Under the pieces are notes generated by a model. It did not search any database. It saw nothing but the letters and a program-made list of their open reading frames with translations, and was not told the DNA's origin. Below are positions 1-64,000 of a stretch of DNA of 64,000 nucleotides, piece after piece. How positions within the stretch are numbered: position 1 is the first letter of the stretch; every line of letters begins with the position of its first letter. This stretch comes from Chlorokybus atmophyticus (Eukaryota > Plantae > Mesostigma and Chlorokybus algae): the NCBI GenBank assembly GCA_009103225.1, contig RHPI01002503.1:873585-937584 (forward strand). The letters run 5' to 3'. The position numbers were made by a program, and so were the translations under genes.

Positions 1-509
1 CATAAATAACCGTCCAGAGCTATAATTACTTAGTGAATACCTTTGAGCACAGTAGCAACTCGTTCTATCAATGCCCTTGCCCCTGCCTCCGACGACGACA
101 GCGACGTCGCCGCCTACGCCGCCGCCCGCGCCACGCGGCAACAAACCCTTAACGTGGCTAGGGTGGACACGCGTACGGTATGACATTGCGTACCGTACCG
201 CAGCACATCACCATCCGTTCTCGTTGGTTCTCAATTACAGAAACTTCCGCTGCCGCCGTTTTTGCTGGCTTCCTAGTTAGCTACCGGAAGCAGATGTGGA
301 CTTCCCTGATTTGTGGCTGCCAGTGCGCCAGCTGCACATGCGAGTTGATTAGCAACGGCGGTGGTGGTGGTGGTGACGGCGGTGGTGTCGTTGTGGCTGC
401 GGTTGGAGTGGTTGATTTCCTGCTGGGTTGTATTCAGTGCTGGACGTTGCACTGCAGGTCAAATCGCTGCAGGACGACAGGCGGATCTTGCGGATCTAGC
501 TTGTGTGCA

Positions 510-518
510 TTAGGGTTT
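510..518. promoter_or_regulatory. Telo-box (TTAGGGTTT) in the HEL2 5' region
   Basis: Exact 9-mer. Confidence 0.6.
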
Positions 519-937
519 GTAAGGTGAGCTTTGTGGCATGCATGGGCTTGGCAGCTGTGTTGTTGATAGTCGTTGATTATTTTTATGCGCGTGCTGGTGG
601 TTGTGAAACCCCAACAGTTAATTCAGTTAATTGCAAACACTCCGCATGTCGCGTAGCCCATCAGCTGACTGCTTTGATTGTTGTTGTTAGTGAACTTGCC
701 TCGTGTGATGACACCACTTGCATGCCAGTTCGACGAGATCGCAAAGCTCAGTTGTGATTCTCGTTGTAATTGCATTTCTTGTTCCACGTTAAAGCACCAA
801 AAGTTTCGTTGCCGCACTAGCTGATGACACCGACAGCTCTGTCGTCTATCCAGTTTAAGTCGGTTGATCTTGGCTTCACATTACGATGCTTCAAAAATAA
901 TTTGGAATTTGGGTTCTGTACAGGCATAGCAGCAAGC

Positions 938-3900
938 ATGGAGGAGTGGTGTGCTGTGTGCGCTGAGCCGCTGGAGTGGTGTGCCGTGGGGCGGTGCCAC
1001 CACAGGGAAGTCTGCGCAGTCTGCACTGCACGCCTGCGGCTCATCATGAACGACAGGAGCTGCTGCATATGCAAGCAGCCCTTGCCGGAGGTGTTTGTCA
1101 CCAAGGTGAGATATCAGCTGCTATGCTGTATTGCAGCTGCCTGCCTGTCCTTTCTGCAGTCTCATAGAGGTACACACGACGTGTTGCATGTTGCGTTCAT
1201 GTGTAGTGCCGGGGAGAGTATGACAGTGTGTTGGATGTCTGCAAGGGTTGCACTTGCTTATGCAATGCTTGCTACACTGCAGTTTCTTGGCGACTACACA
1301 GCTACGCCACCAAATTTTGACCAGCTCGCAACCAAAGTTAAGGGCAAGGGTGCTGGTGGAGAGTACTACTACGATGACACTCTGGCAGCTTATTTTGATG
1401 ATGAGGATCAGCTCAAGTACCTGGGGGATATGTATACCCTGACATGCGCCGTCTGCGATTCGGAGGTCCCCGCTGATAAGAAGCCATTCAAAGACACGGA
1501 AGCCCTCAAACGGCATCTCAGCTTGCACCAGGTAACCAGCACAACAGTTGTAGACACCCCCGTGTCGTGGGTTTGCGGCTGGTGCATAGATGCTACTGGC
1601 AAAATGAATAAAGGGTCAGCACATGGCATGCCTGTCTTACTCACACGCTTGTTCTGCAGCGATTCATGTGCGACTTGTGCTTGGAGAGCAGGAAGGTATT
1701 TGTGCGTGAGCAACGATTGTACAGCAAGGCACAGCTTGAGCAGCACCAGCGTGGGGGTTCAGCAGAGGTACCAAGTGCTTGTCTCGATGTGGGGGCACTT
1801 GCAGAGGCATTTGACCAGTTTTGTGCAGGTTGACGGTGGTGCTGAGGAAAGCGGAGGCTTTAAGGGTCATCCGATGTGTGGCTTCTGCAAGCAACGGTTT
1901 TATGACAGCGCAGGTATGCATGTGATGGTGCGGTGAACGCGTGCAGCCTGTCATACTATTTGGTGTCTGAGGCGATACTTTGCAGCTCTGTACCAGCACA
2001 TGACAACCGGCCACTTCTCATGCCACATCTGCCAACGCCAGCGCCCCGATGTGTTTGAGTACTACCGCGATTACCCTCAGCTGGAGGACCACTTCAAGCG
2101 TAGTCACTTCCTTTGTGAGCATCCTTCATGCTTAGAGAAGAAGTTTGTAGTATTTGCGGCAGAGCCTGATTACAAGAGGCATGTCGCGATGGAACACGGT
2201 GATGGGCTTTCTCAGGCGCAGCGGCGTGCTGCTCTGCAGATACCTGTCAATTTCAGATATCGTCGGCCAGGAGAAAATGAAGAATTTGACCATGACAGAG
2301 GTGCAACATCCATGCCACCAAGCAAGCATACAAATCTGTCCTTCACACTTGGCATGACTGAGACCTCTTGTGTGTGAAGGTGGACGTCGGGATAGAGGCC
2401 GAGGTCGGGGCCGGGGTGGTGCAGCTCCGAGAGTCCCCAGGCCGCATAGTGTGTCCCCACCTCCCCGACAGTTATCTGACACTGAAGTCACAGTGAGTGC
2501 GTTGGATGATGCGGCTGCTTTTCCACTTCCATCCGGGGCCTTTGCGTCCAGCCACGGTGCGCTGGAGTCCTCTGGGCGCTGGGTACAGGTAATGACACGC
2601 GAGCCGGGGAAGAGGGGGGGGGGGGGGGGGGGNNNNNNNNNNNNNNNNNNNNNNNNNNNNNNNNNNNNNNNNNNNNNNNNNNNNNNNNNNNNNNNNNNNN
2701 NNNNNNNNNNNNNNNNNNNNNNNNNNNNNNNNNNNNNNNNNNNNNNNNNNNNNNNNNNNNNNNNNNNNNNNNNNNNNNNNNNNNNNNNNNNNNNNNNNNN
2801 NNNNNNNNNNNNNNNNNNNNNNNNNNNNNNNNNNNNNNNNNNNNNNNNNNNNNNNNNNNNNNNNNNNNNNNNNNNNNNNNNNNNNNNNNNNNNNNNNNNN
2901 NNNNNNNNNNNNNNNNNNNNNNNNNNNNNNNNNNNNNNNNNNNNNNNNNNNNNNNNNNNNNNNNNNNNNNNNNNNNNNNNNNNNNNNNNNNNNNNNNNNN
3001 NNNNNNNNNNNNNNNNNNNNNNNNNNNNNNNNNNNNNNNNNNNNNNNNNNNNNNNNNNNNNNNNNNNNNNNNNNNNNNNNNNNNNNNNNNNNNNNNNNNN
3101 NNNNNNNNNNNNNNNNNNNNNNNNNNNNNNNNNNNNNNNNNNNNNNNNNNNNNNNNNNNNNNNNNNNNNNNNNNNNNNNNNNNNNNNNNNNNNNNNNNNN
3201 NNNNNNNNNNNNNNNNNNNNNNNNNNNNNNNNNNNNNNNNNNNNNNNNNNNNNNNNNNNNNNNNNNNNNNNNNNNNNNNNNNNNNNNNNNNNNNNNNNNN
3301 NNNNNNNNNNNNNNNNNNNNNNNNNNNNNNNNNNNNNNNNNNNNNNNNNNNNNNNNNNNNNNNNNNNNNNNNNNNNNNNNNNNNNNNNNNNNNNNNNNNN
3401 NNNNNNNNNNNNNNNNNNNNNNNNNNNNNNNNNNNNNNNNNNNNNNNNNNNNNNNNNNNNNNNNNNNNNNNNNNNNNNNNNNNNNNNNNNGTGTTATTAT
3501 CATATCTAAGAGGAATGTTGAAACGTCTGCAATGTGTCATTCTGCAGGCTGCTGGGTCCCCAGGCGGTGTCCTGCAAGGCGAAGCTTTCCCCCCACTTCC
3601 TGGCACGTCACGCAGTGCACGTAGAAGAGCAAGAGGGCGCGGGTTTGCGCAAATCGTTGGTGGCCAGGCATCTTTTGGCACACCTCGCGTACTTCATGCA
3701 GGTCAGTGTTGCTGTGTAGTGACACGTTTAGATGATGTGAATGTGTTTAAGCAGTATGCTTACACAAATACGTGCATGCACTGCAGCTGGACGTCACTCG
3801 GCCCCAGCAGCTCCTGCGAGTGCATATGGTGCAGATGAAACAATTGGAGAGCCAGCATCCATTGTGATGACAAGGCCTGTGGACCGAGTATCACGTCCCT

Positions 3901-4796
3901 CGAGCTCAACCGGTATACACTGACTTCGCTTGCTTCCATACTGAAAAGTAGACACTGTGGGGCAGTTGTCCAGGCCTGTCACGATATGTTCATTGCAGTA
4001 GGAATTACAAATTCAACCACTGATGTTGGGTCAACACAATGCAGGGAATGCGGGAGCTGCTGAAGCGTGTCCAAGCGCCGAGGACATGGAGAGGTTGAAA
4101 GCGGCGAACCGGGAGGTTGTGGAGAAAGTCCGGCAAGCATTGGGAGGGGACGAGGAGAAGTTCCGGTCTTTTCGTGAGCGCTCAGCGCAGTTCCGACAGG
4201 GTCGACTCTCTGTCGCTGAGTACTTCACTTACGTGCAGCAGCTCGGCCTGGCGGAACATTTGCCGGCACTGATATCACTACTACCGACTTCGGACCCAAA
4301 GAAACAGGAGCTGCAGCTGTTGTTGAATCAGTCTGTCCAGGCCAGCCGGCACGCAGCAGCAAACCCTTTGCCTTCAGCAAGCAGCCATAGCACAGCAGTC
4401 CGAATGACTCACTCCAGCAGTGCTCCGGACTTGCAAAGCAGAAGCAGTGCTGCAGTCTCATCTTGGATTTGCTCCCAGTGCACGTATCAGAACTCTGACA
4501 GCAGCTCAGCGTGTGCAATGTGTCACGCGCCAAGGCAGAGCGGCCAAGCAGCATCTTCAACCTCCTACGCCAAGAAGACTAAAAAGCAGAGCATTAGGTT
4601 GACAGGCGGGTTGGGCTCGGTTCATGACTTGCTAGAACAGTTGCCTGGCGGGTCGGGCCAAGGGCCGGGGCCGAGCGCGGCTGGTGGCGGGCGAGGCGTC
4701 CCGCCTGCAAGGGGCGCGTGGGCCAACGGGGGCGGGGCGCGCTTGGCGCACAAAACTAGTGTCGTTAACACTGCTTGGAGTAGGACAGATGGTTGA
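938..4796 (+). CDS. HEL2/ZNF598: ZNF598/HEL2-like RING E3 ligase (ribosome quality control), multi-exon, interrupted by N gap 2633-3490; 5'UTR intron about 524-923
   Basis: N-terminal RING (CAVCAEPLEWCAVGRCHHREVCAVCTARLR...CCICK), C2H2-like fingers (GHPMCGFCKQRFYD, HFSCHIC, HFLCEHPSC), conserved helical region (ANREVVEKVRQALGGDEEKF...), C-terminal W-x-C-x2-C-x3-N-x6-C-x2-C finger. GT-AG junctions keep the frame (e.g. 1105/1283). Stop TGA ends at 4796. Confidence 0.9.
2633..3490. other. Assembly gap (N), preceded by a poly-G run
   Basis: 858 N preceded by about 19 G; lies inside the HEL2 gene, so exons may be missing. Confidence 1.
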
Positions 4797-4940
4797 ATGT
4801 GATAAGCTTGCTCAGAGGAGTGCGCTTGCCAAGCTGCTTGTGTCAAGATGCATTGTTTTCTGCACAGCAAAGCATGTATTTGCCAGCCCCAACTGCGACA
4901 CCTACTTGTGCTTTGATTTGCGTTTCTAGTTGCTTTGCTT

Positions 4941-5460
<520 letters not shown>

Positions 5461-6439
5461 GTATTGAGACCTCCCGAACAGCGAATGCTGAAAGGCAACT
5501 CCATGAAGACGTTGACTCAACAGCTGTACTGCACAATGAGGAGAGCATCCAACTCATTCGAGACAAGTTGTTTCTGCTTGCTTTTGTTACCTGGATGACG
5601 CTACATATCTCTGAGCTTTAACTTTTGATAAATGTTTTTTGTTATAACTTCAACTACATGGCTCGAGCATCCAGATGCTTGGAGAGTTTCCAGTTTGATG
5701 CAATCAAGTTGTGCATGCTTGCAGGCTGCTGAGTTGCGCTGCTGCTCAACAAGTCCTCCCGGCGTGACTGCTGCATGGCTGTTGTTGTTGTTGTTGGCAG
5801 CACAAGAAGTCTTTGTGGTAGTGGTAGTGTGACCCGGTGGTTGTGTACGTAAGCTCAGAGGTACGTGTGTAGAGCTGCTGCTCGCATGAGCATGTTCAGC
5901 ATGTGCTATGATTGTGCCTAGCATGTTGCATTGTTGCAAATGCAACTGCAATTGTTATACACTAAATTATTGCTAGCTTGGGGACTCTGAGCAACTGCAT
6001 AACCTGAAGTGTGCAAACCAGTAGTCTCATGGATGTCACACAGATCACTAATGCAATCCGCTCAGGCACGATCAACTCGCAACTTGTGCCCAGCACGTTG
6101 TTAACTTTCTCCACGCAAACAGCAAGTGACAAGCTGCACGAGGTATGTGGCACGGCCGCAGAACCTTTCCGCTTCCTGAATGTCAACGCAAGCGAAGGCA
6201 AACTTTTCTACCTCTGCACTGCGACAGAGTGGTGAGTTGCCACTGTTGCAAAAACAAAACCGTGGCCCTGATGTGGACAGCAGCCACGTGGCAAGCATGG
6301 CGGCGGCGGCGCTGGTGAGGCCTGGTCGTGTCTTGGCAACAGACGGCTGAAGGTGTCAGCCCGTCACTTAGGCAGCTTGCTGCGCACAGCCGTCCGCGTG
6401 TAGCATAGCAGGTTTGGTACTGGCCGGCCTCAGCAAGGC

Positions 6440-9400
6440 ATGGCGGCGAGAGCGGCGGCGATTGCGGCGGCGGCGGGGTGGGTGGCGTCGGTGCAGGAGC
6501 TGCCCAGGGAGGAGACGCGCTGGTTTTACGCAAAAGCTCCAGTGACGCGTAGGCCCTTGAACACTGCCACGCACATGCACGCGCACACGCATGAAAAGTT
6601 GGAGCTGCAGCTCACGTGCAGTACACACTGATTGGCTTAGACAGTGCTTGTACACATACACTGCTTTGTCTGCAAAGAGCTTGCAAAGCGTTGAGCTTAC
6701 AGAACTGCCAGAGAGCGTTTGAGCTTGACACAGAAGAGCATATGTAGTGCATGGGCAACTTGCCGTTGCTTGCCTCGGTAGCTGTCAATGACACTACATT
6801 CCATGTGTCAACTGAGAAGCTGCAAGTCAGTCAGCTGTGGATCTCTTCAATCTGGCGCATGCATGAGGCCTGCAGTGGACATGACAGCTATTGGCCAATT
6901 GTATTGTTACACATACGAGCGCTACAGGCCAGATTCAACGGCAGGTTTCGCTTGTATGTACTACTGCTGTTGCTCAACGCAACCTTCGCAGCCTTATTGT
7001 AGCGTACTTATGATATAATCGTGCACTCAGCAACAGCCACACTTGCTATTGAAGTGATGTTACTTGACTGTTGAACGGTGGTTGTTGTTTTTCGTGTTCA
7101 ATACTTCAAGGACCTGTTCTTAGTGTGGTGCTATTGGTTGCGCATTCTGTTTGGGTGCAAAGCATCCAGGAAGGCTAGTAACATCCGTCGTCATAGTTAC
7201 AGTGCAGACTTGGCTGACTTAACGCAAGGGTACTACTGACCTCTGCTGCTGGTCCACTTGCAGATTTGACCACCGGGCCGATCATTCCTGAGAGTAATTC
7301 GCTGAGGCGCTTCTCACATTATGACTCAATAGTGTTAGAGATAGCCTTTCGCAAGGTATGGGTGTGCTCCCTTACAACAACATGCTTGTACTCAGATTAC
7401 TTTTATTTTATTCCTGATAGCAATTGGATTGCTGCAGAAAGAGCAGGAGTACATTGCTGAGTGGTGGAAAGAGTACGGGGAGGCCGGAGGCAGTCACAAG
7501 GATGAAACCTCTGTGGCTGATGTGCTGCCCAATGCTGAGGATGACGCGGACGAGGTGGACATTGGGGTCGTCGTGCGTGGTGGCCTGTATGAGGTATGGA
7601 CTTGCTCGCAGTCACGCTTGCCCTTGCACAATATCACAAGCACGTGCTGCAGCTTGACACAATTGCAATGGATCGATCAGTCTGTGCATGACCGGTTTCC
7701 ACTGCAGCTGAGTGTTGTTTGCAAATGACAGCCATGCTCCGTTATGCCATGAAGCTATGAATGGCAACCACTTGTGCATGCACGGTGTACTTTGACATTC
7801 CCTGCTTGGAGCGTGCATTGTACAGATGGCTCTGGTTCTGTGGACAGGTGGACTTAAAGACGCGGTTATGCACGACAGCGTACTGGATAGGGGAGGCGTA
7901 CCGAGTGCAGCGCGGAACGTGGTTTGCAGAAAAGTCCTCCGCCACATGGCTCCCAGTCAGAGAGGACGTTGCCGAGCAGCTGGAAACTGCTTACCGTAAC
8001 CAGGCAACTTTCGTTCAATGTCCACTGTCACTGTACACATTGAGCAATATCTGTCATCAATGTCGGTTGCATGGAACAGGCATGGCGCAAGCGAATAGTG
8101 CAGTCATCCGGCGTCAATGCCTCGAGAGTAGAACTCTCCACGACTCTGGTACGGCGAGTTTGGTCATCTTCTTTCTCAATCGTGTTGGCAGGCTGGTTGC
8201 TCTCACGCTGGTGCAGACTGGGAGGCTGACATTCCTGGCAGCATGCAAAGCATGTGCCCCTCCCAGTGTGCATTGATGAACATGTGACAAGCGGGTTCTC
8301 ACAGGGCTGGCATGCACTATTTATGGGAGAGGGTGACCAGTGGGAAGCGTACTTGTGTCCCGATGACATGACAACGAAGCTTACCCGCGCGTTGACCGGC
8401 TCATCCGGTTCCAAGCCTGTTGGTTACAAACTCCGGCGCGGCTATCTGCATCCAGATGTTAGCACTCTGGTGCGCATGTGTGCTGGCGTCAACACTTCAT
8501 CACAACCCCTGTTTGCGTGACACACATTAGCAACATGGTGTGTGTCATTAACCGAGCTTTGGTTCCGCAGAGTACAACTTCCCGGGCTCGTGAAGAACGG
8601 GAGGACTACTGTGCACAGGTGTGTTGGCTGGTTGTTCTAATGTCCGTCATTGCGACAGCGACGATCGGCTCAGTCACGCAGGCTTTTTCTGCTTCTCTGG
8701 GTCTCATTTGCTATGTACTAAAGTCCCGGACATGCTAATCCTCATGCAGGTTCCCGTGGGTCACCTCATGCTGGTGGTTCATGGCATTGGCCAGCGCATG
8801 CTGGGGGCCGACTTTCCTGGTCAGGTATGCGCTGCATATGCATGACAATGCCAGCAAGCAAAGTGCCACTGGGATGGTTGTGCATCATGACATGACACAT
8901 GTTGATGAGACGGTCACAGGTTGGCACAATGCGAGACGCAGCATATGAAATGGCAAAGCAGAACCTGCCACTGGAGCTGCGATCAAAGCAGCGTGTGGAG
9001 TACTTACCTGTCCTGGTACTCATCTCATCATCATGCCGTGGCTGCACTTTGTGTGGAACTATTGATGTGTCTGCTGTCGCTCGTGTGCAGTGGCGTAAGA
9101 CGCTTGCCATTGCAGCGGATGATCTGGCCGATGAGATCACAATGGACAGTCTGCGCTCCGTTCGCGACATGCTCAACGCCACTGCGCTGGATGTGTTGTA
9201 TTACATGAGCCCGCCGCATTGCCAGAACATCATCTTTGAAGTCACGCGCAGTCTCAACCGTGTCTACCGCAAGTTCCGCCGACGAAACCCTGTCTTCACT
9301 GGCAAGGTACTACAATGCAGCGCGCGCACACGTACACATGGGCACACGCACACAAATGTGCACACATGACAGCCATTCTGTCGCTAGCATTCGTAAGAAT

Positions 9401-11146
9401 TTACTGTGTTGGGTGCTCAGCTATATATTCAATCTTGCAATCGTGCAGGCAGCACTATGTTGGCCTGATGGCACACTAGTTGCCTCATACCCATGCACTG
9501 CTCTGGATGTTGCAGGTTTCAATTATTGGGCACAGCTTGGGCAGTGTCCTTGTGTTCGACATCCTCTCGCACCAGGCTGGCGGTTCAGCTGCAGACTATC
9601 ACCCAGACACGGAACAGGAACGGGAGGACCACACCGCGCTGCTGCAAAGCGCGTTCCCGAACTTGAGAGATTCCCCACCCACCACGCCGGTGGCGGCAGC
9701 AACACCAGCTGGTGCCGGCATCGAAGCGGTTGAAGCCCCCGCTGCAAGCACACCTTCACCGACAACGCCGCCGCCTAAGCCAGCAGACATTCAGATTGCT
9801 TCACTACAGACACAGGTGAGTATCACAGTGGATACATCATTGTAACAATGGCTGTATTGTCTATTTCTCAGTTGTTTCATAGGGATACCAGACATGTTTG
9901 AACAATGAGACGATGCACTGCATGTACACAGTTCTCTTTTGTCTCATCCGTGCAGATAGATCAGTTGCAGTCCCGCATCGATGCCTTAAAGACTGCAAGC
10001 CCAGCCGCCGAGTCTGCAGAAGACCTCTACGAACCGCTGTTTCGCTCCCCGCAATCGCAGAAACCAGAGCGCCCCGACCCCGTTGCAGAAAACATCAGCT
10101 ACTCGCCTCCCATCACTTACATGCGACTCCTTTTCCCGGTACACACTGCGTGGCATGGTGAACTCCTACCCAACATGCACAGGCACACAAACTCTGGATG
10201 TGAAGTCTGTTGGCTGAGTACGCGTCTCACATGCAGGTCCACACGTACATTGCGTTGGGCTCGCCTCTGGGACTCTTCCTGGCGCTGCGCGGGATCATGA
10301 TCGGTCCCAGCACTCCCATCACCATCAACAAGGAGATGCCGGCGGTGGAGCACATGTTCAACCTCTTCCACCCGTATGACATCGTGGCGTACCGTCTGGA
10401 ACCGCTGGTCACGCGAGACATGAGCAAAATCAAGCCCGTGAGAGTGCCATACCACAAGGGAGGATCGCGGTTCCACATTGGAGTGCAGAAGTTCAGCGAA
10501 GACATATGGGCTGGCAGCTCAAGGTGACACTATCAATGCAAGAACCAAGAACAAACACCATGTGGTACATCCTTGACGCGTATCTGATCGATTTTGTGTG
10601 GCAGGCTGAGCGCGAATATGCGTTCTGTCTTTTCCAAAAAGTCCTCATCTGGGCCCTCTGAACAAGATGATCCTGAGAAGATAACCGACCCGGTGCTGTT
10701 AACTTTGGCGTCCAGCAACAATGGCCGCATGGACTTTGCACTGCAGGTGAGAAGAGCTTGCATTCACATAGTCACAATGCTGTTGATGCTACAGAGCGAT
10801 TGCTGTGTAAGCTGCGGAAAAGTGAATCTTTTTGGCAATATGATTTCCATTCTGCCTTTGCCAGGAAGCAAGCTTTGAGAATGCGTATCTGGCGGCCGTC
10901 AATGCGCACTGGATCTATTGGACGGACAACGACACCGCTCTGTTTATCATGAACCACATCTATAAGGACATCGACGCCGTGGCAACAACATCTCACCGGC
11001 GCGTGATCACCAACGAGGAGCCGTCACACGTCCCCTCCGTTAACCTGCTCGCATCCGATGGCGTCAAACCCGACCCGACCGCATTTCAGAACGCCATTGC
11101 AGACTCGGAAGCCTTCCATGAAGCGCTCAAGATGGTGAGTCGTTAG
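6440..11146 (+). CDS. SGR2: SGR2-like PA-preferring phospholipase A1, DDHD domain, about 16 exons
   Basis: Exons give RWFYAKAP, EYIAEWWKEY, VVVRGGLYE/VDL, VQRGTWFAEK..WLPVREDVAEQLETAYRNQ, KLRRGY, VPVGHLMLVVHGIGQ, DVLYYMSP, the lipase motif IIGHSLGSVL, and the DDHD domain (LGSPLGLFL, FNLFHPYDIVAYRLEPL, AHWIYWTDNDTALFI). Order matches Arabidopsis SGR2 as I remember it. Exact start and last exon are uncertain. Confidence 0.9.
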
Positions 11147-13020
11147 GGGTGAGAGAGCTTTGTTGGCTGCTGTGTGTTGAATCAATGTTGTCGGGGGACA
11201 GCATTGAAGGTGGCTGTGTGGAGCAGCCATTGCCGGTTCAGCACAATTGATGAGCCTGGGCTGACCATGCTGCCGTCAGCTGGGTTGTAGTGTGCTGTGT
11301 GTATAGAGTGTGCGCGTGATTGATTGTGAGCCTGATTGGGTAGGTAGTGTAGATAGGCTGGAGATTGCGCATGTGCATGGATTGCTGTCAGGAGGAGACT
11401 GTGGTATTGTCGTGCTGCATGTTCGATGAAAGTTGTGCAAGAGTTGTGTCAACCGCGCCATGGTTCACTGAACATAAAGTGGGGATTAGAGTCCACCCTT
11501 GATTTGGTAGACGTCATTGTCATGGGATTGGTCACCTGCAAAACTTGTGTGCAGGTTTGTTGCTGTCCATAAAATGATTGCATAATAAACAATTCCCTAA
11601 CCACCCTCCCCACGGAACAATGCAACACATCAAGGGTGGGTTCACTGGTGTCATAATGGGGAGGACCGCGTGGCGTATGAGAGGTGGTGCACATGCTTTC
11701 TCCAAAAACGCATGTTGATAGACATGGAGCAAACAAATCGTTAGACCACAAATATGCTGCACGTATCCAGGTTGTGGTGGGGCATCCGCTTGCATACACA
11801 ATACACAGCCGCTCCATGACGCTTGCATTCGTTTACCAAGCGGCGTAAGACCACCAGCACAAGGCTTTCAGGGCGTTTAACTGTCGGCTGTGACTATACA
11901 CCGCGCTGACCATGGGTACCAGTCCTGCACACATCCTTGCATTCTATTTATTCTACAATAGTATCTCTGAGTTTTAGTACATTGATTTGGCGTGTCTTGC
12001 CTTCTTAACTGCTCTGTGTTTGGTTTCATATGCGTGCACTGCTGCCTGTACATAACCAACAGTAGAGTTGCGGTACAACAAACTCAAGGGTCTTTTAGGG
12101 GCCACAGTAGAGCAGCCAGTGTGCAAGTAGTGCAGGCTCGGCAACAATGCAACCAACTCAATTTGCATGGGGGCCAAGGCAGAGTTACATTAACTACTAC
12201 TCACAAAGACCGCTAGGACCGCAAGGACTACTAAGACAACCCTCAAGCAGCAGCAATAGAGAGCAGGGGCAACCAACAGCAAGGAGTAGTACAACCTGCA
12301 GAGAGATCGCACATCTTGCATTTTCTGCGCCTTGCACTTTGGCAGCGCCCAGAAGCATGTGCGTGCATACATACCTGTGCGAGCACGTGTGTGCATGTGT
12401 ACATCAAATGCAGGACATGCATGCGCATGCACAACGTGTAGTCCAGTCAGCACGCAGCAACACATGCAAGATGTCGTACAAATGACATTTAGTTGACCAC
12501 CGGGCTACTACTAGCACGCTAATCTACTGCCTCTACCCCGTTAGACATGCAGCAGTCAATATGCAGTTGGTAATCACCTGTACAACACGACCAGTGTGTG
12601 TGTGTGCGTGCATGCGCGCGCCAGTGTACAAAAGTGCCATGGACGATGCGCACATGCATGGTTAGCACAACATACATCATATGCCAACAGCCAGACCCAC
12701 CGACAACTTTACCACCGGGCTAGCTAATACTCAGGTCCACCAACCCAACCACTTAAACTGATACTACATCCCCGTTAGTCATGCATGCATTGCAGCTGTG
12801 CTAATCAAAGCAAGCATTGGATGTTTTGTCAGCAAACCAATACAAACTTGGCTTAAGCAACCGTATGTCTGCTGCGCGCCACACATGCATGACGGAACAA
12901 CGCACATAAAATGGGGCCTTCACAAACACGCACTATGGCGTGTTATCTTCACCATCGAATGCATATGCAACCGCCCTAACGCACTGCACGCAAATGAACT
13001 AAAATTACCTCTACCAACCA

Positions 13021-14375
13021 TCACGCAAAGAACTTCACGCCCTCGTCGTCAGCGGTGGCGCCCTTGAACATGCGCGCCTTCCCGCGGTCCTGCAGGAACC
13101 GCAGCGCGCGAACCAACATCGCCCGGTCCATCCCGTGCAGCTCTGGTAGGAGAGAAAAGAGTGAGCGGAAGGACAGTAGAAGCCAACAACGAGACATAAT
13201 CTATGTGGTTACGTGCATATATGCAGTCAACATACCTGTGCCTATTGTGTCATCCCCTGATATCATCTCATCGAGCGTGACAACGCTGTCTGCCAGCGCA
13301 GAGTCTCGCACCTGCCATCGACACAGCATGCACAACTGTTAGAGCTGAGTTGTACCTATTGACAGTGCCTTTGGTCTGTGCGGTGTGGCAGTGAGAAGCC
13401 AGGTGGTTGAGTGTGCATGCGTACCCAGGTGTAGATGATGTTGGCCCACTCGTCCACAGTGCGCCAAAGCACCAAACACTTCCTCCTGCTCTTGTCGAGC
13501 CACTCTGCCCTCCCTAAAAACAAAAACCACAACATTCAGGCCTCACGTGCACACGCGACGCAACATTATCGCGCAACATCACGATCTGTCGTAGGGTCAA
13601 TTCACTCAACACACGTACAACACTGCCACCATACCTTCTGCCACCAACGCGTCCAGAAACTCCTGCCTTGCTTCGTTGCTCAGCTTTCCTGCAACGCAAG
13701 TGCGTTGGCACAGGAGAGAACAACCAAGCATGGGACTATGTTGCTGTCAAGTGAGCCCACGTGAAACCACCAGCATGCGCACACACAGCAACCAAACCGA
13801 ATGATAAAAGAAAGGGTAAAGCCGAAAATGAAAGTAAACATGAAGCACAGCCGAACATAGCAAAGCAAAGCAGTGCAGAGCAGAGAGTGCAGCAAAGTAG
13901 CAGAACAAGGCTAATGTTGGGCGTACTGTCAATTGAGTTGTTGGCAAAGAGCGGTGCGGCGTTGGTTGCTGCTTCGTCGTCTTCTATGTCTAGGACAAAC
14001 AGTCGCGCGTGTCGGCAGTATCGCAGAATGAGCTCCTTCCACAGCGCACGCTGCTTATCACGCGTTTCCCTCACAGGCTGCAAACTGCGTGAAGGTTGAG
14101 CAAGCATACTTTTCATCGCTATGTGTATTCATGTCGTGAGCTGTTGGCTTTTTTGTGCGCGAGACGCAATGCAATAGCTGAGCTGAGCTAAGCTGTGCTT
14201 TTCCACAAGTTCAGGAAGTAAAGCGTCTCCATGGCCTTACTACCGACTTAACACACTTGACGCTGTGTTCTGCTACTAGTACTACTCACGTGAAGTAGGG
14301 AGGGTAGTGGTAGAAGAAAGGGAAGGTGAAGCCACCGCTGCCTCCGCCGTCCGCCGCCGCCGCCGCTGCGCTCAT
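13021..14375 (-). CDS. VPS25: ESCRT-II subunit VPS25, 6 exons
   Basis: MSAAAAAADGGGSGGFTFPFFYHYPPYFT/LQPVRETRDKQRALWKELILRYC...GRAEWLDKSRRKCLVLWRTVDEWANIIYTW...ELHGMDRAMLVRALRFLQDRGKARMF...EGVKFFA*. Confidence 0.95.
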
Positions 14376-14552
14376 GCTACCTGCCAAAAGCCGGCTGCGG
14401 GTTGCAGCCTGAGTTGCGCAGTAAGCTTAGTTGAACAATCTGCGACCAAGTGTCGGGCACTTGCAGGATGGTAACCGTTGTGTCCGCTGGCCTTTAAACA
14501 CAGCGAGGTGATTGCAGCGCTCGTGTGTGGCATGACTGTGTTACTGCGGCTG

Positions 14553-14598
14553 TGTTGTTGTTGTGGTTGTTGTTGTTGTTGCTGTTGCTGTTGTTGTG
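14553..14598. repeat. (TTG/CTG)n trinucleotide tract
   Basis: gttgttgttgtggttgttgttgttgttgctgttgctgttgttg. Confidence 0.85.
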
Positions 14599-15335
14599 GG
14601 TGTTACTGGTGTTGTCGTCTGATGGTGGTGCCGTGATGCCGTGATCCACTTCGGGCACGTTCAGTATTGCCAGGTTTGCGTCGAGGTTTGCATGGGATGA
14701 TTGAGTCGTTACCCAAACAACGTACACGTGTTTGTGCTTGCACGCCAACACTTTGCTATGTACACTATTTGTTTTGTACTATGTACACGTGCCATTGCTG
14801 CTGCTGGCACGAATTCACAAATACGCTCTTCATCGGGTTTATTGCGACGCATGTGATTGTACCTCATGCACAAGCAGAAGCCACTACAGCACATGACGAT
14901 CCTTTTGTGCATGCTGTGCATACCCACAACAGGCTAACACTACCATCAGTATATCACGGCATCCAGGTAACCCACAAAGGGCTCGACATACAAGTAACAA
15001 TACATAATCACAAGACTCCGCACCAAGCGACACAGTCAGTTCTTTATTTGCAGCTTTTTGCTTCTGAGTCCCTGTGGAGACTCTTTCCCTCCATCTCCCA
15101 CTCCCACGCGAGTACAACCTACTCAAAACAAACAAAACTCAGCTACTACATGCTCTCCTGTTCGCCGCACACAGGCAACACAACGCCTGCTGGCAACCCC
15201 TACCCGACACAACACGCTCAATGTGAGCTGCATTGTGCCGATACCGCACAACTACATGCCTGCGTGCCTAAGCGCACAACACTGCACCAATTACAAACCA
15301 CAAAAACACCACATCAGACCATAGGTGGGCGTCTG

Positions 15336-16803
15336 TCATTCCCTGTCCATGATCTTGTCTATCGCCGCAGAGAAAGCCGCAAACCCGGCGCAACCCACCA
15401 GTGCTGTCTTCGGCCCGGCTGCCCATTAAGCAATTAACATGAGACAAGTTGTTGTGTCAAGCGACGCGCATGACAGAAGCTTTATGTCGCATGCATAACA
15501 GTGTCAACAAAACAGATTAACGTACATCTAACAGAGATGGCGCCGCCCGTGAAGCAGCCGGCGTACACGCTGTTCCAGATATCGTGCTTGGCGCGGGCCT
15601 GTGAATGTGGCAGTATGAATGCTGCAAGGGGGTTCATGTCAACATGTTGCTTGCTCGGCTTTGTAAATAACACATAGATAACACATAAAAAGACACGTGC
15701 ACGCACTCGCAAGACCCCAAAGCGCACGCAACTATGCGCGCATACGCGTGTGCACACACACGTGTGCGCGGGTGATACAAGAGTGTGCGGCTCCGACTTG
15801 ACAAACACAATGCACGCATGTTCTTAACTTCGATTGGGAGATGACTATGGACGCCACAATACATACACATGCACACACTGGCTGAACAACTGTGTGCACA
15901 TGCGCGTGCGCACGCATACGGGCACACACATGCGCACCTGTGAATGCGCTAATGCATGCACGCACGCGCAAGCATGGGTGTGCACACACGTAAGCACATG
16001 TTTGCCCGTGCGCGCGTGCATGCACATGCGCTGTACCTTCTCAATGACGCACTCGGATCCAGAGAACAGCGCGCCCATGACAGCGAAGGTCTTAGCCATA
16101 GTGTAAGACCGCGAGCCCATCTGCCTAAAATGACTTACAACCTGCAAGACAACACGTTCAAGATATCACTACTACCACAACAACAATGCGCGCACACACA
16201 TGTTGTTACCTTCTGCCTTGTTGTCATTCCAGTCTCATCAACCGGGACCGGATCGAAACCGGCGAATGCGATGCCCATCAACACGCCCATGCCCCCGCCT
16301 GGGCAGAGGCTTCAGTTTCACACAACCACACAACCCACATCTTACTTCAGAGCGAGTTGTTTGCATGTGTGGTTTGCAAGAGTGCAATGCGGTTATACTA
16401 CAAGAGTCTAAGTTGTGCCCTGCTCTTGTGCGTGCGTTGTCCGTTGCACACTCACCCATAACGGTGGAGAGTACCGTGCGCACGCCGCAGTTGTTCATCG
16501 TCTCTGCTTGCATCATGTCTTGGGGCGTAGGCAATGCGATCTGCGCAGAAGCAAAGCAAGCACATAAGTTCAATTGCCACACACAAGCTTGACACACACA
16601 TATAAAGCTTGTAACAGGTCTCTCATGAAGTACTTGCTTCACTGCTTGAAACGTTGCGCAGTGTCATGCAAGTCATTGAGAGTGAATGCATGTGTGCACA
16701 ATCAGTTAATTTTGATGCTGACCGGCTCAGCTTTTGGTATGGGAGGCGGCTTGGAAAAGTCGTCATTGTCGTCCTCCTCCTGGATAGCCGCCGCCTTGAC
16801 CAT
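15336..16803 (-). CDS. TIM22: Mitochondrial inner-membrane translocase TIM22 (Tim17/22/23 family), 6 exons
   Basis: MNNCGVRTVLSTVMG/GGMGVLMGIAF...KTFAVMGALFSGSECVIEK/ARAKHDIWNSVYAGCFTGGAIS...GPKTALVGCAGFAAFSAAIDKIMDRE*. Confidence 0.92.
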
Positions 16804-17588
16804 GGCAAGCAGGAGGAGGGGGGAGAGAAAGCTAGGAGCGAAGCACCTTAAAGCTTACTCAAAGCTTGCTGTTCAGCTGGTGCAACCTCAACACAGCTTT
16901 TGTCTGGTTGAACGTTGCTTATTCTGAATTCCTGCCAGCTGTTGAAATATCTATTGAAGAACTTCTTCTAGGTCCTACAGAGGCAGGAAATGCTTGTACC
17001 CACAGCTAGCATTGCCTCAAAGACGCACGCCGCTAAGGACGGAGTGGAGGAAAACAGCCAGCTGCACGATCATGCATGGGCAGCTCATTGAACTGAGATT
17101 GGGAATGGCAATGTAATGCAATGCAAGTATGCAAGCTGGCCAAGCAGCAGGAGTTTCTCAACCCAGCGCCACAAGCTGCTACTACCAGTGATAGCCTACC
17201 ACCACTACTCCCGAAACTGCTCTGCCTCGGACAACGTCTCCTTTCAACTCTTCTTTCTCACACACTTCAGACGCCCGTGAACCCAAGACCCTTCTGCCCT
17301 TCGCCGCCGCTCCGTCCTCCTCCGCCTCCGCCGCCGCCGCCGCCTGCGCTCTTCCCTAAGCTAGCGCTCTTCCCGAAGCTAGCCGCCGCAGTGCAATCCA
17401 TTGCTGACACTGCTGCCATTGCCATGGCTATAGTCATACAGAGCAGCCTCGGTACAACCATGTGTCGGGTTGAATGGAAGCCCAAGCAGGATCAAGAGAG
17501 CACAAGAGTATGTCCTCATCATTCACGTGAAGTATTTATTATTATTATTGTACCCTCGCGCGAGAGTGAGCCGCGTGGCAGTGTGCGG

Positions 17589-19386
17589 ATGGAGGCGGTG
17601 TGCGTGCCGACGCTGGCGGCGGCGGCGGATGAGGCGGACGACAAGCAGCTGCAGGGATTATCGGTTAGCAACGGCGGCGTGCTGGTTGTGGGCTTAAGAG
17701 AGGCGAAGGATGGTGTTCCTAATGGCCAGGCGGCGAGTGGTAAGAAGAGTGCTGCCGCCGCCGCCGCCGCCGCTGGTGTCAGTGGCCTGGACGCCCTCAC
17801 CTACGCCTTCGTCGTGGCCTGGTCCGCTCTGTGTTGTCTGCTCGTGCGGGCCAGGCCGGAGATGTGGCAGGTCGGAGCCTCCGCCGCATTCTTCGCCGCT
17901 ATATCAAAGGTACGTACGCATGCGCCTGATGAGTGTCTTATGTGTGGCGTCGAAGGTATGCATGAGCTCGCAATGTGTATGTGTGAGAAGTTGTGCACGT
18001 TCATATTCATTGTGTGTGCGGGAGTGATTGTGACGGGGAATGCTGTGTGTTGTGGTGGCACATGCTAAGCACCACTGCTTGTGCACACCAGATAGCATTG
18101 GTCATGCGAACACACAGTTGCTGAGTTTCTGTCTCTTGCTGTGGATATCTGTTTTCGCTTGCTTATGAAAGCATCCAACTTGTCGAGTCTATGCAGTGTA
18201 GAATGAAGTGAGCATCACAGTTTGTACGCATCATCGCGTTGATACGCTCTGCGTGGGTTGAGAGAATTTTTTTCTTCTCTGCATAGGCACAACAAGGAGC
18301 TTACAGACCAGATGTAAATGACACACACCCGCGCACGTATACTCAATATCACATTCACACACAACCAACACAATGTCTTGTGCAGGGTTCCGGCCTGGTT
18401 GGCGAGCGCCTACCCTGGCTCAAGCAGCTTGAGGACAGGAAGCAGCGCTTGTGGCACAACACATTCGTGTCTTACATCCACTCCATCCTCATCACCATCG
18501 GCTGTAAGTGCATCCCATTGTCCATTCGGTGTTGGGTGCTGGTAACTGGCATGAGATGTGCTCTGTCAAGGTTTGTGTGCAGACACGCGTGCACGTTGGC
18601 AGGTATATATGTATTGACGGTGGATTTCCATCGGTTGAACGACATGGTTTGGGGCCACAGCGCACGCGCTTACAGGTACAAGAGTGCATGCACGTCCACA
18701 ACACCCACCTGTTATACACCATCAACATAGTCATGGGTGACATAGTGTGTTACTGGTTCACCCTCCATCCTGTCACGACGATACACTGGTCCTGTCACAA
18801 CCACATCAGACTTGCCCATATCTGCCATTTGTTCAATGCTATACTCACTCTACTACTCACTCACTCAATGCCAACCCTCCTCTCCCTCAGTGTCGTGAGC
18901 GTCTCAGCCGGTTACTTCGCCTACGACACTTTCGACATGGTTTCCAAGCGTCTCTACAACCCTCGCAACCCCGGGATCCTCGCCCACCACGCCGTACTCC
19001 TTGTCTGCTTCACCACCGCTTTATACCGCGACTTCGCCCTATTCTACCTCCTGTTGACACTCGCATGTGAAGCCCACTCTGTATTCCTACACCAGAGGCG
19101 ACTGCTCCAACTATCTGGTTATAAGAATGCGAGAGTTAACAACCTCAATTGGAAGCTCAATTGGGTCACTTTTTGGGGGTTTAGGGCCGGGGTGCATGCG
19201 GTGCTGCCGGTGGTGTTGCTGAAGCAGAGGGAGTTGTTCCCGCATTGGGGGCTGTTTGGAATGGCGTTTGGGGGTATGATTGTGTTTAACTACATGAACT
19301 GGGAGCTGTGGAGGGACCTCAGGCGAGCGCGACGGAGGGAAATGAAGGGTGAGGGAAAGGGGAGGGAGGGAGAGCATGAGGATTGA
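17589..19386 (+). CDS. TLC (TRAM/LAG1/CLN8) domain membrane protein
   Basis: NTFVSYIHSI, SAGYFAYDTFD, ILAHH, LACEAHSVFLHQRRLL, LNWVTFWGFR, FNYMNWELWR are TLC hallmarks. The start codon is uncertain because the frame is open upstream to 17121. Confidence 0.85.
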
Positions 19387-19911
19387 TTGTTGGGTTTGGG
19401 ATGAAGTGTTTGTTGGTGACGGTGTTAGGTGTAGGTATGTGTATATATTTATTGATTTGACCGGTTGGCGGCATTGGCGCAGAGTCTTGGTTAGGTTGTA
19501 GAGTGTTGCTGTGTCAAGTGCCGCGCCAATAAGGGCTCGGGAGAACATTTTTCTCGACATTCTTGACCATTTATTGCATGTGTCATTAGCCAGATTTGTT
19601 GGACTTCTGATGAGTCTGTAGTGAGGTACATTGCATTGGTTGTACGCAGTGACTCTGTCATGTGCATTGGATGTGCGCGTGTCTGTGCTTGTGCGGGCGC
19701 GTGTGCGTATGCATAAATGCATGTTTTTGTGCATGATAGTCTCCGCATGCATACGTGTGGGTGTGCATGTCTGTCTGTTAAGCGGTGTGGACACTGCAGC
19801 CATTGAAATCTATGTACACTTGCATCGTTCGTGTGCTTTGCGAGGGAGCCCATGATGAACAACCCCACGATCACAAAACACGATCACCTCAAGACCCGAC
19901 AATCAGTGTCA

Positions 19912-20984
19912 TCAATCAAACATGAATATCCTCGAACCAATGTCCGACACTACCCAGTCAAAGCCCTCTAACAACCCCTCACCCGTGACCGCGCTGCAGC
20001 CCACGACGCAGTAGTGGCGACTGCCTTTCATGATGTTCAACTCAAGCACCTGTCATGTGGCACATGTAACGCGTCATATGAAATGCCATAGCAAATGAGA
20101 AGGGCTTTGTGTGCAACCTCACCTCTTCTATCTCCTTGGCTGTCAATGCGCCTGGTATGTCCTGCTTGTTGGCAAATATTAGCAGCGACGCCCCTGCGAG
20201 CCTCTGTGCATCGCACATCACGCACGTATATTACGCACCAGCACATCATTGCACATACGCGCACACTCGGGCACACACACGCGCACATGCACATGCTTGC
20301 ACAGCTATGCATGCACACGCAAGGAGACACACGCACATGCACACGTACGCACGCACCTCTTCCTTGAGAAGGCCGTGCAGCTCGTCGCGGGCGTCGCGCA
20401 TGCGGCGGGAGTCGCGTGCATCGACTACCCACAGCAGGCCGTCGGTGCCCTCAAAGTAGTTGCGCCAGTACGCACGCAGCGTGCGCTGGCCACCCACATC
20501 CCACACATTCAACAGATACCTGATTGGCAAGCACAACCCAACATATTACTACGCGGACACGCGCAGGCGCACGCGTATGCACACACTTGCTTACCCTTTG
20601 TACTCCATGGATTTGATATTGAAGCCTAGCGTGGGGCTGATGCCGCTGATGTCCTCGCCGTTGATACGCTTCACTATGGTCGTCTTGCCCGCATTGTCCA
20701 GGCCCCTGCTCGCATGCCATGAGTGATTGCACGACAAAACAACTGATGCACTACACATTGAATGCACGGACACATGACCCAGCAAACAATGCAATGAACC
20801 AGCAACAGTACGCGCATGTCTGATGAACGATCGGATCAGTCATCGTCCAACTGCATGCTGACTAATTTGCTGATGTGATATGAAGCTGTGAATGCAGTCA
20901 CAAAGCGCAGCAGTCTTACACCATGAGTATGCGCAGCTCCCGCTCCTTCTGCTTCACCTTCTTAATGATGGTGAGCAGCCCCAT
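19912..20984 (-). CDS. ARL2: ARF-like GTPase ARL2, 5 exons
   Basis: [106 protein letters not shown]. Confidence 0.97.
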
Positions 20985-21217
20985 GGCGAAACAGAGGCTA
21001 GGGGAGAGCTAGGAGGGCCTCGCCGCCTCCTCCGCCTCAGCATCCTACTCGCCTCAACCCCGGCGACATCCCGGACGCCTGGCCCGGCCTGGCCTCACCG
21101 CCCCTGTAGCCTGGCCTGGCTCGGCCTGCAAACTGTGGTCTAATCATTCGCCCTACTTTGATCAGGATCCACAAGGACAGCTGACAACCGGATCGGCCAA
21201 ATGGTTTTGGTTGTGCG

Positions 21218-21226
21218 AAACCCTAA
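21218..21226 (+). promoter_or_regulatory. Telo-box AAACCCTAA in the ARL2/DDX41 divergent promoter
   Basis: Exact 9-mer, 131 bp upstream of the DDX41 ATG. Confidence 0.7.
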
Positions 21227-21356
21227 CCTTAGCCCTGGCGATGTCCCCCGCGGCCTAAGCGGCGGTGAGGTTATTGTTGTCGGCGGCGGCGGTGAGAGAA
21301 GGTGGGAGAAGCAGTAAAGGAAGGGACGCCAGGAGGCGTGTGCTTTCGGGCTTATC

Positions 21357-24456
<3,100 letters not shown>

Positions 24457-24892
24457 TATTTGCACTGGTATGGCATACTTGTTCGTAACCGCGATGGTGC
24501 CAAATGATGGGGACATTGTAGCATTGTTTGTAGCATGCTTGCCTCGCCACTAGTGAAGTAGATCTGTAAAATGTAGTTGCTTACGCACATCCCGGCAGGG
24601 TAAGGAGTGTTGCTTATTTGTCACATTGTGCGCGGGCATGTTGCGAGCACTTCTTGCTTCACATCTAGGTGATGTTTTCGGTTTGTTTTTGTTTCACAAT
24701 GTAGTCTTGCGTGCCTCACCAACTGGTGCAATTGGAGTATCACTGCATGTGAGACTGTATTGTGCCAGCGCTTGCAACAGCTTATGCAGCACTTTCAAAC
24801 AGGTTAGTCTTGTAGAACACAGCTCAAGTGCAAACATGGGGTTGAGTGTCATCTTATGTGCTGTGGACATTATGTATTGTTACCCACTGTAC

Positions 24893-24998
24893 AGAATATG
24901 CTGCCAGTAGTTGTAGACATGCATGACATCACTCAAAGCATGCCAAACAACATGCAATCACATTGTAACACAACCACCGGGCTATTCACACTGTTTGT
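24893..24998 (+). repeat. Dispersed repeat copy, partner of 40679-40787 (-)
   Basis: Hand alignment: about 10 mismatches and one 3-nt indel over about 108 nt. Confidence 0.9.
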
Positions 24999-25305
24999 GT
25001 GCAAATGTATGTTAAGGTACGACCGCCGCTTGCTTAGCACGCACTATACTGCATGGCGTTCTTGATACACACCGGCATAGCAGCACACCCCTTTTGTACA
25101 ATATGTTATCAGTCAGCATGTATGATCTAGCACCAAGTACATTTAACAGTGCAGTGTTCGCACTTCGACGAACAAGAGCTATGCAACGAATGGTCATTGC
25201 AACAACTACTACTTGCTAACCTGACAGCCTCTGTTTGTTATTGGCATTGACAACCTATCCTACGCCACCACTACAATCGAAAGAATGTGAATCCCCATTC
25301 CGCCT

Positions 25306-26646
25306 TCAGCTAAACAACTTCTCTTCAGGAACCACCTCGAATTGGGCGGGCAGCTTGGCGAGCGTGTCCGTGGGGAGGCGCAGGAACGTGTTGAGGAATA
25401 CATCGTCGACGGTGGGCACGCGCGCCACGCCAACGAGGGTGCATCGGCCGTCACCATCCATGCGGCTCCCCACGCCGGACCGCATCTGCCCCGTGGCCGA
25501 CTCAGTGGTCAGGTTAGTCACCACCTTCAAGGGAGGGGCTGCGTAAAGAGAACCGATGCTGAAAAGGAAGTCGGCGATGAACTCCAGGTTGACCTGTGTG
25601 TGACACGCATAGAGGTTGGTACAGGGCTGGTACAGTTGCATGTGGGCACTACCACACACAGGTACATACACATACACACGCATGTACATGCTCATGCAAT
25701 CTGACATGCCCGCACACACGCATGCAAGCGCGCATACACATGTGCATGCGCATAGCAACAAGCACATACACGTAGCAGCAACACACACATAGCGATTACT
25801 GATCAACAGCACATGCAACTGTACGTGTTGACAAGATGTTGGTTTCAAAATACAAGCGGTCCAAGGCTCATACACACAGTTCCTCACCTCTCCCGTGTCG
25901 CGTTGTAGGAATCCCTTTAGGCTCTTTGGCTCCACCTTGATCTTGATAAAAGGGGGCAGAGGCACGCCGAGGAACCACGCCGTGCCGTATGACACTGTCG
26001 GGATGTTGATGTCCTCGAACGTGACGGCCAACTTCTCACCCTCCAAGTGCGTCACCTGTCAGAGGACATGCTTACACTCTGAAGAAACATGTGCTTTAGC
26101 ACCTGGATAGCGCACATATATATGGCTAAACTGCACAATTATTAAAGAATGTGCTCAGGTGTTCATGTATGCGTGCATGCATGCACGTGCAAGCGTGTAA
26201 AGGACAAGTAGAGTGGCTTGCAGAATGGCGACGCAATTGAAGGATCTCCAATGGCGTGTCCAACACTTGGGAACCAAAAGGGCTTGTACGTACCTTGCCT
26301 TTGCCTCTGCCAGAAGAAGCGTCGTAATTGAAATCCGGGTATATCGACACGCCCAGCACGCTATTGCTACCTGTCGACATCCGCACCTGCACTCACCCAT
26401 TCATCTCTCAACCAACAACTCAGTTCTTTTAGTATAGTAATCACTGAAGCACTCAATTGATACAAGGTTCAACACCCAGTCTGGGCCTGTGGTTGAGGTG
26501 GGAAGCAAGTCTGGCGCACTGACCTGGGCTCCAGGGGCGGCGGCGACAGGGTTGAAGCGCCTATTACTCCGGGTGTTCTCGGACGAGGGCGTCGCTGTGG
26601 TGGACGGTGGCGCCGGTGGCGCCACGTGGCACGTCACCGCCGCCAT
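25306..26646 (-). CDS. Conserved protein of unknown function (plant/cyanobacterial type) with probable plastid transit peptide, 4 exons
   Basis: S/T/A/R-rich N-terminus, then YPDFNYDASSGRGKG, FLGVPLPPFIKIKVEP, VNLEFIADFLFSIGSLYAAPPLKV, GRCTLVGVARVPTVDDVFLNTFLRLPT. I recall this family but cannot name it. GT-AG phases are consistent. Confidence 0.8.
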
Positions 26647-27239
26647 GCTGGCCTGACTACCGCCTGGGGAATTTTCCCGTGTGCGGCATGACTCCTGCCA
26701 CAGCAGCAGCAAGGTTCACTCTGGATCATTCAGGTTCACATGGGTTCGCTACAGATCAGCACTGTCCCGCGATCAGTGATCTCCGAGGCCGCAGTGCAAC
26801 AGTCTAACGTTAGGTCGCCTTTCCTTCTTGGAACAAGCCACACAACGTGTCTGACGCGTGTTTCTGCCATCTACACGTAACATAACGTGTTGGTGGTAGA
26901 AACTAACTCACAGGAGTTGGCAACGCGGTGGTGACGGCGGCGGCGGAGGAGGAGGAGGTGGAGGAGGAGGAGACGGCGGTGGAGGGAGAGCAGCACCTGA
27001 AGACGGGCCGTCCCGCACACTACAGCCTGTGCTCAAACGTTTTCCTCTGCACTGCACGCTCTCCAAGCTCGCTAGCCTGAATTGGAGCGGCTTACGCTTG
27101 CGAACGTCTGCGAGCCGTGCCCTTGGATTGGGGCTTGCTGTTGGGGCAGCCCAGGAGGAGGTAGGCCTGAAGTCTGGTTTAGGCTGCAGAGACAGCCAGT
27201 TGGGGCCTGCTGCGGGTTGCGTGGTTCAGCCTGGGGGGC

Positions 27240-28951
27240 ATGACGGATCAGGCTGTCCTGCTGCTGAGAAAGCAGCTCAAAGGTATGCTCTGTCAACTGG
27301 GAAGGGTTTGTATTCTTGTGCGATGTGTGCGCAGTGCTGCAGCTTTGTTGCGGCTTTTCAAAGCTGTAGTTGAAAGGTAGTCAAAGAAGCTTGTACAGTT
27401 TTAGCTCAACCTAATTAAGGGCCCTTGCTGCAATTCGGCGCAGCAGATCAGCATGGTGCAAGCATGTTTTGCTGTGTGCCTTGTATAGAGGAAGCGGTAG
27501 GGCAAGGGCCTGCATGCCAGCAACGAGTGTGATCAAGTGTGATACAGCTCTCTTTTCTGTCAAGCGCCAGTCTGAACGCCGCTGCGCACCCTTGTGTTGC
27601 ATAGGCTACAGTTTCCCAAGTTGAGACTTTGAACCAAAGCAGATATAGCTGTGTCCGAAGTTGTGGAATTACGTCCTCTGCATGCGTGTGCCCTGAGCAT
27701 GCAATGTGAGCACGTAGTGTTCGTAGCTGCTGTAGATTATCACGTGCATGGTCGCTGCACCAACTAGCATGGTCCAGTGTGCTACCTATGCGTAGCAGCA
27801 TAGCCGGCTGTGATTAGCGTTGGTCTCAGGGCTGATATTACCTGTTGCATCAATGTTACTCGCGTATACACCCACTGGACTCTTGCACGCTTACCTGCTT
27901 ACTAGTTTGCGCATTCCTTATCGGATCAGTGTCGTTATCGCTATCATCGGACACACTGTTGCATAGTGCAACAGCTTGTGCTAGTTGTACCGGCCCATAG
28001 TGGGTCGTATGTTTCTGATTGTAGAGTTTGCCTGATTCTGCAGAGTTGACACGAAATCCTGTGGATGGCTTCTCTGCGGGTCTCGTTGACGACTCCAACG
28101 TGTTTGAATGGGCGGTCACAATCATGGGGCCACCGGACACACTTTATGAAGGAGGCTTCTTCAACGCTGTGATGAACTTCCCTCCAGACTACCCGCAGAA
28201 GCCGCCTACCGTGCGATTCACCTCAGAAATGTGGCACCCAAACGGTATGTTGCTTACAGAGAAAGTGGCAACCACCAGTCGTCAATGTCATTGTGGCTTA
28301 GGGGTCAACTTGTTTTGTCATGTAGTGTACCCGGATGGAAGGGTGTGCATCTCCATCTTGCATTCTCCTGGGGAAGACCCGCATGGATACGAGCTGGCCA
28401 GCGAGCGCTGGTCACCAGTCCACACGGTATGTCAACTGGCATGCAGTGTTGATGGAATGCTCTGCTGGTTTTGATTGGCAGATGGATAGTGGTTTGTTGT
28501 TGGTTGTCTGCATTTGCTTGCGTCAGGTGTTGCTTCTTCTGCCACAACTCAGTGTGTTGGTGACATGATGCCTGCTGACACAAGTCTTCTGCATGGCAGG
28601 TTGAGTCCATCATCCTGAGCATTATATCAATGCTGTCGAGCCCCAACGACGAGTCGCCCGCAAACATTGATGCTGCAGTGAGTAACATATCGTTTATATC
28701 TATCATATGACCATATTGTGGAGTCATGTTGCAGACCTTGTTTATGCGGCATGGTTGGCCGTTATTCCTGCACGTTTGTGTGTGGTGCATGCTTTGCATG
28801 TTGGACAATAGCACAACACCCACGTGACTTGCGTGTTTCGTTGGTGTACTGACATGTAGCTCATATGCAGAAGGAATGGCGAGAGCATCAAGCAGACTTC
28901 AAGAAAAAAGTCAGTCGCATAGTAAGGAAGTCACAGGAAAACTTCATGTGA
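27240..28951 (+). CDS. UBC7: E2 ubiquitin-conjugating enzyme, UBC7/UBE2G1 class, 5 exons
   Basis: LLLRKQLK/ELTRNPVDGFSAGLVDDSNVFEW...HPN/VYPDGRVCISILH (catalytic Cys) plus the acidic-loop insertion SPGEDPHGYELASERW. Confidence 0.96.
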
Positions 28952-29141
28952 TGTGCGCGCAACAGTTTGACCCTGCAAGAAAACAGCCCGTGTATCAAAA
29001 GACATTGCAAAACTTACTCGCAAACATGTGGAAGCACGTGGTCTGATGGAGAGCACAGCACAGAATACTGTTGTATTTGTCATTATTAAGCTGTGCGGAT
29101 TCCAGCAGCGCAGTCAGCACAAGGTCCCCCCCCTCCCCCCC

Positions 29142-29482
29142 NNNNNNNNNNNNNNNNNNNNNNNNNNNNNNNNNNNNNNNNNNNNNNNNNNNNNNNNNNN
29201 NNNNNNNNNNNNNNNNNNNNNNNNNNNNNNNNNNNNNNNNNNNNNNNNNNNNNNNNNNNNNNNNNNNNNNNNNNNNNNNNNNNNNNNNNNNNNNNNNNNN
29301 NNNNNNNNNNNNNNNNNNNNNNNNNNNNNNNNNNNNNNNNNNNNNNNNNNNNNNNNNNNNNNNNNNNNNNNNNNNNNNNNNNNNNNNNNNNNNNNNNNNN
29401 NNNNNNNNNNNNNNNNNNNNNNNNNNNNNNNNNNNNNNNNNNNNNNNNNNNNNNNNNNNNNNNNNNNNNNNNNNNNNNNNNN
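29142..29482. other. Assembly gap (N), preceded by a C-rich run
   Basis: Direct reading. Confidence 1.
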
Positions 29483-30663
29483 CTCTCCTGCAAGCTTTAT
29501 GCTCTTGCACCTGTGATACGCACCATGTGTGCCCCCCCCCCCTTTTCCATGAAGGCAAGGCTTGCACCACATGTACTGGTGAGTCCAAACCACTACTACT
29601 TTCGCTGCTTACACAATGTTAGGATTAGTTTATGCTTTGGTCAATACTCGTCCATGGGAGGCTGAGTTGTTGTCGTGCAGGCTAAATGTACAGGATATGC
29701 GCAGGGCTGTATGTATCTTATTCTAATACTTTGGTGTGATGCTCCCTTGCATGCAAGACGTGTACAGAAGATGCGTCAGAGAATGTGCATATGTCAATCT
29801 AGCATATGCTGATTCCATTGTACTGGGTATCATGTGTACGTGCACGAGTTATCAGAAGCAAGGTTTGCACCTCCCAGCACCATGTTCACAATCCAGCAGT
29901 AACCAACATTGATTCAAGAGGAGTGGTGTTAGCTGCATTAGCTAGCGCCATCACAGGATGATGGCTGGCGTGCATGCTTCCTTACACCTCGCAGCGTCAA
30001 TGCCAATCGCTAGAATGGTCGAAGCCTTGGCGAGCGCAGGGCACTTATATAGTTTGGCTGTGCTCAAAAGTAGATGAGCGCAATTGGCATTGATAGCAAG
30101 GTTTCACAGAACGACATAAATCTTGGTTACGGTGTACTTTCAAATACGACACTCACGCAAGTGTTCGACTTTTCACAGCTGCTATTATGCATCGCACACG
30201 ACCGCGTTCCAAACACACTTCACCACACTACACGCGACACGAGCATGGTTGTGCTACTTGCATCCCCCCTGTACAAGCGGTGAACTAAAACCTTTGCGGC
30301 GTACGTCCAGTACCTAGTTGACATCTTGTAGCCTTCTTGGCTAAGCTGAATTGGCTTGGCCCCCCCTTCAATGATCTTTTAGTGTTTGGGCCAAGTGTTT
30401 GGGCCAAACACCCCACTTAAGAAGCCCTTCCTTGGTTGCCCTTGCAGACTACCTCGCGCATAACATGTACATATGCACACGCACGTATGCAAGCCTCGGC
30501 AACACACCCACACAACCTCTGCTAGTGCCGCCAACCCTCCCCGAGCATTGCACAACACAGCATTCTCGCGCCCAACCGGTGATTGCAACGTGGAACTGTA
30601 CATGCATGTACAACGGGGAGGGCTAGTAGAGTAGGGTAGTGCAGAAGCCTGATGGTAACTACT

Positions 30664-30983
30664 TTGTGTGTAGGTAAGTAATTGTGTCCAAGTGATGTTG
30701 GAGTGGTGTGCATGTTCCGTAGTGTTACGTGTGCACAACAGCATGTCATATACCATATACACATGCCGCACATCGGCATCTTGCTTGACTGGTAGTAACT
30801 CTTCATAGCTTCACCTGGCACACTTGTGTGTAGGTAAGTAATTGTGTGCAAGTGATGTTGGAGTGGTGTGCATGTTCCGTAGTGTTACGTGTGCACAACA
30901 GCATGTCATATATCATATACACATGCCGCACATCGGCATCTTGCTTGACTGGTAGTAACTCTTCATAGCTTCACCTGGCACAC
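30664..30983. repeat. Tandem duplication, 160-bp unit x2
   Basis: 30664-30823 vs 30824-30983; two mismatches seen (tcc/tgc, tac/tat). Confidence 0.95.
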
Positions 30984-31743
30984 GTGCTTCTGCTGCCGCC
31001 ACTGATGACTGTGCAGCTGTCATGACACGGCTTTTTATGTTGCACACATGGTGCACAAGTAAAGAGTGTTGGAGCTTCAATTCTCCGTACGTGAACACGA
31101 CGGCAACTGGCGTTTGAGTGATACAGTTGGCAGTTGAGATGTCAATTCAACAGGTCCACATCGTTTGACTTGGCTGAAGTTGAGTGCATGTCGCATATGC
31201 ACCTGGTCTGTGCTGGGTGTGTACTGAAAATAAAAAATAAAAATGTACTGGGTAGGCAACTCTGTGTCAAGACATGGTGTTGGGTTTAGCGTCAAGTGGG
31301 CCCAATCTTAGAACTTCGAGGGCAACAATGCCATTCACGTGTGCTATCCGTGCAACTTACCAACTCGTGACAAGTCAACAGAAGCGACGCTGCAGTGCCT
31401 GTTGATACGGCTATGGCAGTGGCAGCAGTGTTTCCATGTCCAATTCGGAATTGCAAGTAACCAACCATGGCTCGAACTTGACGACCAACCGCGGTGTGTG
31501 TGACGCGCACTTGCCCACATTCAATAAATGAGGCTAGCATGCTTATGCGTGCCGTGCGCGTTAGTAGGAGTGGAAGCATGCCCCCTTCATGGCGACCCAG
31601 TTTGGTGGGAGATGCGCTGCGCTTGCGTCATGAGATATGCCATGGCTGGTGTAGCGTACCACATGATGATGGCACCATCACGAGCTGTAAGCGCCTTATA
31701 ACACCGATGCTTTCACCTTTCAGTGAGCATGCGACTGCCAGTG

Positions 31744-32964
31744 TCATTGCCTGCGTCCGCGGCTTTTCTTGTTACTGGGCTGCGCTGCTGCTTGTGATGG
31801 CGCTGTTTCCATTGGAACTGCAGAAACTGGCTCTGTCACAAAGACAATGTAGTAAGAAAGCTGATTACGCACACACAAAGGCGCGCGCAGCTACGCAGGC
31901 ACCTCAGCCTACGTGCACGCATGCACACATACGCACACACATGTGCATGCAAGTGCGTGCGTGTGGCTATGTGGATCACAATTGACAGGATTGCGAGTAG
32001 CAAAAGAGATGCATAGGTATCAGCATAGTACATGAATGCTTGACTCAGGCACATGTAATGCTAGATCGCTTACCATCCAGTCCGCAGGCCATTAGCGTGA
32101 AAAAGAGGTTGTTGAGGCGCTCCATCTTCTTCAGATCTTGCGCCTGGTCCGTCTTGTACTTGAGACACTGCGAGGCCAGTGGACATAGTTGCCCCGACTG
32201 TTGTGTCTCACACTGGACGCCTCTTAGACACTGATGACAATACACAACAGAATGCACACGACAGGTGGCACAGTACTAGCATCTTTTATGTTATATAATA
32301 TTATATAGTGTTGTATAATAGCTGCCAGCAAGTTGTTGTCACCACCATTGGCGATGGACTGATTAAGATGACCATCAGTGCGCAGCAGAGTAGTTATTTG
32401 TGATACTACAACAATACGTTGCTTGCAGCTATAGGCTCAAGGTCATTGGCTACCAAGTCTTGCCGTCTACTGATACTGCACAATACACGCATCGTTGTAA
32501 CAATCACAGCTCATCTCACCACGACGTCATCGGTGACTTTTAGGACAAGCTTGCCCTCGCAATGCCTGTATTTCACAACGTAGCGCGTCTGTCACAAAAG
32601 GTAAGTTAGAATACCAAACACAATGCGGCTGCATTATGCAAAGCAACACAATGCACACGCACGCTAAGCAACAATGCATGCAGCACCACTTCTCTCTGCC
32701 AGCAGTCTGTGCATGTGCACTGAAGCAAAACAGAAACCAACATGCACAAGCTGCCCACCTTGAGCGGATTGGCGCGGTACAGCATCTCCGCCTTGTCCAA
32801 GAAGTCATCAAAGCCTGCGGAGCAGCCACAAAGTGCAGGCATTAACACACTAAGCAAAGCAAGCACGATAAGTAAGTGTTTGTCCTCTCCTACACAGACA
32901 GACATGCATGAAAACCTCAACTCGCCAATCCATGCACACTGTCCTTACTGTCAATGTAGACCAT
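31744..32964 (-). CDS. SRP9: Signal recognition particle 9 kDa subunit, 5 exons
   Basis: MVYIDSFDDFLDKAEMLYRANPLK/TRYVVKYRHCEGKLVLKVTDDVV/CLKYKTDQAQDLKKMERLNNLFFTLMA...KKSRGRRQ*. Confidence 0.95.
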
Positions 32965-33175
32965 CCTGGCTGGCCCGCCAGCAGCAACGCTCCGCCGTCG
33001 TCACCGCCGCCGCTCCATTGTCTCCAGCAGGAGCCTGGATCAGGCGGACTGCTCTTACTTTCTCAACCAGGCAACGACCCCTCAGCTTTTAGTACACCAG
33101 CAGCCGCAGCGTCGCCGTCGCCGTTGTCGTTGTCGTTGTCGTTGGCGGCGGTGGCGGAGTGGAAGTCAGCGAGAT

Positions 33176-33184
33176 TTAGGGTTT
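33176..33184 (-). promoter_or_regulatory. Telo-box upstream of SRP9
   Basis: TTAGGGTTT, reading AAACCCTAA on the SRP9 sense strand. Confidence 0.7.
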
Positions 33185-33231
33185 GCGTATACCCGGTCTG
33201 ACGAGCCCCTGTTTCTAAGCATGTAAACACC

Positions 33232-33233
<2 letters not shown>

Positions 33234-33293
<60 letters not shown>
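33234..33293. repeat. (GA)30 microsatellite upstream of SRP9
   Basis: Direct reading. Confidence 0.98.
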
Positions 33294-33296
<3 letters not shown>

Positions 33297-34296
33297 CTTG
33301 CGTGTTTACATGATAACATAAGCCACTTACTTAAATATAATAATCTTATGTGTCTTCTGTGTTTCTTGATGCCGATAATATGCCGTAAAGACACGTACAT
33401 TACAATCCACACTCACCTTTACAAATTCTGTTTCACTTCAACCTTTCCTCGTAATGAACTAAACAGTCGGTGAATTGCATTGATGTTAAAAGTAAAATGA
33501 CTTGTAGTATATATGAATATAAATATAAAGTCACACCCCAAGGTAATCGATAATTATTCTGGGGTCTCTACGATATACGATCGGGCATGACGGCGGACTC
33601 TGCGGAGCTGAAGAGCATTATCGTTGTTGTCGGTCACATCGTAAACGATCTGCCTCTGCCCCTCTCTCCCCTCATTCCGCCCTTATGTTGCATTGCGAGG
33701 TGTACAGAACTGCTTCTCTCCATTCTGAGATCTTGCATGCACGTGCCTTGCCATTGTTTTTGTCATCTGCAAGCATCAAGCCACACCCATAATTGCAGTT
33801 GCTTTGCCTAAGTGTTTGTCCGTTGCTTGCTATGATGTTGCCCTGTTGTTGTTCACATAATTTTTATTTGTACATCATAGGCAAATTCTTATTTGTTCAT
33901 CATAGGCAAATCTGCCTCATTATTATACCCTATATTAATCATGCACACAACTTAATAATGCACTCATATTACACCGTATTAAATGGAATCAATTGATACG
34001 TACAAAATTCATTTATCAGTCATCGATCGAGTTGTGTATTGCTTAGATCACATTTCCGCTGCAGGAGCATTATGGAACAACATGCGGAGCGAACAAATAA
34101 ATAAGCATGACGGTGTAGTTTTGCATTATTTAATCATGAACGATATAATCTTATGATTTGCACATAGGCTACCGTGCAATGCGCCAATATATGAAAAACT
34201 GCAATCATTATAAAGCCTTTCTAGTTTGCGTACAATTAATATTGCAAATGCGCAAGCAACTTGTACCGAATGCAAAAGGTCACGGCCATAGAGTTA

Positions 34297-34686
34297 GCGA
34301 AATTCACTCTCTGTCACTTACTTGATGGTAAGAACGTGGATGTGTGCTACTTGTGTGGACTATGTGGTTCATGTGGACTTGTCGAGATGTGTAGTGCTTG
34401 GTAGGTTGAACCACACGGACACGTCCCTATCTCCTTTGGACGCTTGTACACAGTACTACACAAAGTATTGATATGTGCTAGCAGCTCTGTGCGAGATTCA
34501 CTCTCTGTCACTTACTTGATGGTAAGAACGTGGATGTGTGCTACTTGTGTGGACTATGTGGTTCATGTGGACTTGTCGAGATGTGTAGTGCTTGGTAGGT
34601 TGAACCACACGGACACGTCCCTACCTCCTTTGGACGCTTGTACACAGTACTACACAAGGTATTGATATGTGCTAGCAGCTCTGTGC
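34297..34686. repeat. Tandem duplication, 194-bp unit x2
   Basis: Copies start at 34297 (gcgaaattcactctct) and 34491 (gcgagattcactctct); about three substitutions seen. Confidence 0.95.
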
Positions 34687-34708
34687 TAGCACATATCAAT
34701 ACCTTGTG
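34653..34708. repeat. Perfect inverted repeat, 25-bp arms, 6-nt loop
   Basis: cacaaggtattgatatgtgctagca-gctctg-tgctagcacatatcaataccttgtg. Confidence 0.97.
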
Positions 34709-34722
34709 CACAGAGCTAACCC

Positions 34723-34781
34723 CAAAGTGACATTAACTGCCTGAAGCAGCTGAGCTGCTACAGGCAGTTAATGTCACTTTG
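34723..34781. repeat. Inverted repeat: 21 bp, 1 mismatch, 6 bp, 3-nt loop
   Basis: caaagtgacattaactgcctg-a-agcagc-tga-gctgct-a-caggcagttaatgtcactttg. Confidence 0.97.
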
Positions 34782-37327
34782 ACGCTGTCTGCCTCTATGT
34801 ATCTGCCACAGGCAGCAGTAAGCTGTTGATGGCATATTGTGTTGTCCTGTGTTGGACAGTTCAAATGACCCTGGGTTGATGTTCTGCGATGGGACAAGTG
34901 CTTTGTTGGACATGTGGGCCTTGGAAATGCACCTTAAACCTATGTTAATGGTTCAAAGGTAAACCATGAGAGTCCTTATGTAGAGCACATGTCATGCCAG
35001 GTCAGCACACAGTGACAAGGCCTTATTGGTCTTGGACACTTGTAGTGTCAGGTCGGGGAGGGCAGCAAGTGAGTATATAAGCTTATGTAAGCTTTAAGTG
35101 GGAATCATGGTATGCACTATTGGAGAGTCACTTGTGTGTGGGGTGCCTGACTAAGAGCTGTTCAAGAGGCCCTCCCCCTTACCTCCCTTCTAGGGTGGTT
35201 GTGTGAGTACTTGGCAAAGGAAGTTGTTCCAGATGGGCGTCCTCTTCCTCCTTGGCGTGGAGCTGCTAGGCTGCTCCTGTGGTGTCTTGCCGATGTACCA
35301 AGTGGTACTTAGCACACAAGTTGTGTTGCTGGACTTCCTCCTAGCTAAAGTTGTGTTGTGCTTGTGCATAAGTGTGCGGTGTCTACAAGTAAGTTAGTGT
35401 GGAAACATCACAAAATGCGTGATGAAAATGGAAACGTGCTCACGTATGTACGCATATATAATCATACACACAACATTGTATTGAAACACGCGCAAAAGTG
35501 CAACTAATCATACATTCAACATGTCACTTGGTTCATAATTACCATTACTGCAGGTATACAATGTACAGGATAAGCACGAGGCTGTCAGAAGCATGCACTT
35601 CACCATAAACGAGTAATAATATGCTGTATTTATAGTAGCAATCATGATGTCGCACTAGCAGCCCTCGGCACGCCCTTCCCCCTCGCACAGCTCCTCAAGC
35701 AGCAGTTTGCCTCATCGACATCCGGATCCACCGATCCGCTCGAGGCAGCCGCTATCACCAAGTACTCCGGACTACCCTTCAAAGCGCGCCGCGTGCCAAC
35801 CCTGGCCCCATCCAATCCGCCGCCGCCATCTATAGCGGCGGGCCGCGTCGACTGCCAGCGGCGACCTCCGCCAATCAGGAGCCAGGGTCTATGGCAGTGC
35901 CGACAACTACAAAGGGACTCCCCGCAGGACGCGTCGGCGGGAAGTTGCAAGTGAATGGACTGGAGCCGAAGCGGCGGTGACACTGCCGGAAACTGAACAG
36001 CTGACCACGTAGAAGTAGTGCGACTAGGTTGTGTTGCTTAGCACCGGTTGTGGGTTGTGTGTTACTAGTGGGCACCCTGCCTTAGCAGACCACTGCCCAG
36101 ACTTGACTTTGCTAAAGCTCTTCAAAGGTGTGAGTGTTTGTTATTGTGGTTGTGGTCACCGCGTCTGCTGCCTGCATACCGCATCTCCTCATTGCTGCCA
36201 CATTGCTCGCGCACAGCGGTCAGCCAATGTTGTCGCAACTGTGCCTGCTCGTACATGTGTGCCTGGAGCTTGCAGCGTGTAAACTCATTTCACTTAGCTG
36301 AAACATACCACGAGTGCATAGTGTGACTGCTGTGTGCCTTTCTCAAGCCATCCCCTATCTGGAGCTTGTTGAGTGAGTAACAACTGCCTGCTGGCTATCC
36401 CATACTGCGCTGCTACCCGTAGTCTTCACCTCTACTTTGCTTGCTTGCCACTCCTTCCCCCCACCCTTGTGTATTACTGCGGAACGCTTCCAGTGTGCCC
36501 TTTTGCTCGTTTTCTGGTGTTGCCGCACTGCGAGACGCACTCGGCCGTCGAGCCTGCCTTGCACGACAATGATTAAGCTACTGTCACATAAGTATTATGT
36601 ACATAATGCCGGCGATCAAGCGACAACATATCATGTACGGTGCTTGAAATAGGAAAAAAAGACAGTGTAATGAGTACAACACAAGCCGTGCGTCGTATCT
36701 TACATACGCAATCATATCTTTTGCATTTGAATCGCTTATGCATCAATGATATTTGAACAACACAATGCATCATGCTTTGCAAATACACCTCATTGCGTAC
36801 TTTGTGCACATAGTAGAAGATAGGGTTGCCCCGGTGGTCATATATGCAGCACTGAGGTGCGTTTGGCTGGCTGTATGTGATGCATGATGCATTGAATAGC
36901 ATGCAAGTATCTGCCTCGCACTTCATCATGTACTACAATAACATGAGTGCAAGCCATGGGGCACGCTTTACTGTGTGCAGATGGACGCATCACAACAGTC
37001 GCAACACCTCTTCACCCACAATCGGGCCTGCTCTCCTTCATGTTGTTGAGTAGCACAGATGGCTGATCAGCCTTTGCATCATCCATCCCAAAGATGGCTT
37101 GGGATTGGGCAAGGAGAGCATGCTATTCTTCAAAAGAGATTTCGAGCATTATACAATGGGCCTATGTGAGAAGCTAGTTCTAGTTATAGCTACTTCATGC
37201 TAATACTGCACTAGCAGGCATACCTTCGCACACATGCACAGAAAGCGCCACAACACCCCTAGCGCAATCAACACGTCTATACACAAAACTGCTTTGATGC
37301 TGCTTACATCACCACCCGTGCACTATG

Positions 37328-39144
37328 CTATGATGCCAGCGTCATCCACCGGTCCAGCCGACTGTGGATGGCAAGCAAAGACTGCGATTCCGCCACAGCA
37401 TACGCGTACGTCGGGGGCTCCTCTTCGGACTCCAGCTGCACCGTTGCAGTGCTGTAATCAGGAGGCTCGTATATGTCTAAAGCTGGCCAGGTATCAGGGC
37501 GAACTTCAAAGCAGCCGGGCCGTGTACATAGGGTGACTGGGATATCAATGTGCAGCTTCTTGAACAGGCCGCGTGTCAACTTCACGCGCACAAAGTATTC
37601 AATGGCAATGATGTTGCAGTTTGATAGGGACGGGTGCAGTGTGCTCGGGATGGGAAGGTCGACTTGAGCCATCAGCTCAGAGCCTCCAGCAAGGTTGCCG
37701 GTCAACTCGGAAATGTTCACACATGAAGCGCGAAACTTCATAGAGTAGTTGGAAGTTTGCACCTGGCACTTTATCACCCTATGCAGCCTCACGGTTGCTT
37801 CTTTAATGGGGATAGCCTGTCCAGGGGACACCTAAGGGCAAGCCGCACATTAACCCACACAGACTGACAAAGTTGCTATAAATCAATATGGTACCATAAT
37901 ACAAGGGAGTTCAGTTAGCACGAACCCATTGCCTGTAGCGTACCTTAACAGTAACGTCAACAGGAATTGTATCGCCCACTGGCCATCCGCGCTTGGCGAT
38001 GTGCGCCGTGAGCTCAACTCGGCCTTCTCCGTTTTTGGATCCATAGTAAGACATGACTGCGCTCGACTCAACACGGGGTTGGGGTAAACACAATGCTGGG
38101 CTGGTCGGGTCCACTAGCGGCTTGACTGTGAAAATCTCGCGCTTTTGCAACTTGGGCAGGTTTAGACCCTGATCAAGGATTGCCTTTGCGTAGTATCGTA
38201 TGTGTCCCGCAGCTGCAGTGTTACAACTATCAAGCCCATCAAACGAGGGAGGGATGAGAGAAGGCGGAGGCACGAGAAAGCTGAAAGGGAATGTGTGTGC
38301 GCCTTCCTCTAGTAAATGTGCAGCATCCTGAGGCACGAAAAACAGACCATCAGTTGTGCAACTCCACAGATAAGTAGACACTGGTGTCCACTAGTGATAT
38401 CGGGCAGTAGACACTTAGTCATCAAAATACATGACTACCACTTGTAGCTTCATTTAACCGGCTGATAGAACTCTAGTAAGTCAGTGGCCACGACTAGCAA
38501 CAATTGAACGAGCAAAAGCCAAACCCTCCACAAAAGCTGCATGCAACTGCGTGCTACCTGTGGCCGTATTGGTGTAACAACGCAGTTATGTACAAGCCCT
38601 ATTTTGCACTGGTGCTACCCTACTAGTCAAGTGAGAGCTCAGTCAAACAGCATAGCACAACAGCAATTGTTACCGAGACAGCATAATCCCAACAAGTGAC
38701 AACATCGCTAAAGGACACGTGCCCATGCCCTATCTACTATGACAGGGGCTGTACCTAATCGTTCAAATTGAACGTGCTGGTGACAGACGTTTGCAGTGTT
38801 TATATTGCACCTAACACATCGGTAAACGATGCATAAAAGCAGCACCACCAAGCAATGTGGTAAACCCCTGGTGGGGTTCAGCATACCTCATTGCCGGGAG
38901 GGTGCAAGAGAACGGCGGTGTCTCGGTAGAGCTTGGAGACGCTCATGATAACATAGTCTCGGGTGCCATACCATCGCACCACGGCGCGGCCCTGGACACG
39001 CAGGCGCAGGGAGCGTGCCACGCAGGGCGCCTTGTTGGCCGGGACCACAACCCTAACCTGCCCCGCAAGCGTGCCCCCCGGGTACACCGACGAGTCGCTC
39101 CCCGCCCACTCTATCGTCACCTCCACCCCGCTAGGATCCCGCAT
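37328..39144 (-). CDS. Alpha-arrestin (Arrestin_N + Arrestin_C) with two C-terminal PPxY motifs, 3 exons
   Basis: VYPGGTLAGQVRV...LRLRVQGRAVVRW; GAHTFPFSFLVP...PSFDG...GHIRYYAKAILD; GWPVGDTIPVDVTV; IEYFVRVKL...LHIDIPVTL; tail motifs PPDY and PPTY. Start assumed at MRDPSG. Confidence 0.88.
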
Positions 39145-39433
39145 GGCGCCAGCAACCCGCAGCGCCCAGCCGCCGACGACGGCGCCAGTGCTGCCCCCAC
39201 GGCCGACTCCGACACGGACGATCCACACACACCTGCCCTACCTCACACCTACTACGCCCCCCCAAACCCACCAGCCGCCACGCCACAGCCACGCCCCAAC
39301 CCTAAGCCACTCCTGGAATCCACCCGTCCACAGCACCGCGCCCTCGTCCTTCTACTCCTCCTCGTCCTCCTCCGCCGCCGCCGCCGCCGCCACCAGTGAC
39401 GCCACAGTTGTGCATGCACAGCCTGAAGCGGCG

Positions 39434-39442
39434 TTAGGGTTT
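39434..39442 (-). promoter_or_regulatory. Telo-box upstream of the alpha-arrestin gene
   Basis: TTAGGGTTT, reading AAACCCTAA on the arrestin sense strand. Confidence 0.7.
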
Positions 39443-39583
39443 GCCCGCCGCACAATTCACTCACCGCGAACGGGGCGCACCGTCTGCAGTCGGTACTTTA
39501 CTCGGTCAAAGTACACTTAGTTAACCGGTAAACAGTCGTACCCTGGTGCACACCCTCCTCTGCGATGCTTTGGCTTGCCTATA

Positions 39584-40617
39584 ATGAACACAAGCCAACC
39601 TGCCTGCCGGCGTGCACGCGCACCGCCACGACGAGCAAACACGCGCTTTGGGCCCCCTCGTTCAAGGTTTGCAAAGACTTTGCAAGCTTCCATTCGCGGA
39701 GCAGTTTTAATAACGATAGGCTGCTTTGAGAATCGCCACTTCCCGCTCTGCAAAATCCACCAGTCTTTAGGGTTCACCTATTGCATGCAGGCTGGCGCCA
39801 AAACGTCTTGCTTTGATCGATTCCGCAAGAGGACAACAAGGTAATCATGGCCACTGATGTAGAAGTCGCCCCGCAGTGTGTATTCGACACGTCGACCATA
39901 ACGACTCCGCACCGTACAGTGCCAGCAGACGTGTTGACATCAGGTGATATCCGCTGCTTGATTGTGCATGAATTTGACATAAGGCATGGATTGCAAAGTA
40001 GGTTACGTACAATAGCCGGTGACTGCAAGTCATGTTTTGGGACTGCTTTGTAGCGGGTACGGTGCCGCTGTGAGGTTCTCAGACTGACACAAGAGTACGA
40101 ATTTCGATATGATCAAAGGTGATTGGGTTGAGCGACTCCTCGCGAGATCCCGGCCTGAAAGTGTATCACGATTCGGGCGATCCTCAGTTCACACTGTTCA
40201 GGCCTTCCCCGCACGTGACTCATTGGAAGGCGCCCCACATCATTGCGGGTCTGCCGCTCAAAACGTATGCGAGACACTGACCCATGCATTACTAAGGAGC
40301 GAACGGTTGCACGCGCACAAGAGAGCGCGAGAGGGAGTTGCATACGGGTGGAGCCTTAAGCCTACTTCTTCAGGCATCAAGGAGGCCTGAGAGTCGAGCT
40401 ACCGTTGACCAGCTCGAGGCTTTTAAGAGAAGCCATTATGAAGCCTCCAGCCATTGGTTTGAATTCCATTTTTCTACCAATTGGCCGGCGCAAATGTGGC
40501 TTTGGCATGATGTCTCGCATGATGTCTCCTTTTTGCTACTACATGGGCATGCACGACGCCAACATTATTTGCGCATGGCTACCTAAACATACTGATAGAG
40601 CCCGTGTGGGCAGGTAA
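39584..40617 (+). CDS. Orphan 6-exon gene model, about 180 aa, no recognised homology
   Basis: Exons 39584-39666, 39791-39840, 39944-40001, 40083-40118, 40202-40264, 40374-40617. All introns are GT-AG and 82-124 nt, and splice phases join into one open frame. Confidence 0.55.
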
Positions 40618-40631
40618 TGCACTTCTAATAT

Positions 40632-40787
40632 GCATGTATGCATGCCTAATGGGGAGGTCTACACTAATGTAGTGAGGAACAAACAGTGTGTATAGCCCGG
40701 TGGTTGTGTTGTAATGTGCTTGCATGTTACTGTTTGGCATGCTGTGAGTGAGATCATGCATGTCTCCAACTACTGCCAGCATATCCT
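40632..40787 (-). repeat. Dispersed repeat copy; contains ACCACCGGGCTA and CCCCATTAGGCATGCA
   Basis: Aligns with 24893-24998 and shares two motifs with 12496-12551 and 12711-12785. Confidence 0.9.
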
Positions 40788-41331
40788 GTATACCACTCCC
40801 ACAGGTAAATTCGCCATGCTTGGAATGTTTGTTGCAATCAAACCAGTCAGGCATACGGTATCATAGACATGCATAGACAACTCACATAACGGGCAATCCA
40901 ACTATGCAAATCAAGCAAACACTACACAATTTAGCTAGGGGTTATAGCTCACTATTGCTACCTCACAACCCTTCTAGCTAAGTGACTGCGTATGTGTGCA
41001 AGTGCGTGCAGCGGCAGGCAAGATGGAGCAGGCGAACAATGGTGGTGCAGGCATGTACGGCGATGCCATTGTCACATACAACTATTGATGCATGTGATGC
41101 CCTAATTATAGTATCTGTAACACCACAAGTTGTAATGCTTGCATTACACCATGCATGCTTCGTGTGTTTTTCAATAAAGCATCCACATGGGCTGGCAGCA
41201 TCAACATGTGATAAAAGATGTGCGGTTGCTAACTGTAGAGCCATCAGAGTACCATACCTAAGTTGCTAACCTCCATGATTGGGGAAGATATATAGCAGGG
41301 CATCCTACACTACACTGCACGGGACTGACTG

Positions 41332-43113
41332 CTACCTAACAGGTTTGGCAACATCTTTCCAGGTTACACTCGCATCCAGATTCCAAACATCCGGCTGAGC
41401 TCCATCAAATGGTAGCTCCAAGCCCTGCTCATACAGGCCTGGTGCAGACACCTGTGCGATGCATTACAATCAGAAATGCCACCCAACATGCATTTGATGC
41501 AAGTGATGCGCACAGTCTCACAAGCCCAACGTGGCCAAAGCTCTCAACAACAAGACAGCTGGCTATGCGCACAACTCCAGCGTGACACATACAATACCTC
41601 ATACCTCACAAGCATCGCAGAAAAATGCTCCGTCCTGTTGCACGTCCTCTGCGCTCAAGCCAATGCAAGCTGGGTGGAACCTTGACACCACAACAAGCAG
41701 TCAGCCTGCCTGCCATGCAAACAGCACCACATAAAAGAAAGCACATGAAGAGATATTGACTTGCTCTATAGTACCACTCAAAACACGTGTCGCACTGCAC
41801 CATCAACATGTCCGGATTGTACGGCAACTCGCACTTGCAGTACCTGAGAAGCATAGCCATGAATGAGAAACAACACGAGAAGCGCCAAGCCAGTGTTACC
41901 ACTGGCACAAGTTTGCATGTCACTGAGGCTTACACAGTGACAGCTTCCGGCTTCACTTGGCCGGTGGAGGCAGTGTACTCGAATCGGCAGTAGAAGTGCT
42001 CGTCGCGGATGACCCCCAAGTCAAGATACTGCTTGAGAGTGAGCACAGTGACTTTTCTGATGATGCTCTCAGCGGGGACCCAATCGCGGTGGTCCGATAG
42101 GAACAGCTCCCGCTCCCCATGGTGGCCTTGCCTGCCCAGCTTCGACTCCTCCGGGCGGTAGTACCACCGGGTCTTCAGCCACTTCCGCCCCGCCGCGTCC
42201 TGCTCAATCTGCTCAAGCTTGCCCACATATGGCAATCGTGCCCCCTCTGAAGGCGTCAAGGCCACAACGTCCCCAACTGCGCATACAACAATGTGTCAAG
42301 ATCATCAGCAAAGTCTGGTGGAAGATGAATGCCAGTATTTCTTGGTCTGCGTGGTGTGTTCATGCTGGTAGTGCATGACAGTGCTAAGCAACCATCAGCA
42401 AGAAACCATTGCCCTTGACAGTGATGTACGCGCACAGGCAAACCAATGGCAGTTTAAGCGATAGCTGTGACATGGGCACATGCAGGAGTACAACTTGAGG
42501 GCCATCGTGGGCCTGCTTACTAAGAAGCTGACACATTGAAAGACAACAACACGTTTGTCATAGAATACAATTAGCTGATAACCACTAACACAAAGGTATG
42601 CGCAGATCTGTGCATACCTTTGAGTGCGCGTCAACATGTAGTGTGGAAATGTGCGAAGCACACCACATGCAGATGCACACAAACACACGCATCGACTAAC
42701 GCATGCCAGTTTTTGCGGTTGCGCACTGCAACAATGCTGTATGCATGCAGCGTCAAGCTTGGGTTTGCCAAGAAGCTGGCACAAAAGAACAGATACTTTG
42801 GCCACTGAAGGGGGCCTAAAACTGTATAAACTTCACCTCTAACTGCACAACCATTGACCGTGCAATGGTCAATCTTCACGCGCTTGCTAAGGGCTACTTC
42901 ACCTCCTGCTCCCCTGCTTTTGCCGCCGCTGGGTGAAGGGAAGCAGGCGGCCGGGTTGACTACAGCAGCTGCGCCGGCAGGCCTAGCAGGTGCATGATGT
43001 TGATGGCTTTGCCTATATGGCTGAGCTGCTGAGCGGCTTTTCTTGCTGGCCAGGCCAGCCCCCGCGGTCACATCACCGCCGCCGCCCCCTACTCTACCTC
43101 TGGAAGGCGGCAT
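41332..43113 (-). CDS. EBS/SHL: BAH-PHD chromatin reader (EBS/SHL family), 5 exons
   Basis: VGDVVALTP...PYVGKLE...RWYYRPEES...ELFLSDH...FYCRFEY (BAH), then YCKCELPYNPDMLMVQCDTCFEWFHPACIG...FFCDAC (PHD). Confidence 0.93.
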
Positions 43114-43558
43114 CCCCCTCTGCAGGCAGATGTGCTACCTGAGGTCGCCCATGATGCCAGCTGCACGCAGCATGTGCCCTCCTCGCTAAACACGGCAGCG
43201 CTTTGGCAAGCTTGGCGACACTCCAAGCCAACCTTCCTAAGATAAAGCTTCCAGCTCCACCTCTGCTGCTGTCACTCCCTAACAAACAACGCGTGCCGTT
43301 GACGCCGTCGCCGTAGGTATAAGCTGCCTCCACCACCGCCGCCTGGTCTATGTCGCTGCTGACCTCGGTATAACTGCTCTCGTTATGCCGTTGCCCAATC
43401 ATGCCGACGCGCCGTTAACGCCCCACGGTGGGTCGAACGGCATGCGGCAATCCGGCCACGTGATGAACTGCTAACGGCAACTGTTCAAACGTAGCCTACG
43501 GTGGCGCCAATTTGGCGGCGGCGGTGTCGCCGTCGTTGTCGTGGGGCACATCGCCATC

Positions 43559-44035
43559 ATGGGGCACTTGACCATCTGGTGCAGCCATCCCCGGGGTTAC
43601 GGGCCAGGCTCGCGCATGTGCCGCGTCTGCGGCAACCCGCACGGCCTGGTCCGCAAGTACGGCATCATGCTCTGCCGCCAGTGCTTCAGGATGTGTGCCA
43701 AGGAGATTGGCTTTATCAAGGTAGAAGCAGGGCCGTCATTTGTATTGGGTTGGCTTTCTCATATGCATGCTTGTTTGACTGCTCTCCCTTGTTGCACCGC
43801 TTCTGCACTGCTTACCCAGCATGCAGTTACACTTCTGCGACACAGTTAGAACACCGCGACTGCCAACTCAAGCATGCATGCGTACATGCATGTACGCATG
43901 CATGCTTGAGTTGGCAGTCGCTGTGTCGTAGCTGTGTGTAGTTGCTGGTTTGCTGTTTTGGCAGCCAAGGTTAGCTAGTGGTTGTTGCTACCTGAGCTTA
44001 GTATGTGTGCATCTCATGTGTCGCAGTATCGCTAG
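43559..44035 (+). CDS. RPS29: 40S ribosomal protein S29 (uS14), 2 exons
   Basis: [54 protein letters not shown] plus terminal micro-exon cag/TAT CGC TAG (YR*) at 44027-44035. Confidence 0.95.
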
Positions 44036-45692
44036 CCTACCAGTAGCAAACCACGCCCGACAACCGACATCGGCTCTTCGGCTTTTCTTGCCAGCTGATA
44101 GGCGTTGTTGACATGGTTTTTGTGTGTATGCAACCTGTACAGGAGTTTGCCGCATTGCCGCAGTGATTGTCAACACTTGTTTGCAGTACTTACCAGGTTG
44201 GAGTGAGGGTCTCAGGTTTGTGCTGTGTTCGTATGTAGCACCGTTGTAGCATGCTCTGCCAAGATGTTGCGGAAGAGTTGCTAAAGCAAGTTAGCAGATT
44301 GTCACTTTTGACACACGTTTACACTTCATGACAGCAACAACGCCACGTGCTGCATGAACTCATGTCCAGGCAACAAAATTGATGAGCACCCCTGTGCGTG
44401 AGTTTCACGACCTCTGCACGCCATGTTGCCTGTGGTTGTTACCTTCTGGTTGACCGTGCCGGCAGCTCCGTGATGCGGTATCGATAGCATTGGGTGTGAG
44501 TGGCTAGGAGCTGATTCGGTATCAATGGCTAACAGCAGGTGTGTGTAACATGCATGCATCTTACACAGTCCTGGGTAAACATCCACTGCAGCATGGGTCA
44601 ATGGGTGAGTGTTACTTGTTGGGATCTAGTAAGACGCAAGCTGCCTTTGATGGCGCTAGATTACATACTCCAAACGTACCGCTGCTTAGTGGAATCTATC
44701 TAACAAACTCGTTTGAGATAGCTTTCCTTTAACGGCTAATTGTGGATACCATCTCATTGTATGGGCTGTTGTTTGGTCTTGCAGTCCAGGCATGTTCAGC
44801 AGGGCAGCAGGTGGCTCACGTGACTTGACCATGGCGCAGGATCTTGTTAGGCACTTGTATGGCATTGGCCTTGCATGTGTTGTCCTGTGTTACCACCCAT
44901 CATGTCCCATGCGCTGCTGCATGTGCATGCATCACCATCAGCAGCGTTGCATGTAGTGCTAATCATTTGCCCATGTTGTTCATAGCACCTCAACCAAAGT
45001 ACTCAGTACGTTTGAAGAGGCATTGTCATCTGAGCTGAGCACGACCACTACTGTACCATTATTACAATCATAGGTGTGTCACTTGTGTTGTTACACTGGT
45101 GAAGCTGTCTATTATGATGCAGCTGCAAACCTAAGGGCAGTGCGCCAACACGCATTGCATCTGCACTTGCACTACCTTGTGATCTTATATGGCGTTACCT
45201 CCCCAACATGTGGTCATAGTACCGAAGTGATGCTAACTGTCTGTAAACTATGAAAATGTGTCTCGGCTGCAACCGCTCATAACAACAACAATTGGATACT
45301 AGCTGAGGATTGCGCTGCGCAGGCAGACTTGCATTTGCTAATCTGCAATGAGTCAGGCTATGAGGCAAACACCGGTGTGAGTGCAAACAATTGTCGGAAT
45401 TGCTATTTTTGCAGTACTGCATGCGCAAGCAATCAGTGCTATAGCAGCACCAGCACGACGCACCTTCTGCTCCCAGTGACAAAGCCTGTACAGCAGCACT
45501 AAAGCCATGCGATCAGGCACACAAACTTGGCACACATTGACACTCGCAAACACATGTTTACCACTGTGCAAGCCAGACCAGCATCTGAGTCGGCATTTGA
45601 GCAAGAATTAACGAGCAAGGGGCAGATTGGCACAATTCCCCACTGAACTTACATCTAGAGACTGGTTGCCTGTGCGCGAGCACCAAGTCCTG

Positions 45693-48600
45693 CTACGACT
45701 CGTTTGCAATCTCCTCCCATATGCCCTCGCCCTCGCCCTCGCCGTCGCCGTCGCCCTCGGGCCTCTTGACCCCACCCGCGCCTGCGCGTCCTCCCTTCCC
45801 GTGCTGCTCTCTTTTCACCCCGACCGCGTTGTAAACGCTCTCGACCATGTGGTGGTCTAGGTACGGCCCGACGGGGATGCCTCTCGCCTCCATCTTCTCT
45901 ATCAGATCGAACGCCTCGCGCAGGGCCCCCTTGGAGTGGTGGTACTCCACCATCAGGGCGAACACGTCCCCAACACGCAGCGCGGCCAACTCCTCGTCCT
46001 CATCTGACCCACCCGCAGACAACAACCTCTCCACCAACTCCTCGCACACCTGAAGGGTTCTTCCAGGATCTGTTGTGACCATCTTGCGGCCCTGCACAAA
46101 CGTGTCCACCAGGGCGATGCGCTCGGCCAGGCTGCGCAGAGCTCGCTCGCGCTCGGCTGGGGTTGGCGTGGACGTAGATGAGGCTGAGGATGTGGATGTA
46201 GATGTGGGTGTTGACAATGCCTTGGACAAACACTTGTGCGCTTCGCGCAGAGCTATGAGGGCCTTGTCGTAGTCTCGGTAGTCATCGATCTCAATCTGTC
46301 CAACACGTGATTATGAATCACACGCACGCACATAGACGTACACACATGCACAGTCAAGTATGTGCGCGCGCATGATTGCTCACAAATGCACACACGCGTA
46401 CACTTGTGTGTATGCGTGCACACACAAGTGTACATGTGTACATCGACTTGAAGACTGCAATGCAGACCAGGTAGTTGTGTCCTCACCTGTGCGCACGCTT
46501 CATAGAACGACGACAGCGACCCGAACGCCCTGGCCTTGGTATAGAACTGTATGATGACTTTCATGACCTCTCCATCGTTGTGCCAGTCGAGGCTTTGCAG
46601 GTAGTTGGCAGCCATGACGTAGATCTCTCGCTGCCTCGACACGTTGGCGAAGAACACGATCTTCTCCGTGTCACCGGATTTGAGCAGAACCTCCATCGCT
46701 TTGAGCTTCTCGCCGGCCTGAGCGTACTTCTTGCAAGCAAGGTGGTACGCCCCTTGCCTCTTTAGACACTTGGCCAGTTTTAACAGCAATTGGTGCCTCT
46801 CTGCGGCCGCGTAAGCCGGGTACGCATCCTGAAGGGGAAAATTGTTGTTGGGTTGTGTATGTTTGTAGGCATAGAGTACAATTGTATACATCTTACCTGT
46901 GAGGGAGTTGTGTCTGGTGTGTGGCCACGGGGGAGGCCATTCGCTGAACCCGGTCGAGAGGGGTCCGCTGATCCGGCTGAGCTCGCCGAACCCGCTGAGC
47001 TGGGTTTGGCCGGGGCCGGGGGTGTCATCGCCTCGGCCATCTCCTCTGTAATTGCCACGTCCCTCTCTATACACTGCACACAGCAGCAGTTCAAACCCAA
47101 CGTGTAAGGTGTGTTTGTGTGTGCGCGCGTGCGCATGTGTGTGTGCGCGTGTGTGGCTATGCTGGTTAGCAGTGTACGCGCCGTACCAGGTCGAGTGCGC
47201 GGAAGTACTGCTTTGCGTGGATGAACATCTGGACAGCTTGCGCATACTGCCCGTGTTCCATGAAGAATGCCGCGCATCGCATCAGCAGCTCCGGATCGCT
47301 CCTGTTTCCGAGCTGGTCCGCTATCAGACGCAGGGATTCGAAGAGCCGCACCGAGAAGCACAGGTCCAACGCCCGCGACAACGAGCCGCCCTTGTGGAAC
47401 AGAGTCACAGCGCGCTCGTACTGGCTGCGTTCCTCGAAGTACTTGGCGCACTCGACCATCACGCGAGGCGTGCTCTGTAGGGACGTAACAATGTGTGCAT
47501 GCGCATCGTGCGTGCGTGCGTGTGTGCGTGCGTGCGTACGTGCGTGCATGCGTGCGTGAGAGCGCGCGTGCATACATCTGTCTCTCTCCTTGTGTGTGCA
47601 TGTGTGTGTGTGTGTGCGCGAGTGTGAGAGACACGTTGCCAGCGTTACCTGTAGGGCAAGGGTGACAAGCTCCGCGTCCATGCCATTGCGTTTGGCGAGC
47701 CTCACGGCATGGGAGTGCCGCCCGGCCCTCGCATACAGCTTCACTGCCTCAGCCACCCTCTCCATGTTCTCATACTGGCGTGCGAGGTGGAAGGCCGCCG
47801 CGGGGCTGCCTGATGACTCCACGACCTTAGCGGCCTCCTCTAAAGACCCCATAAAGCAATGAAGCCGCACTTGCGCGAGGTGATCACCCGCCTGTGCAGC
47901 AAAGGGACACACACACACACACACTGAGCCATGACTCTGGCAACCATTGCCTTCCACAGTTGATTTGACCAGCGGGTATCATCATTGGCACTTACTTGTT
48001 GGTACGATGCCAGAGCGGTGTGGTAGTCTCCGATGCTCTCCGAGTATCTTGCCCACCACTTCGCAAGCTCCGGGTCCCCCGACTTGGCGCAGTACTCCCT
48101 CAGATCATCCAGTCTTCCCGCGTCGCACAGCATGCGCGGCACCTCGTAGTGGCGGCCGGCGGGACCCGCGCGTTGGTACGCGTCCGCGGCGGCGCGCAGG
48201 TCACCCGTGGACTCGAGGTGCTTCGCGTACGCGTACCACGTGGTGCGCAAGTGGATGCGGTCCTTCTTCTCGGCGAGATCAGTCGCACGCTCCCACTCGC
48301 CATTAGCCTTCAACACACAACCGATATGTAAGTTGCTCAAGGTCAGGTGCTTGGTTTCCAATCACCTGACCGTGAGCATAGTTGCACTCAACAACGGACA
48401 CCTTGTACGTGCGTGCATGCGTGCGCGCGCGTGCGCGTGTGCGTGTGACTGCAGCCACAAGGGCTTTCTTATGGTGTGGCGTTGCACGGCACACCTGAAA
48501 GAGTTGGTTGAGTAGGTCCCACCGTTGCCCCTGCGCATACAGTCTCTCCGCCTCTTCGACCATATCGAGTTGTACAGCAACTTTCCCGACGCGAGCCTCT

Positions 48601-51600
48601 TCCTCGGGTTCCGCGGCGGCCAAGCGCACGGCGGCCGCGGCGGGTGCGGCCCCGAGGTGAGCGAGACAGTGACGAGCTACGTCGGGACGACGGGTCTTGA
48701 CGCAGACGCGGGCCATCGTGGACCACACCGATGGACCACCCAAGCCTCTCACCGCCCTGTTGAAGACGGGATCACCTTGTTAACAGTCTATCCGTCGCAC
48801 TATGCATGTGCGCGCATACATACAAACACGCATGCACGCATATATCTGGACATGCATTTGCCAACTGGTATGCTCGCGCGCGCACACACACACAGACACA
48901 CATGCACAAACAGGCAACTGCACACATGTATACAAACTGTGAGCACACGTGCGCATGCACACACCCATGCGTGCATGCGCACACGCGCATGTGCACATGA
49001 ATGCATACACCCCGCGCTCATGTGTGCGTCCATGTGCGAGCATGCGTATGTGCACGAACATATGCTCGCACACGCGTAGACAGAAGAAAACAATATGCGC
49101 ACATACATGTGAGCACACACCCGCACGTACAGGTAAGCACGCAAGCTCTCACTTGCGCATGTACACAAACGAGGCGGATGAACACGTGTCTTACTTGTAG
49201 GCTTCCTCCATGTTGCCCGCTGCCAGCTCCACGCTGAACGTGAGCAGGCCCTTGCGCGTCGTCTCGTCCACATGCTCCTGCACAACCACGCGACATATGC
49301 ACTCACATTTCAGAGAGAACCACCGCACTCGCTAATGCCACTTACCATGCCGACGAAGTCACGCATTACAGCACGTCGCACGTTGCCGTTGGTAGTGTTG
49401 GCACCCTCCGCGTCCACGCGGGTGTGGTAGTAGACATATGGCGCTTTGAGGCCCAGGAGGCCCTCGCTGCCGCCGCGAATGCCCTCCACCTGAAGTTGCG
49501 CCAGTCTGAGTTGATGTACACGAGTTGATCAACGCGCACACACGCACACGCACATGCGCTCGTGCATGCGCATGCGCACGCACACGCACACGCTCGTGCG
49601 CACACACGTGCACGCATACACACGCAATGCTTGTGGCTTGTAGACCTTGTCCTGCTGAAGGATGCCTTGGTGCGTAGTGGCAAACAGGGTGTAGACAGCA
49701 CTGGCTTCGGTGTCCACCTAAGCAGCAACATTAGGTGTATGTGGCGCATTGGCATGTGTGGACGTGTAGCAGTGTGCGTTGTGCAGCTAAGACTTGTGTG
49801 GCTAAAAGCCTGACTCATTGATTGCATCAACAGTGCACACCTCCACGTTGGCCTGGCAGGCCAGCAGCTGCGGCTCCTCCTCATCCCAACAGTGCCAATC
49901 TGGCACCCGCTTATCACCCCTGCAATACACATGACATCAACACGTGCTCACATACGCGCACACGCGCACGCAACACATCAACACACGCAATGGCATTCAA
50001 TCTGTTGTGTCACACGCACCAGCACCCACCTGAAGTCGTACGAGTCGAAAGTGTCCGACTCCACGTCGTACACGATCAATCTGCCGCTTGCGCCAGCGGC
50101 GAGGATGCTGACTTTGGTGCCGTTGCCGTTGCAGCGCACTGAAGTGATATCCCCCAACGCCTCAGTGCTGTTATTGTTGTTGTTGTTGGTGGTGGTGGTG
50201 CTCGGAAGCTGCACCTGTTTCACGCAAGCACACGGTATGGTTGAGTACCGAAATGTTTGTGCGGTGTTGGTTTGTAGCATGCGGATGTGGTCATGACATG
50301 ATATGGCAGGCGTACTTTGCGGCCATTGAGAGGCCCGTGCGGCTTTGCTTCTCGGCCCCCAAGCTTCCACAGACGAACGTACCCACCAGATGTTGCCTGT
50401 GGTATGACATTTGCAACAAAGGTAAGACATCAGCAGCAGTGGCGATAACGACAACCACGTTGTGGGTGTGGGTGTGGGTGTGGGTGCGGGCGCGTGTGTG
50501 CTCGTGTTCGCGTGTGTGCATATACCGCTGCCAGGTAGTTGCCGTTGATGTCAAGCCGAACCACCTTGCCTTCCAGCTCGCTCACCGCAAGCACTTGCTT
50601 CACCACACCCTGCCGTGCACATATGCACGTCACATCACCCACTGACGGCAAATCAAGAACAACACCTGACACAACTGTATGTTGTGTCCACATGCCTGAA
50701 AATTGCTAATCTCCACATTGCTCCCCGCAGCCCTGTACACCCCATCGGCATGAAGCGCCATAGCCGAGGTGTTGTTACCAATAGCAAACGAGGACACATT
50801 CGACCCAACATCACTAGTCTCATCCAACGTGGACACGCGCGCCACATGTGCTCGCTTCCCGCCCCAGCACAGCACGTGTGTGGCGCAGATGTCCACCCCG
50901 GTGGCGGGGAAGGGGAGAGTTAAAGTGGATGGTGAGGGTAGTTGTTGGGTTGTTGTTGTGATGGTGAACTTGTCGGCGGCGAGTTGGACTGCGGACACGC
51001 CCTCGCGCATTCTATGCTGGAGAGTGCAGCCGGTCAGGATGGAAGCCGCGTCACCCTCGATCACTGCGCAGAGGAGATTCGCGCCCGAAGCTGCACACAC
51101 ACACGCATGCGCGCATACACGTCCACAGGTGAGGTTGCCGCGAACACAACACTGCCTCTTACACATCATACTGCTATACGCATTACATAAACCAATGTAT
51201 CACCGCTTGTGACATACCCCAAGCCAGGGACTTGACTGCTGATCCAGCTTCCACCGGCGGCAACGCCTGCAACAATGAGAGATAGACTTGTGTCGTAAAG
51301 TTGTGTCACTCGCTACCAACGGCGCACGCTCACACTCGCAACGCAATGTGTACCCGCCACGCGCGCTCGGGGCCTGCTGCATCAGCGCCTGTTCTGTTGT
51401 TGTCCAGGACATCATCATCTGTACCATCAAACATGTTGTTGCTCGCCAAGGATGGCGAGAAGCGCCACATTGCCACGCGGCCCTCCAGCGACCCCGCTGC
51501 ATAGTTGTTGGGAAAGGTGAGTCACATGTTGTCTCACACTCAGCGTGTAGAAGAGTTGTTGTCTCACCTGCTAGAGTGAGGGACTGCGGGTTGAACGCGA

Positions 51601-53743
51601 GCGTGTAGACTCGGTCACGCGACCTGCCCTCTCCCTCAGGCATGTCCAACACAAAGTTCTCCTCCGACTCAACATCGTACGCAAACACCTGTGACAGATG
51701 TTGTTGTTATGGTGCACAACAACAACATCCAGCAACAACAACAACAAGTCCTCTTACTCTCTGTTGGCCTCGGAATGCGCACGCGACGGTCCCGCTCGAC
51801 ACCCACTCCGCGCTAGTGAGGTCTGTGCCTCCGCTGAGCTTCACGCGCATGCTGCATGTCCAGCTGTTGTTGTTGCTGTTGGTGGTGTTGGTGTTGGTGG
51901 TGGTGGTGGTGGTGATGGCGGCCTCGTGGACGGTGAGGGTGTTGGTGCGCGTGACGCACGCGACGGCGTTGCGGGCAGGGTGAGGACGTGGAGCCGAGAG
52001 GGCCTCTGCGTCCAGCTCGAAGGCCACAATCCTGTGCCCCTGCGTGTGCATGCGTGTGAGAGGATGTGTGTGCGTGGATACGCGTGTGGACGCGTGTAGG
52101 TGGTGTGCTTACATGTGCAAACGCATACATGTGCACCCGCCTGCGCAAGTGCAAGTGTGTGTGCTGCTGTGTGTCACAAGAGATAACGCGAACCATAGTA
52201 TTACTCATTGCTCTTACTCTGTCATCTGCTTCGCACACGTAGAATTTTGTCCCGTCAAACACCGTGTAGAAGAACGGCGGAAACACTGGCAGCCCCGGAT
52301 CCCTGTCGACACAACATACACACATGATATACGGACACATCCTCCCGTGATGTTGGTTGGTAACTTAGAGACAAACAGTCATTCTCACGGTTCCGCCAGC
52401 GGTGCCGCATTGTTGGCAATCACCACATGGCCAATCTTCACTCCACTCCCTTTCTCCCCGTACTGCGTGATCCCCACGAGCGGCTTCGCTCTCGCCTCGT
52501 CGACCTTCCACACACCCACGCCGGCCCCCTCTGTCGTCATCGAAGGCGAGCAAGCGGCGGAGACGAAGCGGGCGGAACGGACGTGCCAGGAGAGGGAGGA
52601 GACGGGGCCGCGGTGGACGGAACGGTCCTCGGAGTAGCGGGGGACGGGGGAGGTGGAGGAGTAGCAACCGATGGCGCCTGGGGTGGGGGGGTGTGCGAGT
52701 TTCGCGTGTGTGTGCGCGCGTGTGTCAATGGGCATGTGCGAGCTTGGTTGTGTGGGTGGGAAGGGGGGAGTGTTGTGCGTATAAGCGCATGCGTGGGTGG
52801 GTGGGTGCGCGTGTGTCTGTCTGCGCGTGTGCGCTTGCATGCGGGTGGGTGGACGGGTTTTGGGGGGGGGGGGGGGGGGGGGGGGGGNNNNNNNNNNNNN
52901 NNNNNNNNNNNNNNNNNNNNNNNNNNNNNNNNNNNNNNNNNNNNNNNNNNNNNNNNNNNNNNNNNNNNNNNNNNNNNNNNNNNNNNNNNNNNNNNNNNNN
53001 NNNNNNNNNNNNNNNNNNNNNNNNNNNNNNNNNNNNNNNNNNNNNNNNNNNNNNNGGGGATGTGTGTAACGTAAGCTGCTTACCGTCCGACCAGCCGATG
53101 GCGAGTAGGGGGAGGGAAGGGTGCCATGCCAGTGCTGTGGCGGTTGCGTTGCCCTTTGAGTTCTTCACTACTGCACTCTGGTCGCTCTCACCCTAAGAAA
53201 CGTTTATCAGGTTATTATGCACAACCTAGTCTGCACGCACTGACGCAAGCCAACACCTTCAACGCGACTTGTTCATCGCCAGCAAAACCGCACACACATG
53301 ATTGCAGTGGCGCACTCCTTGCACCAGAATACTGGGGGTCAATATAAGCATCCACAGACGCTCTACATACAGCATACATATGTTGGGTTATTCTGCTGAC
53401 TTGTAAAGTATCAGCTTGCTTGTACATACAACTGTTACAGTTAGAAGGTCTCAGCCTGTACATGGTGAAGTGAATTGCTCAGGTCTATGAGACTGCTAGA
53501 GTGTGAATGTTGTTCTCCAATCAGCAAATGTAAACTGCTAGTGGCGCACGCAACTTCGTACACAAATGATTAACATTGCAAATCTCTCACCTCTGCATTA
53601 AAAAGCAATACATTCCCCTCCCCCCCCGCGACCGCCAGCACCGGGCTGTTTCCCCCCCTCCCCGCCGACCACGCAGCCAATGACGCCCCAGGCACCCCGA
53701 CCCGAGTGGAGAAGTACACCGCAGCAGCTGCCGCCGACGCCAT
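45693..53743 (-). CDS. IFT140: Intraflagellar transport protein 140 (IFT-A; WD40 + TPR), about 18 exons; N gap lies in an intron
   Basis: AVYFST...[17 protein letters not shown]; GVVKQVL...LDINGNYL; MRDFVGM; [26 protein letters not shown]; [17 protein letters not shown]; [21 protein letters not shown]; [12 protein letters not shown]. Frame was traced across all junctions. Confidence 0.96.
52888..53055. other. Assembly gap (N), flanked by G runs
   Basis: 26 G before the gap; it lies in IFT140 intron 2, whose flanking exons join in phase. Confidence 1.
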
Positions 53744-53958
53744 CTCGGCCCAGCTGCTGGCCTGGTGGCCTAATGGCCTGATGGCCTGATGGCCTGGTGA
53801 GCTTAGCTTTGGCCTGATGCGCGACTGATGACGATGGTAATGCGGAACACGCTAACAGTTGAGACCCGAACACGCAACTGATGCTGTATCGCGGTTATGG
53901 AGCGTCATACAGGCAAAGTCACGTAACGCTACCTGCGGCGGTGTACAGGGGTTTGTGG

Positions 53959-53988
53959 TTAGGGTTTGGTGTGTGTCCAAAACCCTAG
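53959..53988. promoter_or_regulatory. Pair of oppositely oriented telo-boxes in the IFT140/RPS13 divergent promoter
   Basis: TTAGGGTTT at 53959-53967 and AAACCCTAG at 53980-53988. Confidence 0.75.
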
Positions 53989-54136
53989 CCGCCGCCCTAG
54001 GTGAGTCCTTTTGGGCCGTCGCCGCCGTCGGGGCTGGGATCGTCGGCATCGTCGGCGGCGGTAGGGAGCGGGCGGAGCGGGGTGGCGTGTACCTGGAAGT
54101 AGAGGCGCTGAGCGCCTGGACATCTGATCCGCCACC

Positions 54137-55416
<1,280 letters not shown>

Positions 55417-56793
55417 ATTTGTTATGGACGATCATATTCTGTGAAATGCAATGTGCTCATCTGGTCCGATACCTGCTTTGAGAGCTTATGTTTGCAAGTA
55501 CGTGCAATGGCATTGATAGCTTCTTGGATGGTGGTTGTAGCTTGGCCCATTGCACCTCCCTCATTCCCCATGCAGATTGACGTAGCGTGCGTTATGGTAG
55601 TTGGGTCATGTGCAGTGTTCAGCTTACATGTTGATATGCAGCACTTGTAGGTGGGAGTAGGGCTACGAAGTTAGCACAAGCGCAAGCACATACAATGCGA
55701 TGTGCAACTCCGCATGCATAGGACGTGCAACCATCAAGCATGCTGAACGGAGTAGAAACGTTTGACACTGGCAGACCTTGCAACGTGCTGATAATTGTAG
55801 CACCTGTGACGCCAAACATCGCTTGATGTCATGAAGTCCGCTCGTGAGCACAAGCAATGATAAGGAAGTGTCATCATACCATGTTTACGTCAGTCTCTGC
55901 GGAGCTATTGATACCACTTGCATCAACATATATGAAACTAGTATGCACGGAAGTAAGCCCATGGCAGCAACACCTATCAGTGCAGTTGCATTACAAACAA
56001 GACACTCTGCAGGTGACGCCGGTTGATCCTCTCTGGCTGCCCGCGCAACTGCTGGTGTAGAGTGTAAACATGGTATGTGCCCATTCCTGCATACTGTGTT
56101 GATGTGCTGTTGCTTTTTTACACTTTGCTTGTGACTAATTCAGCATACGATCTTTTGTGCACTTGCACTTGCATTCACGTAGAGTAGAGTAGAGTAGCGC
56201 CCCTGTAGGCTGGAGGTGATGTTGTGTACAAAAGATGAAGTGCTGATAAAGTGTAAAGTGGAGATCTGTGGGTGTTTTGTTTGTGCGCTTGGAAGAGTGT
56301 GTCATCATAAATCTACACCCTTCACACCTGCTGCTGCGGTAACTGTACAATGTGGCACAGTGCTAGCCCCCACAGTGCATTGCTTGGCAGCATAGGCTTT
56401 GACAGCAATGCTTTCCTCAGTTGTTGGTTGACGCAGCCAGTCGCGTAGGAGGCCTCAGTGAGGACATACTTTTACCAGAATAGCATAAACCTACCTCGAG
56501 AGAGTACCAGCAAGGGAACTAGGCGCATGCAAAAACACAAATATTACATTTGCAAACCAGGGATTTTCGTTTTGGGATTCGACTGCGAGGGTCAACATGC
56601 CTACGGTACAGTGCAAAATCAATGCCAATGCTCTACTTACAATGCTATTAACAAAAGCAAACAACATTGCAACCCGCTAACGGTGCAGCCACGAGGCAAA
56701 CTGGACAGTATATACAGACTCGATACGCATGCAGGGCCAACACTACGGAGGTAGTACACCACTCCCTTGTTGCGGTGTGCGCCTGACCAGCCC

Positions 56794-59526
56794 TCACGCG
56801 TTTGAGTAAGCTGAAGCGTAGGATGCAGATCCGGAACGAGGGTTGATGGCAAGCCAACCGTCATCTGCAGCCGTAAGAGAGGTATCCTCGTCACTACTTG
56901 CGCCACTGTAGCCATCATCACGCATGGCAGGCGGGAAGGCGTGATGTGGGGCTCTAGTTGAAGACTCGGGGTTGCTCCGAAGCGAAAATGTGTAAGCTGG
57001 AGGGGCAATGTGTGCTGTTGATGCAGGCGAGCTGGGTGGTGACGGTGTGCGCGAGGTCTGACTGGCAACTGGTGTTACAGGTGCGCCTGTTGTCACTTGA
57101 AGGGCAGGCGAAGGTGTACGCGGCTGCATTACCGCCGGGACCAGCACAGCGTCCAAGGCTGCTTCAATCGAGCTGGCGGGCAGAGCTGTTTGTGAGGCGC
57201 TTAAAGGTTGCACCAGCTCTGATGTCTGTATCCAATCCGAGCGGGATAAGTTGGCCAGTGACTGCGACATGGAGCTTCGTGCCAGTGGCTCAGGCGACTC
57301 AACTTGTTCTTTCAGAAGAAGAACGTCCTCCTCCAACACAGCAATCTCACCCCTGCAAGGCCGACAAGTTGAGCAAGGCAGGGCGCAGACGGACCCCAGC
57401 TTACAAGCACCAAGTCGTAATAAAACCCCAGCTCACCATATGGCATCTAGCGCACAAGCACGGTCCACCAAAGCCTCGCGGAGCTGTCTCGCAAGTTGTC
57501 ATATCAGCGCAAGCACAACAGATGCAGGCACAGAGCCCTCCAGCAAGGTTGCAGCAAAAACAATCGACTAAGCCTGTTGTACTTATAAGTACCTCGGAGC
57601 AACGAGAAGACTCTGCCGACAGGCGTGAGCCGACCTGCTGGGCTTCCTCAATAGATGCTTTGGCCTGCTGAATCATGGCTTCATTTGCAGCTTCAGTGGC
57701 CACACGGGCCGCCACTGCTGCATCACGGGTAGTCACAGCAGCCTGCAAGCGCTTTTCCAAGGCACCGCGCAACTGCAGGTGCACAGTGAGTTGGATGTTG
57801 GTTTGCATAATTCAACCACAGAGAATGCGTCTGCAATACCAGTTTGTTGCCAGATGAGCCGGTTTGTGCTGACTATGTACAGCAGTATTACACGCACCTC
57901 AGCAAGAGACTTCTCCGCAGCATCACGTCGAGCTTTGGCCTGTTTGTGGCGTGCAGAAAGCTCCTTCGCTTCCGCAGAGAGCACTGCATGCTCAGCCCGC
58001 AGCTCAGCCGACAGCTGCATAAACCAAGGGTTTACTGCTGACAACCAATGCCAAGCTAGAACAGCACGTGCTCGCATGCGCATAGGCAGCAGAGAGGTGC
58101 AGCATGTGCTAGTGACTGCGCACGTGTAAACCATACCTGCTCATTGGCCTCGCTAAGCTCAGCTGCCATGCGGTTCAGCTGCGAGAGCTCAGGCTGTCGT
58201 GCAACCTCAGCAGCGTTTGCAGCTGCCATAGCAGCACCAGCCTCCTCCTCGGCATTTGCCACCTCATTGCGCTTGCTGTGACACTCATGGGTCTCCCGCC
58301 GCAAGGCTTCCTGATATGGGATACTGCACTCAGCACTACAAGTGCGCAACCACCAGGACAGTTAGAGATCTAGTCCAAACTCTACCTTTTGCGCAGCTGC
58401 TTCATTCATCATTGTGTCAATGGTGTCGAGAGACAGCTGCTGTAGCACTTGGCTGGCACTGAAGGATGCGCTTTGATCCGTCTCAGAATATGCTTGCTTG
58501 GTAGCCTTTCCCTCCATTGAGGCATCTGTGCAGCACGCACATTTTAGCTACCAAACAAGAGACACGCGCAACCCAACCGCACGCATTAACAAAATTTCAC
58601 AGTGCGGTGCCATTAACAGATCAGAAAATCTCGCCTGAGAAAAGCATACCCATGTGCGTGTGGAAGGCGTTCATGTCCGACACGAAGGAAGCAGACTGAC
58701 TGGAAGCGGATGACATTGACTGTACAGGCGTTGACACGTAGGGAGGAAGCGACGTTGTTGAGCTTGCGGGCAGTGAACTTCCAGCATACTGATAGCCATA
58801 CTGTGTTGAAGGCGCGTACTGAGATGTTGTCGCATGCTGGTATGCAGAGCTTTGACCCTGTGTTTGCCACTGAGGCAGCTCTGCAGGCTCGGGCATAACA
58901 GACTCAACACCCAACTGCAGCAGATCATAACTGGAGCCCGTGCCAGGCCGATCAGAGTAAGCAGCCTGCTGGTCGTAGTGCTCTACAGGAGTTCCAAAGT
59001 GGTTGAACTGCTGTTGCTGTTGCTGATAGTGTTGGGCGGTGTCTTCTGCTGGCTCTAACACCACATTTGACAGCGTCTGCTGCGGTGGTGGGGATGCCGG
59101 AATCAGGTGAGTTGCAATGTAGTCCGCTGCACGCTGCACGTCCATGGAATGGTATTCCAAGACTCCAGCTAGCACACGCTCATTGACCTGTCAGTAGGCA
59201 GGTTCAAGGCCAGTCGTGACTAGCTGCAGTAAGGCTTGACAACAAAAGCACTGCTGCGTGCCAATATCCTCTCGTAGTAAAGCGACAAACGATTACCCAA
59301 ACAAGCTGGGCCATGTAAGGCAAGGTCACATCATGCACATCACGCCGACGAAGTGGCATGCAACACGGACAGAATTGTACTGTTAAGCACGGCATCAAAG
59401 GTGCACACGCAACTTCTCAAGCTCAGCGTATAAGTCAACAGCGGAAGTCTCGTGGCTGAATGAGCCTAAGCGCACCTGCGGGAAGATGGCACGCAGATGG
59501 TCGAATGACTCCTTGGCGCTCAGCAT
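56794..59526 (-). CDS. N-terminal CUE-like domain plus long coiled-coil protein (plant family often annotated ELKS/Rab6-interacting-like)
   Basis: MLSAKESFDHLRAIFPQ/VNERVLAGVLEYHSMDVQRAADYIATHLIP (CUE-like FP...), coiled-coil exons, then GEIAVLEEDVLLLKEQVE. One internal junction near 58.4-58.65 kb is not fully resolved. Confidence 0.75.
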
Positions 59527-59992
59527 TGTAACTCTTCTGTAGCGTGCCCTGTCGGACAAGCTGGCAGCAGCAGACAGCACCGCAACAGAAGCAACCGCCC
59601 CAACACCCACCACTCCTTTGAGCACAAGGAAGGGCAACATCAATCAAAAGCAGCTTGGGCCATAGGCAAAACCGGGCTTCCTCCAACAAAGGAGCCTTCA
59701 ACAAAGTGAAACCAGCTGAACCACACGGCGCTTCTCAGCCGAAGGCCTCACCGTCGCTCCGAACAACGCCGCTAAAGACGACAACACGCAGGGTGACAAG
59801 CGAACTGCAGGTAAGCAGAGGCTGCCTTTTGGCAATTGCTGTGTGGCAGTAAGCACAAGCCTGCACGCTGTGCCGCCGGGGCACAAGTCGCGGCAGGGCA
59901 TCTGAGCTTAGTTGGCACGTTTTTCGCATTCACTCGTCGATATAGGCGATAGGAGAGTGTGATATAGCGCAGCAGCCGGATATCGACGACAG

Positions 59993-60001
59993 TTAGGGTT
60001 T
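59993..60001 (-). promoter_or_regulatory. Telo-box in the CUE-gene/MYST divergent promoter
   Basis: Exact TTAGGGTTT. Confidence 0.7.
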
Positions 60002-60168
60002 GGACTCGCTGCAGCGGCGGCAGCGGCGGTGGCAGCGGTGGTGGACGGGGACAGGCCAGCGGACGGGAAGGAGCAGGGAGGCCAGGGCAGAAGAGAATTC
60101 TGTGTGTTCTTCCTGCTTGCACTTGGTTGAGGGCTTTCTAGTGGGTTGCAGCCTTGGGGGCAGCCAGG

Positions 60169-62146
<1,978 letters not shown>

Positions 62147-62923
62147 ATGCTGTTGCTCTCTCAATGTATAACCTCGTGCATCTGTAACTATATTGTAATA
62201 TACAAACCCCCATCATAACTGATATTACTACGTGTTTGCATCTGCTTGGTGCTTGGTCCCTGCTGTTTCACAGCATTAGTCCATGTTAGCGTGTGCTGGT
62301 ACTCACACATGTGCTGCACTTATATGACATAAGTATTGATGTTACGTATTCAACGTGGCACTATTTGCGTTAGTCGTTAGCCAGTGGTGAACATAGACGG
62401 CACTACATATTTCTGGTTTGTACAGTTATGTTTGCTGGGATGCGCTGTGCTTAATCTGCGAGATAATCTGTGACCTTGTCTATTGCATGGGGCTGTAAAC
62501 TCTAGCCTGGTGAGATACATTTCCTATCTTCACCCAACTTGTCAACCCGGGCCTAACAAATACACAACCAGGAGGGCAGTACTTCATGTACATCAGTGTT
62601 TAGAGTTTATAAAAATTCATTAGTACCTTGCATTTAACTTTGCAAAGCACATGCCATTGGTGGAACAGCTGTGTCATGCAACACTTCTCGCCGCACAGGA
62701 TGCCCAACTCATTGTGCCCATCAACTGCAAGTGTCAACACCCTTTACGCAGACAACCTGCACAGCACTCTCGCCTTTGTGCCAGCACTTCAGCGCAAAAG
62801 TTATACACAGCTTATATAACATGTTTTACCTACTCAACCCGCTTCACCACCATGTCATATATACACCAATTACAACAACCCAACATTACCCCCCTCACCC
62901 GCATACTACACACAAGTACACGC

Positions 62924-64000
62924 TTAGTCGGGGTGGATCTCAGACAACAGGACGGGGCGTGCAGGGTCCCGTGACCCGAGGCGTTCAGCAACAAGCTCGA
63001 GGGCGCGGCGTTCGCGCGCGTCGAGGGCGAAACGGCGCGCCCCGTCCAGGCGGTAACGCCAGTGCTCCCCGCCGTTGACACCCCACCCGTTCCAGATACC
63101 CGGCTCGTGGTGCTGCAGACCAGCTGGCGAGGGGGATATGAACAGCGGCGCCGACAGCCTGCTCGACTGACCTGAAGGACATATCAGAGCATTGGTCAGT
63201 ACAGAGGGATGTCTCCAACACAACTCTATTGATGTGCGTTCGTGCATGCGTGTGCACACATGTCATGCGTACGTGTTTGCGTACCATCTGTAAGCAGCCT
63301 GATGCTCCAAGGCAGAGGCTCCCCGTTAGCGCCTTTGATAGCCTTCAGCTGCACTTCTAGCCACGGGCTTCCCTCCTCATCACAGAACTGTGCAGCATGG
63401 CCAACATGATCAGAATCACCCCAACAACACTTCTTTCAATCAACCATACCAACTTCTGCCCCCCACTCACCTTGTTTTCGATCTCGTGCACGACTTTGGG
63501 GTTCTCATTGAATTCGGCAAGAAAGCCCAGCAGGCTGGCAAAGCCAGGGAAGTGGCAGAGCGCAAGCTGGCGCGCCTCGGGGATCAGCAGACCGTACGAG
63601 CATGAAGCCGTGGTGGTCTCAGACCCAAAGTAGCACGACTTCAGCATACCTGAGGTTCAACACACATACTGTCAGCTTCGCATCAACCAACAAGTATACA
63701 ATCTCTCATGGAAGAGTGACAGCAAACACTTGCCTATGCGCCAGGTTGTGGCGGAGTCGTCGCAGTTGGTGGCAAGACGGCGCTTGGCTTCGGCCACCGC
63801 CTCGACCACATCGGGCGTGGGCACGATAGATGTGAGGTCACGGACGGACACTGTGGTTTGAGCCTGCGCACGGTCTACACACATGCAAACAAGTTAATAT
63901 ATGAGTGAATGCATGCACGTGTGCGTGTGTTGATGTGTGGAGCACACCAATACAATTCGTATGTAAGTACACATACCTATGGGGCCGAGACGGCGTGACT
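62924..64000 (-). CDS. 3' part of an unidentified multi-exon gene running off the window
   Basis: Exons 63863-63734, 63649-63469, about 63386-63287 and about 63174-62924 join in frame: ...DLTSIVPTPDVVEAVAEAKRRL...GMLKSCYFGSE...FCDEEGSPWLEVQLK...HHEPGIWNGWG...LLSEIHPD*. Confidence 0.65.

Follow-up and report, generated by a model that had tools for sequence, protein, structure and literature searches.

Alpha-arrestins are widespread in eukaryotes, and an arrestin core followed by a tail with PPxY motifs is their hallmark architecture (PMC2515105). The PY motifs of these proteins have been tied to the WW domains of Rsp5/Nedd4 ligases (PMC2515105, PMC2699828). The animal members (TXNIP, ARRDC1-5, and Caenorhabditis elegans ARRD-6) comprise the Arrestin_N and Arrestin_C domains with no additional domains. 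The fungal ARTs (Ldb19/Art1, Rod1, Rog3, and Bul1), which serve as Rsp5 adaptors, employ the same arrestin core and PY logic (PMC2515105, PMC2699828). The AdcA-F proteins of Dictyostelium and Entamoeba have alpha-type cores in non-opisthokont hosts that lie beyond the distribution reported for Nedd4-like ligases (PMC2699828, PMC3673628), and these cores are extended with FYVE, C2, SAM, MIT, or LIM domains (PMC2699828). VPS26A/B and VPS26C (DSCR3), which are the known arrestin-fold proteins of land plants, belong to the same clan and adopt the same two-lobe beta-sandwich fold; the VPS26 proteins lack a PY tail and act in retromer or retriever.

According to earlier work, arrestin is absent from plants (PMC2515105; PMC11580166 for Arabidopsis), and in Arabidopsis its role has been suggested to fall to VPS26 (PMC11580166). 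On the ligase side, the C2-WW-HECT group was found to be confined to Opisthokonta and Apusozoa in a survey with Chlorokybus outside its sampling (Grau-Bove et al., PMC3673628). A survey of green algae and plants, likewise with Chlorokybus outside its sampling, recognized six HECT subfamilies, none of which is of the Nedd4 type (Marin, PMC3712016). An initial annotation of the locus reported here had taken as its background that land plants have no arrestins beyond the VPS26 type and no Nedd4 family. Both statements agree with the literature, the former with PMC2515105 and PMC11580166 (the latter for Arabidopsis) and the latter with the plant HECT surveys (PMC3712016, PMC3673628).

Here, we describe a gene from the streptophyte alga Chlorokybus whose 381-amino-acid (aa) product is almost certainly an alpha-arrestin of the ARRDC/TXNIP/ART kind. 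The gene lies in a window of 64,000 nucleotides, by which we mean the whole stretch of DNA that was analyzed. As in the animal proteins, Arrestin_N and Arrestin_C are present without extra domains, and the tail bears two PPxY motifs (PMC2515105), an arrangement also seen in the tail of P0007, a Chironomus ARRDC relative. The solved animal alpha-arrestins are, however, only about 18 to 26% identical to the Chlorokybus protein, which differs from them in its very short tail (62 aa), in the spacing of its motifs (just 16 residues apart), and in its host, a streptophyte alga; surveys of the green lineage, with Chlorokybus unsampled, report no Nedd4-family ligase. Fungal ARTs differ in their much greater length and in their large disordered insertions, and fungal arrestin clusters are among the nearest Atlas models of the Chlorokybus protein. 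The position of the host outside both the opisthokonts and the reported Nedd4-like range is shared with the Adc proteins, whereas the Chlorokybus protein consists only of a core and a PY tail. No sequence-level match to the VPS26 proteins was obtained.

Gene structure and family assignment

The gene occupies the minus strand of the window from position 39144 to position 37328, with three coding exons. Its features are as follows:

37118..39229, minus strand: mRNA, minimum extent, defined by assembled transcript contigs that are 100% identical to the window
39145..39229, minus strand: 5' untranslated leader (85 nt), without an ATG
38887..39144, minus strand: coding part of exon 1 (86 codons, aa 1 to 86), with the ATG at 39144
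38328..38886, minus strand: intron 1 (559 nt, GT..AG), skipped in contigs X1, X2, and X3
37944..38327, minus strand: exon 2 (128 codons, aa 87 to 214)
37832..37943, minus strand: intron 2 (112 nt, GT..AG), skipped in contigs X1, X2, and X3
37328..37831, minus strand: coding part of exon 3 (167 codons, aa 215 to 381) and TAG stop
37118..37327, minus strand: 3' untranslated region (UTR), from transcript contig coverage

Translated, each exon is identical to the corresponding segment of the database entry P0001 (381 aa), which is the public model jgi/Chlat1/6345/Chrsp44S05907 (EukProt EP00898). The source label of this entry, Chlorokybus atmophyticus, is in keeping with the green-lineage genome named in the initial annotation; the sequenced Chlorokybus strain has since been reassigned to C. 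melkonianii (PMC8611356). The public genome annotation thus already contains the protein, together with precomputed Pfam domains, and we found no discussion of it in the papers searched. A search for publications on alpha-arrestins in green algae or Chlorokybus retrieved nothing relevant, and the Chlorokybus genome paper mentions neither arrestin, HECT, nor ubiquitin.

Transcript contigs from runs of two different studies cover the gene with 100% identity to the window. Contig X2 (1444 nt) aligns at 37118-37829, 37942-38326, and 38886-39229, and contig X1 (1410 nt) spans 37146-39226. Both omit exactly the two predicted introns and therefore derive from spliced RNA. Because the leader contains no ATG, the codon at 39144 is the first start codon. 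The alpha-arrestin gene is expressed and correctly spliced. Its exons have a GC content of 0.53 to 0.66, compared to 0.45 to 0.46 in the introns.

Two domains account for most of the protein:

38109..39114, minus strand: Arrestin_N domain (Pfam PF00339), aa 11 to 159, across intron 1
37517..38027, minus strand: Arrestin_C domain (Pfam PF02752), aa 187 to 319, across intron 2

A Pfam search of the spliced protein, which the initial annotation had proposed as a check, placed both domains well above their cut-offs: Arrestin_N scored 54.2 bits (cut-off, 24.9; profile positions 3 to 146 of 148) and Arrestin_C scored 62.3 bits (cut-off, 27.7; profile positions 2 to 136 of 137). With both profiles matched over nearly their full lengths, the earlier claim that the two arrestin folds are complete holds. 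Neither the whole protein nor either half gave a Vps26 (PF03643) row up to an E value of 10. The only extra rows obtained for the lobes at E values up to 10 were weak ones to two families of fungal alpha-arrestins, LDB19 and Bul1_C, with below-cut-off scores of 12.8 and 11.7 bits.

Comparison of the whole protein to all Protein Data Bank (PDB) sequences using phmmer led to the same family. The best match was TXNIP (E value, 9e-13), in a single alignment that covers aa 20 to 321 and hence both lobes, followed by the N lobe of ARRDC3 (E value, 4.8e-7); these were the only matches below an E value of 0.5, and no beta-arrestin or VPS26 chain was retrieved up to an E value of 10. A grouping with VPS26/DSCR3, the outcome that the initial annotation had named as counting against its reading, was thus observed neither in Pfam nor among PDB sequences up to that E value. 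When the exons were searched separately, exon 1 had no match in the Pfam or PDB searches, exon 2 matched beta-arrestins at E values of 0.4 or worse, and exon 3 found no solved relative in the PDB search. The family signal requires the whole protein. Among database proteins, the ARRDC-type protein P0004 is 32% identical to P0001 over 243 aa (BLASTP), and in an Atlas feature search the Arrestin_N/Arrestin_C set was present in 63 of the 100 nearest clusters.

With a shallow alignment of 8 rows as input, AlphaFold2 produced a low-confidence model (pLDDT, 58.5; pTM, 0.40) in which two beta-sandwich lobes precede a disordered tail and a final helix. As assigned by DSSP on this model of mean pLDDT 58.5, no helix of at least 4 residues precedes aa 361. 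Absence of helix I from the N domain is an alpha-arrestin feature (PMC2515105), which the Chlorokybus protein shares in its predicted structure. Superposition of the model N lobe on the TXNIP N domain using VIA-align gave a Z score of 13.5 with a root mean square deviation of 2.5 Å over 135 of 142 residues, and the five best VIA-align matches were TXNIP N domains and ARRDC3 N lobes (Z scores for the latter, 12.0 to 12.2). The five best Foldseek matches were TXNIP and C. elegans ARRD-6, with VPS26C, VPS26, and beta-arrestins ranking after them. Whole-chain TM-scores were in the range of 0.3 to 0.4 because the pair of lobes is poorly placed in the model; per-lobe matches were used instead.

Identity as a beta-arrestin was considered and rejected, given that the whole protein had no such PDB match up to an E value of 10, that no helix I is modeled, and that the tail, by reading, contains no clathrin box (L-phi-x-phi-[DE]).

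The PPxY-bearing tail and its conservation

The region that follows Arrestin_C contains the following features:

37331..37516, minus strand: C-terminal tail, aa 320 to 381 (62 aa), modeled as disordered up to about aa 360
37454..37465, minus strand: PPDY motif, aa 337 to 340, in the tail after Arrestin_C
37406..37417, minus strand: PPTY motif, aa 353 to 356, in the tail after Arrestin_C
37337..37393, minus strand: predicted C-terminal helix, aa 361 to 379, low confidence, from DSSP of the model

Both motifs lie exactly where the initial annotation had placed them. PPDY and PPTY, separated by 16 residues, are the sole [PL]PxY strings in the whole protein. In 200,000 shuffles, the chance of finding at least two PPxY motifs in the last 62 aa was 1.5e-4 when the composition of the whole protein was used and 2.4e-4 when that of the tail was used. 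By analogy with the described alpha-arrestins, the two motifs probably act as WW ligands. Model pLDDT falls to about 31 to 37 across aa 320 to 370, and the disorder modeled in the tail is as expected for linear motifs. The predicted C-terminal helix begins with ESQSLL, which by reading alone resembles an acidic-dileucine string.

A second copy of the gene was available in contig X3, which stems from a third run carrying the same organism label. This copy is about 5 to 7% diverged and has the same splice joints. Among the differences listed, the coding exons account for 33, with 30 synonymous and 3 nonsynonymous (V32I, N185S, and V324A). The indels listed all fall in the UTRs and none in the coding sequence: those in the leader, at 39197-39222, would break a reading frame, and those in the 3' UTR are at 37244-37303. 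The PPTY motif has two changes (37412 and 37409), both of which are synonymous, and PPDY is unchanged among the differences listed.

The excess of synonymous differences over replacements among those listed shows that the alpha-arrestin is under strong purifying selection between Chlorokybus lineages at the sequence level, and both PPxY motifs are kept among the differences listed. Loss of the motifs in related algae, which the initial annotation had regarded as evidence against its reading, was thus not seen in this comparison within the genus. The comparison covers a short evolutionary distance, and as nearly the whole protein is unchanged between the two lineages, retention of the motifs is in itself weak evidence. 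We infer that X3 represents one of the diverged Chlorokybus species; splits within the genus have been dated to up to about 76 Ma (PMC8611356).

Candidate partners and origin of the gene

By analogy with the ARTs of yeast and the ARRDC proteins of animals, the two lobes would bind the cytosolic portions of membrane proteins, and the paired PPxY motifs would recruit a partner with a WW domain, which would most likely be a ubiquitin ligase; the cargo would be ubiquitinated and then sorted for endocytosis or degradation. On this analogy, the chain from a functional nuclear alpha-arrestin gene up to PPxY motifs that recruit a WW-domain partner is, in our estimate, the probable one. The identity of the partner is another matter. 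The reported distribution of C2-WW-HECT proteins (PMC3673628) makes a canonical Nedd4 ligase less probable from the outset, and we regard a Nedd4-type C2-WW-HECT ligase as a possible but rather doubtful partner of the motifs. The retained Nedd4 module put forward in the initial annotation is to be read as inferred.

Alternatively, the protein may be a genuine alpha-arrestin that operates without a WW-HECT ligase, its core serving as a trafficking or signaling scaffold. The PPxY motifs would then bind another proline-recognition module or a WW protein that is not a ligase, or they would persist through conservation of the protein as a whole. This tentative explanation fits the reports of Nedd4-type ligases in Opisthokonta and Apusozoa only (PMC3673628) and their absence from the HECT surveys of plants and green algae (PMC3712016), and amoebozoan arrestin-domain proteins bear other interaction domains instead (PMC2699828). 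Persistence through whole-protein conservation is in line with the near identity of the two Chlorokybus lineages, in which almost all residues are the same (3 replacements among the differences listed). However, two PPxY motifs are unlikely to arise by chance in a disordered tail of 62 aa (P of about 2e-4), and the layout of the protein exactly matches the alpha-arrestin architecture of PMC2515105. Taken together, we consider a scaffold of this kind possible, if somewhat unlikely.

Relatives of the gene were sought in several collections. An exhaustive phmmer search of 1.84 billion representative proteins with exon 3 returned only P0001 (its aa 215 to 381), P0002, and P0003, a 204-aa Arrestin_C fragment. 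P0002 (4084 aa) has no arrestin Pfam match and was set aside as probably spurious. A word-index search with the whole protein found only the protein itself, and a look-up of contigs that encode P0001 gave no record. Two profile searches reached chironomid-type ARRDC proteins only, with no relative from the green lineage or from protists, because the profile had been seeded with P0003. Pattern scans, which find close relatives only, gave no match in viral contigs and 108 pattern matches in JGI metagenomes, none of which was confirmed; the alignment used for these scans was too diverse for such a scan. Atlas feature and shape searches retrieved arrestin clusters of fungi, animals, and bacteria and one labeled as diatom, with no green-labeled arrestin cluster among them. 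In all, no close orthologue from another green organism was on record in the exhaustive exon 3, word-index, profile, and metagenome searches. At database scale, an arrestin of 25% identity falls below the threshold, such that these negative results cover close orthologues only.

An alpha-arrestin is present in a streptophyte alga, on one of the deepest streptophyte branches. As to how it came to be there, the flanking genes are ordinary nuclear neighbors: a BAH-domain exon lies at 41930-42265 and IFT140 exons lie at 45693-47245, with a TLC-domain open reading frame (18508-19386) and a ZNF598-type RING open reading frame (824-1936) elsewhere in the window. These neighbors and the two GT..AG introns are what emerged from the inspection of flanking genes and introns for horizontal transfer that the initial annotation had recommended. 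Together with the transcript evidence, the ordinary nuclear neighbors exclude contamination. Vertical retention is favored over ancient transfer because the gene has introns of host type and is common to diverged Chlorokybus lineages, because identity to any animal protein is only 21 to 32%, and because alpha-arrestins are widespread among eukaryotes (PMC2515105).

A horizontal transfer of the gene into Chlorokybus, with an opisthokont or some other eukaryote that has arrestins as the donor, would in place of retention account for the lack of a relative in any other green organism in our searches and for the animal-type ARRDC character of the few detectable relatives (e.g., the Chironomus protein P0007 and the Polypedilum protein P0010). 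The latter point is offset by the seeding of the later searches with the first animal-type match, which biased them toward animals. Further evidence against a transfer comes from the two spliceosomal GT..AG introns, the position of the locus among BAH, IFT140, TLC, and RING genes, the presence of an identically spliced gene in a diverged Chlorokybus lineage, and the lack of a relative in viral contigs. We therefore consider such a gain improbable, and from the identity of 21 to 32% to animal-type proteins it follows that any transfer would be ancient. The question of transfer bears on the origin of the gene and not on its function.

The least credible proposal, that a VPS26/DSCR3-type retromer or retriever subunit was mislabeled or that the gene is a product of contamination or annotation error, can be dismissed: VPS26 and VPS26C chains do occur among the structural matches and Atlas neighbors, as expected within one clan, but alpha-arrestin matches came first in every search with neither a Vps26 Pfam row nor a VPS26 chain by sequence up to an E value of 10, and transcript contigs from two studies confirm the gene model, which lies on a contig that bears host genes. 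On the grounds of transcripts and host neighbors, pseudogene and contamination readings were likewise rejected.

An arrestin in the green lineage

The Chlorokybus gene adds a new lineage to a known family, the alpha-arrestins, through a single gene in one genus. Its presence is at odds with the common assertion that arrestins are missing from the plant lineage. A bolder and, in our judgment, unlikely extension is that a PY-WW network for ubiquitin sorting still operates in Chlorokybus, composed of the alpha-arrestin, PPxY-tailed membrane proteins, and a WW-bearing ligase, such that the green-plant ancestor would already have removed transporters by way of arrestin adaptors, a route then lost toward land plants. 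If this were true, the ligase may be Nedd4-like, which would put the origin of that family far below Opisthokonta and Apusozoa; alternatively, a WW protein may be paired with a separate membrane-anchored HECT protein.

If the gene was inherited vertically, arrestins would have been lost inside the green lineage, after Chlorokybophyceae had split off. The gene thereby raises two questions: which protein reads PPxY motifs in an organism beyond the known distribution of Nedd4 ligases, and whether early green algae may have relied on arrestin-type adaptors for the ubiquitination and removal of proteins from the plasma membrane.

Surroundings of the arrestin gene

The arrestin gene (minus strand, 39144-37328) shares the window with the following features:

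824-1936, plus strand: ORF with a ZNF598-type RING finger (27.1 bits, barely at the cut-off)
18508-19386, plus strand: ORF with a TLC (TRAM/LAG1/CLN8) domain (46.1 bits)
39339-39401: GCC/GGC-type simple repeat close to the 5' end of the arrestin transcript, on its upstream side
41930-42265, minus strand: exon encoding a BAH domain (Pfam, 67.6 bits)
45693-47245, minus strand: exons of an IFT140 intraflagellar-transport gene (Pfam TPR_IF140_C, 59.9 bits; TPR_IF140-IFT172, 137.8 bits)

The closest upstream neighbor of the arrestin gene is the BAH-domain exon, and the IFT140 gene probably continues upstream beyond the exons detected. The GC content falls to 0.31 in 2001-4000 and to 0.41 in 28001-30000, compared to ∼0.52 elsewhere, and both of these stretches, which may represent repeat or mobile-element DNA, contain long ORFs that overlap on the two strands (2370-3681 and 28995-29665).

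A minor contig in a third sequencing run

When transcript contigs were placed on the window, the simple repeat at 39339-39401 was passed over as repeat. X3, a sequencing run with the same organism label whose own copy of the arrestin gene is ∼5 to 7% diverged, also yielded a minor contig that matches the window exactly over 38067-38968. With a depth of 5.5, versus 246 for the run's own allele, this contig appears to be carry-over from another sample of that study.

Resemblances of the arrestin product

In P0001, the 381-residue alpha-arrestin product, the predicted C-terminal helix opens with ESQSLL (residues 361-366; 37376-37393, minus strand). Judged from sequence, this string would be compatible with an acidic-dileucine signature ([DE]xxxL[LI]), though it could easily have arisen by chance.

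Exhaustive phmmer with exon 3 matched P0002, a 4,084-residue database protein, in seven stretches against exon residues 58-143 (E value of 7e-8). A Pfam scan of P0002 retrieved no arrestin domain, its sole row being a TX13 repeat match that appears to lie below threshold; the similarity to exon 3 is probably compositional or repeat driven.

The low-confidence P0001 model was used for a shape search of the Atlas, a collection of structure-model clusters. Large bacterial clusters from Armatimonadota and Planctomycetota, labeled Arrestin_N/Arrestin_C/Spo0M, were among the nearest models (rows 4 and 5), and the N lobe (Arrestin_N half) of the P0001 model aligned with Bacillus subtilis Spo0M at a Z score of 11.0 (VIA-align).
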